Source of the DNA: Podarcis gaigeae
Taxonomy: Eukaryota
Length of the DNA: 64,000 bases
Reading direction: 5' to 3' (one strand)
Assembly: GCA_964106915.2 (NCBI GenBank)
Contig: OZ066929.1
Within the stretch, counting starts at the first letter, position 1. Every line of letters begins with the position of its first letter. The notes beneath the pieces were generated by a model. The model had not been told where the DNA came from and made no database searches. It saw only the letters and a list, made by a program, of their open reading frames with translations. The position numbers and the translations under genes are program-made. Positions 1-64,000 of this stretch are shown here, one piece after another.

Positions 1-902
1 TTCCAGTGCCGTTCGAGGCAAGGGCTGGGCTGGCATGGCAGGCTCTATTCACCCTCCATGGTGAACTCACCACCATTGCCAACTATACTACGCCATTGAT
101 AGAAATCTTGACTTCTAGCTTCTTCTGATAGATATTCTTTCCATAGGAAGAGCTGAGCAACAAATTTAAATTTAAAAGTAGGATGTGGAGGAAATGTGAG
201 GGTTTACTTGCACTGTCATTTTATTCTGAATTTTAAATGAAACCTCATAGGTGGCAGCAGGTGGAGGGGAAACAAGAGCTTCTTTTAAAAGACTTCTCAT
301 TTATTGGGATTGTTAGCACTTTAATGGGAAACTGGGCCATTAGAAGTGCCAGAGTGCTCTATCCTTAAGGAAAGCATGCAGGACCCAGTGACCCCATTAT
401 ATTCCATCATTGCAATATCTGTGGGTTTAGCTGAGCACCGTGTGCAAAGGCAGAGTGACACATAACTTTTGATATGGTGAGATCATTACAATTTCTTTTT
501 TAGGCCTGATCAGTTTCCTGCAGGAGGTGAATTATTTCCTATGAATGTGCCTCGCTTCCTGCACACAGTTGGCATTCCCTGAATTGTAGAGATTCTTTTT
601 AGGGGTCAGTACACTCCTTACCTGAGGGGAAAAAAATATCAGATTGCAAGGGAAGAGGTGCTTTTATTTACCTTACTCTTCAATGCTCCCCCCCCCCACA
701 AAAAGGGTGTCACAGCAACATGCCATGACACAAAAGGAAAAGGGATTGGGAGAGAAGAAGAAAATAATAATAAACCCAGGCACTAGTTTTCAGTTACAGC
801 ATCCTTATTACAACCAGCTGGAATGGCCACTTGTTTTCTTGCAAACTTTAGTAAACTTGGAATCTCAGGGCTTAGTCTGATGGCAAATGCTGTGCGCGTG
901 CC

Positions 903-1025
903 TGCTGAAGATAGGCCGTCAGGGTTTGGTCAGGACCTGGATGGGAGACTGCTTGGGAATTACATGTCTACCACCTTGAGTTCCATGATGGAAGAAAGGT
1001 GGGATAGAAACATAGTAAATGTATA
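903..1025 (+). mobile_element. 5S rRNA-derived SINE-like fragment with L2-type tail
   Basis: 907-960 GAAGATAGGCCGTCAGGGTTTGGTCAGGACCTGGATGGGAGACTGCTTGGGAAT resembles the 3' half of vertebrate 5S rRNA (…TTGGATGGGAGACCGCCTGGGAATAC). It is followed by a CCTTGAG…GAAAGGTGGGATA tail like that of the SINE at 59461-59700. Confidence 0.65.
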
Positions 1026-1210
1026 AGTAATTTAGGACTAGGCTGCTCTTTTCTGGGTCAGGAGATGGGTAAAAGTGCTCTGTGTGTCATGTTTTGGGTT
1101 TGACGTTCCCACCACGTGACCATACTGCTGTTTTTGCTAAATAGTTCCATTTGGTTCCCAAACAATAGCAATTGACAAAATTTGGCACCACACTGAAGTG
1201 AATGGTGGGA

Positions 1211-1214
<4 letters not shown>

Positions 1215-1259
<45 letters not shown>
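1215..1259. repeat. (AC)n microsatellite
   Basis: About 22 perfect AC units. Confidence 0.98.
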
Positions 1260-1261
<2 letters not shown>

Positions 1262-1276
1262 TGTTACATCCAAATC

Positions 1277-1395
1277 AGGGGTAGTCAACATGGTTCCTGC
1301 TAGATGTTTTGGATTGCAGTTCCCACCATCCCTGACCATTGGCCATGCTGGTTGCAGCTGCTGGTAGCTGAAATCCAAAAGAATCTGGAGAGCAA
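1277..1395. mobile_element. ~140-bp palindromic hAT-type MITE (degenerate copy)
   Basis: CAGGGGTAG…AGATGTTTTGGA…CCCTGACCATTGGCCATGCTGG…TCCAAAAGAATCTGGAG. Same family as the copies at ~2285, 6110, 14575, 15714, 20200, 21262, 34660, 37146, 40799, 42796 and 48153. Confidence 0.7.
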
Positions 1396-2254
1396 AATGT
1401 ATTCAAATCTATCCTGGTTTACTTTTTGTGGCCTTCAAGCATTTTTTACATATATATTTAACCACAATCTCATACAGACCTCTCATTATTAACATTGGCA
1501 TCAATACCAAAGCAAGCTTGCTAGTTGCTTTTCCCCCCCTTCACGATTAAGAAGCAGCAAAAACTGGGGACTCCCCAGCTGAGTAAATATGCCAAGCCAT
1601 TGGAATTTGTAAATCATTGATAATGAGCATCTAAAAGGCATGGCCTAATGAGAAAGATCCCACAAACAAGCAGCATGCCTTTTAGTTCTAACTCCAGAGC
1701 CTTTTTCATCTCCCTCAGCTCCTTTTAATGACTGGGATTTCTCACTCTGAGGCCTGTGCAGTACAAAAAAGCCCCACTTTAATATTCTTTTTGATTAAGT
1801 GGGATTTCCCCCCCCCCCTTTTCTTCCCCTTCCAAGCCAGCATTAGGGCTATCATTGTAATCTTGATATGAAGCAGTGCACCCTGCGACATGCAGAGATG
1901 GAATTGTGCAGAGAAAGGTGGAGGTTATGGGGGTGGGGACCCCAAAGGTGGGGTAGGGTGGCCACATGCATTGCACCCTGCTGCAAAAAGGAGGATCCAG
2001 CATCACCAGAAAAAGAGGACAGATTTGCAGAAACATTGCATCTGCAAATTTAGAGATAATGAGCCTCAATTAAATAAAAGCACAGCACATTTCATCGTGA
2101 TGAAGAAGCAGGCTTTGACCATATGAGCTCAGTCTGCTGTCCAAAAGCTCACCGTCAGTGAGCAGTTTCAAGGCCTCTCTAACTCTCCCTCCTTAGGGTT
2201 CTTTAAGCTGAACTTGGACTAGGCAGGACTCTGCTCTGTTAATGTATATAGGAC

Positions 2255-2716
2255 ACATGGCCATGCAATCAGGAGATAGAATAAGGGTGAGAAACCTCCA
2301 GACTACAACCCTGCATTCACCCAGACAGGATAACCAATTGGCAGAGGTGATGGGAGTTGGGAGTCCAATGACACCTGGAAGTCCACAGCCCCCATTTACT
2401 GAGCTAGAGGGAATGGATAGGTAGTGGCCTCAGCAGTATGTTGGTCTTTCCTTTGAGGCAGCCTGGGAGCTCCAAACAACAACCTTACCCAGCCCCCTGT
2501 CCTTTGGTGTCAGTGTTCCATGCCCTTCTTAGAACACAAGCTGCCATTCTGCCATTCTGGATTACTACTCAGTGGCACCCTACCCTTCTACTGTGTTACT
2601 AATGCCTTGGTGATAAAGGCCAGAATCTTCAAGGACCCAGGATAATGTGATCTAAGCTGAGTTTCAAACAAGTACTTAACTTGTGGTCTACCAGAATTCT
2701 ACATGGCCCCCTAGTC
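2255..2716 (+). repeat. Copy 1 of an old local duplication (paralog at ~20175-20935)
   Basis: 2600-2660 matches 20539-20599 at 51/61 nt. The flanks are collinear, including a MITE at the same position before CTAGAGGGAAT. Confidence 0.75.
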
Positions 2717-3477
2717 CTTTTTTCAAGGCCCTGATCTCACTTACTTAAACTGGTTTTGGACTGAACTGGACAACCTTTCAAACAGAGGACTCCTTCAAAT
2801 AAGGGATTGGATACATGACCACCCTAATCTTAGGTCTGAAATATGATATGGAACAAAAGGACGAAGATGTAGTAAATGTGTGAGTGGCTTCGGATCATGA
2901 CTACAGAAATTCATGACATGTAGTTTGCCAGTAAGGGGTCTAGGTCTGGCACTGCTGTATCAGTGAAACAGCTTTTACCAGTCCAACCATCTCTTCCCCA
3001 GTTATGACCTGTGAGCTCTTTTCAGTGATACTATGTTTGAAGAAGAGATCTCAAAACATAATTAACAAGAATCAAATTTGAAGGCTACAAGACCTTGGTT
3101 AATTGAGAGGAAAGAGAACACAAATGGGAAATGCCATGTGTTTGCTTAAAAAAAATCAATCATGTTACAGTGTCTCATTGCCCCCTTTGGAACAACATGA
3201 CCCTCTGTTTTGTTTCATCCTTTCAACTCGCTGAGATGAGTTTACAATTTCAATAAAGCACTGCCTCTGTCAACAACCCATTTAGATGATGCTATTCAGT
3301 CCTCTCATTCGGGCCAGCCACTACCTTTCCTCAAATTAAGGTCAAGCACCATTTCCCCATGTTTTAGCGTTTAGCATCCAAAACTACTTAGAGAAGCCTA
3401 GAACAGGTTTATAACCCCATTTTTTAAAACAACAACAATGCAAAGTAGGGTGTGTGTGTGTAAAATCTGAGATGTAC

Positions 3478-3576
3478 AGGTCATAGTGGAGAGTTTTGAC
3501 CAAATGTGATCCACCTGGAGCAAGAACCGGCAAGCCACTCCAGTATCTCTGCCAAGAAAACTCCATGGACAAAGAC
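3478..3576 (+). mobile_element. RTE/BovB-like LINE fragment
   Basis: CATAGTGGAGAGTTTTGACCAAATGTGATCCACCTGGAGCAAGAACCGGCAAGCCACTCCAGTATCTCTGCCAAGAAAACTCCATGGAC resembles the BovB ATAGTGGAGAG…GGCAAACCACTCCAGTAT…GAAAACCCCATGGAC segment. Confidence 0.7.
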
Positions 3577-4877
3577 AAATCTTTTGACTACAAGCCCACA
3601 AAAGATCACCCCCTGCCCCTTTTCGTCCCATTCTTTCCAATCTCTGCAGGGATCCTTGGTTCTCTCTCGTCATTGTCTGGGAATCATTTGCGGGATCCCA
3701 TCAGAAAACAGCCATTAGTCACACTCATCATACTAGAGCTAATTCTCTATTTCCACTCAAGTCAGCAGGACATTTCTTTTGCCTCTCAAAGAAAGGATGG
3801 ATGTATTTGGTCAATTAGAGTGATGCTAGTAGATGGAATGGTGCCATGATAATGAAGATTCCCTTTTACTTCCCTCCACAAAAACTCAAGCTGGTTTGGA
3901 GGCTGAGGAAGGAGGGTCCCCCATCTCCGCCAATGGCATTTGAGAATCCTTTAAGCAGAATAATTTTATGGTCCTTGACTCAGGAAGTCAGTCTGAACTT
4001 TGGTTGTGGAGATAAAAGAACCGGCAAAGCATCCCTGCGGGAAGCCAGGCCTCGTTTGCATTCATAAATGTGAAGCTGGCGCCGCAGCCCACTTCCTCGT
4101 CCTAGGAATTACCTTTTGCTCAAAGGTTTTTCTATGTTCACTTATCATCTAATGAGCAGTGTAAGAAACTTCATTTCAAGAGGGAGAGAAAAAGAGCGAG
4201 CTGGCAAGTAGGAGATATATATATATATATATATCCATTTCCTGATGGCAGCCTCAAAATCATAATTCAATTTCTCTGGCTGTCTCATATCACTGGCAGC
4301 GAATGCAGGAAGGCTTAAAAAGACAAGGGTTGAATGACAAAGAAATTAAGGGGCACAGTTGTCCCTTTAAGCAGGGATGGGCCGGTTGATGAGAGCGAGC
4401 CTACTCTGAGTGACATATTGAAGAACATGGTGGGAGCAGCACAGAGAGGAGGTTTGTGTGTGAGCCATGGAGTGTGTTGGGCTTAGGAAGGGAGGCTGAT
4501 GGAAAATGCCACCTGTATCCATAATGGTAATTATCCCCTGGAAAGGTCAGCTCCTATTCTCACTGAAGTGTACAGCACATTTCAAATGGAAAGAATATGT
4601 CAGAGATAGCTGGGTAATTATCATAATAATGCTCTACATTTGGTACTTGTCAATTCCAAGCTCTTTGCAAGTTTTAAGCGGGGAGGCCTATCACCTCCCT
4701 CCTGAAAATGCAGTCTGTTCTGGCTGAAGTTATATGAAGCTGTTTGAAACATCCCCCCCACCCCTGAACTTTAGTGCTGACTGGTATATTCAGAAACACA
4801 ATACAACATTTCAAGTACTTTACTCTTTGGAAAGGCAAGTGGGGGAATCCCATGATGGAAAGTTCCCTAGGCCCTGA

Positions 4878-4996
4878 GGTGTTCTAGCCTAGCCTTCCGC
4901 TTGACATGCTAGATTTCAACAAGCAAAGAAATTTTCATATCCAGTGTCTGGGGAAAGTGTTCTAGCTTAGCTTTCGCATTGACATGCTAAATTTCA
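4878..4996. repeat. Degenerate direct repeat (2 x ~40 bp, ~79-bp period)
   Basis: GTGTTCTAGCCTAGCCTTCCGCTTGACATGCTAGATTTCA versus GTGTTCTAGCTTAGCTTTCGCATTGACATGCTAAATTTCA. Confidence 0.85.
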
Positions 4997-7659
4997 TTTG
5001 GCTAAGAATTTGTGCTGTAATCTCCCAAATGCATTCTGAAGAGGTACGGCCCTAAACAAGCTGAGACACATGGCTGGACCACAGAAATGAAGGCTATGTC
5101 ATGTACCTGGGGGGGGGGGCGGCTTTACATACTAAACATGAAGGCTTCAAGTGGGAAATGCAGCAAAAAAAATCCCAGAAGGTACTTCAAACTGTTCCAG
5201 ATGTTGTGCTACATAATGCAGATAAACTCAGAATCACTGCATTAGTGACAGTCACATGACTTGGTTGTGTAGTCAGTGTGGAAGAGGCCCATAGTGCAGT
5301 GTGTATTGGAATGCTGAACCCAGTGTCTGGGGAGTGGATAATGAATTGAGAATCAAGCTGTAATCTCTGTGACAGCTCAGCTAGAGAAATATTTTTACAT
5401 GGCAGTATTATATATTTCATAAAATATTAAGTGTTAACTTGAGAAGTTTTGAGAGAATTCTTCTAGCAGGTAGAACTTAGGTTCCCTAGATTTAGGCCAG
5501 GGGGAGCTCTGCTTCCTTCTAGAAACTGGGTTGGGGAACAGTGAGAGCGGGAAAGCACAAGAGACTAATGAATGCAAATTTTTGACTATTGCTAAAAACA
5601 AATACCCTGGTTTTGATTATTGCAGTATTCCAATATATTAATAAAAATGTAACCTTTGCAAAGTCATATGCTGTATCCCTAGCTGAGTTGTACTAACAGC
5701 CAAGTTTGCAGTTCAAATATTTCAGTTTGCAGGATGCCTAAAAACTGAAGGTATATTGTAAAGAAATCTCCCTACACCTCAGCTATAAGATCACATTCTC
5801 ATAAGGTGCATTGTGGTATTTTCCCATAAATACCAAATTTACTGCTTGATTAAAATTTGTTTTAAAAATGACAATTGCTGGACCTTCCATTGTTAGCCAC
5901 TTTGGACACCAACACATTTCTTGTTGTTGTTGCTGCTGCTGATGTACTGCCCAATTCCATTTCCCCTTTCCCTTCTTTTCCCTCAGTGCCCTCTTGTTTA
6001 TTTGCCCACACTGTGTTTAATAATATTGGCTGCAGCACTCACACAGCTTTGTCAATGATGTCATGGTGCTATAATCCATGATGCCACAGACATCCATAAA
6101 CAAAACATTCAGGAATAGACAACTCTACATGTTCTTGGTCTACAGCTCCCATCCCCATGCTGGCTGGGGTTGATGGGAGTTGTAGTCTGAGAATATCTGG
6201 AGGGAACCATGTCGGCTACCCCAATGTAGATCACCATAACTAAGTGGATTAAAAGGGAGTTTCAGCAAGTGTGAGGAAAACAGCACCGAGGTGCAGCAGC
6301 AATCTACTAGGAAATAGTATCAAGCAATTTGAATGTTTATCAAGGGAAGTATTTTGTTATTGTTGCTAATAAATTTGTTGAGTTGCTTTGAATGTGTCAC
6401 TTTCAAAGCAGTATCTGAATTAGGAAATATTTGCTAAAACTCTACTGGAGTAATATATTTTTTTAAAAAAAGCCTTTACAACAACACTAAATTGTAGAAG
6501 ATACTCTTAGATGCTAGTGAAAGCAAAATTATCTGTAAAGTTGCTTTGATGGCACACAAAAAAGACACAGTGGGGCTGTTTTTTTATTAAAAAGATGGCA
6601 ATGGATTCTGGTGATGAATATGAATTGTGCAGCCAATTTAGGTATCTGAATGACTGTCCAAGCACACCTCAACTTTCAGACGGATTTCTGCCACTAAGGC
6701 CAATTAATAAGAGAAACTAGTCCTCCAAACAGTTCGCATCAGACTGCCTTAGGAACATTAGCCAAAAATTGCAACGAATTACAGTGAACTAAGGTGACCT
6801 TAATAAACTACCGAGCACCTCAATTGCACTCGCTATCTAATCATCCAGCAGGCATAAAGGAGAAAAAGCCTCACTTGCCGCATTTATCAAGGTGGTGAAT
6901 CCTAGCACTTATTCTAGTTGTGCAGTAAAGCAACTCAAACCTTATTTTATTCGAAGTACTCTCAAGGTCATGGCAAAACAAGATCTTATTTCTCTCTCCA
7001 TTTGTCCACTTTCTTCTCGGTCTCAGCATCTGTACTTATGAGACTCCTAACAGCTTATGTATTCAGGCAACTCAGCCTGAAGCAACTTCTTTTAAAAGGG
7101 GCAATCTTTATCTTGGCTGCTGCCCGACAGAGCTGAACAGAGTGGTGGGACCATCATCATATCTGCTGCCTTCCTACATATGGTGGCCAGGGAAGAATGT
7201 TGGGGGCACAGGGATATCATTGTGCCAGTTTGGAGCTGGTGGAGTTATCAAGCTGAGATCAAGCCTGATTCTGTCACCAGATGTCAGTGGGGTTGGCTCA
7301 GGACCCAATGGATCACTGGCTGCCTCTGTGCCTCACTGCTCCTGGAATGCTCCCATTTTGGAGCTTTCTGCTGGCTGCCAGTGATGGGGATTCAGTCAGC
7401 AGAACTCCTGCTAAACCTCAAATTTGTTGGGCAAAAGGGGGCACACCAATGGAGTGAAACTGGTTTCATGCCATAGATGTTGGCCAGCAGGCAGCTGGCA
7501 GATGCCAGCAGGGTCAGGTGGAGGGATACATCCACTCTAGCCAAACCCCTTCCCCAGATAAAGGAGTGTTGCACTGATCTGGCTCCACGCTTTAATAGCT
7601 ATTAATGGATGCTGCAGACTAGGAGTACAATGAGATCCATACTTTACTGATAACTGCTG

Positions 7660-7948
7660 GGGAAGTTTTTGTAGGTGAGGTAACTGCCTCAGGTGGAAGA
7701 TGCTAGGGAGCAGAGGTGGCTCTTTTGGCTGTTCTTCCTGAGCCCCTTAATCAGAGCTGTGTGTGCTACACACCCTGTCATGCACTTCCAATAACTAGCC
7801 TGTTGCTCTCCGCACACTGGAAGGCACTATTGTATAGCCTGTGTTGAAGTGAGGTTCAACTGCCAGTCCTTCCATTTTCTGTTAGTATTGGGGGAAGAAA
7901 CCACCCTGTCATTTGCCTCAGGCGGCAAAATGCATTGGGCTGCCCCTG
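7660..7948 (+). mobile_element. Non-autonomous DNA transposon (hAT-like), degenerate
   Basis: TGAGGTAACTGCCTCAGGTGGAAGATGCT…TTTGCCTCAGGCGGCAAAATGCATTGGGCTGCCCCTG. Related opposite-orientation copy at ~18745-19216 and fragments at ~27730-27850 and ~51990-52140. Confidence 0.55.
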
Positions 7949-10394
7949 ATTGGAAAATTAGTCATAACACATTTCCAGAGAAGAACCTCTTACAAGGTGC
8001 ACAATCTCTATCTGCAACATCACAATGCTCAGCCAAGGCCCTTTCAGTTTACAGAGTCCACAAGGTACCCAAAGCTGTAGTACACCTTCCAGAGATGTCA
8101 CCGTGGTTGTGTCCTGTTCCATAGTGTCCTCCATCACTGAGAAAAGGTAGCAGGCCAAACAAGATGGTGAAAGGATGGCTCAGGGCAGCCTGAAGCAGTT
8201 TTATGCTAGGGTGAGGTCAGAAACCTAAACAGGAACAAGTGTGCTGTGTCAGAATACAGGAGCTAGGGTTTCAGGACCATGGGCAGCAACCTTGAAACTG
8301 GGACATGGAGGGAAGAGTTGCTTTCTTCACTGCCTGTGCTTTATAGTCTGGCCCAGACAGAATCCTTGCCTTCTGGGTACTGCTGATGGCCTGCATTTGG
8401 GATGGGGGTGGGGGCAGGAACAGAAGGCATGTTCTTCAACCTGTTGACTTGATGTCTGGAGGTTCAGAGATGGCCAAATCTATTTCTGGTTCAAATCGCT
8501 TTCACACATTTTAACCCTCCATTGCTTCATGTTCCATTCCTACATTAACTAGTATTTTTTAAAGCAGTTCTTTCAAGCTATGTATTTTAATGTATACTTT
8601 TTCTAAAAATACTGATTTTAATGCATGTTTTGATACATTTAACCTGCTGAGAACTGTAATGTAGCATTCAGAGAAGTGAAAAATCTGCCGGAGAGTTAAG
8701 TTATCAGCCACACATTAACTCAAGGGGGTGGATCAGAACATTTTGAATAGAAATTTGCAAATATTAAATTCCTCAACCATCTTTACTTGGGAAACAGGTT
8801 AAATTCACCCACTTATCACAGTAGATTGGACCACTGTAGCAGTCCTGAATTTACCTGTGGGCTGAGCCCCAACTCCTGATTGTATTATACGCTTTTCCAG
8901 ATTTTGCAATGCAGTTTTAGTGCATTAAAAATGCAAACAAAAACATGTATTTTATGGTTAAAATGTATATAAAATGTTGATTTTATAGGAATGTGCAGTG
9001 AAGAGCACTGAAAAAAATAGGCATATGGGGAAAAGGATGCAATAATATGTATTATAGCATATATAATTTAAATTAGAACTTTTCATATATGCTTTAAAAA
9101 ATCTACACACAACAAGACTGGATGGATCTATAATTGGGAGCCAATGAAAATGAAACAGGACACACCTAGGCTAATGTGTAACCAGTGTCAGCCTTACTCA
9201 CAGTAGACACATTTAAATTAATGGACATAACTAACTTAGGCCCATTCATTTCAATGGGTCTAGTTTAAGTGGTGCTTAGTTGGATACAATCCTCTGTCCA
9301 ATCCTTTGTGTTTAAAGAATGTGGACAACAAATTATTATTAGATTTTTGTCTCCTCCGAAACATGAATGCTAGAGGACAATATACTGAACACATTAGGTG
9401 GTTGTAACTGAGGACATTTTGGTTACTTCAAGGTTTATTTTAGTGAAAGATCAGCTGTCTGAAATTGCCTCTGCAATTACTATTCTCAATGGCATCAATT
9501 TTGTTCAAGTGTATTGCTCTCATTAATCACAGAATTCGTGTCATCGATAGAGATCAGTCCATTACAAGCTCGTGGATGGGTGTAGATTTTGGGTTTTTGC
9601 TGTTTTTGTTTTAAACTGAGAGTGTTCTGGAAACCAGTGTCAAATGAATGTACCATTTCAACTATGACTTCTCTCATTGTCAATTTAGCAGGGTGGATTT
9701 CTTCCTTTCTGTAGTCATTACGTTAAATCCAACTGATGGAACTGAAATGGGGCACCAGATCATGTACCACTAGCAGTAGCTCCACCTCTGAGAAGCAGAG
9801 TCAGGTCAAACATAGGTCAGGTTACAGTAAGGCACAGTTGAATCCAATAGAATAAAGATTTATTGCTTATAGCCATAGACCATTGCCAATAATCTCAAAT
9901 GCAGCAGAGGCTAATGTCAGATAAGCAAGCAACTGGCCAATGTGACTGGCAGGGCAGAAGGCAGGGAGCCCCAAAAAGAAGATGGTCTACCTCCAAAGTC
10001 AAGGAGAGCCAACTAATTATACTTTTGTCAACATATTCTTCCCTGCTGAGTTCTACAAGGGGTGACAGGGAAACTAAGGTAGAGGAGGAGGAAGCTGACA
10101 GACAGAGTTATCCGCTGGACTAGTTGTAAGAAGGCAGGTAGGTGAAGACTAGTGGATAACAGGCGGTGGAGACATGCCCCATTTGCCCTAATGGACCAGT
10201 CTCCACCGCATGGTGTGGAAACAGGCAGGGGTTTATTGGTGGTCACTGGTGTGAAAAAAATGTTCTCTGAAAGGAAGAAGCTTGAAAACCACTCTTTGTA
10301 CCATTGCATGCCAATTATTCATATTGCCATCTACTCAGTACCATTGTATGGCAGGCTATCAAGTACAGCAAAATATCACTTGTCAAACACACTT

Positions 10395-10505
10395 GGTTGT
10401 AGCCAACTAAGTTCTACTCAGAGTAGGCTGACTGAAATTCAGTCAGTCATGCCCATCAGCTTCAATAGATCTACTCTGAGTAGGACAAGCATTGGATTAT
10501 ACAAC
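10395..10505. mobile_element. ~115-bp hairpin/palindromic MITE-like element
   Basis: GGTTGTAGCCAACTAAGTTCTACTCAGAGTAG…CTACTCTGAGTAGGACAAGCATTGGATTATACAAC is self-complementary. Other copies at ~9175-9292, 11496-11603, 11734-11845, 33835-33953, 34455-34550, 46676-46790 and 61465-61574. Confidence 0.75.
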
Positions 10506-11495
10506 TCTAGATGCTTAACTTAACTGTAGATGCTAATCAGAAGGATATTCATGAAGTCTTGGCGAAAATATCTGGATAATATTTGATTCAACGCCACACT
10601 CTGCAAAGGAGAATCTTGGGGAGCAATTTATTTTTTCGGTTCAAGTGTCTGTCATGCAAATTGGACACCCAGGTAGGTGATACAGGTGAAGGGCCCATTA
10701 GGACTGCTCTTTAAATCATAAGTTGTCTCCATCCTAAGCAAGCAAACCCAGCCACTACACCTCTGAGATGAAGGGAAAAGGTCTTCCAGTTCAGGACTAT
10801 GGTCCCAGGAGACTTGAGCCATACTATTATTATTTTATACATATATAAAGGCTGTGATTGTCATCCTCATCATCTTTCTAAATGTTAAGTAACTCATTAC
10901 ACTGTTGGAAGTGTAGCTTTATAAAATGTGTCTATTTAATGAACTCTTTTTGGGGTTGAAGTACCAAGTGAATTATCATGTGAAAAGAATATATATCTGA
11001 CTAGAATTATGAGCTATAACTCCAGAAACTGATCGGATTTATGACTAGACCACCTCATTATGAGAAACTAGAGCTGTGCATAATACAGGAAATAGAATGT
11101 TGAAGACAATAAGTAGAACCAACCAGCTCATTAAAAGTATCTAAGGGTGCAATCCTATGGCCCCAGGGAAGGCATCCCAAGAACTGTCCATGCCCCTCCA
11201 ATGTTGGAGGCATGTCTCTGACATCAGAGAGTGAAATCTGATATCAGAGCTTCCCTCTCCAATGATGTCAGCTCCTCTGAAGCCCAGGCCCAACCTAAGA
11301 AAAAGCTCTGATGTTGGTAGAACCAAAAAGGGTTTGTGCCAGGAATGCCAAGAAGCAGCTTAGATCAAAGCCCTCCAGGTCCTCTATCATGTCCACAAAC
11401 TGGGATGTGTGGAAATTAAGCACATTTCTAATTATGCCTAAATCATGTTTTGAATAGGAGTGAAAATGTAATAGTAGTGGTAGCCATAATAATAT

Positions 11496-11603
11496 GTTGT
11501 AGTCAACTAAGCTATACTCAGAGTAGACCCATTGAAATTAATCAACATGACTGTTCCATGAAATGCAATTGGTCTACTCTGAGTAAAACTTTGAATACCA
11601 CCC
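11496..11603. mobile_element. ~115-bp hairpin/palindromic MITE-like element
   Basis: Inverted arms ACTCAGAGTAGACCCATTG…ATTGGTCTACTCTGAGT. Confidence 0.75.
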
Positions 11604-13220
11604 ATAAGTTTTAATAATTTCTTTACATTATTGTTCAACTAACAAAGTATTCCTTAAGTCATATATTTATATCATACTAATAATAGCCATAGCTGTCATA
11701 TCATCTCTTTTCTTTATTCCAATACAAGATACTGGATTGCATCCAATGCTAGTCATACTCAGTGTTGACCCATTGAAGTTAATGGACACGACTAATTTAG
11801 GTTAATTAATTTCAGTGGAATAGAACTTACGGTAGCTTGATATAAGCAAACATGTTTTTGAAAACTAGGATACATACAGAGGAATGAAAGAGCTTGAGAA
11901 CAGGATAAGGCAGTTCAATCACCATCAGGTTCCCCCGCTCCCCTTGTCAATAAATTAGGATTATAGTCTAATAAAATAAATGAACCCCCCACCAAAAAAA
12001 CCTTGGTTTGAAAACATATTTTATTCCTGATAAGTGTTAAGGTTTACATTATTTTAACTTACATTTAAATTAAGGCAACTGGAATCTTCTCATTTCTAGA
12101 ACCTATTCAATGATGATGAGCAAAATGGTCTAAGACACCAGCAGCCAGAAAATGTAACATTTTCTGCAGATTTACCAAGGCTGCCTGCCATATTGCATCA
12201 ACTTTGGGTAACCCCTCACATTTCACAGATGTCCCTGAAGCACCCATTAGTTATGCAGGTGCATTTTAATGGGCTTCTCTAACAATATTCACTGGCACAG
12301 CAAGCATTAACTATTTGGAATATTTGGCAGATTTACAAGCTCGACTGGCCTGCTTTGCTACCCAGGGATGGAGGATGTCAGCATGTCGGCAATTGGTATC
12401 ATTAACAATAATCCTGTGTGTGATTTTCCCAATAGGCAGCAGAGCTGAAGGCCAAGGGAGTTGATGCTTAAGAAGAAAAGTTTTTCTTTTTTTGTCCTTT
12501 TAATAATTAGATTTGGGGATTTAGGAAGTTGGAGACTTGTTTCTTAAGTTACTAAAGCACAGAGTTATTCTGCGGTGGGGTGGGGTTGAGGGTGAGGAAT
12601 CCAGATCGTACCTTGAACTGGAAATGTACAGTAGAAAACAGTGGCATTCCTCTGATGACAGAAGACTCTCTGATCCAGCAAAGGATTTTATCAACAGAAT
12701 GGGGAAGGAAAGCTTTTGCTGTTGTTGCATTTTCAGCCTGCCCCCGCCCCACTGGCCCAACACCCCCCAGTCAGTTCCGGACACTCTAGAATATGGGAGT
12801 GGTGGTGGTAGGCTTCAGGAGGGAGAGGATAACTCAGCCAAAATTGCCTCCCACTCCCATTGTGCTGACTGGAACATTCCATAAGTGCAAAGACAGGTTT
12901 GGGTACCAACCCAAGCAAACATACTATTTCCCCCAAAATACAAAAAAGAAGGGAGTGATAGGAGTTGCTTTTCTTTGCTATTCACAAAGCAAGCAACTTC
13001 ACAGCAGTTGTAGGCAGAGTCTGAATAAGACTGATCAAGTTCAGCCAATGTTTGGACTTTCTATGAGAAATTACCAAGAGCTGCCACCATGAAACCCTGC
13101 AACCCAAATATAGAGGTTTCTGCTCAGGCATTTCCACCCCAAGAAAATTGGAAGAAAAACCATCACAATCTATTGAGAAAATCTTCACAAGGATTCCAAA
13201 CATGCACCACCCCAAGTTTA

Positions 13221-13384
13221 GGAAAGGCTTAGTGGTAGACCACATGCTTTGCATGTAGAAGGTCCCAGCTTCAAGTCCAGTCTCCTTTCTGAAACCATGG
13301 AGATGTGCAGCCAGTCAGCACAGACACTTTTGTGCTAGATGGGACAATTGTTTGGCATGGCATGTGACAGTTTCATATGTTCAT
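13221..13384 (+). mobile_element. tRNA-derived SINE (Squam2-like), degenerate
   Basis: Head GGCTTAGTGGTAGACCACATGCTTTGCATGTAGAAGGTCCCAGCTTCAAGTCC (A/B-box-like), body CAGCCAGTCAG…CTAGATGG, and tail CAGTTTCATATGTTC. Confidence 0.65.
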
Positions 13385-13479
13385 AAGCTGCTCTCTGCCT
13401 TTCAATACCATAGGTGTCCTGTTCAGAAGCCAGAATATTATGGAATACCCTCAACAGAGAAGTCCATTTGACACCAATG

Positions 13480-13610
13480 GTATTTTGTTGTGGTCTCGGC
13501 GGCTGCTCCCAGTCACCACTGTAGCTGCCGCATTCTGGATTAGTTTGAGTTTCTGGGTCACCTTCAAAGGTAGCCCCATGTAGAGCATGTTGCAGTAGTT
13601 CAAGCGGGAG
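13480..13610 (-). mobile_element. L2 LINE ORF2 fragment
   Basis: The minus strand translates to SRLNYCNMLYMGLPLKVTQKLKLIQNAAATVVTGSSRRDH, the L2 'SRLDYCN…LQLIQNAAAR' motif. Confidence 0.9.
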
Positions 13611-13739
13611 TCCAAAACTCCCTGGGTCTTTTAGACATAATTTTAGTCCTGCTTATTGTTTTAATCTGTTTTTTAATATCTTGCTACCTTTGGGAGTTTG
13701 TGTTTTCATGATTACTCAGGTTTGAATTACTTGTATTTT

Positions 13740-13741
<2 letters not shown>

Positions 13742-13775
<34 letters not shown>
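13742..13775. repeat. (GT)n microsatellite
   Basis: About 17 GT units. Confidence 0.97.
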
Positions 13776-13778
<3 letters not shown>

Positions 13779-15713
13779 AACCACCATGGGAATTTTATTC
13801 AAAGGTGATATAAAATTAGCTGCAATAAAATGACTAAGCAAAAAAGCTTCCCCACAGTCAACAAAATATACTAGAGTTTTTGAAATTTTAAGCCAGTTGA
13901 AACCTGGGGGATCCTGTTTGAAGGAGTTCCAAGAGTTGTAAATAGAGCAACATTTATCAGGCAGCACCTGTACATCGCTAGAGTTTCCACCCTCCTCCTC
14001 TGCTGCCACTTTTTGAAACAACTATTTGTCCCTGAGATCTGGGTTCATCCACTGCTTGATTAGGAGCTGTCCATGGTCCTTAGATTCCTGTACTGTACTC
14101 GAAAGTGAGATGTCTATGGCTTGGTACTTCCAGAAGATTATAGTCTTTAGGGCAGGAGAGGGGAAACTCTCCTAGATTAGGGTGGCTCTCTAGATAAGGG
14201 TGCTTCAATGTGTGGCCTCAAGGATTTTTTGGGCAGCCCTTGGCAACATTTGATGTCCCCCACCAGTCCTGAACTGCCTTCCCAAAGCCAGCCAGGTAAG
14301 AGAGACTCTGTTAGAGCCCTCCTGCCTTTTCCCCAAAGCTAGCTAGTTTTAAGAAGGAGGTGGGAGAGCTCTGGGACCTTGCCAGAGTCCTGCACCTCCT
14401 TCCTAAAGCCTGGCACCTCGCTTATCCTGTTTTGGGAAGGCAACTGAAGGGCTGGGCAAGGAACATCAAATGTTAGCCTTGCTCCCCAGCCCCACATGAC
14501 AAGGCAGTGTGCAGCCCGTGGGTTCTGCGTCAAAGTAGTCTTGTGGCCCACTTTGTATGAAAAAATTGGGCTACCCTGCTGTAGATGTTGCTGGATTTCA
14601 ACTCCCATCAGTCCCAACCAGCCTGGCCAATGATCATGGATGGTGGGATATATAGTCCATCAACAACCAGGGGAACAAAGGTTCCCCATCCCTGCTTTAG
14701 GCCTTATTTACTAGGCCAATTTATACAACATGCTATCTCATAGTTAAAAACAACAACAGCACACAAGGAATTCCAGTATTTCAGTAATACTTGCTTGCTG
14801 AGCCTCACTAAGTAAAACCTCCAAAAGTCATAGAAAAAAGGGGATTTATAGGAAACTGACAAAACTCAGAGCTGGTTAATTATCCCCCAAGCCAGCTCAT
14901 AATCCTGCCTTCCCAGGGCACTGTTAAAATAATTTCACAGCAGCTAGAAATAAACAGAGATCTATCTAGGTCATCTGCTCATTTCAATGTCACAGCACAA
15001 ATGTCTGTTCAATTAGTGGTGCTATCCTAGGTAAACTACTGTGAGTGGAGGGCTCAGTCCTGTCAATTTTCAATTGCCTGTTTTTCCCCCCTAAATGCTT
15101 ATTGCCATCATCCTGGGGTTTCCACATCTCCCTTCACGCAGACAGAGGAATGGGTGCCAATTAGGTGGGAAAGCATGATGCATTTAGACTATTAATACGC
15201 ACGCTTCCACTTGTGCAACAGAGCTTTCCCCACTCTCCTCCCACCACCCTGAAATTGTGTCAGGGGGGTCAGGAGAACCCCCACTTCAAACACTGTGGGG
15301 AAGCAGGGAAGGGAGGATCATTCCATCTGGAAAGCTGATATGCTTTTGCAAATGGATTGTTTGCAGTAGCACAATGCTGAATTCCACCCTTAGTCATCAC
15401 ACTACAGGGACATCCAGAGACATGTCCACCTTACAGCTGAAGGTAGGCAGGTGGGCCTGTTTCAAAGGCTCATTCCCTTTGGAACACAGATATAATCAGA
15501 AGTGGCCTATTGGCTACCCTTTCCCCAAAAAAGGCTCCCTGTAGACACAGCTCTCCAGTGTTCAGGAGATGCCAAATGCCAAATAGCCTTGAGCAATTTA
15601 ATGACATAATTTCCTCCCTATAGAAAAACCTTGAGGTTTCACAACGCCTGCTGAGTCAGAAGCAATTCTTGAGATTTCAAGCTGAGGTGAAGCTAGCTGG
15701 AAACTATAGGCAA

Positions 15714-15851
15714 CAGTGATGGGGAATCTGTGGCACTCCAGATGTTGCTGAACTCCAATTCCTATCACCCTGACCACTGGGCAATGCTGGCTGGGACTGA
15801 TGAGACCTGGAGTCCAATAACATCTAGAGAGTCATAGGTTGTCCATTCCTG
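15714..15851. mobile_element. ~140-bp palindromic hAT-type MITE
   Basis: CAGTGATGGGGAATCTGTGGCACTCCAGATGTTG…AATAACATCTAGAGAGTCATAGGTTGTCCATTCCTG; inverted arms with CAG…CTG ends. Confidence 0.8.
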
Positions 15852-16101
15852 AAACAGAAGCTTGTAAACAGACACCATTATGGCAGGTGGGGTGGGGTGG
15901 GGCTGCTTCTAAAAACTGTATAGAAGTTTCAGCTAATGGATTTTTAAAGAAAGTAGTAAGATATTTATTTGACTTTTTTTTTTTTACCCACCATTTACCA
16001 CAAGGTCCCAGGGTGGGTCACAGCAATGGGGGGGGGGAGCAATATTAAAACCAGTTTAAAATAAATAAGAATAAAAAACACAGGAAAGTTTCTAAAATAT
16101 A

Positions 16102-16510
16102 CAGTGGGGGGGGGAAGTATTTGATCCCCTGCTAAATTTGCCCGTTTGCCCTCTGACGAAGAAATAATCAATCTATAATTGTAATGGTAGGTTTATTGTA
16201 GCTGTGAGAGACAGAATAACAACAGGAAAACCCCCAGAAACCCAGAAAAGTCAGAGATTGATGTGCATTATAATGAGTGATATAAGTATTTGATCCCCTA
16301 TCAACTGGCCAGATGTCAGGCTACCTGGTATTTTCACTGTACGTAACGAGCTGAGATTAGAAGCACCTGCTGTAAGGGAGAGGTCTTACCTGCAATCCCA
16401 GCTCATTACAGGACCTATATGAAAGACACCTGTTGACAGAAGCAATCAATCCAGCAGATTCCAAACTAGCCACCATGACCAAGACCAAAGAGCTGTCCAA
16501 GGATGTCAGA
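16102..16510 (+). mobile_element. Tc1-like transposon (IR/DR type): left end plus start of transposase, truncated
   Basis: TA|CAGTGGGGG… terminus. Identical 16-bp direct repeats AAGTATTTGATCCCCT at 16115-16130 and 16284-16299. GCCACCATG at 16475 opens MTKTKELSKDVR, a Tc1-family transposase N-terminus, and the similarity then stops. Confidence 0.9.
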
Positions 16511-18424
16511 AAGCTCAGAGGCAGAAAGCACAGATCAGCTGGTGCAGGGGCGGTGTATAATAGGAGAGATGGAGGGGGTGGGACTTTACTTGGAGCAATT
16601 CCATTATCCAAGAGAGACAGCATCATGTCTCTCTCTCTCTGTGAATATTTAATAAAATGCCTTGGTAAGAACTTCTTGTTTTCCCATTTCTGGCAACCAG
16701 CCGTGAGGGAAGGGGATCGGATTCCCTGATGCCTGACACCTATGATAACAAAACTAGAATTAGTTGGCTCTGCCTGTCATTGGTTCTGGCTTCTCCTACT
16801 GTTGACACACACACCCCGGCCTTCCTCCCCAATAGTCTCAGTGAGCCCCAGCCACTACTGTGCACAATTACCAAAAATTAGGCATTCTTCACTCAAACCA
16901 CTTCCAACAATTACGTTTTCATTTTGTTCAGAAATTAGTTCCTTTTCCTTTCCCCCCCTTTTGCAATGCCAGTGAAGAACTAAATAATTCCATGTTACAT
17001 TCCGTTCCAATATAGTGTGTTTTACTGCATGTTTTATGTGGATTTGAAGACAGTAATTTTAAAAATGTTTACTCCAGGGATTACCTTTTTAAAACCTAGA
17101 TTTGCTTCCTTCCCAGAAGACACTTGTAACATGCAGAAGCAGATAATTAGTTCTATGCGATTGCTAGATGTTAGCAGTGCAAATTTACAAAGTGAAAAAT
17201 GCTTTCGCTTCCTAGAGGCCTTGAACTCTGAGCTACCTGGACTTGCTTTGACTGAACTGCAAACAATAACATTTACAGAGAACCAAGGCTGAGGATCTCG
17301 TTTAGTGCCTGGCTCTGTTTGCTGAAATTGTTCTCCTGTAATCTTACAAGAGCACTGTTGTATTGTGTAGCAGAGTATTGATTAGCCACACTTTCCAAGT
17401 TTCCGGAATGTGGATACAAGATAATTTCATTATCTACCTTTGTTTAAATGATAATTTTATTTACTTTGTGTACTGCCACATTGAATCCTGCAAGCAGACG
17501 GTAAAATTCCTGGTAGCATTTTAGCATTTCTGCTAATTTTCAGTGCTCTGTTATGGCTAAGCATGACTCATTTTTGCTACCATTTATACCAGGGGATGGG
17601 GACTCTGAAGCCCGGGGGACAAATGTAGCCCTCTTCGCCTCTCCATCTGATGCTGTAAGGAATAACTACATGTGACTTAATGCCCTTGTTATGTATATAT
17701 GAAAACTGGACCTATATGCAAACCATCCTATTTGTGGGCAGAGAAATTACGGGAACCATTTCATCACCAAAGAGAAATTCTCCAGCAGTTTCTTGATACT
17801 GGGGCTCACCATTAGTAGTGGCAGTAGCTCAGTCCTCTTCTCTCCCCACCCCCAATAAAATATATTTTAAAATGCCAATGCAAAAGGGCAAATGAAAATG
17901 GAGAAGCAATGAAAGTGAAGAGGGCAAGGGGAATATCCTTCATTCCCCACCCTGCCAGTTTCCTTCCTGCACATGCATCTTTTCCCTCTGCATGTTTTGT
18001 TTCAAATAGATTTGTGTTACTTTTCTAATCAGGATATCCCCAAATTGCTTGTTTAAGCATGACTACTGGGTTATGGCTCAGATGCTGGTAACTAACAGGC
18101 TTCTTTAACAGGGCTATATCAGACTCTCTAGCTGGGCTGCAAACACATGCCTGCACAGGGTTTTGCCTAACCCAGAAAAGGGCGAGTGAGAAGGCAGGGT
18201 TGTTTTTAAGAAGTCCTGTATGCCTGAATACAGCACACCCCTCTGCTAAACTGCAGACTGCTTTGAACAGTAGGCCCCTATCTCTCACAAGCAGGAGCCT
18301 GGTTCTCTAAGCAGCATAGGGAGAACATTTTCCAATCAGGGTGCCACCACTGAGAAGGCATTTTTCCCAGCTGCCATTTGTCACAGAATACTTGGCATAA
18401 CGCCTCCAAGCATGAAGGTGCCAT

Positions 18425-18545
18425 TAAGCTTTAGAGCATCTTACTCTCAGGGTTGTGGGTTCAAGTCCCACATTGGGCAAAATATTCCTGCATTGCAAGG
18501 GCTTGGACCCTCATGGTCCCTTCCAATTCTATGATCTAAAGATTC
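18425..18545 (+). mobile_element. Short tRNA-headed SINE with CR1-type 3' tail
   Basis: TAGAGCAT…CTCAGGGTTGTGGGTTCAAGTCCCACATTGGGC (tRNA-Lys-like B box), then GGTCCCTTCCAATTCTATGAT (CR1 terminal motif). Confidence 0.7.
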
Positions 18546-18785
18546 AATGGTACTAAAGCCATAGACTTCCCCCTCCCCCAGGAGTAGATCTTGAATTTAT
18601 TTTATCGTATCACCCCACCCCACCTGATTCATGCCATCCACATTCTAGATCCTCCTCAGTTTCCTTATCCTTCTGTGTTCCAGTTATGGAGAAAAACCTG
18701 AGAATAAAATGACTCTCTGTTTAAAAATCCAGTATACCTTGTTTAGTCCTAGTCCAAGACATTTTGCTGCCTGAAGCAAAAGACA

Positions 18786-18972
18786 AGGGAAGGTGGTTTA
18801 TACCAAATCAGACTATTCATCCATCTAGTTCAATACTGTCAACACATAATAAGAAGTAGTTCTCCTGGGTTTCAGACACAAGTCTTTCCCATTCCTACCT
18901 GGAGATGCTGGGGACTGAACTCGGGATCTTCTGCATACAAAGCAGATACTCTACAGTGCCACTAAGCTATGG
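18786..18972 (-). mobile_element. Squam2-like SINE nested in a hAT-like element
   Basis: …CTACCTGGAGATGCTGGGGACTGAACTCGGGATCTTCTGCATACAAAGCAGATACTCTAC…CACTAAGCTATGG is a reverse tRNA head. Related copies at ~24731-24880, 27260-27330, 42590-42750 and 48092-48410. Confidence 0.7.
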
Positions 18973-19515
18973 ATGTGATGAATGATTATGCCTCTCTCTG
19001 TGTATTGAAGCAGACTGGACTGGAGCTGAATCTTACGTCAGTGCTAGCAATGGAATAGCATTCTCTACTGCACTCAAGAGCAGTAGACTAGCTTAGGAGG
19101 AAGAGCGCAAATTACACGGCACACAAAGTTCCAACAGATCACTGCTGCTCATCACCTCCCAGCAAACATAGCCTGAGGTAGCCATCACATTCTGTTTAAT
19201 GATAGGGCCGGCCCTGCCTAGTTTCTCCATTTCAAAGCAGCTGCTGTGTCCTGTCTCAACCATCTCTCAACCATCCCCACTGAAGGATCTTGTCTAATAG
19301 GGGCAAAGAGGAAACATCTCCTAATTCATGTGTTTTACTACCATTACCCTGAGCCAGAAAGGCATTAACAACCCATCTCCCCAGATGCTTCTTGCCTACA
19401 AGGGGCTTATTCTGTATGACATGTGCAATCTCCTTGTCCTTTACTTAACACCATGGATGATCCATACTCCTCACAAGCATTCCTCTTTAAGACTGCCTAC
19501 TAAAGGCTATTCCAT

Positions 19516-19517
19516 TT

Positions 19518-19571
<54 letters not shown>
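19516..19571. repeat. (TTTC)n microsatellite
   Basis: About 14 TTTC units. Confidence 0.97.
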
Positions 19572-19572
<1 letters not shown>

Positions 19573-19797
19573 GCTACCTATCTGAGTTCTCCCTCAATTG
19601 TGATATTAACAAAGCTTCTTAATGTTGGAACTCAGTTCAGCAGATCAAGAATGACCCCTTTGAGTGCCAGATTGCTTGTTCCTGCTACACACTTTAATGA
19701 AGGGGAGATGAGAGGGAAACAGATGGAACTCAGCACTGACCCCCTCCCAAATGTAAAAAATATCTCACAGAACATGGAGTTCCCCTCACTCAAGATC

Positions 19798-20186
19798 TAG
19801 GGTGGCCACTTATTCATCAATAAACAAGGATACATATTTTCATAATATTTCCACGAGTCAGCTTATATTCATAATTAGAAAAAATGTTCTAATTTAAATA
19901 GAAATACCATACATCTTGGCATAATGGGGGAGACTGACCAGATGAACCTTGTTGTTGTTGATGATGTTATTGTTGTTGCTGATCAATCTAATATTCAAGT
20001 GCTTAGTGTTGATGGGCAACTTCAAGACTCCAGCTGATCTCTCTTCTTAGAGTTCTGTATCTTTAAGCCAAATCAAATGGACCATGTGACCATTCAAATA
20101 GAGGATGCCTTCAATTAGAAGACTCCTTTGACAGCCCTTCAAAGAGAGAACCACTTTCCATTAAATTGAGAGACTTGGCCACCCTA
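19798..20186. mobile_element. Non-autonomous DNA element with TAGGGTGGCCA termini
   Basis: TAGGGTGGCCA at ~19798 and TGGCCACCCTA at ~20176-20186; same terminal class as 57323-57461. Confidence 0.6.
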
Positions 20187-20935
20187 TCAAGGCATAGAGT
20201 AGGATTGGTGAACTTATGTTATTCGTGGACTAGAACTCCAGCCAACCCTAGTCAGCATAATCAATGGCTAGGGATAATAAAAGCTACAATCCAACAACAT
20301 CTGGGATGCCACAGGCTGCCTATCTCTGGACTAGAGGGAATTGATTGATAGTGGTGGCAGCAGCAGCAGTATGCTGCAGTGCTGTGCCTGGCCTTACCAT
20401 CTAGAAAGCCAGACATTTCTTCATAGCAAAATTACTCAATCTCCTGTCCTCTGGAGCCAGTATTCCATACCCTTCCCTCTTTACAACCTGCCCTCTTGAT
20501 TTCTAGTCTCCTGCAACTACATCCTTCTCCTGTAGCATTAATGTCTTGGTGATGACTGTCAGAATTTTCAAGGGCCCATGATAATATGACCTAAGCTGAA
20601 CATGAAAGAAGCACCATATATTTCCATGTATAATACTTTTTTTTAGTATTTTTTTTAGTCCTATACATGGATGGTGAATGCATTAAAAGCTCAACCATTT
20701 TGTGTGATCTTGGGTGTTGGTGGGGCGCACCCAAGGCACCAGCGGGGATTGCTACACTGGTGCCAGTGCTTTGAATATTTAATAAAATATCAGAGTTGAT
20801 CTGGTGGATGTTTAAAATATTGATTTCTTAATTTGGGGTTCAAAAAAATAGGGGTCATCTTATACATTGGGGCATCTTATATTTATAAACATGTAAACTA
20901 TGGTCTACCTGAATATTTCATGGCTCCCTGATCAG
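20175..20935 (+). repeat. Copy 2 of the old local duplication, interrupted by a mariner-type MITE (~20613-20893)
   Basis: Collinear with 2255-2716. The extra ~280 bp (CCATATATTTCCATGTATAA…GTCATCTTATACATTGGGGCATCTTATA) resembles the MITE at 53931-54189 and is absent from copy 1. Confidence 0.7.
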
Positions 20936-21479
20936 GCTTAGCCTGTGTAGAGAAAATTCTTGAGTCTTAATTAAAACCTGGGTTAAGCTCCTTCTAGAAG
21001 GCTAGGAGGAAAACATGGAATGGACTTCTAAACATTATAGTCACCTGGCTTTGGACTCTTATGGCACACATATCTACTCAGAAGTGAGCCACACTAAGTT
21101 CAATGCAACTGACTCTTCAGTAAGTGCATATAAAAAAAATCGAATATAGCCTGGCAACTTGAGCTTTTCCCTGACCCTATTCCATGGAAGCATAACTATT
21201 TAGCTCCAGTCCTGACAAGACTTCCTGTACTCTGGCTTACATTGTCAGTAGCACAACTGCAGACCAGGAATAACTTTGACTCCAGCCAGTATAGCCAATG
21301 GGCAGGCATGATAGGAGTTGGAGTCCAACCACGTCTGAAGGGCCACAGGTTTCACATTCCTGACCCAACATATTTATAATTAGTCCAGGAACATTTAGTG
21401 ATCCCAGATTTTAAATCTCAATAAAAACTGTTAATGAAAAAATATATAGATCTGAATCATAATGCAGCATCCTTGGATT

Positions 21480-21990
21480 TAATTTCATTGCATGAAGGCC
21501 CAAAGAGAGCTTGCGTGACAAGTTGTACTACTTTGGTAGCACTTTAAAAGAACTATCAGTAGTTCATGCCTAATTACTCCTGTATTAGCTAGGTGATTCA
21601 TCAGATCTGATTATGGATGCATAATGAATTTACCAAATCCGTATATATTAGCAAGATTAATTCTATACAAATCCCCACAATTCAGCCATGTGCTATTTGT
21701 TTTTGTCTCGCCTCCCCTCTATTCCTTTTTTATAAGCTAATTAGCTCAAATTATTTGTGTTTGAATAAGGGCTTGAAACACACATAAGGAATGATGAGCT
21801 TCTAAGTAAGTAAATGAAAATGTATGCAGCCTACATTAATTGTGACGGAAGCTTCATAAAGAATTAATATCTTTCAGCCATCTCCGTTTTCCGTCATAAT
21901 AATAGGTCTAATCGAGATGAGTGGGTAAAACAATGCAGAGCCCATCACTAATGCAGCTACACATGGATTACTAAATGAACATCTTTAGGC
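21480..21990. promoter_or_regulatory. Candidate conserved non-coding element / enhancer
   Basis: Repeat-free ~500 bp with more than a dozen TAAT/ATTA sites, the palindrome AGCTAATTAGCT (21735-21746) and retained CpGs. Conservation was not tested. Confidence 0.4.
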
Positions 21991-22489
21991 ACAGTTCCTG
22001 CTTTTGATGTTGTGCACAGCAGAAAGTTTCCCCTTCCGCCTACAGAAAATAAGGCCACTTTTCTCCTAGGAGTTTTCATTGACTTTCTCCTTCTTTCCTC
22101 CTGAGCACACAAGAAGGGTGAGGAATATTCCCTTTAGCCCAAGGTTTGCATTCCCTCATAGGAAATGTGTTTGTGTGTGTGTGTGTGTGTATCTGTGCCT
22201 GTGCATGCCAGTGGTAGGTGAGACCAGGGTCAAAAGAGGGTGGTGCCACAGAGGGTGACTCTTACCTTTAACCAGTAGTCTACATTTTGACCACTCAAAA
22301 GCACCCACCCTACCTACACATATCTCCATCCCCCATTCAAGTAAGCAAGAGGAAGTATCTCAGTATCAGGACACATTCCAGGCAGGCAAAACCAAGGGAG
22401 CAAGATGCGAGAGGGGTATAGTCTAGGGAGAGTATCAGCAGAGGTGGTCTTAGGGTGGTGTGACCGGTGTAGCAGCACTGGCTGCTGTG

Positions 22490-22566
22490 TTGCAGGGGTT
22501 TTCAGTGTTTACTTCCGGGTTTTCAGTGTTTGGGAACCAAGGCGTTTGAGAACCAAGGTACCACTG
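22490..22566. mobile_element. Tigger/pogo-like MITE, right end only
   Basis: …GGGAACCAAGGCGTTTGAGAACCAAGGTACCACTG|TA. Confidence 0.6.
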
Positions 22567-23595
22567 TATATGGAAACTTGGATTCCTCAATTGGAAGACA
22601 GATAGTGACAGATGGACAACAAGAGTGTATTCTGTGTGCTCTTATTTTGGCAAAGAGACATATTGTAAGGCTGGTAGAATAAGCATCCATCATCTACTAT
22701 TTAGTGGCCCGATGATCTCACTGAGTATATGGTTTATAAGATACTTGCTTGGTAATGTGGACTGCTTATATTAATCTAGGATTGATATTGATAGAATATT
22801 TTTACTGTAAATGTTGGGGGGCGATAGAGATCAGGTATATGTGGTTCATGTATCGTTTCAGAAAGTTTGAATTTGGTAGGTTCATCGTTAAATGCAAACT
22901 TAATTGAATTCTCTCCCATTCCTAGCTGGCTGTATTTATTTCCAAATTCTTCCTTGATTTTTGTTATATTTACAAATAAAAATTCAAAGAAGAGGAAGTA
23001 AAAAAAAAAAGTGGTGTGCTGTTCACTTGCTATATTACTTTACCCACAATGTCATTGGTCTTCATGGGAGAGAAGAGCAGAACAGCTAGGGTGGGATGCC
23101 CCCCCCCCAAAAAAATCGCCTTCTCCAGGGTTCCTCCCAACCTGGGCTTGGAATCAAATGTGGCACACCCTATATGAGTCAGGCTCAACAGATGGCTGTG
23201 TGAGTGGAGTCATCTGCTATCAGCCTCTGACGTTTGCATGCACAGGTCCGCAGGGATTTCCATTCCTTTCATTTCCTTGGACCCTTCTTGGCATCTTCTT
23301 CCTTGCAAGCTTTTGTCTACACGAAGATACTGTACTCTGGGCAGCTGGCAGGCCAGCGTTTGCTAACAACAACAAAAAGTCCTTCACATATGCGGCATTG
23401 TTTAGCTCTTATCTATGTTGGCTTTCAGCAACAGAACAAATCAGCTTATGGGGAAGAGGATTCAAATGTAAAGGGATGGCCAAAGGGGGCAGTGGCATGT
23501 GCACAGGATTAAATAAAAGAAGATGGGGGAAAGACAGGACAATAAAGCGTTGAAAGCATATTTTGAGTGTGCGAAGTGTGTTTACTGGATTATAG

Positions 23596-23925
23596 CAAGG
23601 ATGGGAAACCTCAAGTCTGGGGGTCAAATGCAGTCTACATCTGGCTCTTGTGACTCTCCCCAGGATACATCCCACACCAGTCCTGCTTTGCACCATCCTT
23701 GATTGTCTTTGTAATTTTTCCTTGAGATCTGATAATGCTTCTTGCTTCCCTGGATGGAGAATAGAAAGATAGCGGTGTAGAAACTAGCCTACGGTACAGA
23801 GGTAAAGTTCATACTCATTGCTTTGCTTATTCTTGCCTCTGGTATCATCCTCCACTGGCATGTAACCCCCAGAAAGTTGCCTGGAAGGGAATGCAGCCCT
23901 AGGGCTGAAAATGGCTGCCCATTAC
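23596..23925 (+). mobile_element. hAT-like non-autonomous element
   Basis: CAAGGATGGGAAACCTC…GGAATGCAGCCCTAGGGCTGAAAATGGCTGCCC. Reverse-oriented relative at ~59000-59440. Confidence 0.55.
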
Positions 23926-24599
23926 TATTTTAGAAGGAATGAAAACAGGTGTGACACAAAGCAAATCTCTCTGTCTCTCAGTCTCTCCCACACACAACTT
24001 CTCATTTCCATTCATTTGCTGTCAACCCCTCCATACAACTGAGGTTCACCAAAGTGGGTCACTGACAGCTTTGCCAAGGTGCTAAATGCTTCCCTCCTCT
24101 AGTGCCCTGACAATTTTTTTCATGGCAACTTCCTCATTGGAAAGGGGGGAGGGAATGCAATTCCTGCTTTCAACTTGGGCCTGATGAAATGATTTGATTT
24201 AGCAATGGCTAGCCAGGAGTGCGTTGGAGAAGAGTCCCCACGCTAGCATCTACATCAATGCAAATTGTATATGTAATATAATTAAGAGATTAAGGACTTC
24301 AAAGGCTGGTGTCAGGCCTGAAATGTTAAACCTCAAAATGCGGTACTGATGATAGGCCCATTAATGATTTTGATAGAGTGAATTCCATTTGATAGCATTA
24401 ATACATGTGAGTTTTGCAAAGGGATGTGCAAGGCACTGTAGCATGGCAGTTTGCAAGCTGAAAGCAAAGCAAAAGCAGCATTACCCTTGCAAAGCCAGCA
24501 GATACAGCCCTGAATATGCATTGGTGAATGCAAAAGAGTACACCAGACTTTGGCTAATTAAACAATATACAGCCTTCTAAACTGTGCATTGTGGGGGGT

Positions 24600-24720
24600 A
24601 TGTTACTGGGTTTTGTTTGTTACCATGTTCTGCGTTATTGTGTTTTTATATTGTAAACTGCCCTGCAATCCTCAGATGAAGGGCGGTATAGAAATTTATT
24701 TATTTAATTAATTAATTATA
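24600..24720 (+). mobile_element. L2-type LINE 3' end
   Basis: TTGTAAACTGCCCTGCAATCCTCAGATGAAGGGCGGTATAGAAATTTA followed by an AT-rich simple-repeat tail. Confidence 0.7.
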
Positions 24721-26372
24721 ATACCACTTAAGAAAGGAGCTGCCTTGACAGCCCATTGGTGCATCTACCAAGGTATTGTCTACCTTGACTGTCAGAGGCT
24801 TTCCAGGATTTTAGGCAGCAGTCCTGCCCAGCCCTACCAGGAGATGCCACAAAAGGAACCTGGCCCTTCTGCATGAAAAGAGGTGACCCTTCTTCAAATA
24901 CATTTTCGAGTGTATCGCTTGAATTTCAAATGATGGATCTTATTGCTGTGCATCCGACTGCAAAACATCAAACACTTAACCTATTGATCTAGCTTTTCCA
25001 CCCTCAAAATGTGCCATAATTACTCATCATTTACATCTTATTAGGTTTGTGGATGCTTGGAAGCATATGAGAAAACAACTGGGCACACATCACTTTTCTC
25101 CCTCATTCTGTTAAACAGGATATTTGCTTTTCCTGTACAGGTAATATGCAACATAGTATATGCTGTGATATAGAAGGGTTCTTTGCACCTTTTCCTCAAT
25201 TTCCAGTGTTCAGACAATGAGTGTCATTATTATGCAGCCACAACAGTATCACCCATGTAGAAAAAGAAGGTATAAACAAGGAACAACAATGTTTGCAGAA
25301 GCACAAGAAAGGAGGAAAAAGCTCTTAAGTGGTAGAAACCAAAACCAATCCAATGAAGACTAAGCATGTTCATCACACATTTGGTGGACATCTTGTGCTG
25401 GGGTCCCACTTGTGGATTTCCCATAGACATCTGGTTGACCACTATGAGAAGAGGAAGTACAGGCCTAGCTCTCACATCTTCATCCCCTAGATAGATCAAC
25501 AGAACTAGAAGTGGTGATGTGCAAAAAAAAAAGTCCCTTTGTTCCTGCAGATATTTTATACTCCCTGCATATATGACAGCACATCTTATGTTACCCACAA
25601 CTAGCTTAATTTTGTATCATTTTCTGCTCAAAAGCATAGGCATAACTTTTAGCATTATCACTGCTGCACACTACATACACCATTAACTTAACAGCACAAC
25701 TGCGTTGTAACTTTTGCACCCAGTTCCTACATTTTCGCAGATCAAACAGTGGCTAATCTCAGGCCAGTTCCCTGTTTGGAACCCTTCCACTATAACCCTA
25801 CATACAGTTACCAAAGTTTAAGTCAGACTGAAATCAACAGGTCTTACTTCTAAGTAGATTGCACTACTATTAACAGCAACAACAAAAATAAAATGGAGTT
25901 TTTGCTTTGGGAGCAAAACTTACAGATATGCATACCATTTCCTAATTAGAAGTTAGCCATCATAACCTCCCATTATATTTCCATTGCCAGCTTTCTTTGA
26001 GTCCTTCAATATGCATAACACATAATGGAAATGGAGGGGGATAAAACCAAACTTGAACTAAATATATTCATTAATAGATGGTGGCTGGACGTAGCAAAAG
26101 ACTAGCATCTTGTCAAATTTAAATTTCATCATGCATGAACTAGGAACAAGCTCTTTTCTCAAACCATTTAAGTCACCCTTTTGAAAGCAAGCATCAAAGC
26201 ACAAACATATTTTCACCAGTCTGATGTATTTAATTCTGGCAATCAATGCCTGCAGTTAACACACACTGTCATTTTGTTGGGACCTCCCCCCTATTATTTT
26301 TTAATAATGTCAGCACCTGGAGGAGGGGGTGTCAAATCTCACACCTCTGTGACAACATACTTGACCTAAGAC

Positions 26373-26517
26373 CAGTGCTATTTTTCTAGAAAAAGAGGTG
26401 CCGGAACTCACCGTGAACATCTCCCTTGTTTCCTTATTTTCTTATAATGGCAATGGCGCCCACATGAGAGGTAGTGGAACTGAGTTCCAGTGAGTTCTGG
26501 CTGGAAAAAAATCCCTG
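26373..26517. mobile_element. hAT MITE with 8-bp TSD
   Basis: Termini CAGTGCTATTTTTCTAG / CTGGAAAAAAATCCCTG. Perfect TSD CCTAAGAC at 26365-26372 and 26518-26525. Confidence 0.9.
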
Positions 26518-26738
26518 CCTAAGACCATTAGCAGGAAGGGGAGCTGTCAGCCCCTCCTCTTGTTTCCAGTGTTGCCACTGATACCTCATTTGCAATCTGT
26601 GTACTCATCTTTCTCCTCTACTCTGCTGCTTTTCAACTGCTGCAGAATAAAGCATTCTGAAACATAAAAATGCTTTTTTTATTAATTTATTCTATAAAAC
26701 TTAAAGCTTAATGCCTGAGAGGAGAAAATGAAGGGAGG

Positions 26739-26743
<5 letters not shown>

Positions 26744-26786
<43 letters not shown>
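26744..26786. repeat. (GA)n microsatellite
   Basis: About 21 GA units. Confidence 0.97.
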
Positions 26787-26789
<3 letters not shown>

Positions 26790-29700
26790 AAGGAGGAAGA
26801 AGTGATTGATTGACTGACTTTTTAGGTTACTTTACTCTATAGCTCCCGGAGGTGAAAAGACTCACTCAACTCCAGGACTTGAAGCAATCGATCTTTTCTT
26901 CAAACTCTTTATTTATATGCATAGTGTGGGTAAGCAATACACAGCATGATGAAAGATGTACCTCATAGAGTGATCAAAAGGTGCATGTCTGCCTATGACA
27001 TAGAAGACATTAACACAGAGACATGGGCTAAGTGGGGTTTTTAAATGGGAGGATATCAGAGTGCTGTATCAGAGATGTGTCTGTTAAAAAGCACCGCCCA
27101 TTCCCAGTGGTGCTGTGGTGAATTCTGAGCACAGAAGCTCATCATGAGAGCCTTCGTAGTTTAGCCTACAAGCAGAGCTCAAAAATGAAGGATGCTGTGC
27201 CATTCCATTATTTCATACACACATGCAGCCGATGCTTGTTACTTTATACTTTTAAGTCAAGATGCCAGGATTTGAACCTATGACCTTCAACATGCAAAGC
27301 AGCTGTTCTACCACTGAGCTATGGCCTTCCCTTGAATGCAGGATGGTACATTTTACCAGATCAGGCTACCTGTTCAAGGAAGCTAGTGCTATCTATTCTG
27401 ATTGCTGCTGTCATATCATTTGCTACTTTTGTGATGACAGAGACTGAACCCAGAACCTTCTCTTTGCAAAACAGGTGGTTATTGTCCCTCTCTTTCACAT
27501 ACCTGTCATCCCCTGGGCATACAACATGTGCATCTCAAAGCAGTAATCTGGTTTGGATACTGTAAAATACTATTTCCCATTCTTAAAAGGCCCAAGAAGC
27601 AGGGCCAGCTCAATAATTTTTTTCTGCCCAAGGTAAAGGACAGAAGTGCACACATGTCCCATTCCACATGCAGAAGTCAACTAGCCCAACAGTTGCATGT
27701 TAGTGTCCTCTGTGGCCCTTGAGTAGCAGGCTGTTTAGCAGGTGTAGTTTAGGGAAGCACCCAAAGGCAACTGGCTAATTTAGGGAAATGCTGCAACCCC
27801 AGCATTTGCTACCTGAGGCCTTATTCTCCCTAATGATAGGGCTGGCCCTGTCAAGAAGCAAGGCTTAATAGACAACACATATCTTGTCAAGCAAATAGCT
27901 ACTGTACATATGGGCAACAACCAGCAGGCTAAAAGGATGTCTGACCTGCCCACAAATAAATGGGTGGATATTCATGGAATACCAAGTGGTGATTTACAAC
28001 CACTTTTGCTATGAGGCAAGCATAGTAGCTGTAAAAGCACCTTAGGCAGAGAGGGGCTTCTGGGTAAGCAAGAGGAGCGAGGAGGAGTTTCACGCCAAAG
28101 ATCTCATGGCAGCACGATTTCGTTTTGTACATACATAGCATGCAAAGACAAGGTGACTGGGGAAATTAATAAGGTTGTGGCTGCTGAGGGAATTCCAAGG
28201 GCAGCACGCAGAGAAAAATCAAATCACAGCTTAGTTTTTCATTACATTTTCCATTAATATCCAAGTTGTTTGGGGGCAATTCAGATTACAGCACATCACA
28301 TGAGCTTCTCTTACAAGGAGTGTTGCTACCTCTTAGCTCCACTCATTCAGAACAGCCTGTAATTGCAATGTTGATTTGCAATACAATCAGTGGACCTGTC
28401 TGATGCAGACAGGAAACAGATGTCCTGGACTTATTCATATTTTTCCCCCGAAGCAGAGGTCACATCCAAATCTAGACCTTTAGCCCAGTGTCCCTGAGGT
28501 CAGTTTCTGGAGCTTTCTGTGTGAGGCTGTTGTGAGATCAGTTGCCGGCTCAGGTTGTAAGAGGAAGAAACAATGGCTGTGTTGACCAAGCAAGGGCAGA
28601 AGGGCAGGATTCTGATATTTCTATCAGCTTCCCAAGTAAAAGCCTTTATACAACCAACATATAGGGGTTGATGCTGCACATCCTTAATTCCAATCTGCAC
28701 TTGCAATGGGTTTTGAAGCCTAAGCATTGGTGGTCCAAGATAGCTCAGCCTCAAAGCCCCAGAGTCAGTAATTCCCTAAGGGGGCAGTGGAATTACCAAA
28801 GGGGGTGCAAAGAGGCAAGGGGGCAGCAGGGGGAGCACTGAAGATATAAATGAGTACCAGACTTTGAAAAGTTGGCATCACTGGATCAAATTCATCAGTT
28901 TTGTTGGATTATTTAAATTAAATATTTTTAATTGGATTTTGAATAAATGTGCAATCAATCATTACTATTTCGAATTTATTGTGTTATTATCACTATTCCT
29001 ATCTGATACCAACAGCACCAAGGGATAAAGGCAGGCCTGTGGTTGCAGGACTATGGAGATCTTCAAGTAAGCAGCTTGCTCCAACAAAGGCTGGAGGTGA
29101 ACTGAGACCTTTACAGCACCCTCCAGTCCACCTTTCCCAAATTCTATGCCCCCAGCCCAAAGGTTGTGGTTCTTAAAGGGCCAATCCACTGACCTAAATA
29201 TGAGCAGGTGTCTTTCTGTGGCCTCCCACATAGAATACTCCCTGTGCTGTTGGGTAGTTAAGTTCATGGAGAACTTGATTTCACCAACAGTTTAGTGTCC
29301 AGGGATGGAATCTGCAAGGATCCTAGTTCAGGCTCTGCTGGCTCTGGACAACAAGCCTTAGGTTCTTTTGGCTCCAAACTATCTGTCTTGGGCTCTGTTT
29401 ACTATACATTCAATCAATCAATCCATGTGCAATCTGTACATGTAACTGGTTCAGTTACTCACATGCAGTATTCAGCAAGTGTACAGTTTGTGTACCTGGG
29501 TGCACAAATAGTTGAGCCATCCAAAGCAATGAGGGTACACTCATTCACACAAACAGCTGCATGTGTGTAGAGAAAGATCATACCTGTGTTCAGTTTTAAC
29601 ATCTGAACAAGGCTCACATCACCTCCCTTTTGTAACAAATATATTTGCTATTTTCGGCGCAAAGCAGTGGTTTTTATTTATAAAGCCCTAAATCAGATTA

Positions 29701-31351
29701 CCTGAAGCCTTCTTCCATATCATAATCCTGCCCTTCCACAGAGGCCTTTCTCATTGCTTGGCATTTGAAGTCCCCCAGTTATTTTGGCTGCTGTGGAATT
29801 TAGCCCATCTCCCAGCTGTTGCTAATCTGCTCAGCAGCCACTTGAAATATTAGACAACTTACTTCTTGGGGGGAGAGGGGTCTGTGTGAACCAGTGCTGG
29901 ATGCTATCAACACACATCATTAGATAATTGTTTATGATCCACTACTTGATTTCATGCTTCTATCTAATTTGAATATCAGGAAGTTATGCCGCTGAAGAAA
30001 GGCAAAGTTGTCTCTTCTTGGTTTAGGCACCTGTGTGACTTTTTACAATGCTGTCTCACCTTAGGGAAATAACAAAGTTCATCAGCACCATTATGTTATT
30101 TGAGTATCGAATGAATCTACTGAGCATCTACAGTAGTAGAATGTATTTATTTTGGGGGATTGTTGTATATCTAATATATAGCAATCTCCAAATTCTGACT
30201 CACCGGTTGGTGACCTGTGGGTTATTACTTTTCAATACATATTTAATGCTGTGAACATTAGAGGCAGAAGGCTGAGTTCCTCTATGAACATTTGGGCCCA
30301 CTCAAGATGAGATAAATAAAGGCAGTTTAATTCACACCAGTGCTCCCACATACAATTCAGCAAACCAACAAACAAGGACTAAATGATGCATTAGGACCAG
30401 GTTAAAGGGTTAAGGGGAATCCTCAGATTCTAAAGGAATAGCTAGTACTAAGTACTATTAAAGGCTGAGGAAATAAAGTGAGCAACAAGGTGGTCTGGAA
30501 TGTTACAAGCACAAAAAGATAGGTCTGAAAACCGAATGGCATCTAAGCAATCAGCTAGTCTACCACTAATGAATTCAATAGCAGTAAAGCCCATTTTCTT
30601 CTGCCGGCTTTTCTATAAACAATTTACAGTGCAAATGTATTTTTGAGGGATACAAATTCTCCTGTATTAAGATTCTTTGCAAACTGTTTCTAGATAACGA
30701 CAGCCATGAAAGGCTGTAAACAGTTTTTGGAGCTACTTTGAGAATATATTTTTTTCTTTTTTTAGTAGATGAATTCTAAGTGTTGAGAGTTGGTTCAAAG
30801 TATGTGTGTTTAGCAGAAGGAAATGATGGCAGACTGAGAACAAATTTGAAAGAATGCATGCATTCAGTGATAGGCCTGCTGCTACAAAATAGCGTATTGC
30901 TGTGAATGGAAATCCAGGGCATAATTCCTCTAAATTGGCTGTATGAGAACTCAACAATACTGCAGGAACTTTCCAAGTGACTTATTGGCAGTTGCAGGTG
31001 TGTACAGTGTAATATAGAAGACTAACGTAACTTACTTAGCAATGAGTCCCACTGTTTTAAACTGCAAATGCATTTTGGATCAGGGTGTAAGCGAGCTAAA
31101 TCCAGGCATCCACTGGATTAAGTGTGTTGCACTTCTCATTTGTTTCACATTCACATTAGATACTGGTCTTTGGGGTGAGTTCAGGTGACCATGAACACAT
31201 TTCCAGTTTCAAATGAGCACACACACTTGACATTGTGGGTGCCCTTTGTGGGATCGCGTGCAGTGCTACAGTTCCCAGTGAACTTACTGGCAAACAGGGA
31301 CTGGCCTGCCTCTCAGTGTTAATTTTTGGAGGTTCACGCTCAGCCTCAATA

Positions 31352-32391
31352 GTCAAGTTTCATTGCTGGGAGGTGGGGCCAGTCCCATACATATATAAGG
31401 GGGTGGAGCTGACAGTATCCAGGCAGTTGGATTAGGAGATTCACCCTCCCTACCCTCCCTTAGTTTAATGTTTTATTGTTTGCAGGTTAACTTTTTCTTC
31501 CTGTTTAGCGGGTGCTGCTACTGTTTATGGCTGGTTGCTGTTGAAGAACCAGGAAGAAATTTTCCTGCATTGGCAGGTTTTGTCTTCCCTGTAGCAATTT
31601 GTCACAACTTTGGCAGTTGTGGCCTTGGGTGGAATCCTATAGTCTTTTCTTCCCTATATTGGGTGTGTGTGTGAAGTGGTGACTCACCCCCCTGTGGTGG
31701 CAACTCTAGGGTCCTCCCTTAAAGGGGGTTATATACTGTCTTTTCAAAATTATATTTTATTAATTTTTCATACATTCATACCACATTACAATATCTATTA
31801 AACTTTTCGGTTTTTTACTTCCTTCGGCTTCTCTGCCAATCTTCCAAATTCTAATTTCTTTAAATACACATTTCCAAATTTTGGTATTGCCTTTATACCT
31901 ACCCCCCTCTTATATTTTGCTTTTTTACAATATTTCTTATGCTGTTACAGAGCTTCTCTGAATGCCACTAACGTTATTCCGTTATCACTTATACATTCCC
32001 AGTATTCAGCTAATTTTCCCCAGTCCTCGATGAAATTTTGATCTTGTAGATATCTAATCTTCCCAGTCAGTTTATCAAGTTCTGCATAGGGGAGGTTATA
32101 TACTGTCATGGGTGTCACTGGCCATACACTGAAAGGTTGTCAGTGAACTACCCTGCGTGTGTGGATATGGGCTGGGCTGCCTGCTACACTTACGTCTTTC
32201 AGAGTACCCCCATATCCCATTTACCCTGGTGTTCCCTAGTTTCCCCAGCTGGAGGACTGGGAGGGATATATGCTCAAGGCCTAAGCCAAGGTCTTCAGAA
32301 GTTTAATAAAGATGTGGCCTAATTTTAATTCCATATAATGTTTTCAGATTCTTTATTCCTACTTTATGATCCCTGGGGACTGGGGCTGTCA
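31352..32391 (+). mobile_element. LTR-like non-coding retroelement (possibly Ngaro/DIRS-related), older copy interrupted by L1
   Basis: Shares ordered blocks with 58149-58875: TCACCC..CCCTCCCTTA; GGAAGAAATTTT…GTAGCAA..GTCACAACTT; GCCTAAGCCAA; AATAAAG.TGTGGCCT. TATATAA at ~31392. GTCA at both putative ends. Confidence 0.55.
31741..32093 (-). mobile_element. 5'-truncated L1 LINE with 14-bp TSD
   Basis: The minus strand encodes YAELDKLTGKIRYLQDQNFIEDWGKLAEYWECISDNGITLVAFREAL* (L1 ORF2 C-terminus-like), then a 3' UTR with AATAAA. TSD GGTTATATACTGTC at 31727-31740 and 32094-32107. Confidence 0.85.
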
Positions 32392-32627
32392 CTGCCTGGT
32401 CACGCAAATAAGAAATATGTAACCACAATATTTCTGTGTAGAGATATAGGAACTGTTTTAAAATCTGCAACCTGTAAAAGATAATATATATTGACATCTG
32501 TCTATAGAAAAACATTTAGATCTCTCTGTAGGTATATAATTTGAAAATAATCAACATGTTTAGAGTTGCAAAAATTCATTAGACTACATCCACCCCATCC
32601 TGGGCATACTTTATTTGGAATCGTGAG

Positions 32628-32900
32628 GAAGCAAAGTGATGGCAACCAACTTGAATGTCTTCAAAAGAAGATCCATGGAGGATAAGGCTGTCAGCAGCTA
32701 CCAGGCATAATGGCTATGATCGACCTCCACTGTTGGAAGCATTATTCCCCTGAATATCTGTTGCTGGGAATCAGAAGTATTGAGAATGCTGTTGTACTCA
32801 GGTCTTTCTTGAGGGCTTTCTACAGTCATGTGGCTGGCCAATATCAGAACAGGATGCTGGACTAGTTAGACAAGATCTAGCAGGACTCTTCTTATTCTCT
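32628..32900 (+). mobile_element. CR1 LINE 3' region, degenerate
   Basis: GTGATGGCAACCAACTTGAATGTCTTCAAAAGA…CATGGAGGATAAGGCT…GAACAGGATGCTGGACTAG…GATCTAGCAGGACTCTTCTTAT. Confidence 0.7.
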
Positions 32901-35189
32901 CAGGAACAGTGCAATGTAATCGACAGGGTCATGAGCAGTCACACCCAAAGCTAGACTTGGAGGGTGTGTTTACTAGCTTATGGTCTGTGCAGAAAGCAGG
33001 CAGAAGCTAGAAAGATACCCACACTTGATTTGTGATGGATCCAAAGCTGTGATTAATGGAGAAGCAAGACCTGTAGAGTGTTAATGCTGTGAGCCCCTCC
33101 ATCTTAGGCTCAGGGTGCTTATATTCATAAACAAACCATATATGCCAAAGACACCACAGTCTTTGCTGACCTTCATTCCAAGGATAGCAAACCCTGGTTA
33201 AGTGCCTGGAACCCCTGAAGTCTCTCACTGCTCCCTGATGGGCTGGTGTGTGACAATACACATGAGTTGAGGAGGCCAGGATCTATACTATTCAGAGACT
33301 TCAGAGAGGTGTGAAATCCAATGGGATAATTATGTTCCAAACTTTGTGTTAGGTTGCAATCCTAACCATGTCTACTTGTAAGTAAGTCCTGCTAAAATGA
33401 TTGGGACCTACTCCTAGATAAATGGAGTTTGCAGACAAGTGCAAATTAGACTTATTTAAAAATACAGAATAAATAGAACTCTCCACCATTCCTACTTCTA
33501 TGTTTAAGTCTTTATTTGAGGAAGGGGGATGCATCAAACTGGCAATTACGATGAGGCAATGAAATATATTAATGTAAAAGTGCCAGCAATCAACACAGAT
33601 AAACACAGAGATTGTTTTGACAGATACTTTTAAATGCATCCCATATCCTACATTGGAGATAAGCTCTTGCATTTAAAATAATAATAATCTTTCAACCTTT
33701 CAGGTCTAAATTGTTTTCTTTCCATTTATTTCAAATGTTTTGTACTGCATTAAGCTTTGGGAATGAAGCTAGTTTGATATGAGAAAATGATGGCTAAAGA
33801 GGCACAGAGGAACTGCTATTTTTTCAGATCCAATGATTGTATCCAACATTAGTCATACTCAGAGTACGCCCAGTGAAATTAATGGCCATGACTAACTTAG
33901 GTATATTAATTTCAGTAGGTCTACTTTCAGTATAACCCAGTTGGGTACTACCCCAAGACCTCAACAAAAGAAGGACTGTGTCTCTGATAGGACTTGTATT
34001 TAATTATATAAATGTGTTTGGTATGTTTTCCATACTCAGATAGCATTTACAAAAACACAAAAAAGGAGGAAGAATATCAGTTTAGTGATAGAAGGCTATT
34101 CAGCTAACATTAGAGCTAATCCTGGCTCTGTGATTGGCAGAGGAGGTCCTTCTCATTGCTCCATCAGTGGGTGTGGTTTACTTGGCAGTGACACAAGATA
34201 CAGTCTTCCCTGTAATGGTATCCCAATTGTGAAATTCCCTCTTCCTGGAGGCACAGACATTCACAACATTACTGTGATTCTAATGCCAGGTTAAAACATA
34301 TTTTCTCTATCAGGCTTTTGAAGGATTTGGTCAGGTTGTTTAGAGTCTTAGAAACCTCTGTGGTATTTGTTGCTTCTGGTGGTTTTTCTAACTGGTTGAT
34401 TTGCTGTTATGTTTTACTGATTTAAATTATGCTGTATTATTGTTTTATATAATGGGGTGATATTCATCATGTGCCATACTCAGTGCAGACTGACTTAAAT
34501 CAGTGGACAGTGGTTTCAGTGGGTGTGCTCTGAGTATGACTTAATTGGATGTTTATTTGATGAAGGACAGTCTAAAAGTTTAATAAATAAAACAAGTTGT
34601 GGTGCATTCTGTTCAGTTAAGGTGTGATGGCCTCTGGAACATGACTTTCACCTAGAGGAAGGTTGGCTAAACTATGCCCATTCCTATGTTGCTAAACTAT
34701 AGTTCCCATCATCCCTATAGGCCATGATTGTTGCGCTGATGGGAGTTGTATTTCAGCAACATGCAGATGGCAACAGGCCAGCCCACCCTGACTTAGAGAG
34801 CTTTATTAGCTTCCAAAGTCCTTGTGTAACTACATGGTAAGGCATGGGAAACCGAGGCACTGAATATCTGGCTGGCATTTGCTTCAAACAAGCAGTCAGG
34901 CTTTGTTTATATTTTCAGTGCAATAATCCTTTTAAGAATTCACTGCTGAGGTATGAGGAGAGGACCATATTATTGTACCTATCTCTGAGTAGGTAGGTGT
35001 GAGATTTGAAGTATAATTTCATTCTCTCTTGAAAGCCTTTACTCTTCTTTACAATGGACAGGTTACTTTTTAAAATATAACTTCCTTGCCTGACAAATGG
35101 GGATTGCATTAAGGGATGTTGGAGAACCAGAAGAATGATTAATAAAGGTATTATTAGGAATGTAAAGCTGGGCCAGCATCAGGAGTTTA

Positions 35190-35550
35190 CATATTGATAT
35201 GATTTATATGCCACCCTTTGAGCAAGCCAGAGAGCAATTTACAACAAGGCAAATAGATAAAAATCCATAAAATCCATAAAGAACAACACAGTCCCTTAAA
35301 GACACAGCAAATCCCCAAATCACAATTGCTAACAGCAGCAGTAGCAATCAGAACTCTCCTCCTAGAAATGCCCACCATTAACTAGCTATCAAAGGTTGGT
35401 GCCAGACTCACCTCAATAGGGAGGGAGTTCTACATACTAGTAGTCACTACTAAGAAGACCCTTTTCTGGGCTCCCACACCATGTGCTTCTTACTACAGAG
35501 GGGCCACCAGGAGACCTTATCCACTGATCTTAGAGTGTGGGCAACTTGTT
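35190..35550 (-). mobile_element. L2 LINE 3' region, degenerate
   Basis: ATTTATATGCCACCC… tail and GGGAGGGAGTTCTACA…ACTAAGAAGACCC (reverse of an RAFS…WNSLP-like region). Confidence 0.55.
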
Positions 35551-38500
35551 GAGGCACACATCTCAGCAGAGAGCCCACCACGGACCTCTGAAACCCCTGG
35601 TCTAGCTGCTGCTCCCACTTGCTGTGACTGCTTGTTCACTTGACCTCTGTGGACAAGCCAGCAGTGGTAAGGTCTAGGAGAAAGAACAGGAGCTTTGGTT
35701 AGTATTGCATTCTTCCATACAAACTGAGCCCAGAGGAAGAGGATGAGTAAAAACCACAATGGTGAATAGATGTAAAAGGGACTGCTATAGGTACCTTGCA
35801 CAAGGGCTCCTCAAAACCTGCAAACACAGCTGCAAAGAAATGGAGCTTGGTCACTGTGTTTATGCCAACAGATTAGAGACTTTGCCTAAATACTTGTTAC
35901 AAAGTATATTAGAGAATATACCTTGTAGCTATACAACATTTGGGTGGCAGATAAACACTGTTGCACAAGCAATACTTATCACCACAAAGTGAAAAAAATA
36001 GACTCACACAAGCCAGCTTTTATGCCAAAGGTTGTGTAAGATGTCCCCAACAAATATCCCTAATCTCAAAATCCACTTATCTTCTACCTGAGGAAATTCC
36101 TTCAAATTCATCTCACATTTCAAGCTAGGTAAAATTCTGAGGCAACTTCAGAGATGCCATACAACCCCCTCTGAGAAACATTCTCTCTGAGAAATGTCCC
36201 ACTATGGGAACTCCCTCAAAAGTCCAATATGTCATCTGAGCAGCCCTCAGGCCCTTCCCCAGAATGGGCAAAGCAGTTAAGAAACAGAGCAAAACAAAGG
36301 AAGAAACAAGAACACATATGTTAAGTTCAAAGATGGCTACCAAATATGTCAGCCTTACCCTGGAATTTCTGCTCTCACATTGTTACCCTTTACTACCATA
36401 GGCTTGAACAATAACCTTCCCCCTTTCCCGATACCTTATCATTTCCCCCTCTTTTAACAAGGTCAGAGCTCCCCATTGAAAAAAAGGATTCATTGGCTTC
36501 TGGTAATACCTCTTACACTTGAACTACAACACAAGCTTGTTCTTCCACACAATCCCTCCCACTTTATTTGACTTTGACCTATTTCAAAAAACCAGATTCA
36601 ACCCAAAGGTTATGCAGGTTTTTTTTTTTTTTAAAAAAAGGAAGCAATACAAAGGATAAAAGAAAGAAATATGATAACCTGGATTATCCTTCTCCAAACC
36701 CACCCCCCTTCAGACACACATACACATACATCTCTGATAATCAGAGGAAGATCAAGTTACCCTTCAGCAGTTGCATGGATTAACTTCACACCTTTGTGAA
36801 AGAGCTTTCAGACCCTTCCAGAGAGATTTGATGGGGGTGGTAGAACAAGCCTACTGTCTCAAAAATAGCTGTGGTGTCTGGCTTTCATGCTATTACTGAA
36901 GTAAGATCCTAGCCTCCCACTCCCTTGCATTGGGAAAGAAGCAGAAGATGGAAAGATCCATTTAAAGAAGATGTCCATCCCACACATTTTGTCAGAAGAA
37001 CCCAGAGCTTTTGAAATGCCATGGAGAAGGAAAGGGGAGCATGCTGAAATGATAATAATAATACAGTACAAAGGAAGAAAAGGGGGGAACCCATTTCTAA
37101 AAATGGAGGGCTATCCTATGGGTCAGAAGCGTTGTAACCTCAAAGCAGGGATGGGGAATTTGTAGAGCTCCAGATGTTGCTGGTCACTGATAAAGCATTC
37201 CCAGTGGTTAGGGATGATAGGAGTTTGAATCCAGCAACATCTGGAGGGCAACAGGCTTCCCATTCCTTTTCCCCTAAAATAATAGGATGCTCAGTCATCA
37301 CCACATGACAGTTTTAAAAAGTAGTGTAACATAAAGGTTGAGAAATGGTTTAAAAAAATTCTGGAGGGTTATGTTTATCCAGGGCTTAGTGGTTGGGGGT
37401 GTGTGTAATTGGAATGAGAATTCCCTCAATGCAGAGGGAAATATGTTGACTATGAGGAGTCCAGAATGGCACTAATATATGCCTAGGGTCTTTAAAACAG
37501 GTATGGTCATCACGGTGTGGGATGAGAGGAGCAGAGGTTTCCATCCACTGCCACACTGAAAACAGGATAGTGCTCATACTGGGTTTTGATTAATAGTCCA
37601 GGATTTTACCATTGAAGACCCTGTTTAGCTATTATTAAAGCAGTGGCCTTTTATTTATACAAGAAACTTGTGTCAGCCTCTTCATCTATCTCCACAAGCA
37701 AAAGCCCATGTGCCACTGATGCAATTGATGCTCCTCTTCCCCCTTCTCCCTCCTTTCCCCCACTCAGAAGTTTTTTTGTTTTGTTTTTTTGTCTCTAAAC
37801 CAGACTTTTCCTAGTTAAAAACATTCTAGAAGTGTCATCAGATTTTTACAATAATGCATGTGCAGAGAGAAGCGCAAAGGAAGAAATTGCTTAATGCAAG
37901 AAACACAAACTCCAAGTCAGCAAAAATTGGGGCTGCCACCATCTATTATGCAGTTTCTGACAAGCCAGTTGCCATTAAAAGGAATTGACAAGATGCAGAC
38001 ATGGAGCGGCAGGGGCGGGGGCTTTGGGGCACAAGGAGAGGAAGAAATGGAAGGCTAGACTTTAAGCTTTTTGTAACTTTCAAAATCCAGCAGCTCTGAA
38101 AATTAGATACAGACTGATGGCATTTTCATAAACTCCTTGAGTGCCCATACGATGCTATGCTAATTCCTGGGGCACTCTGTGAAGAATGAGGATGGGACAC
38201 CAAAGGCAAGGAGTTCATAATTGCTTTTTAATATATTTCCAGAATTCATTCTGCCACACACTATCTATACTACAGGCTGAGCCGGCAGAGTGGGGACAAT
38301 GTCGGATGGAATAAATAGGACCTCATAACTTTCATCAACCTGTATTAAATTGTACTGAGCACTACAATAAACAAGCAAGACCAAGGAAGCTCATACAATA
38401 AGGGAATAATTCAGGCACCATGGTTGCAAATCTTCTTCTGAGCACCTCATTAATCATCACCATACTCATTTATACACTTAAAGGAGCTATAAACAAAGGC

Positions 38501-39277
38501 AGAGATGGCTCATCTCATTATATATTTTTTATTGAGTTAACTTTCAGAATATTTTATAACATCAGCCTTATGGCTGGTGATAGAGTCTCCTTACTCTAAC
38601 TTGATCGGGGGGGGGGGGGAATAAAAGAAAAAAAGCTTCTCTTCCTTGCATGAAACAGAAGGCAGCCAAGCTCCACATAACAATGAGTTGTTTTCAAGCA
38701 TAAGTTAACTACGCACTGCCCTCTTAAGTTTAGCCCACCATCCAGATTCTCCTCCATCTTTGTTTAGGAAAAACTCTGTTTCAGCCTTGTACTTAGTGTC
38801 ACACTAGTGAGCTATGTATCACTTTGTTTAAAAACCCTATTAAGTTACCAGTACTGTGGTGGAACATGAATCAACAGTCAAGCCTGAACATTATTTAAGC
38901 AACAAAGGAAACAGGCTAGCATGGAAATGGCTACCTGAAATTCCTATACAGTTACTCTGCAGTTCCAGTGTTTTAAAGCTATTGGTCCTTCATATACCGG
39001 TAGTAGGTTGTGACCCAACTGCTAGTTATACCCCAATCTAACAGCAGCAAGACCATTTTCTATTGACTTTCCCTACAGATATGCAACAACTAAAAGACAA
39101 ACCCAGCTTATTCACAGTGCTACAGATAAGCATCGCAAAGGGGAATGCATATGAACACTTGCTTCCAGGTTGGCTGAGTGGAAGCTGGCTTTCACAAACT
39201 CATGTCCTTTGCTGAAGGAAACATAATATATTTGTAGGCAATGGAATCCCCAAGATGCTTGGAAATATGAGAGAGAG

Positions 39278-39772
39278 TGATGTCCAGTTTCATAGGAAAC
39301 TGAATTTTACAGAAAAAGCCGACAGGATATGGTGAAGACAAGTCAAAAGTCAGAGGGCAGACAAAAGCAGGACCTTGGACAGCTCTAAGGGTACCCTGCT
39401 TGCAGATGCATTTTCTGCCTAAGGTAGTTATAGAAAGATGCTGTTTCTGCAGGGAGCTAGAGCCAACTGAAATCTTAAAAAGGCAGATAAGACTGAGAGC
39501 ATGGTTGGCTCTGTCTCTCTACAGGCTCTGACTCTCTACAGGAGCTGATTAGATAGCGAAGGAGGTCCTCACCTTATTTTGCAATCTTTGGGGGAAAGAT
39601 GTGTTGCAGAAGGCTCATCCCCAATCAGAGAAATCCCCTAGCCAAGAGGCCTCTGAATTGGGTACGACTGGTTCTCCCACCAGGTAGACCTTATCCTCAT
39701 CAGAGTCCACTGTAGTGGATTGCACAGTCCCCAGTCATGCTAGCTCTGCCCCTTCCATTGCTCATCTGACCA
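39278..39772 (-). mobile_element. Possible solo-LTR-like element, degenerate
   Basis: Non-coding segment with a short internal duplication (CTCTCTACAGG x2) and a TATA-like tract; resembles squamate Gypsy-type LTRs. Ends are uncertain. Confidence 0.3.
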
Positions 39773-40125
39773 TAGTAAAGAAGCGGAACATATATGTAGT
39801 GGCAAGCCTTTTCTACTTTGCAGGATATCCACATAATTTATCACACTGAACATGCATAGTTCTAAATCACAATAGGAAACCTACACAAATACAGCAGGCT
39901 CTAGTGGCAAGGATGATCACAGTAATGTGACAGAGGGGGCAAAGCCAGCCTGTGACTCTCCTCTCCACTCTCTACTTCATTACATGAGGGGTGCAATATC
40001 TGAAGAGGGCCATACTACTTCAATTAACCATGCAGCCCTCTTGGAGAGTGTGGCCTTTGACACCTCACTACGAACATGGTGTGTGTGGGCATGTGAAAAT
40101 ATTCAACATGCACAATGTAGTCACT

Positions 40126-40262
40126 GTCATGCTGGCCACATGACCCAGAAAGCTGTCTGTGGACAAACCCCAGCTCCCTCGGCCTGAAAGCGAGATGAGC
40201 GCCGCAACCCCATAGTTGCCTTTGACTGGACTTAACCGTCCAGGGGTCCTTTACCTTTACTT
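40126..40262 (+). mobile_element. Sauria SINE (Squam1), 5'-truncated
   Basis: GTCATGCTGGCCACATGACCC…GCGAGATGAGCGCCGCAACCCC…GGGGTCCTTTACCTTTAC; matches the 3' half of 53770-54400. Confidence 0.9.
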
Positions 40263-41283
40263 TTTTTTACCATGCAGAGGCAACATGTAAAAAAATATTT
40301 CTGCACCACTTCTATATATTTTTGTAATATGCACTTGGTGTGCAGTCATGAAGTTCTCTATTGATTGGAGTGAAAGACAATTTTGCATAGGGCAGTGGGA
40401 GTTAGAAACAGTCTCTACACTACGATTTTTCCTCAGGTGGTCCCTGTGGAAACTAGATTTCTCCTTTGGAAATGTCAAAGCAAATGCTCAAATGTACAGG
40501 TAGATTTATTTGGTTCATGCTGTTAAGCAAAAGCACTGCTTGTCTTTTCTGACACTTTGTCTAGAGGTTTTGTTTTTGTTTTAAAAAAAGATGCATGGGG
40601 TTATCCTCAGTCTTTAGAGAGAGTCATATGCTTCCCCCCTATTATTAATTGCTGCTGTCATTTGCTTCCTACTAATAATACAAACTATGACTGTATTTAC
40701 AGCACAAAAACAATGCAGAACTCTATCCACTTCATTTATCATAAAGGTTTTTGAAGTGGAGAACTTGTGGCCCTGCATTTCAGGGTAATTTAACAGGGCA
40801 GGAATGGGAAGCATGGAACCTTCCAGAGGACATCCAACTCCAAATCCCATCACCTCCAGACAGCATGGACAATGGGCAGGGATCAGGCGAGTTGGATTCC
40901 AGCAGCATGTGGAGGGCCACAGGTTCCTTATCCTTCTTGTCCTTTTGGTTGTTCTTTCTCTTATGTCATAGCCTAGCACAAGTGACTCTGTATAGTTAGA
41001 ATAGACAGGAAGACCCTCTCCCCCACAGTTCATACTATTTACAATTAACAAAGTCATGCAACAAGTGTGAATTGTTGCATACCAAAACAGCAGATATGGA
41101 GAACCTTTTACGTGGGACTGCTCTTGAGGATTTCACACTGAATATTCTCAAATGCATTTCAAGAGTAAGTCTTGTCTTTCGGAGGCAACTTAGAAGCAAG
41201 CTCATGGGCTTGCAAGTTTCATGACAGAATGGCAAACATTTTTAAAACATACATTTAGTTGTCCAGTATAGACTGTTTACACT

Positions 41284-41630
41284 CATAGAATCATAGTGAT
41301 AAAAGGGTCCATGGAGGTCTTCTTGTACAAGTCCCTGCTTGATGCAGGATCTGCAATAGAAGATGCACCTCCAGCAGCACTGACAGATGACCATCCTGCC
41401 ACTCCAATGAAGGACAGCTCACTACTACAGAAGTCTGTTCCATTACCAAACAACTCTTCCCTAATGCCTAGCCAGAATCTGCTACTCTGGAATTTCTACC
41501 CATCATCACTGGAGCAACAGATAACAAGTCTTCTCTTTCTTCTGTATGATGGCCTTTCAGATATCTGAAGACCTCTATTATGTCTCCTCTTAATCTTCTT
41601 CAATCTAAACATACTCATTCATAGGATTTG
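41284..41630 (-). mobile_element. CR1 LINE 3' end
   Basis: CATAGAATCATAG is the reverse of the CR1 ATTCTATG terminal repeat; upstream GCCTTTCAGATATCTGAAGAC is the reverse of a VFRYLKG-like ORF2 segment. Confidence 0.75.
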
Positions 41631-44378
41631 ATCCCCCTCACTCCACTATCCTTCTTGAAACATGTTAGGCATATCCATTGTAAGTTTGAGTGACTTTCTG
41701 AATAAACCATTTTTCTTCACCATCTTTGGAGGTTCACCTTCTTGGGCTATATCAGCTTGACCAAGTGTATCTTAGGAAGTATAGGTACAATGCACTACAT
41801 GAACACAATGGATCTATGATTTGAGCACAGTTCCTCCTAATATAAAGAAGAACTGGGTACCTGTTCCACCATTCTGTGTCTGAAAATAGAAGCAAAATTT
41901 TACCTGAGGAGGAAATGGCAGAACCACTGACACATTTCACGTGTCATGTGCACCTCCAATCTGGGCCAATATATATTTCACTATGCCTCATACGCAACAC
42001 TGTCAAGTAAGAAGATTAAGCGATGTTAACTTAGTTCTAATATGAGACTCTGTAATAAATTTCATTAGAAACTGCTGGGAAAGTGGGGAACGCAGAGTCG
42101 CTGCTGAGTGTCAGGTGGCTGGCAGCTCTAACGTATATCTTAGGGAACTTATCATCTAATTATAAAGAATAAAGCATATTTTTTTCCAATGTGGTTACAT
42201 GTGGTAATGAAGCATGCAGGAAGCCTCGCAAGATAGATGGGGGCCTTCACTGCTGAAGCTGAAAACTTGCTTAACTTAATAGTCTATTTATTACATTTAT
42301 TCCCTGAGCATACAGAACTCGATTAATATCTTCTATCTTGTCCCGCACTATACAATTAAAACTAGCGAAATGCATTTGCCTGGGCAGGCTTCACCGTGGA
42401 TGGAAACGGAAGAAGGCAGAAGCTAAACGACTCTTCCAGGAGACAGACGAGAAGTTGTGAAAGGTCTGAATAATGAATGTCCCAGCGAGGGTCTTGGGAT
42501 TGCAGGCAGGATAAAGATAAGTAAAGAAGAGAGATTATAGCCAGGCAAGCAAGAACACATGACTTATGAATGCTGCATATGAAAAGGATCTGAGGAACTA
42601 CACCAGACCACTGGTCCATCCAGTGTGGGACTGCATAAACTAAATGACTGGAAAGAGATCTCCAACCATTTCCAGCCCTTCTATCCAGAATCCTTTAACT
42701 GGAGATGTTAGGGATAGAATTTGTGGTGTTCCACATCAAAGCATGCACTGTGTGAGTATATCAAGACTGACACTTATAAGTAATGGCTCTCAATCAGGGT
42801 GAGAAAATTTGACTCTCCAGATTTTGCTAGATGGACTACAACTCCCAGCATTGCCCATGCTGGCTCTCGTACAACATCTGGGGGCTACAGGTTCCCCATC
42901 CCTGAGAGAGGGAGGGAAGGTGGGATATATTTCTCATGCACATATTTTTATTGGTCCTAAACAAAGTGAAAGAACATACAGCACTTGGTTAAGGGCTCAG
43001 AAATACAGGTTAGTGGAAGGCACTAATGTGCCTTTATAAAACAACACTTTTAAGACATGTCTTGATGGCTTGGATGAGAAATGGTATTAAACCATCCTTG
43101 GATGGAAATACGGGGGCGGGGGGAGAGAATTTGCTAAAACAGGGAAAACTGTTGACTGGTCAAAATTAGCATATGAAGCAATAATTTGAACAATACTATC
43201 ATAATGCCACGTGCATGTATGTATGTATGAATGTGTTCAGAAAGCATCCTGAAGAGGTTGTGCTCTTTTTCATGAAGGCTGGAATATTCAGGAAAGTATT
43301 TGCACATCCCTATTAAGACATTTGTTAAGCATAAAACTTAGGACTTGTGAATGGAAGGCCTCATAAGTGCAAGTGTTCAGGGTTTATCAGTGATTCCTTG
43401 CTCATTTTTACATAACACCACACAAAACAGAGACATGCACCCTTCTCTTGGTAGAAATTACCTAGAGAAAGAACATAAATATATGCAAGGATGAAATATT
43501 CCCATTAAGATTAACATCTGTGGTAATTGACTTAACTGTGGGATTTTTTAAAATGCCTTGCAAGATTCCCTCTGAAGGAAATAAAAATGTAGCACTGAGG
43601 GCTTGCAGCCATGAATTTGTTTCTGAAATAATATGTATATATCAAGAGAAGCCCATAGCTAAGACTTTAAGGCACTGATTTCAGGGGATTTAATAAGAAT
43701 GTAATTTGTATAATTAGCCATTCATCAATGTCAATTTTATTAAATGAATGCCAAAAATATTACCTTCTCCAATATGACCTAACAGGATTGGAATACATTA
43801 TGTGCAAAACAAACACTTAGCAAGTTCTCTTGCCTTTCTCCTAGGTCCCAGTCTGTCATAATCCGCTTTGGAAAGCTGTGAAGTATTTTTTTCTTCTGTT
43901 CCAAAAAAAAAGTAGTTAACAAAACTGCCTGAGGAAAATGGTAGACTTGGATAGCTATTAGCTTAGCAATTGGCATGGAAGTTTATATCAAAACCTTTTC
44001 CCCCGGGGAAAAAAGATGACGGACAGAAAATCCCATCACCCCTAAGAATAATATGATTTAATTACATAATGTCAAGGGTGGAGGGTGGGGAGGTCTCTAA
44101 AACCCTACCCAGTCTCCATAAACATTCCTAGGATTGTGGTCTGCCAGTGTTGGTTATGTCCCAATGTAAACTAGTGGAGTGAAGAGAAGGAGAAAACTGA
44201 AGGAGAAACTGGGGTGGGGGTGGGGGTGGAGGTGGAATGACTCCTGCTCATCCTTGGTAGAGACTGGGCCTCCCTTCCCCACTCCTGATCCTCCCCCCCC
44301 CCACGCTGCATGTCCTCTCCCACCTTCATGCAAGCTGAATGAGATAAGTTGCTCTATTAGCATCCAGTTAGAGCGGCC

Positions 44379-44432
44379 TTGTGTTCTAATTTACAGTCTG
44401 AATGGTTGTGTTCTAATTTACAGTCTGAATGG
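44379..44432. repeat. Perfect 27-bp tandem duplication
   Basis: TTGTGTTCTAATTTACAGTCTGAATGG x2 (44379-44405 and 44406-44432). Confidence 0.97.
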
Positions 44433-44851
44433 CTGTGCGGTCCAGGTGTGGCTGAAAGATAAGTTGCTTGTCAACAGTTAGTACATTGACCAGCAGGCAC
44501 ACGCAGGTCAGCAGTTCACAGCTATCCTCACTATGGTGAGTTGTATTGCATTTCTATTTAAATTATAGCAACTGATATATAAATCTGCATCAGTAAATAT
44601 AAATTAGCACATGTAGATTTTATGCAAAGCTGTTTCCCTCCTTTTGGTCAGGAACAGTTGACGAGGGGAATCACTCTGCATTTTGCCTCCCAGAAGCAGA
44701 GTCACTAAAAGGGTCCAGGAGGGAGAGAGAGAGGGTGAAGTGATGAGGAGGTGTATTGGTAGGGATGCCAGATTTGCAAAACCAACGTGTCTACACAATG
44801 CCAACCTTTCTGCTGTCTCTACTCTCCTTCCCAGCAAGCAGCAGTGACTAT

Positions 44852-45162
44852 GGGCTTATTCACACTTACCTTTTCTCTGCTCTTTTCAGGCACACTCCAT
44901 GTTTTAAAGCTCCATGTCTGAACACCCTTCTCTCTCTCTCTCTCAAAGCTTTCCCTACTAAAACCCACTCTTTAAAGCTCAATCAGAGCAAACATCAATT
45001 TGCAGAAAACCTGGACTGACATTTGCTCTGATTCAGCTTTGAAGAGCAAGTTTTTGTGGGGAAAGCTCAGGGCAAAAAACAAATGCATGCTCGGACACAG
45101 AGTGATAAAATGTGGACCTCTGGCTGGAAAGAGCACAGCAAAAGGTTAGTGTGGATAAGCCC
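44852..45162. mobile_element. Palindromic MITE (PIF/Harbinger-like termini)
   Basis: Termini GGGCTTATTCACACT / AGTGTGGATAAGCCC; internal inverted arms AATCAGAGCAAA / TTTGCTCTGATT. Confidence 0.6.
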
Positions 45163-48100
45163 AAGGGTAATGGGAGTCCAGGTATGCAGTGCCACCCCTC
45201 CTCACAAACCACTCCTGTTTCCTCTTTTTGTGTTGATGCATACATAGGTAAAAAAGGTAATAGTCACCCTACTCACAGTGAGACATAGGAGGTGAAAAGG
45301 TACACCATGGAACTAACTTTCCCAAGTGTTCAGATTATGGAAGAAATAAAAGTTTGGGGTCAGGAGGCTTGTTTTTGATTTAGAGTTGGGTCCTATGAAG
45401 CTTTCTGGTTGAAATCTGAGCCAGGCTCGGATAAACTCCCATGCCATCCTGAGGTTTGACCTGTAAGGGCTTTTAAGCAGTTCTCATTAAATCTCTCCAG
45501 CCCAAACCAAGACTTATTCATAACAATCTGATAATAATCATTTAACAGTATAATAGGGAGCACCTTAGGCAAACCTAGCCTGAACTATTCTTTCCCACTC
45601 CTGTCCTTCCGTAAAAGAATAATAGCAATGCACACCGAATGCTGAATGCTCACCATTAAAATATCAAGGATTTTGCCTCTGCAAGCAGATTATCTCTGCT
45701 GCAAACTCACTCTCCTTTTTTAAAAAGATTAAATCAGTGCATTGATAAGGCAAGCAAAAAAAAAAAAAAAGACTTGATAATGTCAGAAGTTCTGAAAAAT
45801 CACCAGAGGTTGAGTAACCATGATGCTTGCTGCAGGCAGAGGCAGAGGGCATACATTTTGTGTCTCTTAATGATGGCAACCCAAGCTCTCTTAATTATAG
45901 GAATCAAGCAAAAAGAAAATTGAAAGCATCTATGGAGGACCAAGAATGTCCATGATATCACCTATACTATCAACTGGCATCCTGGGGAACAATTACAGTA
46001 TTACTCACATGGTAACATGCCACTCATTCCCTTTAGCTCAGGTGTGTTTATACCACGGTTTGTTATTATGGCTAGCTGTGAATGCAATAGGCATTGATGC
46101 CCCATAAAACAGCAGTGGCTGGTGCTTTTCCCCATTTCCCCATTTTACATTATCATTTGCAGAGTGGTTGACCTGCCTTGCTTTGTTCAAGATCATACAA
46201 ACAGGAAACTGAGACACAGAGCCAAAAACATGTTCAAAGCCTGTCTCAACAAACATGGATTTTAATGCACCTCCTACCACACCCCCAAATATTTTGAGCT
46301 TAGCAAAAAATAAAAATAAAATCTTGTAGGAACTTTAAAACTAATTTAATTCTGACATATGCTTGGATCAGATTAATGTGATTGGCACAAAGGACTGCCA
46401 TAACATTGGGCTTCCAAGCTGAGCGTCATAGATGTGTGGGCATGAATTCTATCCTGGGTCGTATTTTGAACTCTAACACAGAGAAACCTCATTTCTGTAA
46501 TGGGAACCTGAAGTGGGGTACCTGTACAGACTCAGAGCCAATGCAACTTTTTATGAACTACACCACTTCAGAGAGAAACTGAATGAGCAGTAGCTTACTT
46601 AACACAAAAGCTAAGTAAGCTACAGTTTAGGGCTTCAGATTATGAGAGACTTCATAATCTGAAATATCCAAATATGATCCAAATAATTTTTGATTTAGAG
46701 CAAGCCCATTAAAAGTAATTGACTCATGTTAGCCACATCTATTCATTCCAGTGAGTCTACTCTGAGTAGGACTAACATTGGATAAGACCCTTTGTTTTCA
46801 GTTCATTCTGGCCTATGTACCAGTATTTATGTAAATATAAAGCTTTATTATTTCTAGTTCTATTTCCATTGTCATTTCTGTTAGAATAAAACTTATCTTT
46901 TGGGAATGCTTAGGGATGTCAGTGAAATGGAAACAGGACATTGCAAATGTTCGCTTATTTATCCCATGCCCAGCATGGAAATCATTCCAGTGATGGTTAT
47001 ATAGTTGCTGTTGTTTTCAGTCTGCAAATGTAATTGATGACTCCCCTCCCTCATTTGCATTGTGATTCCTTTGAATGGTGTGCAATAATGTTATGATAAC
47101 ACAATTAATTTTGTGATTAATTATATAAAATCCCATCACAACAGAAATCAAGATGATAAACATGTGCTGAACACAAGCTGGAACACAAATCAATGCCTTC
47201 TTACATCCCTAGTGATGCCAGTGGGCCTCTTAAACTTGGCACGGTTTTTGGCCTCAACACATCTTAATTCAGCCTCTGTGGGAGATTTATGTGCAAATGG
47301 TGTCCCAGACAAGAAAGTTCCCATTCACAGAAAACTAGAACATCAGGAAAAAACTAGTCCAGTGTACTAGTTCTTCATAACTCTAAAATTTTATTTATTT
47401 CAAGTCCAGGCTGGGAAACGAAGCTATCCATGCAACAAAGATCCAGGTTTCTGAAACTAAGGAAAAGTTAGATGCAGATAGCAAATACACTCCCATTATG
47501 TTGGAATTATCTGAAAAATAATCTAAGATTCATCCATAGAATGAAGCAGGGGAGAGGATGAGAAGCCTTGTGTTAAGGCTGGTGGATTTGCATTGGAGGA
47601 GGAAGTAAACAGAGGGAGGAAATTCCACACTTCCTAGACTGTCTTGCTAATCTAACCTATGCTGACCTTTCCTCAGGTGCTAGACTGATAATCTGGGAGT
47701 TGCTGATGTCACTTCCTCATTCTTCTTAGACCCTCTAGTCTTTGGGAAAAGACACTTTGGCTATTTCTCCCGCAGAGATAAAAACCCAAGCATGTCTCTT
47801 TGCATCTCTATCGTAGATCTAGGATCTTTCCCATCCAACATGTATTTCCTATAACAAGCTTAGCTTTCTTATTTTCCATACACAAAATCTCAGTGTGACC
47901 ACATCCAGAGAAAAGCATATTTCTCTAAGCAGGGATTCAGTGCACAATTCAAGCTTCTGCTGATGCATTTGAACTCCAAATGCTATCACAGGCTACAGAA
48001 GGAATCAGCAAAGACACTGCTGATAGTGGGTTCTCCATCAGTTTGCACAAGAAATATTAACTGCTTTCCCATTGCTATTCACATGAAAAATGCAGGAAGC

Positions 48101-48897
48101 TGCCTTATACTGAGTCAGTCTGTTGATTCATCTAGTTCTGTATAGCCTACACCAGGGATAGCTAATGTGGCACCTTCCAATTGTTGTGAACTCCAACTCC
48201 CATCAGCCCCAGCCAATATGCCCAGTGGTCAAGGAGGATTCTAGTTGGAGCCCAACAGTATCTAAAGGGCACCATGTTGACAGCTGCTGGTCCACAATGA
48301 CTGGTAGCAGTTTCAGAGTGGGCTCTTTTTCCACTGTACCTGGAGATGTTGCGAGTTGAACCTGTACCCTATGCATGCATAAAATGTGCTCTGTCACTGA
48401 GCGGTAATTGTATGGCACAGAGTAGGAATTCCCCCATCACTGAGGAGGAACTGAGGGTTGTGCAAGGACTCCATGGGATGAAATTGCAATGTACAGCAGA
48501 ACAGAACCAAGAGCAGTTCCTTCTTGTCAGCCTGTGGCAGCTTTATCACATTGCCAAGTCAAGCCAGTTGTGTGAATAAGCCATATGACTCCCTGTCTGC
48601 TATGCTAAACCATACATGCCACTTCCAAGAAGCATCTCAGCTGGTATACAACTGGTAGCAGAATTTTAATCACCACTGTGGAGGTGTGCATGGGCAGAAC
48701 ACAGTTCACTTCAACATCTTTTAACAGCCTGAAAATGATGGCAATTTTTTTTAAAAAAACATATTGCTGTTGCTTAACATAAAATAAATGTATTTATGAG
48801 GGTGGATATAGGCTCCTCAGTGTTCTTCAAAATCAGGACCCATTTGTTTATTTCTAATTCATCCCTCCTTAATTGCAGCTCATTTATCACTCCCCTA

Positions 48898-49254
48898 CAG
48901 TGGTGCCCCGCAAGACGAATGCCTCGCAAGACGAAAAACCCGCTAGGTGAAAGGGTTTTCCGTTTTGGAGGCGCTTCGCAAAACGAATTACCCTATGGGG
49001 TTGCTTCGCAAGACGAAAAGAATCTTGCATCCCCCCCGTGGGTTTTTATCGCTTTTTTCGCCCTTTTCTTAAGCCGCTAAGACGCTTATCAGCTGTTCCG
49101 CTGATAAGCCGCTTAACAGCTGATCGCTGGAAGCCGCTTGACAGCTGTAGTGCTAATCCGCTAAGCTGTCATTGGGCTTGCTTCGCAATACGAAAAAACC
49201 GCTAGACGAAGAGAATCGCGGAACAAATTCTTTTCGTCTAGCGAGGCACCACTG
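48898..49254. mobile_element. Tigger/pogo-like MITE, young
   Basis: TA|CAGTGGTGCCCCGCAAGACGAA … TTCGTCTAGCGAGGCACCACTG|TA. Internal CGCAAGACGAA repeats and many intact CpGs. Confidence 0.92.
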
Positions 49255-51499
49255 TATTTGCAAAGTAAGTATCCCGCATTCAGGACTACTGGGTGCCATA
49301 ATGGGGGGGAAAGGAGGGCAGGCAGAAGGAACCCTGCCTGCTGTTGACTGAGCTACCGTGAGGCTAAGAATCTCAAGCTGCCACAAATAGACAGGATCTG
49401 ATCCTACAGGGAGAAAGAAAAACCCTGGGTAAAGAGGTGGAGATTAGGGAAAGGAAAGGCATTGGTGTATGGACAATGGATGTAGACAAAGGGGTTTTTG
49501 AACAAGAGCGTTAGGTTCACACTAACCCATTTGTAGCACAAAAATGTAGTGTTTCCCCCCAGATCTGGAACTATTCATCCTTGTCCTCAGCTTGCTGCTT
49601 TTATTCTGGACTAATACTAGATCCTGACATACACAACGGTGGGTGTGGTTAATTGATATGAATTTAAAAACCCTCCCTGTGATCAGGTTCTTGACACCTT
49701 TACCTCCCTGAACATGCCCCAGGTGAATAAAGAAGGAAGTGGTGATTGGTATATGCCCACCCACAACATCATTGGGCAGGTGTGGATGTGCACACACACA
49801 GGCATGCACACACAAACGCACTTTACTGGAATGCATTTATCTGTTTTCAAATCCACACAAAGTAGGGTAATGCCGAATCAGTCTACAATGAGCTTTTATT
49901 TTCTGAATGAAGCCAGCTTCTCAATAAGTACTTTTCCAGGTGCAAAAAGATCTTGATTGTGTGTGGACTACATAGGAAAAGCAATTGTTTTACTTATTTG
50001 TTTGGAAAATGCCACGTAGGAGTGGATATTGAGCAACTGCATATGTAATGCACTAGGGAAGCAGAAGGAAAACCAATAAATAAATATACAAGGGAAGGGA
50101 AGGATTTACTGTGTACTAAAAAGGTGGAGCACATTTAAATTTGGGAGATAAATAATTTTATTTATGGCAATGCCAAGATTAGAAGAGGGGGGGGTAATGA
50201 AGAAGATACATGAGTTTCTGAAGAATAGCTCCTGTCTTTCCAGAATGGCCAATGCTGAAAGGCTTGTAAGCTTTTTTATTTTCTTTTTTTTTAAAGGAAG
50301 TTATTTATTTATTTGTTGTACCTGAAGATAGATGTGCCCTAACGGCATTGTATTGTCAGCCTCGTAAATTAGGCGTGCAGGAAAGAGATCATTTCACACC
50401 CATCTTCCTTCACTACCCGCAAGCTCCCTTGTCAAACTTCCCCTGAACTACTGCTGCAATCATACTTTCTTTTCTTTTCTTTTTCTTTTTGGTCCTTTCC
50501 CTCTTCCTCTTACTGCTTGCTTGCTTTGGAAAAGCTCTCAAATAAATCCTCCAATTTCCCATTTCTAGCGTGAGCATGTTGCACATTATACATAAAGGAG
50601 TATTGATTGCTAATATGCTGCTGACTGGCAGACAAGCCTCTGTGGAAATGTTTGGGGAGAGGGGAGGGGAGGTGGAAGAGTAACTGCAAAAATACAAGGC
50701 GTTTGGGATGTGCCAACAAAGGCTGTACCTGGGAGTGAGCCCCATTAAATGCAATAGGACTCTGTTCCAAGTAGACATGGTTAGGAGTGTGCAGCAGAAC
50801 TAGTAGTGGCAGAGAAAACCCCCGCCACCGTTCCCTCCTATGGTGCGAAGTGTCAATATAACATTTACAGCCAAGGAAAGGGGACAAAAATCACTAACAT
50901 CCCAAGCCCCACTAAGGTGTGAACTCTTTCTCTTCCTTTTTAATAGGAAAGCTAAAGATTGCTACTTGCAGTGTGGCCTTCTCTGAGTAGCAGCTGTTGT
51001 CCATCTACAGATTTACTAACATTCAAGCATAATTAAACTCCTGAGATATATTGCTTTCTGTTCCCTGAAATAAATAAATAAGCGAGGAGGAGAACAGGGG
51101 ACACACACACACACACCAGTCTCTCCCTGCTGAAATGGAAGCATAAAAACAGGGTGTTTTATTGGAGCTGCCATCAGCTTCTCCATCTGGAGCGAAAAGT
51201 CGCTAAAAATATTAAGAGACAGTAGCCAGAGGAAATAACTCTGGCAAAGAAATCCAAACCAATGCTACTTAAGAAGCAATTCACACAGAGACCACACTAT
51301 GAAAGGAAGGCAGGAAGTGGGGAGAAAGAAAAAGCATGAGAAAGAAAAAGCAGTGGAGGTGGGGAGGAATCATCTGCTTTTCTTTCTTTTTTCATTTAAG
51401 ACCACAAAGGGGCTAGCAGCACCTCAAAATTCAACACAGCACAAACTCCTGCTGATCTAAGTGCCCCTTCATCAGATGCAAGAACTGCCAATTCAAGAT

Positions 51500-51930
51500 C
51501 ATGTATCCAATGAGGTGGACTGTGATCCACAAAAGCTCACTCCGTATTAAATCGGCCAGCCTCCAAGGTGGTTTTCCATTTGACAAATTGGTTTGTGTGT
51601 GTGTTTCAACAGGCGGATGCCCAAGAACCACAAGCTTTTGTTCATGTGCACTGACAACATATTTTGTTTTCGTTCCTGTAATATGACAGTGTCTTTCTGT
51701 GCTGACATTATTAATAAAATAATCACAAATAAAACCACCTACATTTCCTATGTGCCTCTTAGAGTTGGACAGAAGAGGAAAAGAGACTGGTTGATGCCAG
51801 ATCAAATCATGCCCAATGGAGCCTCACTTTAACTCACATTTGCTTTTTGAAAATTCCCTCCCGCAAGGCGTAAATCTCAGGCAACTTGGCAGCTAAACCA
51901 CAGGCAATTTGACAGATGAATGCAAGATGT
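51500..51930. promoter_or_regulatory. Candidate conserved non-coding element / enhancer
   Basis: Repeat-free, with multiple TGACA/TGACAG sites (TALE-class consensus), ATTATTAAT and retained CpGs. Confidence 0.3.
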
Positions 51931-52200
51931 CTAAAACAGTGTTGTGATGGATTTTCTTGCACATTTCTGTATTGCGATCAGCAAGGCCAGCTCTACCATT
52001 AGATAGAAAGACATGACTAACTCAGGTGGCTGATTCTTAGTTATTTAAGGCATCATAATTATGGTTGGTCTGTTGTATTATTTACTGCCATGCAAGGAGA
52101 GATCTGCATCAGGTGACAAAATAACCTGACCAGTTATGGGTATTAATATGCACCATGGTGGGGGATAGACCATTCACTGTTTTTTCTCAGGCAGAAAAAT

Positions 52201-52291
52201 TACATGGAACCATAGGATGTTGGGCCACACAAGGTTCTCTCCCAGCTCTACCTGGAGATGCCAAGATTGAACTTGGGGTGTTGTGCATGCA
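52201..52291 (-). mobile_element. Squam2-like SINE that hosts the retrocopy insertion (continues at 53748-53769 and ~54401-54412)
   Basis: CTCTCCCAGCTCTACCTGGAGATGCCAAGATTGAACTTGGG…TGCATGCA, resuming as GCATGCAAAGTAGATAG at 53751; compare the intact in-window copy at 18886-18955. Confidence 0.75.
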
Positions 52292-52394
52292 TTTTTTTTC
52301 CATCTCGGACCTCAGTGGAAGTTTGTTTGTGGTGTCAGTGGTAAAGAGTGCATGGCGGCAGTGCTGGTCTGAGAAGGAGCCGGGGGTGAAGGCA

Positions 52395-53398
52395 ATGGGG
52401 GCATACAGCATGGAGAAGGCTTCTCCCGTGCTCTGCTGCTATCCTGCCCATCGAAGTTGGCAAACGTTTTGAGTTCCACACACTGCCCTTCTGCTAATGT
52501 CTCAGTACCAGAAGGTTCATCTGGGATGATCATTGCTGATGCTTCCAGAAATCCCGACCTTCTTTTATTTCATAAGAGCAGTTCCTCTGCTCCTGATGAT
52601 TCCATATTAGCCATAACGAATAGAGAAAAACTGAGAGTCTATGAAAATGCATATGAGGAACACTTCTCTATACTGGAAAATGACCTCTTTATCAAGAGTA
52701 CAGTGGACGCTCGAGTTGCAAATGTGATCCATGCAGGAGGCATGTTCGCAACCCACAGAGTTCGTGACCCGCAGCCCCACGTCTGTGCACATGAGGGTTC
52801 CGATTCGACCCTTCTGCTCGTGCGCAAAGCGTGATTTAGTGTTTCTGTGCATGTGCAAGTGCCGAAACCCGAAGCATCTGTAACCCAATGTATGACTGTA
52901 CTAGCAAATGGTTTGCTGGAGAATACCAGCTTGTTCCGTTTATGAGTAAAATGTGTGTGCATCAAGTCTTCCTTAGCATAGCACTGCCCTTCAGCTAATC
53001 TCTCCATACTAGAAAGTTCCTCTGGGATGATCATTCCTAATATATTGAACCATTCCAATATTATTACTTTATACAAAAAGAACTATTCCTCCTCTTTTTG
53101 GCAATACATCTTGAGCATAGCCAAGGGACACCTGAATCACAGTGCTGGCATGTATGAAGAGCAGTTCTATATATCTGACAGTGGCCTTGCTATCAAGAAT
53201 GCTTATGAAAGACTTGCTGGAGAGTACCAGCCTGTTTATCAGCAAAATGAATCCTGTGTGCTTCAATTTTTCATTAATATGCCTGTTTCAGGTTCAGGAT
53301 GCATACATATCTGGATCTACATCACACCAGGAATTGCCATCATTTTGCTGCTGTGTTACATAATCTGTCAAAAACTAAAGAGAACAAAAACCCATTAA
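52395..53398 (+). pseudogene. Intronless (processed) pseudogene of a type I membrane glycoprotein with two tandem atypical Ig V-like domains
   Basis: Decayed signal-like segment (FSRALLLSCPSKLANVLS). Domain 1 after MITE removal: HCPSANVSVPEGSSGMII…NDLFIKSTSKWFAGEYQLVPFMSKMCVHQVFLSI. Domain 2: HCPSANLSILESSSGMII…SGLAIKNAYERLAGEYQPVYQQNESCVLQFFINM. TM IWIYITPGIAIILLLCYIIC followed by basic QKLKRTK. Six N-glycosylation sequons. Disabled by the MITE and frameshifts near 52396 and 52981. Confidence 0.8.
52701..52898. mobile_element. Tigger/pogo-like MITE inserted into Ig domain 1
   Basis: TA|CAGTGGACGCTCGAGTTGC … GTAACCCAATGTATGACTG|TA. Excision restores the reading frame and the alignment to domain 2. 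Confidence 0.9.
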
Positions 53399-53540
53399 AC
53401 TTGCTGCTTAGCAAACATAAAAGAAAAGTGGAAGAGGCTCATCCAGCAGAAAATATGGAGACTCTCTCATCCCTGGGAATAAAAACTTCACAGTGACTGA
53501 AGAGCAGAAGCTGCAGGATCTTGACCTCTCTGCCTTAGAG

Positions 53541-53747
53541 GTATTTATTGTTGCTGTATTTGTATCTTTATTATAAATCTCATTGTGGTCTATGTGGAAA
53601 TTGTTCAGCATGGTTGAGTATTTGTTTAATACTTTTATGTATTGTTTATGAATACTTTTGTTACTTCCATATTGTAAATTGCCTTGAGCATGGTTTGAAC
53701 TGTGGAAAGGCAGCATACAAATAAAATTATGTATGTATGTATGTATA
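53541..53747 (+). mobile_element. L2-type LINE 3' tail with (TATG)n
   Basis: 53682-53722 matches the reverse complement of 60669-60709 at 39/41 nt; TGTAAATTGCCTTGAG…GAAAGGCAGCATACAAAT motif. Confidence 0.8.
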
Positions 53748-53769
53748 TGTGCATGCAAAGTAGATAGTT

Positions 53770-54400
53770 GGGATGCGAGTGGCGCTGTGGTCTAAACAAC
53801 TGAGCCTAGGGCTTGCTGATCAGAAGGTTGGAGGTTCGAATCCCCATGACGGGGTGAGCTCCCACTGTTCGGTCCCAGCTCCTGCCAACCTAGCAGTTTG
53901 AAAGCACGTCAAAGTGCAAGTAGATAAATACCGTATTTTTTGCTCTATAAGACTCACTTTTTCCTTCCTAAAAAGTAATGGGAAATGTGTGTGCGTCTTA
54001 TGGAGCGAATGCAGGCTGCGCAGCTATCCCAGAAGCCAGAACAGCAACAGAGATCGCTGCTTTCGCTGTGCAGAGATCCCTCTTGCTGTTCTGGCTTCTG
54101 GGATTCAGAATATTTTTCTTCTTGTTTTCCTCCTCCAAAAATTAGGTGTGTCTTATGGTCTGGTGCGTCTTATAGAGCGAAAAATACGGTAGGTACTGCT
54201 CCGGCAGGAAGGTGAATGGTGTTTCTGTGCACTGCTCTGGTTTTGCCAGTAGCGGCTTAGTCATGCTGGCCACATGACCTGGAAAAACTGTCTGTGGACA
54301 AACGCCAGCTCCCTCAGCCTATAGAGCGAGATGAGCGTGCAACCCCAGAGTCATCCATGACTGGACTTAACTGTCTGGGGTCTTTTACCTTTACCCTTTT
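53770..54400 (+). mobile_element. Full-length Sauria SINE (Squam1) with nested MITE
   Basis: GGGATGCGAGTGGCGCTGTGGTCTAAAC… head with GGTTCGAATCCC B box, and an (ACCTTT)n-like tail. Confidence 0.92.
53931..54189. mobile_element. Mariner/Tc1-type MITE nested in the Sauria SINE
   Basis: TA|CCGTATTTTTTGCTCTATAAGAC … GTCTTATAGAGCGAAAAATACGG|TA. The SINE sequence is continuous across it (GATAAATA|GGTAC). Confidence 0.92.
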
Positions 54401-56177
54401 AGTCTACACACTTAGGTAAGTTAAGTCCTAAAGAACCAGCAGAGTCATGCATTTAACCAAAACACCAACTTGGGCTCTAGATTATGGGTGCCCAATGGCA
54501 CCTGCAACATAACATAATGTCATGTCACAACGTCATGTTATGTCAGTGCATTGCAGTGGTGTTTCTGAGGCCTTATGGGGCCTCAGACTTCACGTCGGAG
54601 GTCTCATGAGGCCTCCAATGCAACTTCTGGTAGAAACCAGAAGTCGCGTCAGAGCATTGCTGTGTGGGTGCCCAGGCACCCAGGACCTCCTAGAGTTGGT
54701 GCCGGTGCATTTAACTATGATAGCATCACTCTAGTGGCCTCTATGCACTTACTCATAAGTTTGAATCTCCTCCAGTATCCTCCATAAAATTATCTCAGAA
54801 TTTCTCAGACATTTTCCTTATCCAAATGTGGTTCAATTTTTGCTGAAGGCAAAATCCAGTGATAATCTATAAATGGTGCTGATGGGGAAGCCTGCTATGG
54901 CCACTGCTCAAAACTCCTCTGATTTTTCAGGGGGAAATGAAAAAAAAAAGTTGTTTTAGTGGCAATTCTTGTGGAAACACTTCACACCCATCCTAATTCC
55001 TCAGACATTTTGTCCAAGCATGAACTTTACAATACTCAACTTCTGCTTTGTACACAACTTTGTGGTAATTGTACTTATTTTTGCAGAGGAAAATGACTAT
55101 TTTCTGATGGTGTCACTTCTGCAATGTCAGCTGGAATGCTTAAATATGTCTTCAGTTCTATTTGGAAATTAAAGCACACTCTCTATGTCAAGAAGGGGAA
55201 AAAAGAACATCTGCATCCTTCAGTTCCCCAAAGCTGGAAGAGTTCAAATTTGCAATACTGTTTCCAGAATGTCAGTTTGGCATTTCGGATCTATTGAAGA
55301 GTGTGTGCCATGTGCTCAAAGTGATGTAAGCATGTCTAATCACTCCATCAGCATCCAACACAGAGACTCAACAATATGCCTTGTTAGGGGACTACCTTAG
55401 CTGTAAGGGTTTATTCCTTCTAGTTAAGTTGAGCTATGAATCAGTGAAACAGTCTACCTAGATACCTGTCACTGTTGTTTTGTTTTGTTTTGTTTTGCTT
55501 TTTCCACTCACCTGAGCTTTCAAAGGGGATATCTTGAGACTGACAGTTGAGCACCAAAGGCATAATCTGGTAGTCAGATTTCACACTGATGCACTAGAAA
55601 TCCGTAACCTCCATAGCAGGTAGATTGAATAAATAGGGTAAGACACTTGCTGTTAACTGCAAATGGCAAGTAGCACCTTAAGAATCTAGTTAGCGACAGT
55701 GGCTGACAATGATAAGAGCAGAATGGGATAAATTCAATTCATATATTCTACAACCCTCATGGAAACCCAATCTCCCTATTGAAAGAAATTGAAAGGAATT
55801 CAACATCACACTCTTCCATCAGCACACAGTCATTTCCAGCTTGCCTGATAAAGCAATATCTCTTCTGCCTCCACATGCTGTTATTGGGGTTCTCCAGGCC
55901 ACCAGAGATTATTTGGGGGGTACAGGGGGAGGAGAGGAGGAAAGTGCCATTGCATTAGTGGAACCTGTTGCACTGGCTCCTCCTAGCACAGCTGTGTTGT
56001 TTAATCCAGCCCACTGGTCCCTGCCACATGGAACATATGACCTAAAGCAAAAAATGACACCTGAATTTTGCTGCCCAAGCTAATTCCTTCTTTCTTGGTT
56101 GTGTTGATTTTTTTACAAGGAAGAAGTGCCTGTGACCCCCCCAAATATTACTGGACTGTAATTCCCATCATACACAT

Positions 56178-56427
56178 TAGTGTGGAAGTGTCTACACTTT
56201 GGAACTCCTTGCCTGCTGAAATCAGGCAGGCACCTTCACTGTACTCTATTTGGAGATGCTTAGAAAGTTGAGGTAATTTTTATCTGTTTAGTACATTAAC
56301 TTTTGTATGTTTTAAAGTAGAGCTGCAAATCTTTTTTTGGTTTTACTGGTTTATCTTATTTAAGCCACTTTGAGTTTTTTGTTTTTATAATCATGTGGTA
56401 TATGAATTTCGTGAAATAAATAAATAC
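56178..56427 (+). mobile_element. L2 LINE 3' end, splitting a hAT MITE
   Basis: Encodes STLWNSLPAEIRQAPSLYSI (L2 ORF2 C-terminal motif); tail AAGCCACTTTGAG…(AAAT)n. Confidence 0.8.
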
Positions 56428-56503
56428 CTAAACATAGTACCTCCTTGCTGCCAGGGCTGCTGCACAGTAGAGTCCAACAACATATGGAGAGCCATGTGTT
56501 TCC

Positions 56504-56970
56504 TTTTCTTTTTTTTCCTTTTTGAATAATTTTTATTAGAATATAAAGACAAATACATTGCTTATCATTCAATATTTTAAAGAGAAAAATATTGCAAAGA
56601 GCCAGAAAAATTCCAGAATATTAGAAGATATTAATTAATGAAGAGTTATGTTGGACTTTCTGGGTGATAAAATTAGAGTGGGAGGTCTGGGGGGGGGGGT
56701 TGGGGGGAATATCATCACCCAGAAGATATTATTTGCAGCTAGAAATGTTCTGGAGTGCAGATGTTAAATTTTTGAATAATTACTTTATATATAATTGGCT
56801 GATAGAGAAGCAGAAGTACATTCTTTTTTTCTCTTTCTTTTTTTCTATTCTCTTTTCTCCCTCTATCCTTTCTCTTTCTTTTTTCTTCCTTGTTCTTTTC
56901 TTTCTTTCTTTTCTCTTTGATAAGAAATTTAGATTAATGTTTTACCTTGGAGGAGAAAAGGGATATTGGA
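56504..56970. mobile_element. Possible L1 3' fragment with internal inversion
   Basis: Begins with a T-rich tract plus TTTATT (minus-strand polyA end). Flanked by GAGAGCCATGTGTTTCC / GAGAGCCACAGGTTTCC (14/17 match). Confidence 0.4.
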
Positions 56971-57012
56971 TGAGAGCCACAGGTTTCCCAGACAGAAGAA
57001 GCATTGAAACAG

Positions 57013-57264
57013 AGAAGAAGAAGAAGAAGAGTTTGGATTTGATATCCCGCCTTTCACTCCCCTTCAGGAGTCTCAAAGCGGCTAACAACCTCCTTTCCCT
57101 TCCTCCCCCACAACAAACACTCTGTGAGGTGAGTGGGGCTGAGAGACTTCACAGAAGTGTGACTGGCCCAAGGTCACCCAGCAGCTGCATGTGGAGGAGC
57201 GGAGACACGAACCCGGTTCCCCAGATTATGTGACTGCCGCTCTTAACCACTACACCACACTGGC
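57013..57264 (-). mobile_element. Squam3-like SINE (lacertid type, CTT tail), young
   Basis: Reverse strand reads GCCAGTGTGGTGTAGTGGTTAAGAGCGG…GGTTCGTGTCTCC…GCCGCTTTGAGACTCC…GGCGGGATATCAAATCCAAACT(CTT)n. Confidence 0.88.
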
Positions 57265-57322
57265 ACAGGTGGTTTTAGGGAAGCCCAACCTGTTCAGGCA
57301 CACTGGGCACAGAGCCTCAGGG

Positions 57323-57461
57323 TAGGGTTGCCATATTTTGAAGAGCAAAAAAAGAGGACACATTTGCCAACTTCTCCCTTTTTAACTATGGATCACTATG
57401 ATGACTCCAACCATGAAAAAGAGGATGTGTCCTGGAAAAAAGAAGACATATGGCAAACCTA
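57323..57461. mobile_element. hAT MITE with 8-bp TSD
   Basis: Termini TAGGGTTGCCATA / TATGGCAAACCTA. TSD CCTCAGGG at 57315-57322 and 57462-57469. Confidence 0.9.
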
Positions 57462-57749
57462 CCTCAGGGGCGCCACAACTGTGATGTATAATGGCAGGTG
57501 AGAGGCGCAGAGGGATGTGGAATTTTGGCATCGCACAGGGCACTGCTGAAATCTGAGACTCCAAGGTTTGTCACTGTTTGAAACCACAAACCCTACCAAT
57601 CAGCAGTTTGAAGTAGTACAGTCCAGAATTCTATAGCCCCACAGTCCCTTCTGATGTTACTAAAATGGCTTTGGAGCCACAGTTCTACAGTTCCTTTCAA
57701 GGCCATGAGGTTCATGTCCAAAGCTCCAGACCACAAGGGCTCCTTCCTA

Positions 57750-58131
57750 TAAGGTAAAGGTAAAGGACCCCTGGGCAGTTAAGTCCAGTCAAAGGTGACT
57801 ATGGGGTTGCGGCACTCATCTTGCTTTCAGGCTGAGGGAGCCAGCATTTGTTCACAGGCAGCTTTCCAGGTCATGTGGACAGAATAACTAAACTGCTTGT
57901 GGCACAATGGAACACCATGACGGAAGCCAGAGAGCACAGAAATGCTGTCTATCTTCCCACCATAGTGGTACCTATTTATCTACTTGCACTGGCATGCTTT
58001 CAAACTCCTAGGTTGGCAGGAGCTGGGACAAAGCAACAAGCTCACCCCATTGCGGGGATTTGAACCGCCAACCTTCTGATTGGCAAGCTGAAGAGGCTCA
58101 GTGGTTTAGACCATAGCACCACCCATGTCCC
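57750..58131 (-). mobile_element. Full-length Sauria SINE (Squam1)
   Basis: AAGGTAAAGGTAAAGGACCCCTG… through …GTGGTTTAGACCATAGCACCACCCATGTCCC; reverse complement of the 53770-54400 family. Confidence 0.92.
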
Positions 58132-58148
58132 ATAGAGACTCTCCTCCT

Positions 58149-58875
58149 TCAAGAGAGGGGAGTGGTTGTGGGCGGGATCCGATCCAAGCCTCAAGCAGGG
58201 GGCGTTAGCCAATCAGCCAATCAGGCGGCTAGAAGGGGCGTGGATAGCAACTTAACTTGTTGCTGCGCCAGCCACGCGGCCTCACTTTTCGTCGTCCCGT
58301 CGCAAGTCACCCACCCTCCACTCCCTTAGAGCTCAGGGTTCTAATTCTCTTTTGGCCTTGCTATGGACCTTAGGTTGGTCGCCCTGGTTGGCCGGGGGGG
58401 CTGGTAGGAATTTTCCCATTTGGCATTAGGCTTTGTGGTTTTTTCGCCTATCTCGTAGCAACCGTCACAACTTTTGTGGTATTGGTGGGTAGGTTAGGCA
58501 TTGGAATATGTTGCGATGTGTGGAAGTGCTAGGTGTGGCCATCGCCTATGCCTTCAATTTTTGGGTATTCCGTTAAAGGAATCAGGCGGTCGTGGATCCT
58601 GTCCGATGCCTGTGTGGCGGGGGGCCATGGCACGACCCTCGGTGACATCAAGGGAGAGCTTATGGTTGGATTAGCATCAACGGGCTCCACCTACGGGTGA
58701 ATAAACCCCCCTTTTCAGACTCACCCCTCTCAGAGTAGGTGGAGTCAAGTCATGTGATCCAATGCCTAAGCCAATACCTTTTCACTTGCGGTAATCAATA
58801 AAGTTGTGGCCTTTTCTTGCCCATTATTACTTATCCTTGTGTCTTCATTTCGCTACGCGGGGATCGGGTCCTCAA
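58149..58875 (+). mobile_element. LTR-like non-coding retroelement (possibly Ngaro/DIRS-related), young CpG-rich copy
   Basis: Tandem CCAAT boxes (GCCAATCAGCCAATCAG), GC box GGGGCGTGG and AATAAA at 58797. Shares blocks with 31352-32391. TCAA at both putative ends, no TG…CA. Confidence 0.6.
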
Positions 58876-59187
58876 ACCACAATGGTGCTGCTGGAAGGCT
58901 GATGCTGTTGCGGGCAGAAGCCATGCCATAGACTCATCGCATGTCATCCAGGGATTCTGCTCTGATGTTACTCCATGAAGAAGATATCCCTCAACACAGG
59001 GTTGGTGGGCCATTTTTCTACCCAGGGGGCACGTTCTCTCAATTTTCAGGTCCTGAATGGATAAGGTGGTGCTAAGGCCAGAGGCAAAGTGGGCAAGAAC
59101 AGAGGCAAAAAGCAGGCATAGGAATGGAAGTGTGACTCTTACCTCTCTACAATAGGCAGAATTCTAGTCATGCAAATGTCAGAGGTT

Positions 59188-59188
<1 letters not shown>

Positions 59189-59231
<43 letters not shown>

Positions 59232-59238
59232 ACACACA
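59189..59238. repeat. (AC)n microsatellite
   Basis: About 24 units with one interruption. Confidence 0.97.
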
Positions 59239-59460
59239 CTTTTAACCTAACAGAATAAACAATAAATAATAACCTTCAACCTGGCAAGCAGTAGGCATTA
59301 TTATAGTTCAAGAGACATCACAGACAGGTGAAAACAACAGAAGAGTGTTTGGAGCAGGACTGGTGAGAGGTATGGTCTGAGGTGAGTATTGAGAGCCAGG
59401 TAGACAAGTATAGAGGGTCACATTTAGTTCCCAGGTCTGATACTTACTGCCTTTGTCTCA

Positions 59461-59700
59461 GCCAGTGTGGTGTAGAGGTTAGAATGCTGGACATGGGAGA
59501 CCAGGACTCAGATCTCAACTTAGCCATGAAGCTTCCTGCCATGACCTTGGGCATGCCAATGCCTCTCAGCCTATTGTACCTTACAGGATAGTTGTGGGGA
59601 TTAATAAAGGAGGGAAGTGAACCATGCAGAAGCCACACTGAGCATCTTCAAGAAAAAGGTGGGATGTAAATATAATGAAAATAAATGATTAAATAAATAA
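59461..59700 (+). mobile_element. Squam3-like SINE, older copy
   Basis: GCCAGTGTGGTGTAGAGGTTAGAATGCTGGAC… head, TGACCTTGGGC core, GAAAAAGGTGGGATGTAAAT…(AAAT)n tail. Confidence 0.75.
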
Positions 59701-60653
59701 AAGCTGTTCTCATGCCATTTGTCTAAGATGAGAGCAGGCTCTGTGGCACCATCTCTCCCCATCTGCTGTGGAATAACTCTTGGGCTACATTCAGGACCCA
59801 AGCGTCCTGTTTCAGAGCCTTCCCTCTCCTTGCTCCATACTTACTCATGCAATGAAATATTTAGTAGCTTTCCCATCTCTGAGTGACACAGCAGGAAGCC
59901 CAGAATGGCCAAACAACTGCTGATAAACAGATTGTCAGGAGTGATAAAGATACACATGCTTTGAGGGGCCTACGGTGGAAGGTAAGAGTTCACCCTTGCC
60001 CGATGTAACTAGATTTTACCTGTAGGTGACTTTATCTGATGAGCTTCATAAAATGAACTCCCTGACCATTTCCTGGATTATTTATTGCTCCTGCATGTCT
60101 TGCTGATAAAACTTAAAAAGCAAAGCAACTTACCAATTCCATATTTAAGTTACTTTCCTCCATACACAATCCATATAACTTCCTCCCACTTCTGCTTCTG
60201 CTTCCAAGTTTGTAGGCAGAATATATGAGCCCTTGGAGATATGATTGACTTGGTGGGGTTTTGAAGGAAAAGGGTTTTACAGCTTTGGAAAGGACATAAA
60301 TGAAAGGAATCTGGGCTTGTTTATTAAAGGAGGCTTCCATTGAAAAAAGAGCCCAGCATCCAAACTCGCTGTGAGTTTGATTGAAAGCCAGGGCTTGAGA
60401 TAGGGAGTACAAAGAAAGCAAAGCCAGAGGGGAATCAGGAGTTGACTAAAGAGGTTATTACTGCAAGATAAACAGACTTTGCACTGGTGACCTATCTGCA
60501 TGCTTACACAGTCCCCATTGCAAGAGATTCTAGGGGAAATGACTTAGGAAATTAACATGCAGTTGGTTCTCTGACTTGGAAAGAGTTTGGGACAATGTCT
60601 GCTGCTCAAGGCGGAAGCACTGAGAGGGATGGGCCTCTGTCCATGGGTGGCGG

Positions 60654-61255
60654 TACGTACATCATTTGATTTGTATGCTGCCTTTCCATAATTCAAACCA
60701 TGCTCAAGGTGGCTTACAACATAAAAGAAAATGCATAATTACAAATGTAACGAATGTAGTCATAAACTATAAAGATGTTATCGAAAAGTAAGCAACCAAA
60801 TTAAACAATTTCCACATAAATCATAATAAGATTTAAATTCAAGATGCAAAAATAATAATATCCATGAAAGCAACCACCCCTCACTATCCCCCCCTAAACA
60901 ATACCCCAGCCCAAGAGTCTGTTCAGCAGCCTCAGCTTTTGTAGCTGGAGTCAGTCAGGGCCTTGCCCTTCCAGGCCCTATTCTTCCAGGACTCACAGTC
61001 AAGATGGTAGTAGGGCTTAGGAGAGCTCCTACAGTCTGGACAAAAGATGGATTCAACAATCAGCAGGCTGACAGTAGAGATGAGTATGTTGAACTTATCA
61101 TGCATCTAGGATGGAAGAAGTCAGGATCCTGGGCAGAACAGCATGAGCGCCAAATGCAGTGCTAGGTGCTAAACTAAAAGTGGCCAAACCCACTTCAATG
61201 ACTTTTAAATGTAAATAACAGACATGGTTGGGGGAGATCTATCTGGATTGGCACC
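60654..61255 (-). mobile_element. 5'-truncated L2-type LINE (long 3' UTR)
   Basis: Tail shared with 53541-53747. Candidate TSD TGGCGG at 60648-60653 and 61256-61261. The 5' end reads IDLPQPCLLFTFKSH, weakly like an L2 ORF2 C-terminus. Confidence 0.6.
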
Positions 61256-62541
61256 TGGCGGAAGTAGTTGGGAGGATTAACCCTTTACTCTGCTATTCGT
61301 ACTGGAAGGAAAGCTTTCACTGGCACAAATGTGGTGATCCTCTTACCCTTACACATCTTTGGGGGGGGTCCCACTTTATTTAATGGAGGGGATAGAATCT
61401 CACAGATATAAGGTGTTTGGGAAACACTGATCTATACTGTGGGTCAGATCCAATTAGATCTACTGGGCTGCACCCAACTAATGCATTTGCAGAATAAACC
61501 TACTGAAATTGGTTAGCCATATCAATAGATACCCAGTGGGTCTTCTCTGAGCAGGATGGGCATTAGACACACCCTATACTCCTAAAGGCTGGGGAGGGAT
61601 GGGAGAGAAGATGGTGTTTAACTGAGAAGGAAAGGGTCAGCCCCACTTTCCTCTTTTCTACCAGTCCCCTGGGCAGCAAGAAAGAGAACCAGCAATTACA
61701 TCTATATTCTTCTAGCCCATTTATGCTATACTGGCTTTCCTATACAAAGCAAAGAAGGGCAAAGGGAAGAACTAGGCATAGCTAAAATCGGATTGCTATG
61801 ACAGAGGTTTTTAAACAATGGAGTAAAAACAGGAGGAGGAGGAGGAAGAGGAAAAGGAGGAAAAGGAGGAGGGGAGCTCTGTGCAACTGGGCAAAGTTTG
61901 AGCGAACGTAAAGTCGAGCACAATAAAGATTTGGGCAAAATGGGACAGCTGAGAAGGAAATAACATTGTGAACACACAAACCTTTAAATGGAGCGCAGAT
62001 GGGAGGGAGAAGGGTAATCTTCTGGAAAAGCCTCTAATTGTCTGCCCACACTAATAATTTCAGAGAAGTCTCCCCTCTCCCCCCCCTGCGTATAATTACA
62101 CCATTCCATCTGTCTATCAGCAGGTTTTTTACAGCGCCTTACGGCTGCACCACGCTCATCCTCACAGTGAGATGAGGGGTTTTTTTCCTGAAGATTTAAG
62201 AATCCTTCTGACACATATCCCGAAGAAAAGGCACTCAGGAGAGGTAAATCCCACTCCTAGGCCTGCTAAGACTCTATTTAAAAAAAAGAAAGAAAGCCAT
62301 ATATTCTCTATGAGCTCCATTTTTGTGTCAAAACAGGAGATAGACATAAAAGGGAGGGGCTTTTCATTTCTCCCACTTTCTCCTCCTTCTGCTCAATAGG
62401 GTTGCCTCCCCCAGGCCCCTCAGTAAAATATTTCATCTTGGCAAATCAACTACAAAAGGAAAGCCTAGGCAATGGCACACATCTCATAGGCTGAAGTAAA
62501 GGCTGGGAAATGAGCCCAAGCAACACCAAGGGCACTGTTTG

Positions 62542-62870
62542 GCACGGACAAATCCATTTTGGTTTTCCTCTGTTTCTCACCCCCCCCCCCAGGTCTTCAG
62601 TTCTCCACATTTTCCATGTCAGTTTGCAATTTTTCTTTTTTTTTTTCTTTTTCTAAAAAAAGGCCTCATGAAAATTCACCAGCATTTTAGTGTGGATTTC
62701 TCCTAATATTCACATTTTGCCCAATTGTTGCAAAGCAATGTTCCTTAATAAAATGCATTTTTATATGCTATTTTCACTAACAGGTGCCTTTATATGCAAA
62801 GTATTTGGCTGGGAAACCCACTGCAAAATTCGGAGAATTTCAAAGGATGTCTGTGTTCAAGTTCTCATAA
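62542..62870. mobile_element. AT-rich non-autonomous DNA element, degenerate
   Basis: CAGTTCTCCACATTT…CTCATGAAAATTCACCAGCATTTTAGTGTGGATTTCTCCTAATAT…GCAAAATTCGGAGAATTTCAAAGGATG. Related pieces at ~8460-8790, 8880-9170 and 22820-22925. Confidence 0.55.
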
Positions 62871-64000
62871 TCAGTGTGTGGGGAGGGAGCAAGTGGTAGA
62901 GAGGAACAGATGAACAAGCATTAAAAATCTGAAGTGTTTGCATGTTTTCTTAATTTACACATTTTGTACACATCCATTGCTTAAAATGTGCATTTCTGTA
63001 AGCTTTTCAATACCGTGTGTGACCAAAAATGCATTGCAAAATTCAGAGAGGTGCATCATCTGATTGATAGCTATGCTCTCATCCACATATACAAATTTAT
63101 CCTTCACCCACAGTGCCAAGTCCTTCCACTGCAGCACAATACAAATCCTGGTTTCATCAAGACTGTGATACAGAGGCTGTGCCCAGTGAAGGAGCTGGAG
63201 CTTAAATGTAACCCACAAAAGCCACAATTCATCCTGAAATATGCTTTTGAGAATGTCAGTTTCCCTGTGCAAAGAAGGAATGAGGGTAGGAGTGGGGGGA
63301 GAACATGGCACCAGACATTTGAGCTAGGTAGCGGTAAGTTAAGCAATTTCAATGCATTTCAATCATTCCTCAACATCAAGGACTATTTTTCAATATCATG
63401 GTTCTTTTGACAATAAATGAATTGCCTGATTTGGATTTTTACCCCCAACCCGTTCATGAACAATTTCTCGATGAGAAACGTCAAAAGCAATCAGTCCATC
63501 TATCGGCGTAAAATCCAAACATCAAGCTGTCATGTGCAAAAATAGTGCTTTCCTCAAATTCTCTTGCCTCTAATAACAGATTATGCTTTGGAAATGAGAT
63601 CCCCCATTTTTAAAAGAAAAAGAGAGAGGTAGGCATTGAATTGTTCAAGGTAACGTGAATTTAAGAAAACAACCAATACAAATGGAATTCAAATTTCACC
63701 AACAGATCTGCAAATGCAAGTATGAAGGATGGGGCACAGTTGAAATAGCCAAATGAATTCCCTTTTTGCTGGGTTGGAATTAACACTGGGAACTCACCAT
63801 GAAATTCCAAGTCTTCAGTAAAATTCAGTAAGATTCAAATTCTGGGTTAAATACACATGTCTAAAGCAGAACATGATGTGTTCTGTCCATAGAAGCCAGT
63901 TGCTTTTAAGACTAGACTTTTCCCTACATTGTTTCCTAGTTGTGTGAGCAAATGTATGTTTTCAACTCTGGTTAGACCTTTGCTGGTTCCAGAAGACAGA

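What the first reader, a model, noticed from the sequence alone, without database searches (positions are those of the whole stretch)
52282..53757. LINE-tailed retroposon carrying an Ig-like receptor gene as cargo
Seen in sequence: a Squam2-like SINE is split, and the 10-mer TGTGCATGCA is duplicated exactly at 52282-52291 and 53748-53757, so 52292-53747 entered as one insertion. It holds a GC-rich leader, then a contiguous signal-like segment, two Ig-like domains, a TM helix and a tail with no introns. It ends in ~200 bp of LINE 3' UTR terminating in (TATG)n, with no poly(A). Established: vertebrate IgSF genes usually encode each domain on a separate exon; L2/CR1-clade LINEs recognise their own 3' tail ('stringent' retroposition), whereas ordinary processed pseudogenes are L1-made and poly(A)-tailed. 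Inference: a cell-surface receptor transcript was mobilised by L2-type machinery. It may be a one-off chimera (template switch, or an L2 piece in the parent 3' UTR) or a member of a SINE-like family that spreads a membrane-protein gene.
Basis: partly seen in the sequence, partly recalled or inferred. Interest (0 to 1): 0.85.

Follow-up and report, generated by a model that had tools for sequence, protein, structure and literature searches.

The report
L2-tailed retrocopy of an Ig receptor
A lizard jumping-gene enzyme of the L2 type, not the usual L1 type, appears to have copied the spliced message of an immune-type surface receptor gene into a new genome site fused to the L2 tail; the copy is dead and there is no sign that it spread.

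Summary
52292-53747 is one insertion, flanked by an exact 10-bp duplication of the split SINE's own bases.

It is an intron-less, full-length copy of the mRNA of a squamate-specific receptor gene. That gene has four exons in Lacerta, Zootoca and Podarcis. The domains are real Ig V folds of the CD2/SLAM (2B4) type.

The insert ends in about 190 bp of the 3' UTR of an autonomous LINE. That UTR has a conserved two-tier hairpin, AATAAA and a (TATG)n end. There is no poly(A), and the target nick is not L1-like.

Two corrections:
- The cargo/tail breakpoint is 53559-53569 (an 11-nt overlap), not about 53540.
- The T8 at the 5' end is the parent's own 5' UTR.

The copy is dead:
- TGA at codon 7.
- A 200-bp MITE in domain 1.
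- 11 nt missing at the domain 1/2 junction.
- A stop and a frameshift in the tail.

The only intron-bearing last exon of the same type that I could reach (Zootoca) matches up to the breakpoint and then lacks this tail. So the tail is not an old part of the gene. I slightly favour an L2 template switch over an L2 fragment in the parent's UTR.

Copy number, empty sites and RNA could not be tested. Nothing supports a mobile family.

The parts
52227..52291 (.). Left part of the split tRNA-like SINE (host of the insertion).
   Evidence: Aligns to the SINE copy at 18876-18939. The rebuilt empty site aligns across the junction.
52282..52291 (+). Target-site duplication, left copy (TGTGCATGCA).
   Evidence: The bases belong to the SINE.
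52292..52351 (+). Copy of the parent's 5' UTR, starting with the T8 run.
   Evidence: Homology to Zootoca and Lacerta exon-1 regions starts at their own T6 run, about 60 nt before the ATG.
52352..52472 (+). Exon-1-derived start codon and signal region, with an in-frame TGA at 52370-52372 where homologues have Arg.
   Evidence: The junction to the next block equals the parents' splice junction.
52473..52980 (+). Domain-1 (IgV) exon copy, interrupted by a MITE. It lacks 11 nt at its 3' junction.
   Evidence: 76-82% identical to parental D1 exons. All parents' spliced form has 11 more bases at the D1/D2 junction.
52701..52900 (.). Later insertion: a Tc1/mariner-like MITE (198 bp) plus its TA duplication.
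   Evidence: Absent from all parental D1 exons. TA...TA flanks and degenerate terminal inverted repeats. Related copies lie in Zootoca introns.
52981..53285 (+). Domain-2 (IgV) exon copy.
   Evidence: 86-89% identical to D2 exons of four lacertids. AlphaFold2 and Foldseek give an IgV fold.
53286..53569 (+). Last-exon copy. It holds the TM helix (about 53321-53389), a TAA at 53396-53398, a frameshifted cytoplasmic tail, and the start of the 3' UTR.
   Evidence: Matches the Zootoca genomic last exon L003:4905-5232, which is preceded by a splice acceptor and encodes an open 83-codon TM plus tail. The helix comes from the model.
53559..53747 (+). LINE (L2-like) 3' UTR tail. 53559-53569 overlaps the cargo.
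   Evidence: Local score 77 (z 25) against the tail copy at 60654-60861(-). Only 26 (z 3.9) against the Zootoca UTR. The same architecture follows an 888-aa APE+RT ORF2 in L006.
53673..53721 (+). Two-tier 3' hairpin of the tail.
   Evidence: -15.8 kcal/mol, z -2.7. The dot-bracket pattern is nearly the same as in the full-length LINE's tail. The same hairpin occurs in 13 copies. The outer stem shows compensatory changes.
53720..53725 (+). AATAAA, 22 nt before the end of the insert.
53728..53747 (+). (TATG)n microsatellite end, with no A-run.
   Evidence: The sister copy ends in a decayed version of the same repeat.
53748..53757 (+). Target-site duplication, right copy.
60654..60861 (-). Second, cargo-free copy of the same tail subfamily.
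   Evidence: No ORF2 remnant upstream and no TSD found.

Best explanation
This is one retroposition event made by a tail-recognising, non-L1 LINE (L2-like).

The proposed steps are:
1. The enzyme nicked the SINE.
2. It primed reverse transcription on the (TATG)n end of an L2 RNA.
3. It copied about 190 nt of L2 3' UTR.
4. It switched template, at an 11-nt T-rich overlap, into the 3' UTR of the spliced mRNA of a two-IgV CD2/SLAM-like receptor gene.
5. It copied that mRNA to its 5' end.

The result is a bipartite chimeric processed pseudogene flanked by one 10-bp duplication. It has since decayed and is not mobile.

Shown: single insertion, intron loss, full-length cargo, native LINE tail end, no poly(A), and a breakpoint with overlap.

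Inferred: which enzyme made it, and the RNA-level switch.

The broader claim (one L2-type event, a one-off, dead) I hold at about 0.75. The template-switch route specifically I hold at about 0.4.
For: - Exact TSD made of the SINE's own bases, and a gap-free rebuilt empty site.
- Four exon blocks are contiguous in the insert but separated by GT-AG introns in five lacertid loci.
- Cargo homology starts at the parents' T-run in the 5' UTR.
- The tail belongs to a LINE family. Its full-length member has an 888-aa ORF2 with RVT_1 at 3e-31 and a weak Exo_endo_phos match, followed by the same hairpin, AATAAA and microsatellite.
- The insert stops at that family's native end with no A-run.
- The bottom-strand nick context is CACA/ACAC, not TTTT/AA (read).
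- The breakpoint lies at 53559-53569. The cassette follows the Zootoca intron-containing last exon up to 53569 and a cargo-free tail copy from 53559.
- Beyond the breakpoint it is no closer to the Zootoca UTR than any family member is.
- Single-TSD chimeras made by LINE template switching are documented for L1, for the fungal MGL LINE and for CR1-mobilised SINEs (PMC2104539, PMC11838501, PMC5729268).
Against: - The parent gene of this genome was not seen. An L2 fragment sitting at that UTR position in the true parent would give the same sequence.
- The Zootoca exon may be a paralogue. Gene conversion in the cluster blurs orthology.
- The switch lands inside the 3' UTR rather than at the mRNA's 3' end.
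- The 11-nt overlap is T-rich and matches the available sister tail at only 9 of 11 positions.
- The L2 clade is not shown by phylogeny.
- No experiment shows that this LINE switches templates.
Confidence: 0.4

Rival explanations
1. An L2 fragment was resident in the parent's 3' UTR. A 5'-truncated L2 copy of about 190 bp had inserted in sense orientation about 65 nt after the stop codon of the parent gene, in this lineage only. The mRNA therefore ended in an L2 tail and was mobilised in trans by L2 reverse transcriptase, as SINEs are.
For: - The hairpin and microsatellite are intact, and the insert ends exactly at the tail's native end.
- AATAAA lies 22 nt before the end, so the tail could also have set the mRNA's 3' end.
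- Short cargo-free tail copies of the same size exist.
- L2 pieces lie in sense orientation downstream of sister genes in three genera.
- Tail-dependent trans mobilisation is the accepted SINE/LINE model (PMC3747384).
Against: - The one intron-bearing last exon of this type that I could read (Zootoca) lacks this tail at the breakpoint.
- The route needs two events instead of one.
- No such parent was found. Searches for annotated proteins with this last exon were blank.
Confidence: 0.33
2. L1 made it. This would be either an ordinary poly(A)-primed processed pseudogene whose A-tail was lost, or a 'tailless' retropseudogene made by L1 internal priming on the microsatellite.
For: - Tailless retropseudogenes were reported outside mammals only in the green anole (PMC5322556).
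- L1-like elements are present in lacertid loci.
- The TSD start (TGTG) has partial microhomology with the TATG repeat.
Against: - There is no A-run at all next to a perfect TSD.
- The nick context is not TT/AAAA.
- The 3' end coincides with the native end of a hairpin-bearing LINE tail. Internal priming would not predict that.
- An L1 event on a polyadenylated mRNA should keep some A's.
Confidence: 0.1
3. It is a mobile, SINE-like family. The receptor-plus-L2-tail unit would be a recurrent retroposon present in many copies with the same breakpoint.
For: Only that the tail carries everything a tail-recognising LINE should need.
Against: - No second copy in the 64-kb window.
- None in six lacertid loci, where every relative has introns.
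- A retrocopied Pol II mRNA brings no promoter.
- This copy is multiply disabled.
- A genome-wide count was not possible.
Confidence: 0.04
4. Two independent insertions. An L2 fragment landed in the SINE first, and a retrocopy later landed exactly at its 5' edge, or the reverse order.
For: Nested insertions are common here. The neighbouring SINE holds a MITE.
Against: - Only one TSD pair brackets the whole unit.
- There is no second duplication and no A-run at 53540-53570.
- The breakpoint shows an 11-nt overlap, not a blunt nested edge.
Confidence: 0.03

Closest known systems
Bipartite chimeric retrogenes made by LINE template switching (U6-L1 and mRNA-L1 in mammals; WEIRD/Mg-SINE-MGL in Magnaporthe). 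Sources: PMC2104539, PMC11838501.
   Same: - The 5' part is a copy of a cellular RNA.
- The 3' part is a 5'-truncated LINE 3' end in the same orientation.
- The two parts are fused directly.
- One TSD brackets the whole unit.
   Different: - The LINE here is a vertebrate hairpin-and-microsatellite (L2-like) element, not L1.
- There is no poly(A).
- The 5' part is a full-length spliced mRNA joined inside its 3' UTR.
- The switch itself is inferred, not shown.
Tail-sharing SINE/LINE partnerships of 'stringent' LINEs (UnaL2/UnaSINE, CR1-mobilised TguSINE1/PittSINE). Sources: PMC3747384, PMC5729268.
   Same: A non-LINE RNA carries the partner LINE's 3' hairpin and microsatellite, and is inserted without poly(A).
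   Different: - The head is a Pol II mRNA of about 1.05 kb with no internal promoter.
- It is a single dead copy as far as can be seen.
- The microsatellite is (TATG)n, not the amniote CR1 octamer.
Classical L1-made processed pseudogenes.
   Same: Intron loss at the parental splice junctions, 5' UTR-to-3' UTR coverage, TSD, rapid decay.
   Different: No poly(A), a non-L1 target site, and a LINE tail at the 3' end.
Tailless retropseudogenes (PMC5322556).
   Same: A retrocopy with a TSD and no A-tail. This type is reported in an anole as well as in mammals.
   Different: Those are 3'-truncated at single-stranded sites of the source RNA and are ascribed to L1. Here the end is a complete foreign LINE tail.
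CD2/SLAM-family receptors (2B4/CD244, CD48, CD2, CD58).
   Same: - The predicted IgV fold is closest to these.
- There is a marginal Pfam Receptor_2B4 match in homologues.
- Both are type I membrane proteins.
- The DxGxY-like F strand lacks the canonical Cys.
   Different: - 11-18% identity only.
- Two or more V-type domains in tandem instead of V plus C2.
- A Cys pair lies at the very start and end of each domain.
- The family is squamate-only and uncharacterised.

Membership tests
Retrocopy / processed pseudogene | Parental introns are missing precisely at the splice junctions. | tested here: met
   Exon1/D1 and D2/TM junctions equal the parents' spliced junctions. The D1/D2 junction is also intron-free but lacks 11 nt.
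Retrocopy / processed pseudogene | Target-site duplication bracketing the copy. | tested here: met
   Exact 10 bp made of host-SINE bases.
L1-type processed pseudogene | 3' poly(A) tail. | tested here: not met
   No A-run between 53725 and the TSD.
L1-type processed pseudogene | TT/AAAA-like target nick. | tested here: not met
   The bottom strand reads CACA/ACAC at the nick.
LINE-tailed non-autonomous retroposon (SINE-like family) | 3' tail shared with an autonomous LINE, including hairpin and microsatellite. | tested here: met
LINE-tailed non-autonomous retroposon (SINE-like family) | Many dispersed copies with the same head/tail junction and different TSDs. | not testable with these tools
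There were zero further copies in about 230 kb of lacertid DNA held.
LINE-tailed non-autonomous retroposon (SINE-like family) | Own (internal) promoter. | not tested
   The head is an mRNA copy that starts at the 5' UTR. No promoter scan or tRNA search was run on it.
Template-switch chimeric retrogene | Cellular-RNA copy fused head-to-tail to a 5'-truncated LINE 3' end, inside one TSD, with no poly(A) between the parts. | tested here: met
Template-switch chimeric retrogene | The source gene lacks the LINE piece at the fusion point. | tested here: inconclusive
   The Zootoca intron-bearing exon lacks it. The parent in this genome was not seen.
L2 clade LINE (for the tail) | Autonomous element with APE plus RT ORF2 and a hairpin-plus-microsatellite 3' end. 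| tested here: met
   L006:20244-22907(-) has RVT_1 at 3e-31 and a weak Exo_endo_phos match. The tail lies at 20035-20243.
L2 clade LINE (for the tail) | RT phylogeny places it in the L2 clade. | not tested
   No reference RT set was available. The C-terminal ORF2 motif is recalled from memory only.
Amniote CR1 | 3' octamer microsatellite ATTCTRTG (PMC5729268). | tested here: not met
   Copies end in (TATG)n, (TTA)n or (ATG)n.
Ig superfamily, V-set, CD2/SLAM-like | Ig V beta-sandwich fold. | tested here: met
   The model has pLDDT 86.8 and nine strands. The top Foldseek matches are 2B4, CD2, CD48 and CD58, with probability 1.00. This is a prediction, not a solved structure.
Ig superfamily, V-set, CD2/SLAM-like | Significant sequence-profile match. 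| tested here: inconclusive
   None for the window's own pieces. Receptor_2B4 scores 21.2 bits against a cut-off of 21 in one homologue, and is below cut-off in the others.

The most novel reading that the evidence does not exclude
The receptor-plus-L2-tail unit is not unique. Because the parent's mRNA carries (or easily acquires) an L2 tail, it is a recurrent L2 substrate. Lacertid genomes would then hold several copies with the same 53559-53569 breakpoint and different TSDs. That would be a LINE-tail-driven retroposon family spreading a membrane-receptor gene, perhaps with intact copies.
Probability: 0.05. Interest if true: 0.85.

Novelty: new variant of a known kind. Interest (0 to 1): 0.45.

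Why it matters
Retrocopies of genes in vertebrates are ascribed almost wholly to L1, which accepts any poly(A). Tail-recognising LINEs (CR1, L2) are held to explain why birds and some other lineages have few retrogenes (PMC3136929; Suh 2015, cited in PMC5729268).

This is a clean natural case of a full-length spliced mRNA inserted with an L2-type tail and no poly(A). It shows how such LINEs can still duplicate host genes, either by template switching or through a tail embedded in a UTR. It also gives a sequence signature to search for: a hairpin-plus-microsatellite end, no A-tail, and a breakpoint with overlap.

It also brings to notice an uncharacterised, squamate-only cluster of CD2/SLAM-like multi-IgV receptor genes.

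As it stands it is one dead copy, so the weight is modest.

Tried and rejected
Tools that gave nothing:
So there are no reads, no RNA evidence, no copy count and no read laying.
- An exact-protein look-up of the window's 123-aa ORF found nothing on record. The same was true for P0021.
- Pfam on the ten longest window ORFs found no gene that could anchor an orthologous site.
- A homologue search with the Zootoca type-B last-exon peptide was blank. That says nothing about longer proteins.
- A paper search for the tail motif gave only chance hits. A search for Anolis L2 3'-end descriptions found none.
- Earlier-findings look-ups gave only this same stretch and unrelated notes.

Readings rejected:
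- A minus-strand reading, with T8 taken as a poly(A). The T-run is homologous to the parents' 5' UTR.
- My own interim claim that Zootoca shares the cargo/tail junction. The local alignments put the true breakpoint at 53559-53569, and Zootoca diverges there.
- The idea that the 200-bp insert in domain 1 came from the parent's intron. It lies mid-exon, has TA flanks and is in the opposite orientation.

Other negatives:
- No TSD was found for the second tail copy.
- MAFFT/RNAalifold recovered only the outer stem of the hairpin. The inner stem is seen only in single-sequence folds.

Procedural notes:
- A MITE-free domain 1 was joined only inside local scripts, for a window tblastn and for a tree.
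- The window has no N.

Full report

The 10-mer TGTGCATGCA stands at 52282-52291 and 53748-53757. An exact 10-mer repeat is not significant by itself. The window holds 91 distinct exact 10-mer direct repeats at 1-2 kb spacing.

The weight comes from three independent boundaries that meet at these bases:
- The flanks are a tRNA-like SINE with another copy at 18876-18975. With 52292-53757 removed, the site aligns to that copy straight through the junction. The duplicated bases are therefore the SINE's own.
- Homology to the parent gene's transcript begins at 52292.
- A LINE tail ends at 53747.

The SINE continues after a second, unrelated nested SINE. The window has no N.

**2. What the cargo is**

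A search of 1.84 billion representative proteins with domain 2 plus TM found 15 relatives at E <= 0.001. The ones whose sources I looked up are uncharacterised squamate proteins from Podarcis, Zootoca, Lacerta, Anolis, Phrynosoma, Pogona, Hemicordylus, Eublepharis, Rhineura, Paroedura and Gekko, plus one metagenome protein.

In frame, the insert reads from a Met at 52352 through a long signal region, two domains of about 100 aa each, a TM helix and a cytoplasmic tail. This is colinear with proteins such as P0001, P0007 and P0020.

In the genomic loci of Lacerta agilis (L001), Zootoca (L002, L003), Podarcis raffonei (L004) and P. muralis (L005, L006), these blocks are separate exons in genes of 4-11 kb, with GT-AG introns. 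In the insert they are contiguous:
- Two junctions equal the spliced junction exactly.
- The D1/D2 junction is also intron-free but lacks 11 nt that every parent's spliced form would have.

The T8 run at the 5' end matches a T6 run about 60 nt upstream of the parents' ATG. It is therefore part of the 5' UTR and not an antisense poly(A).

The cargo is a full-length processed mRNA copy.

**3. Are the domains Ig-like?**

- Pfam finds nothing in the window's pieces.
- Pfam finds only a borderline Receptor_2B4 match in homologues.
- An AlphaFold2 model built on a 25-row family alignment has mean pLDDT 86.8, with nine strands and one helix.
- Foldseek ranks 2B4/CD244 first, then TCR V domains, CD2, CD48 and CD58.

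This supports an IgV fold of the CD2/SLAM type.

**4. State of the copy**

It is dead:
- TGA at codon 7, where relatives have Arg.
- A 198-bp Tc1/mariner-like MITE plus its TA duplication at 52701-52900, inside domain 1.
- A frameshift from the 11-nt loss at the D1/D2 junction.
- TAA right after the TM helix, and a frameshifted tail compared with the open Zootoca exon.

Its own branch is 0.09-0.13 changes per site in exon trees, so it is old. Domain 1 groups with a P. raffonei paralogue (support 97/95). Zootoca copies cluster by species, which suggests gene conversion, so no parent can be named.

**5. What the tail is**

From 53559 the insert matches a cargo-free copy at 60654-60861(-).

Thirteen copies of a wider family were found in about 230 kb of lacertid DNA. 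All share:
- a two-tier hairpin;
- then an A-rich run that reads AATAAA in most copies (the sister copy at 60.7 kb has it mutated);
- then a microsatellite.

Single-sequence folds give nearly the same dot-bracket pattern for the insert's tail and for the tail of a full-length element, with z scores of -2.7 and -3.2. The outer stem shows compensatory changes.

In L006 the same tail follows, after about 150 nt, an open 888-aa ORF2. That ORF2 has a reverse transcriptase domain (3e-31) and a weak endonuclease match. ORF2 C-terminal remnants precede other copies.

The tail is therefore the 3' UTR of an autonomous LINE of the hairpin-plus-microsatellite kind.
- It lacks the amniote CR1 octamer described in PMC5729268.
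- I call it L2-like from the ORF2 C-terminal motif as I remember it. That is not a test.

**6. The end and the target**

- The insert stops at (TATG)n, which is the family's native end, with no A-run.
- AATAAA lies 22 nt before the end.
- The nick context is not TT/AAAA.

A poly(A)-primed L1 event is thus unlikely. L1 'tailless' priming, reported in an anole (PMC5322556), would not predict an end at a foreign LINE's native terminus.

**7. How cargo and tail came together**

That was wrong. Local alignments show the following:
- The insert follows the Zootoca genomic last exon and UTR (L003:4905-5232) up to 53569. That exon is preceded by a splice acceptor.
- The insert follows the L2 tail copy from 53559.
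- The two overlap by 11 T-rich bases.
- Past the breakpoint, the tail is no closer to the Zootoca UTR (score 26, z 3.9) than other family members are. It is very close to the cargo-free copy (score 77, z 25).

An intron-bearing gene therefore has the cargo without this tail. Two routes remain:
- A template switch from L2 RNA into the mRNA's UTR. This would be a bipartite chimeric retrogene as known for L1, MGL and CR1-driven SINEs (PMC2104539, PMC11838501, PMC5729268).
- A lineage-specific L2 fragment in the true parent's UTR, followed by SINE-like trans mobilisation (PMC3747384).

I give 0.40 and 0.33. Only the parent locus of this genome can decide.

**8. Is it a family?**

No second copy exists in the window. 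None exists in the six loci, where every relative has introns. A copied mRNA brings no promoter. I put the family reading at about 0.05.

**9. Verdict**

This is a real L2-tailed, poly(A)-less, full-length retrocopy of an Ig-type receptor mRNA. It is most likely a one-off chimera and is long dead. It is a new variant of a known kind, of moderate interest.

Procedural note: a MITE-free domain 1 was joined only in local scripts.

Noticed in passing
window 53770-54397, with 53930-54190 inside it: A second, tRNA-derived (Squam1-like) SINE is nested in the same old SINE 12 bp after the retrocopy. It is itself split by a 261-bp MITE whose ends are inverted repeats of each other (ACCGTATTTTT...AAAAATACGGT).
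   Followed up: partly
L001-L006; proteins P0001-P0023: An uncharacterised, squamate-only family of type I membrane proteins has 1-4 tandem CD2/SLAM-like IgV domains. Each domain has a Cys at its very start and another near its end. In Zootoca the genes form a tandem cluster lying inside a C-type lectin gene on the other strand. One Zootoca isoform has four domains in D2-D1-D2-D1 order. The last exons come in two types that are 68% alike.
   Followed up: partly
L001:21730-22450, L004:21747-22460, L005:15746-16460, L003:22422-23430: A 5'-truncated L2-like copy (ORF2 C-terminus plus hairpin tail) lies in sense orientation 0.8-2.5 kb downstream of the stop codon of the type-A receptor genes in Lacerta, Podarcis and Zootoca. 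It is an old shared insertion. Whether these mRNAs end in it is unknown.
   Followed up: no
L006:20035-22907 (-): This is an L2-like LINE in Podarcis muralis with an uninterrupted 888-codon ORF2 and a complete hairpin and (ATT)n tail. It is possibly a young or active element.
   Followed up: partly
L003:15298-15481 and L002:19273-19433: Copies of the same MITE family that interrupts domain 1 of the retrocopy lie about 110 bp downstream of the D1 exon in two Zootoca paralogues, in the opposite orientation. I read this as coincidence, but the family is not abundant in the DNA held.
   Followed up: partly
window 52976-52985: The 11 nt missing from the retrocopy span exactly the D1/D2 exon-exon junction (4 nt of one exon and 7 of the next). 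This could be a chance deletion, an aberrant splice or a reverse-transcription slip. It is unexplained.
   Followed up: partly
L002:21398-23782 and L003:3-2817 (-): An LTR-retrotransposon-like pair of long ORFs (795 aa in L002, 704 plus 276 aa in L003) lies between the D2 exon and the type-B last exon of one Zootoca paralogue. I read them as gag-pol/integrase by eye only and ran no domain search.
   Followed up: no
L003:5648-6088 (+): A LINE endonuclease-domain ORF starts about 200 bp after the Zootoca type-B 3' UTR tail.
   Followed up: no

What the first reader, a model, noticed from the sequence alone, without database searches (positions are those of the whole stretch)
52395..53496. Reconstructed cargo protein: two tandem atypical Ig domains with conserved frame and divergent middle
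Seen in sequence: deleting the MITE plus one TA joins …DLFIKS to TSKWFAGEYQLV…MCV, which aligns with domain 2 GLAIKNAYERLAGEYQPV…SCV. The ORF track hides this. The domain starts (52481 and 52982) match at 47/54 nt, while the central third is barely alignable. Sequons: NVS; NLS, NHS, NYS, NHS, NES. Established: V.V.EG.S (A'/B), L.I.N (E) and xGxY (F) are Ig V-set hallmarks, and CD2/CD58/CEACAM N-domains lack the B-F disulfide. Inference: these domains lack the canonical Cys/Trp but keep an N-terminal Cys (HCP) and a G-strand Cys that could pair. The divergent middle would be the ligand-binding face, as in fast-evolving immune or decoy receptors. A viral origin (Ig-like glycoproteins of large DNA viruses are also intronless) cannot be excluded. 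A plausible cytoplasmic tail (…KHKRKVEEAHPAENMETLSS…) lies in another frame to 53496.
Basis: partly seen in the sequence, partly recalled or inferred. Interest (0 to 1): 0.7.

Follow-up and report, generated by a model that had tools for sequence, protein, structure and literature searches.

The report
Dead retrocopy of lizard 2B4-like gene
This is a broken, intron-less copy of an unnamed lizard cell-surface gene whose domains are predicted to fold like the outer domain of the killer-cell receptor 2B4; it is one of seven copies that all end in the same jumping-gene tail, which likely let that element's enzyme paste the messenger RNA back into the genome.

Summary
The locus is neither a live gene nor viral. 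It is a processed pseudogene (52292-53747, 10-bp target duplication). An intron-containing relative with an open frame lies on contig C2, and all three introns are missing at the exact junctions. The copy has a stop at codon 7, the MITE, an 11-nt deletion that puts domain 2 out of frame, and a stop after the membrane segment.

Two by-products matter more than the copy.
(1) The parent family is unnamed and occurs in lizards and turtles. AlphaFold (pLDDT 85) plus Foldseek ranks CD244/2B4 domain 1 first, and the A-strand/G-strand cysteine pair is conserved. It has no C2 domain or ITSM, so it is 2B4-like, not a SLAM member.
(2) Seven copies with nested 5' truncations share one junction into an L2-type LINE tail (stem-loop plus short tandem repeat, no poly(A)). 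A stringent LINE likely copied one fused, spliced mRNA repeatedly, from a source version no longer found in this assembly.

The parts
52282..52291 (+). 5' copy of the 10-bp target-site duplication
   Evidence: The 10-mer occurs twice in the 64-kb window, at 52282 and 53748, which are the two ends of the insert
52292..52472 (+). Exon-1-derived 5' UTR and signal-peptide region; ATG 52352, premature TGA 52370-52372
   Evidence: 74-80% identical to exon 1 at G000:C2:111,224,435-111,224,641; the parent has CGA at this codon
52473..52698 (+). Exon-2-derived IgV domain 1, N-terminal part; the 7.1-kb intron is absent at 52472/52473
   Evidence: 81% identical to parent exon 2
52699..52900 (.). 200-bp MITE with TA duplication (Tc1/mariner-like, by recalled features)
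   Evidence: Absent from the parent; 68-78% identical to three other copies in held loci; also present in runs X10 and X12
52901..52981 (+). Domain 1 F-G strands, ending at an 11-nt deletion across the exon 2/3 junction (frameshift; stop 52996-52998)
   Evidence: the 11 letters are present in run X12 and absent in X10
52982..53285 (+). Exon-3-derived IgV domain 2; intron absent at 53285/53286
   Evidence: 86-87% identical to parent exons 3 and 3'; parent domain modelled at pLDDT 85.3, best Foldseek match 2B4
53286..53538 (+). Last-exon-derived membrane segment (53309-53365) and cytoplasmic tail; 1-nt deletion giving TAA 53396-53398, 27-nt deletion at 53416/53417, 4-nt deletion near 53492; source stop TAG 53536-53538
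   Evidence: about 30% diverged from the extant parent's last exon
53541..53747 (+). L2-type LINE 3' tail: T-rich stretch, two-part stem-loop (53680-53712), AATAAA (53720-53725), (TATG)n; no poly(A)
   Evidence: High-copy repeat begins at 53541-53561; fold z -2.9, same architecture as the tail of an RT-bearing LINE in L009
53748..53757 (+). 3' copy of the target-site duplication

Best explanation
The locus is a dead processed copy of a spliced lizard mRNA for an unnamed single-pass glycoprotein with two tandem domains predicted to be 2B4-like IgV folds, and it was likely pasted in by an L2-type LINE enzyme that recognised an L2 tail fused to the mRNA just after its stop codon.

Shown: exact intron loss, the target duplication, the lesions, and six further 5'-truncated copies with the same cargo-tail junction and 3' end.

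Inferred: one source transcript (a now-lost paralogue or older version of the C2 gene, or an intronless master copy) carried the tail and was reverse-transcribed repeatedly from it. The MITE came before the 11-nt deletion.

Inferred for the living parent: a heavily glycosylated adhesion or ligand/decoy molecule of the CD2 type. It would bind a partner through its GFCC'C'' face, be stabilised by an A-G disulfide, and lack tyrosine signalling motifs, so it would work like CD58 or CD48 rather than like signalling 2B4.
For: Parent: open frame over GT-AG, phase-1 exons on C2; three junctions reproduced exactly.
Copies: seven loci in two DNA searches, starting at window-equivalent 52296, 53146, 53154, 53168, 53279, 53424 and 53512. 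All pass into the repeat tail at the same point and end at the same stem-loop; none has poly(A).
Tail: free members of this repeat family (597 first-look candidates) align at their 5' part with the end of an RT-bearing LINE ORF (0-1 of 200 shuffles as good, for 5 of 5 copies tested). L2 proteins bind a cognate 3' stem-loop (PMC4176376, abstract); cellular RNAs must acquire it to be mobilised (PMC4476161, passage).
Neutrality: 4 synonymous of 22 listed differences from run X12, against 27% expected.
Fold: pLDDT 85.3, pTM 0.79; 5 of the top 6 Foldseek rows are 2B4 (TM 0.74, 21% identity); Pfam Receptor_2B4 weakly in 5 of 35 members.
Against: The autonomous LINE with this exact loop was not found: no RT frame was seen joined to the family in 18 + 25 loci. 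The L2 label rests on recalled ORF2 motifs and tail shape, not on a tree.
A clear target duplication was seen only for the window copy (possible 5-6 bp ones in two others).
The genome also holds other LINE types, and a relaxed LINE priming inside the tail is not formally excluded.
The source is not in the assembly: the extant parent lacks the tail, and its last exon is 30.6% from the copies' majority against 10.7% for domain 2.
VIA-align ties 2B4 with pIgR, an scFv, CD58 and FcmR at Z 11.5-11.6, so 2B4 kinship is a lead.
The disulfide geometry was not measured.
The parent's exons were almost uncovered in three RNA runs, so its expression is not shown.
One search hid 36 difference rows.
Confidence: 0.8

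Rival explanations
1. An ordinary L1-made processed pseudogene: the mRNA happened to have an old L2 fragment as its polyadenylation signal, L1 copied it by its poly(A), and the tails decayed.
For: AATAAA lies at the 3' end (53720). The 10-bp duplication is within the L1 range. Retrocopy numbers track L1 across chordates (PMC3136929, passage; lizard not in that correlation).
Against: 0 of 7 copies show a poly(A) tract. All end like free family members, in short repeats (clear (TATG)n in 4, degenerate in 3). The stem-loop folds in 6 of 7 and partly in the seventh. The copies are only 5-8% from their majority (one 15%), young enough for some A-tracts to survive.
Confidence: 0.1
2. The window copy (or another full-length intronless copy) was itself the transcribed master, formed once by template switching onto an L2 tail and then re-copied.
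For: It is the only full-length copy found. No intron-bearing source with this last exon was found. L2 template-switch chimeras are known for U6 (PMC4476161, passage).
Against: The window's 27-, 4- and 1-nt deletions are absent from the other copies, and the copies form a star at 9-15%. The uneven divergence (domain 2 10.7%, last exon 30.6%) fits a separate gene better than a neutral master. No CpG island lies upstream.
Confidence: 0.15
3. A functional or once-functional retrogene encoding a decoy receptor.
For: Each domain's frame is open apart from single lesions; the cysteines and sequons are kept; run X12 lacks the 11-nt deletion.
Against: The MITE, the post-membrane stop and the 27-nt deletion are shared with both related DNA runs, and substitutions look neutral. 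The stop at codon 7 precedes everything.
Confidence: 0.03
4. An endogenised viral Ig-like glycoprotein gene.
For: Viral IgV proteins share the fold (8-20% identity).
Against: There is a spliced host parent, and homologues occur across lizards and turtles. No relative was found in viral contigs or phages. There was no credible Pfam hit among 120 selected window ORFs.
Confidence: 0.01

Closest known systems
Processed pseudogenes (retrocopies)
   Same: Exact intron loss, 5' truncation series, target duplication, disabling mutations.
   Different: Ends in an L2-type stem-loop and short repeat instead of poly(A); seven copies share one mRNA-LINE junction.
U6-L2, U6-Mon-1 and U6-AnolisSINE2 chimeras (PMC4476161, passages); SINEs with borrowed LINE tails (PMC3747384, passages)
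   Same: A cellular RNA gains mobility through the 3' tail of a stringent LINE.
   Different: The head is a spliced protein-coding mRNA of about 1 kb, and the shared junction means one fused source copied repeatedly rather than separate switches.
SVA_F1/MAST2 and STK40-SVA subfamilies (PMC6139936, abstract)
   Same: Host exons fused upstream of a retroelement and amplified as a small family.
   Different: Those are L1-mobilised and joined by splicing into SVA. Here the whole coding sequence precedes an unspliced L2 3' fragment.
CD244/2B4 domain 1 (PDB 2PTU, 2PTT)
   Same: IgV fold, best Foldseek match, no B-F Cys pair, Cys near both ends as in the reported Cys2-Cys99 A-G bond (PMC12506779, passage).
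   Different: About 21% identity; V, V-V or V-V-V layout with no C2 domain; no cytoplasmic ITSM.
JAML, CD226 (tandem V-V receptors) and chicken chB6
   Same: Two extracellular Ig domains on a type I protein (JAML and CD226 top the low-confidence full-length search); chB6 is a fast-evolving CD2-like sauropsid protein (PMC11882424, parts 1-2 of 4).
   Different: No sequence-level match to JAML or CD226; lacertid tails lack chB6's CCC motif; no direct comparison with chB6 was possible.

Membership tests
Processed pseudogene | Introns of a parent gene absent at exact junctions | tested here: met
   3 of 3 junctions
Processed pseudogene | Target-site duplication | tested here: met
   10 bp, only two occurrences in the window; not clear in the other six copies
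Processed pseudogene | Disabling lesions and neutral change | tested here: met
   Stops, MITE and frameshifts; 4 of 22 listed changes synonymous (list incomplete)
L1-type retrocopy | 3' poly(A) tract | tested here: not met
   0 of 7 copies
Stringent-LINE (L2-type) passenger | 3' stem-loop plus short tandem repeat shared with a LINE | tested here: met
   family 5' part aligns with a LINE ORF end
Stringent-LINE (L2-type) passenger | Autonomous partner with the same loop | tested here: inconclusive
   None seen in 43 loci with 1.5-kb flanks
Stringent-LINE (L2-type) passenger | RT belongs to the L2 clade | not tested
   RVT_1 hit only; clade label recalled from ORF2 motifs
CD2/SLAM family (CD244) | N-terminal IgV domain | tested here: met
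CD2/SLAM family (CD244) | 2B4-type A-G cysteine pair | tested here: inconclusive
   Both Cys conserved (30 of 30, 33 of 34); bond distance not measurable with these tools
CD2/SLAM family (CD244) | Membrane-proximal IgC2 domain with conserved cysteines | tested here: not met
   All ectodomain units of the lizard proteins match the same V profile
CD2/SLAM family (CD244) | Cytoplasmic ITSM (TxYxxV/I) | tested here: not met
   1 pattern match in 21 proteins, and it lies outside the membrane
CD2/SLAM family (CD244) | Position in the SLAM gene cluster | tested here: inconclusive
   In 240 kb only an ATP1B-type exon and one unrelated V-set gene were found among 128 selected ORFs; the lizard SLAM cluster was not located (one search gave only I-set exons)
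CD2/SLAM family (CD244) | Binding to a CD48/CD2-type partner | not testable with these tools
   No candidate partner identified
Viral Ig-like glycoprotein | Intronless origin, viral neighbours or viral homologues | tested here: not met

The most novel reading that the evidence does not exclude
A protein-coding mRNA became a short-lived, SINE-like retroposon by capturing an L2 tail right after its stop codon. This would be a direct route by which stringent LINEs make gene retrocopies. The seven copies also preserve a lost paralogue, with a frameshift-derived new cytoplasmic tail, of an undescribed reptile family of V-only 2B4-like ligands or decoys.
Probability: 0.45. Interest if true: 0.62.

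Novelty: new variant of a known kind. Interest (0 to 1): 0.42.

Why it matters
The locus itself does nothing.

Reviews hold that stringent LINEs (L2, CR1) rarely make gene retrocopies because an RNA must first gain their tail (PMC4476161 and PMC5470649, passages). This family appears to be a worked example with a spliced mRNA, and it suggests a simple genome-wide screen in reptiles.

It also exposes an unnamed, fast-changing family of cell-surface IgV proteins in lizards and turtles that shares 2B4's unusual cysteine pair. That bears on how reptile NK/T-cell adhesion receptors relate to the mammalian CD2/SLAM set.

Tried and rejected
Sequence searches:
- Pfam and PDB searches with window pieces gave nothing useful. 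The 35-row profile reached CD48 only at E 0.048.
- The four-sequence full-length model was poor (pLDDT 50) and was used only as a hint.
- A genome search with Receptor_2B4 returned titin-like I-set exons, rejected.
- Six long repetitive hits of the profile search (P0016, P0018, P0023, P0025-P0027) were dropped; P0016 is bacterial. P0021 was left out as a near-duplicate of P0020.

Neighbourhood:
- MHC linkage is weak: the class I cluster is 10 Mb away.
- No C-type lectin match lies beside the parent; the nearest is 2.2 Mb away.

Selection and age:
- Positive selection was not shown.
- The tree puts window domain 1 outside Zootoca plus Podarcis (85/94 to 96/96 support), but the AU test does not reject grouping it with Podarcis (p 0.12). 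It rejects pairing with this genome's parent domain 1 (p 0.015).

Expression:
- No RNA holder listed.
- Two RNA runs gave no reads on the unique cargo, but three runs barely covered the parent's exons either, so expression is undecided.

Literature:
- Six family LOC ids appear in 0 papers.
- Searches for reptile CD244-like families and for L2/CR1-made mRNA retrocopies listed no description of this family or case. Subscription journals are not covered and no supplements were read.

No complex prediction was run, because no partner is known.

Full report
What was checked. A 200-bp TA-flanked insertion lies at 52699-52898, the domain starts match at 47 of 54 nt, and the sequons are as listed. The frame claim does not hold in this genome. 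The true start is 52352, a TGA follows at codon 7, and an 11-nt deletion near 52980 throws domain 2 out of frame.

The parent. A protein search of the genome gave 8 matches, three of them in tandem on contig C2. Those are phase-1 exons of an intron-containing gene: signal-peptide exon, 7.1-kb intron, domain A exon, domain B exon, a recent duplicate of B, and a last exon with membrane segment and tail. The frame is open and the borders are GT-AG. The window copy reproduces all three junctions with the introns gone and is flanked by a 10-bp duplication. It is a processed copy of a host mRNA, which removes the viral reading. Searches of viral contigs and phages found no relative, and viral structures match only at fold level.

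Is the copy alive? No. Besides the lesions above there is a stop after the membrane segment and a 27-nt deletion. In two DNA runs of related organisms the MITE, that stop and the 27-nt deletion are present; the 11-nt deletion is in X10 but not in X12. Of the 22 single-contig differences listed for X12 in coding parts, 4 are synonymous, against 27% expected under neutrality (36 rows were not shown). RNA runs were uninformative, since the parent's exons were barely covered either.

A family of copies. Two DNA searches found the same seven loci on five contigs. They share the 3' end and differ in 5' extent, the usual signature of LINE reverse transcription (established knowledge). All pass, a few bases after the source stop codon, into the same repeat tail of about 200 bp. 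They end in a two-part stem-loop, AATAAA and short repeats; none has poly(A). The tail belongs to a high-copy family whose 5' part aligns with the end of an RT-encoding LINE ORF held in L009. That LINE's own tail folds the same way with different stem letters. I call it L2-type from recalled ORF2 motifs; no tree was built, and the autonomous partner with this exact loop was not found. L2 proteins recognise a cognate 3' stem-loop (PMC4176376, abstract), and cellular RNAs must acquire that segment to be mobilised (PMC4476161, passage). One shared junction in seven copies means one fused source transcript, not seven template switches (inference).

The source is not the extant gene as it now stands. 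The copies are 5-8% from their majority (L022 15%). That majority differs from the extant parent by 10.7% in domain B but 30.6% in the last exon, and the parent has no such tail nearby. That frame is shifted relative to the extant gene, whose frame is shared with gecko and iguanian homologues. In trees, window domain 1 falls outside the Zootoca and Podarcis A domains, though the AU test does not exclude a Podarcis grouping (p 0.12). A lost paralogue with a shifted tail is the simplest reading; an intronless master is the rival.

The protein family. Close homologues are 'uncharacterized' proteins of Podarcis, Zootoca, Lacerta and Rhineura, with domain orders A-B, B-A, B and B-B-B. A profile search gave 35 hits at E up to 0.001, 30 of them new. 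Of 20 looked up, 17 are lizard or turtle proteins, 2 are unnamed and 1 is a bacterial false hit. One of the 17 carries a KLRB1 name, from a fused lectin part; the rest are uncharacterized or hypothetical. Ten were not looked up. The N-terminal and G-strand cysteines are nearly invariant.

The fold. A single-domain model on 35 rows has pLDDT 85.3. Foldseek puts 2B4 in 5 of the top 6 rows (TM 0.74, 21% identity). VIA-align ties it at Z 11.6 (rmsd 3.1, 101 aligned) with other V domains, and the ESM Atlas gives V-set throughout. The family has no C2 domain and no cytoplasmic ITSM, so it works like a CD2-type surface molecule but fails SLAM membership. My inference is an adhesion ligand or decoy that binds through the GFCC'C'' face.

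The divergent middle. Between the window's two domains, codons 1-20 differ at pN 0.13 and pS 0.20, codons 21-62 at 0.47 and 0.49, and the rest at 0.36 and 0.41. Because synonymous sites follow the same pattern, homogenisation of the exon starts explains the 47/54 match at least as well as selection; the counts are small. The A/B duplication is old, as Rhineura has both. dN/dS against the parent is 0.93 and 0.65 with intervals spanning 1, so fast evolution is plausible but positive selection is not shown.

Papers seen. Passages: PMC12506779, PMC3747384, PMC5470649, PMC3136929, PMC4476161. Abstract and outline: PMC4176376, PMC6139936. Parts 1-2 of 4: PMC11882424. No supplements were read. Searches listed no description of this family or of this kind of copy series; coverage is open-access only.

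Verdict. The feature is real but is a pseudogene. Its value lies in the apparent L2-tail route to repeated mRNA retrocopying and in the unnamed 2B4-like reptile family it points to. Interest 0.42; new variant of a known kind.

Noticed in passing
G000:C2:111,232,500-111,234,900 (L010:6500-8900): The parent has a recent 1.74-kb tandem duplication of the domain-B exon with its flanking intron pieces (dS 0.08); domain number and order vary among lacertid homologues.
   Followed up: partly
L035:3428-3814 (C2:111,259,400): A neighbouring gene with a single V-set domain, matching uncharacterized Lacerta LOC117042379; no profile match to this family.
   Followed up: partly
L030:4295-4993, minus strand (C2:111,170,400): An ATP1B3-like first exon (name recalled; Pfam Na/K-ATPase beta) with no in-frame Met, preceded by a CT microsatellite; possibly broken.
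   Followed up: no
L038:1850-7470, minus strand: A Ty3/Gypsy-type LTR retrotransposon with open gag and 1566-codon pol frames, 50 kb downstream of the parent.
   Followed up: no
L009:6155-7630: A LINE with a 417-codon open RT frame and an intact 3' stem-loop, ending about 0.8 kb upstream of the parent's first exon.
   Followed up: partly
L074-L098: The free repeat family is about 360-400 bp with a fairly fixed 5' start, and some copies have a repeated unit of about 120 bp; it may be a non-autonomous L2 derivative in its own right.
   Followed up: partly
L020:1718-1956: The same MITE family inserted independently into the tail of another copy.
   Followed up: no
L023:1550-2300: The shortest copy lies directly beside a GC-rich, CpG-island-like stretch.
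   Followed up: no
window:53768-54401: A SINE next to the 3' duplication is interrupted by an inverted-repeat element at 53929-54191.
   Followed up: no
P0020, P0024: Gene models (P0020 is from a turtle) fuse this domain to a KLRB1-like lectin, hinting that the gene sits beside NK lectin genes there; not so in this genome.
   Followed up: partly
P0027: A dropped 2264-aa hit is built of tandem V-like repeats that look CD2/SLAM-like (recalled impression; not looked up).
   Followed up: no
G000:C2:121.0-121.8 Mb: MHC class I cluster on the same contig, 10 Mb from the parent.
   Followed up: no
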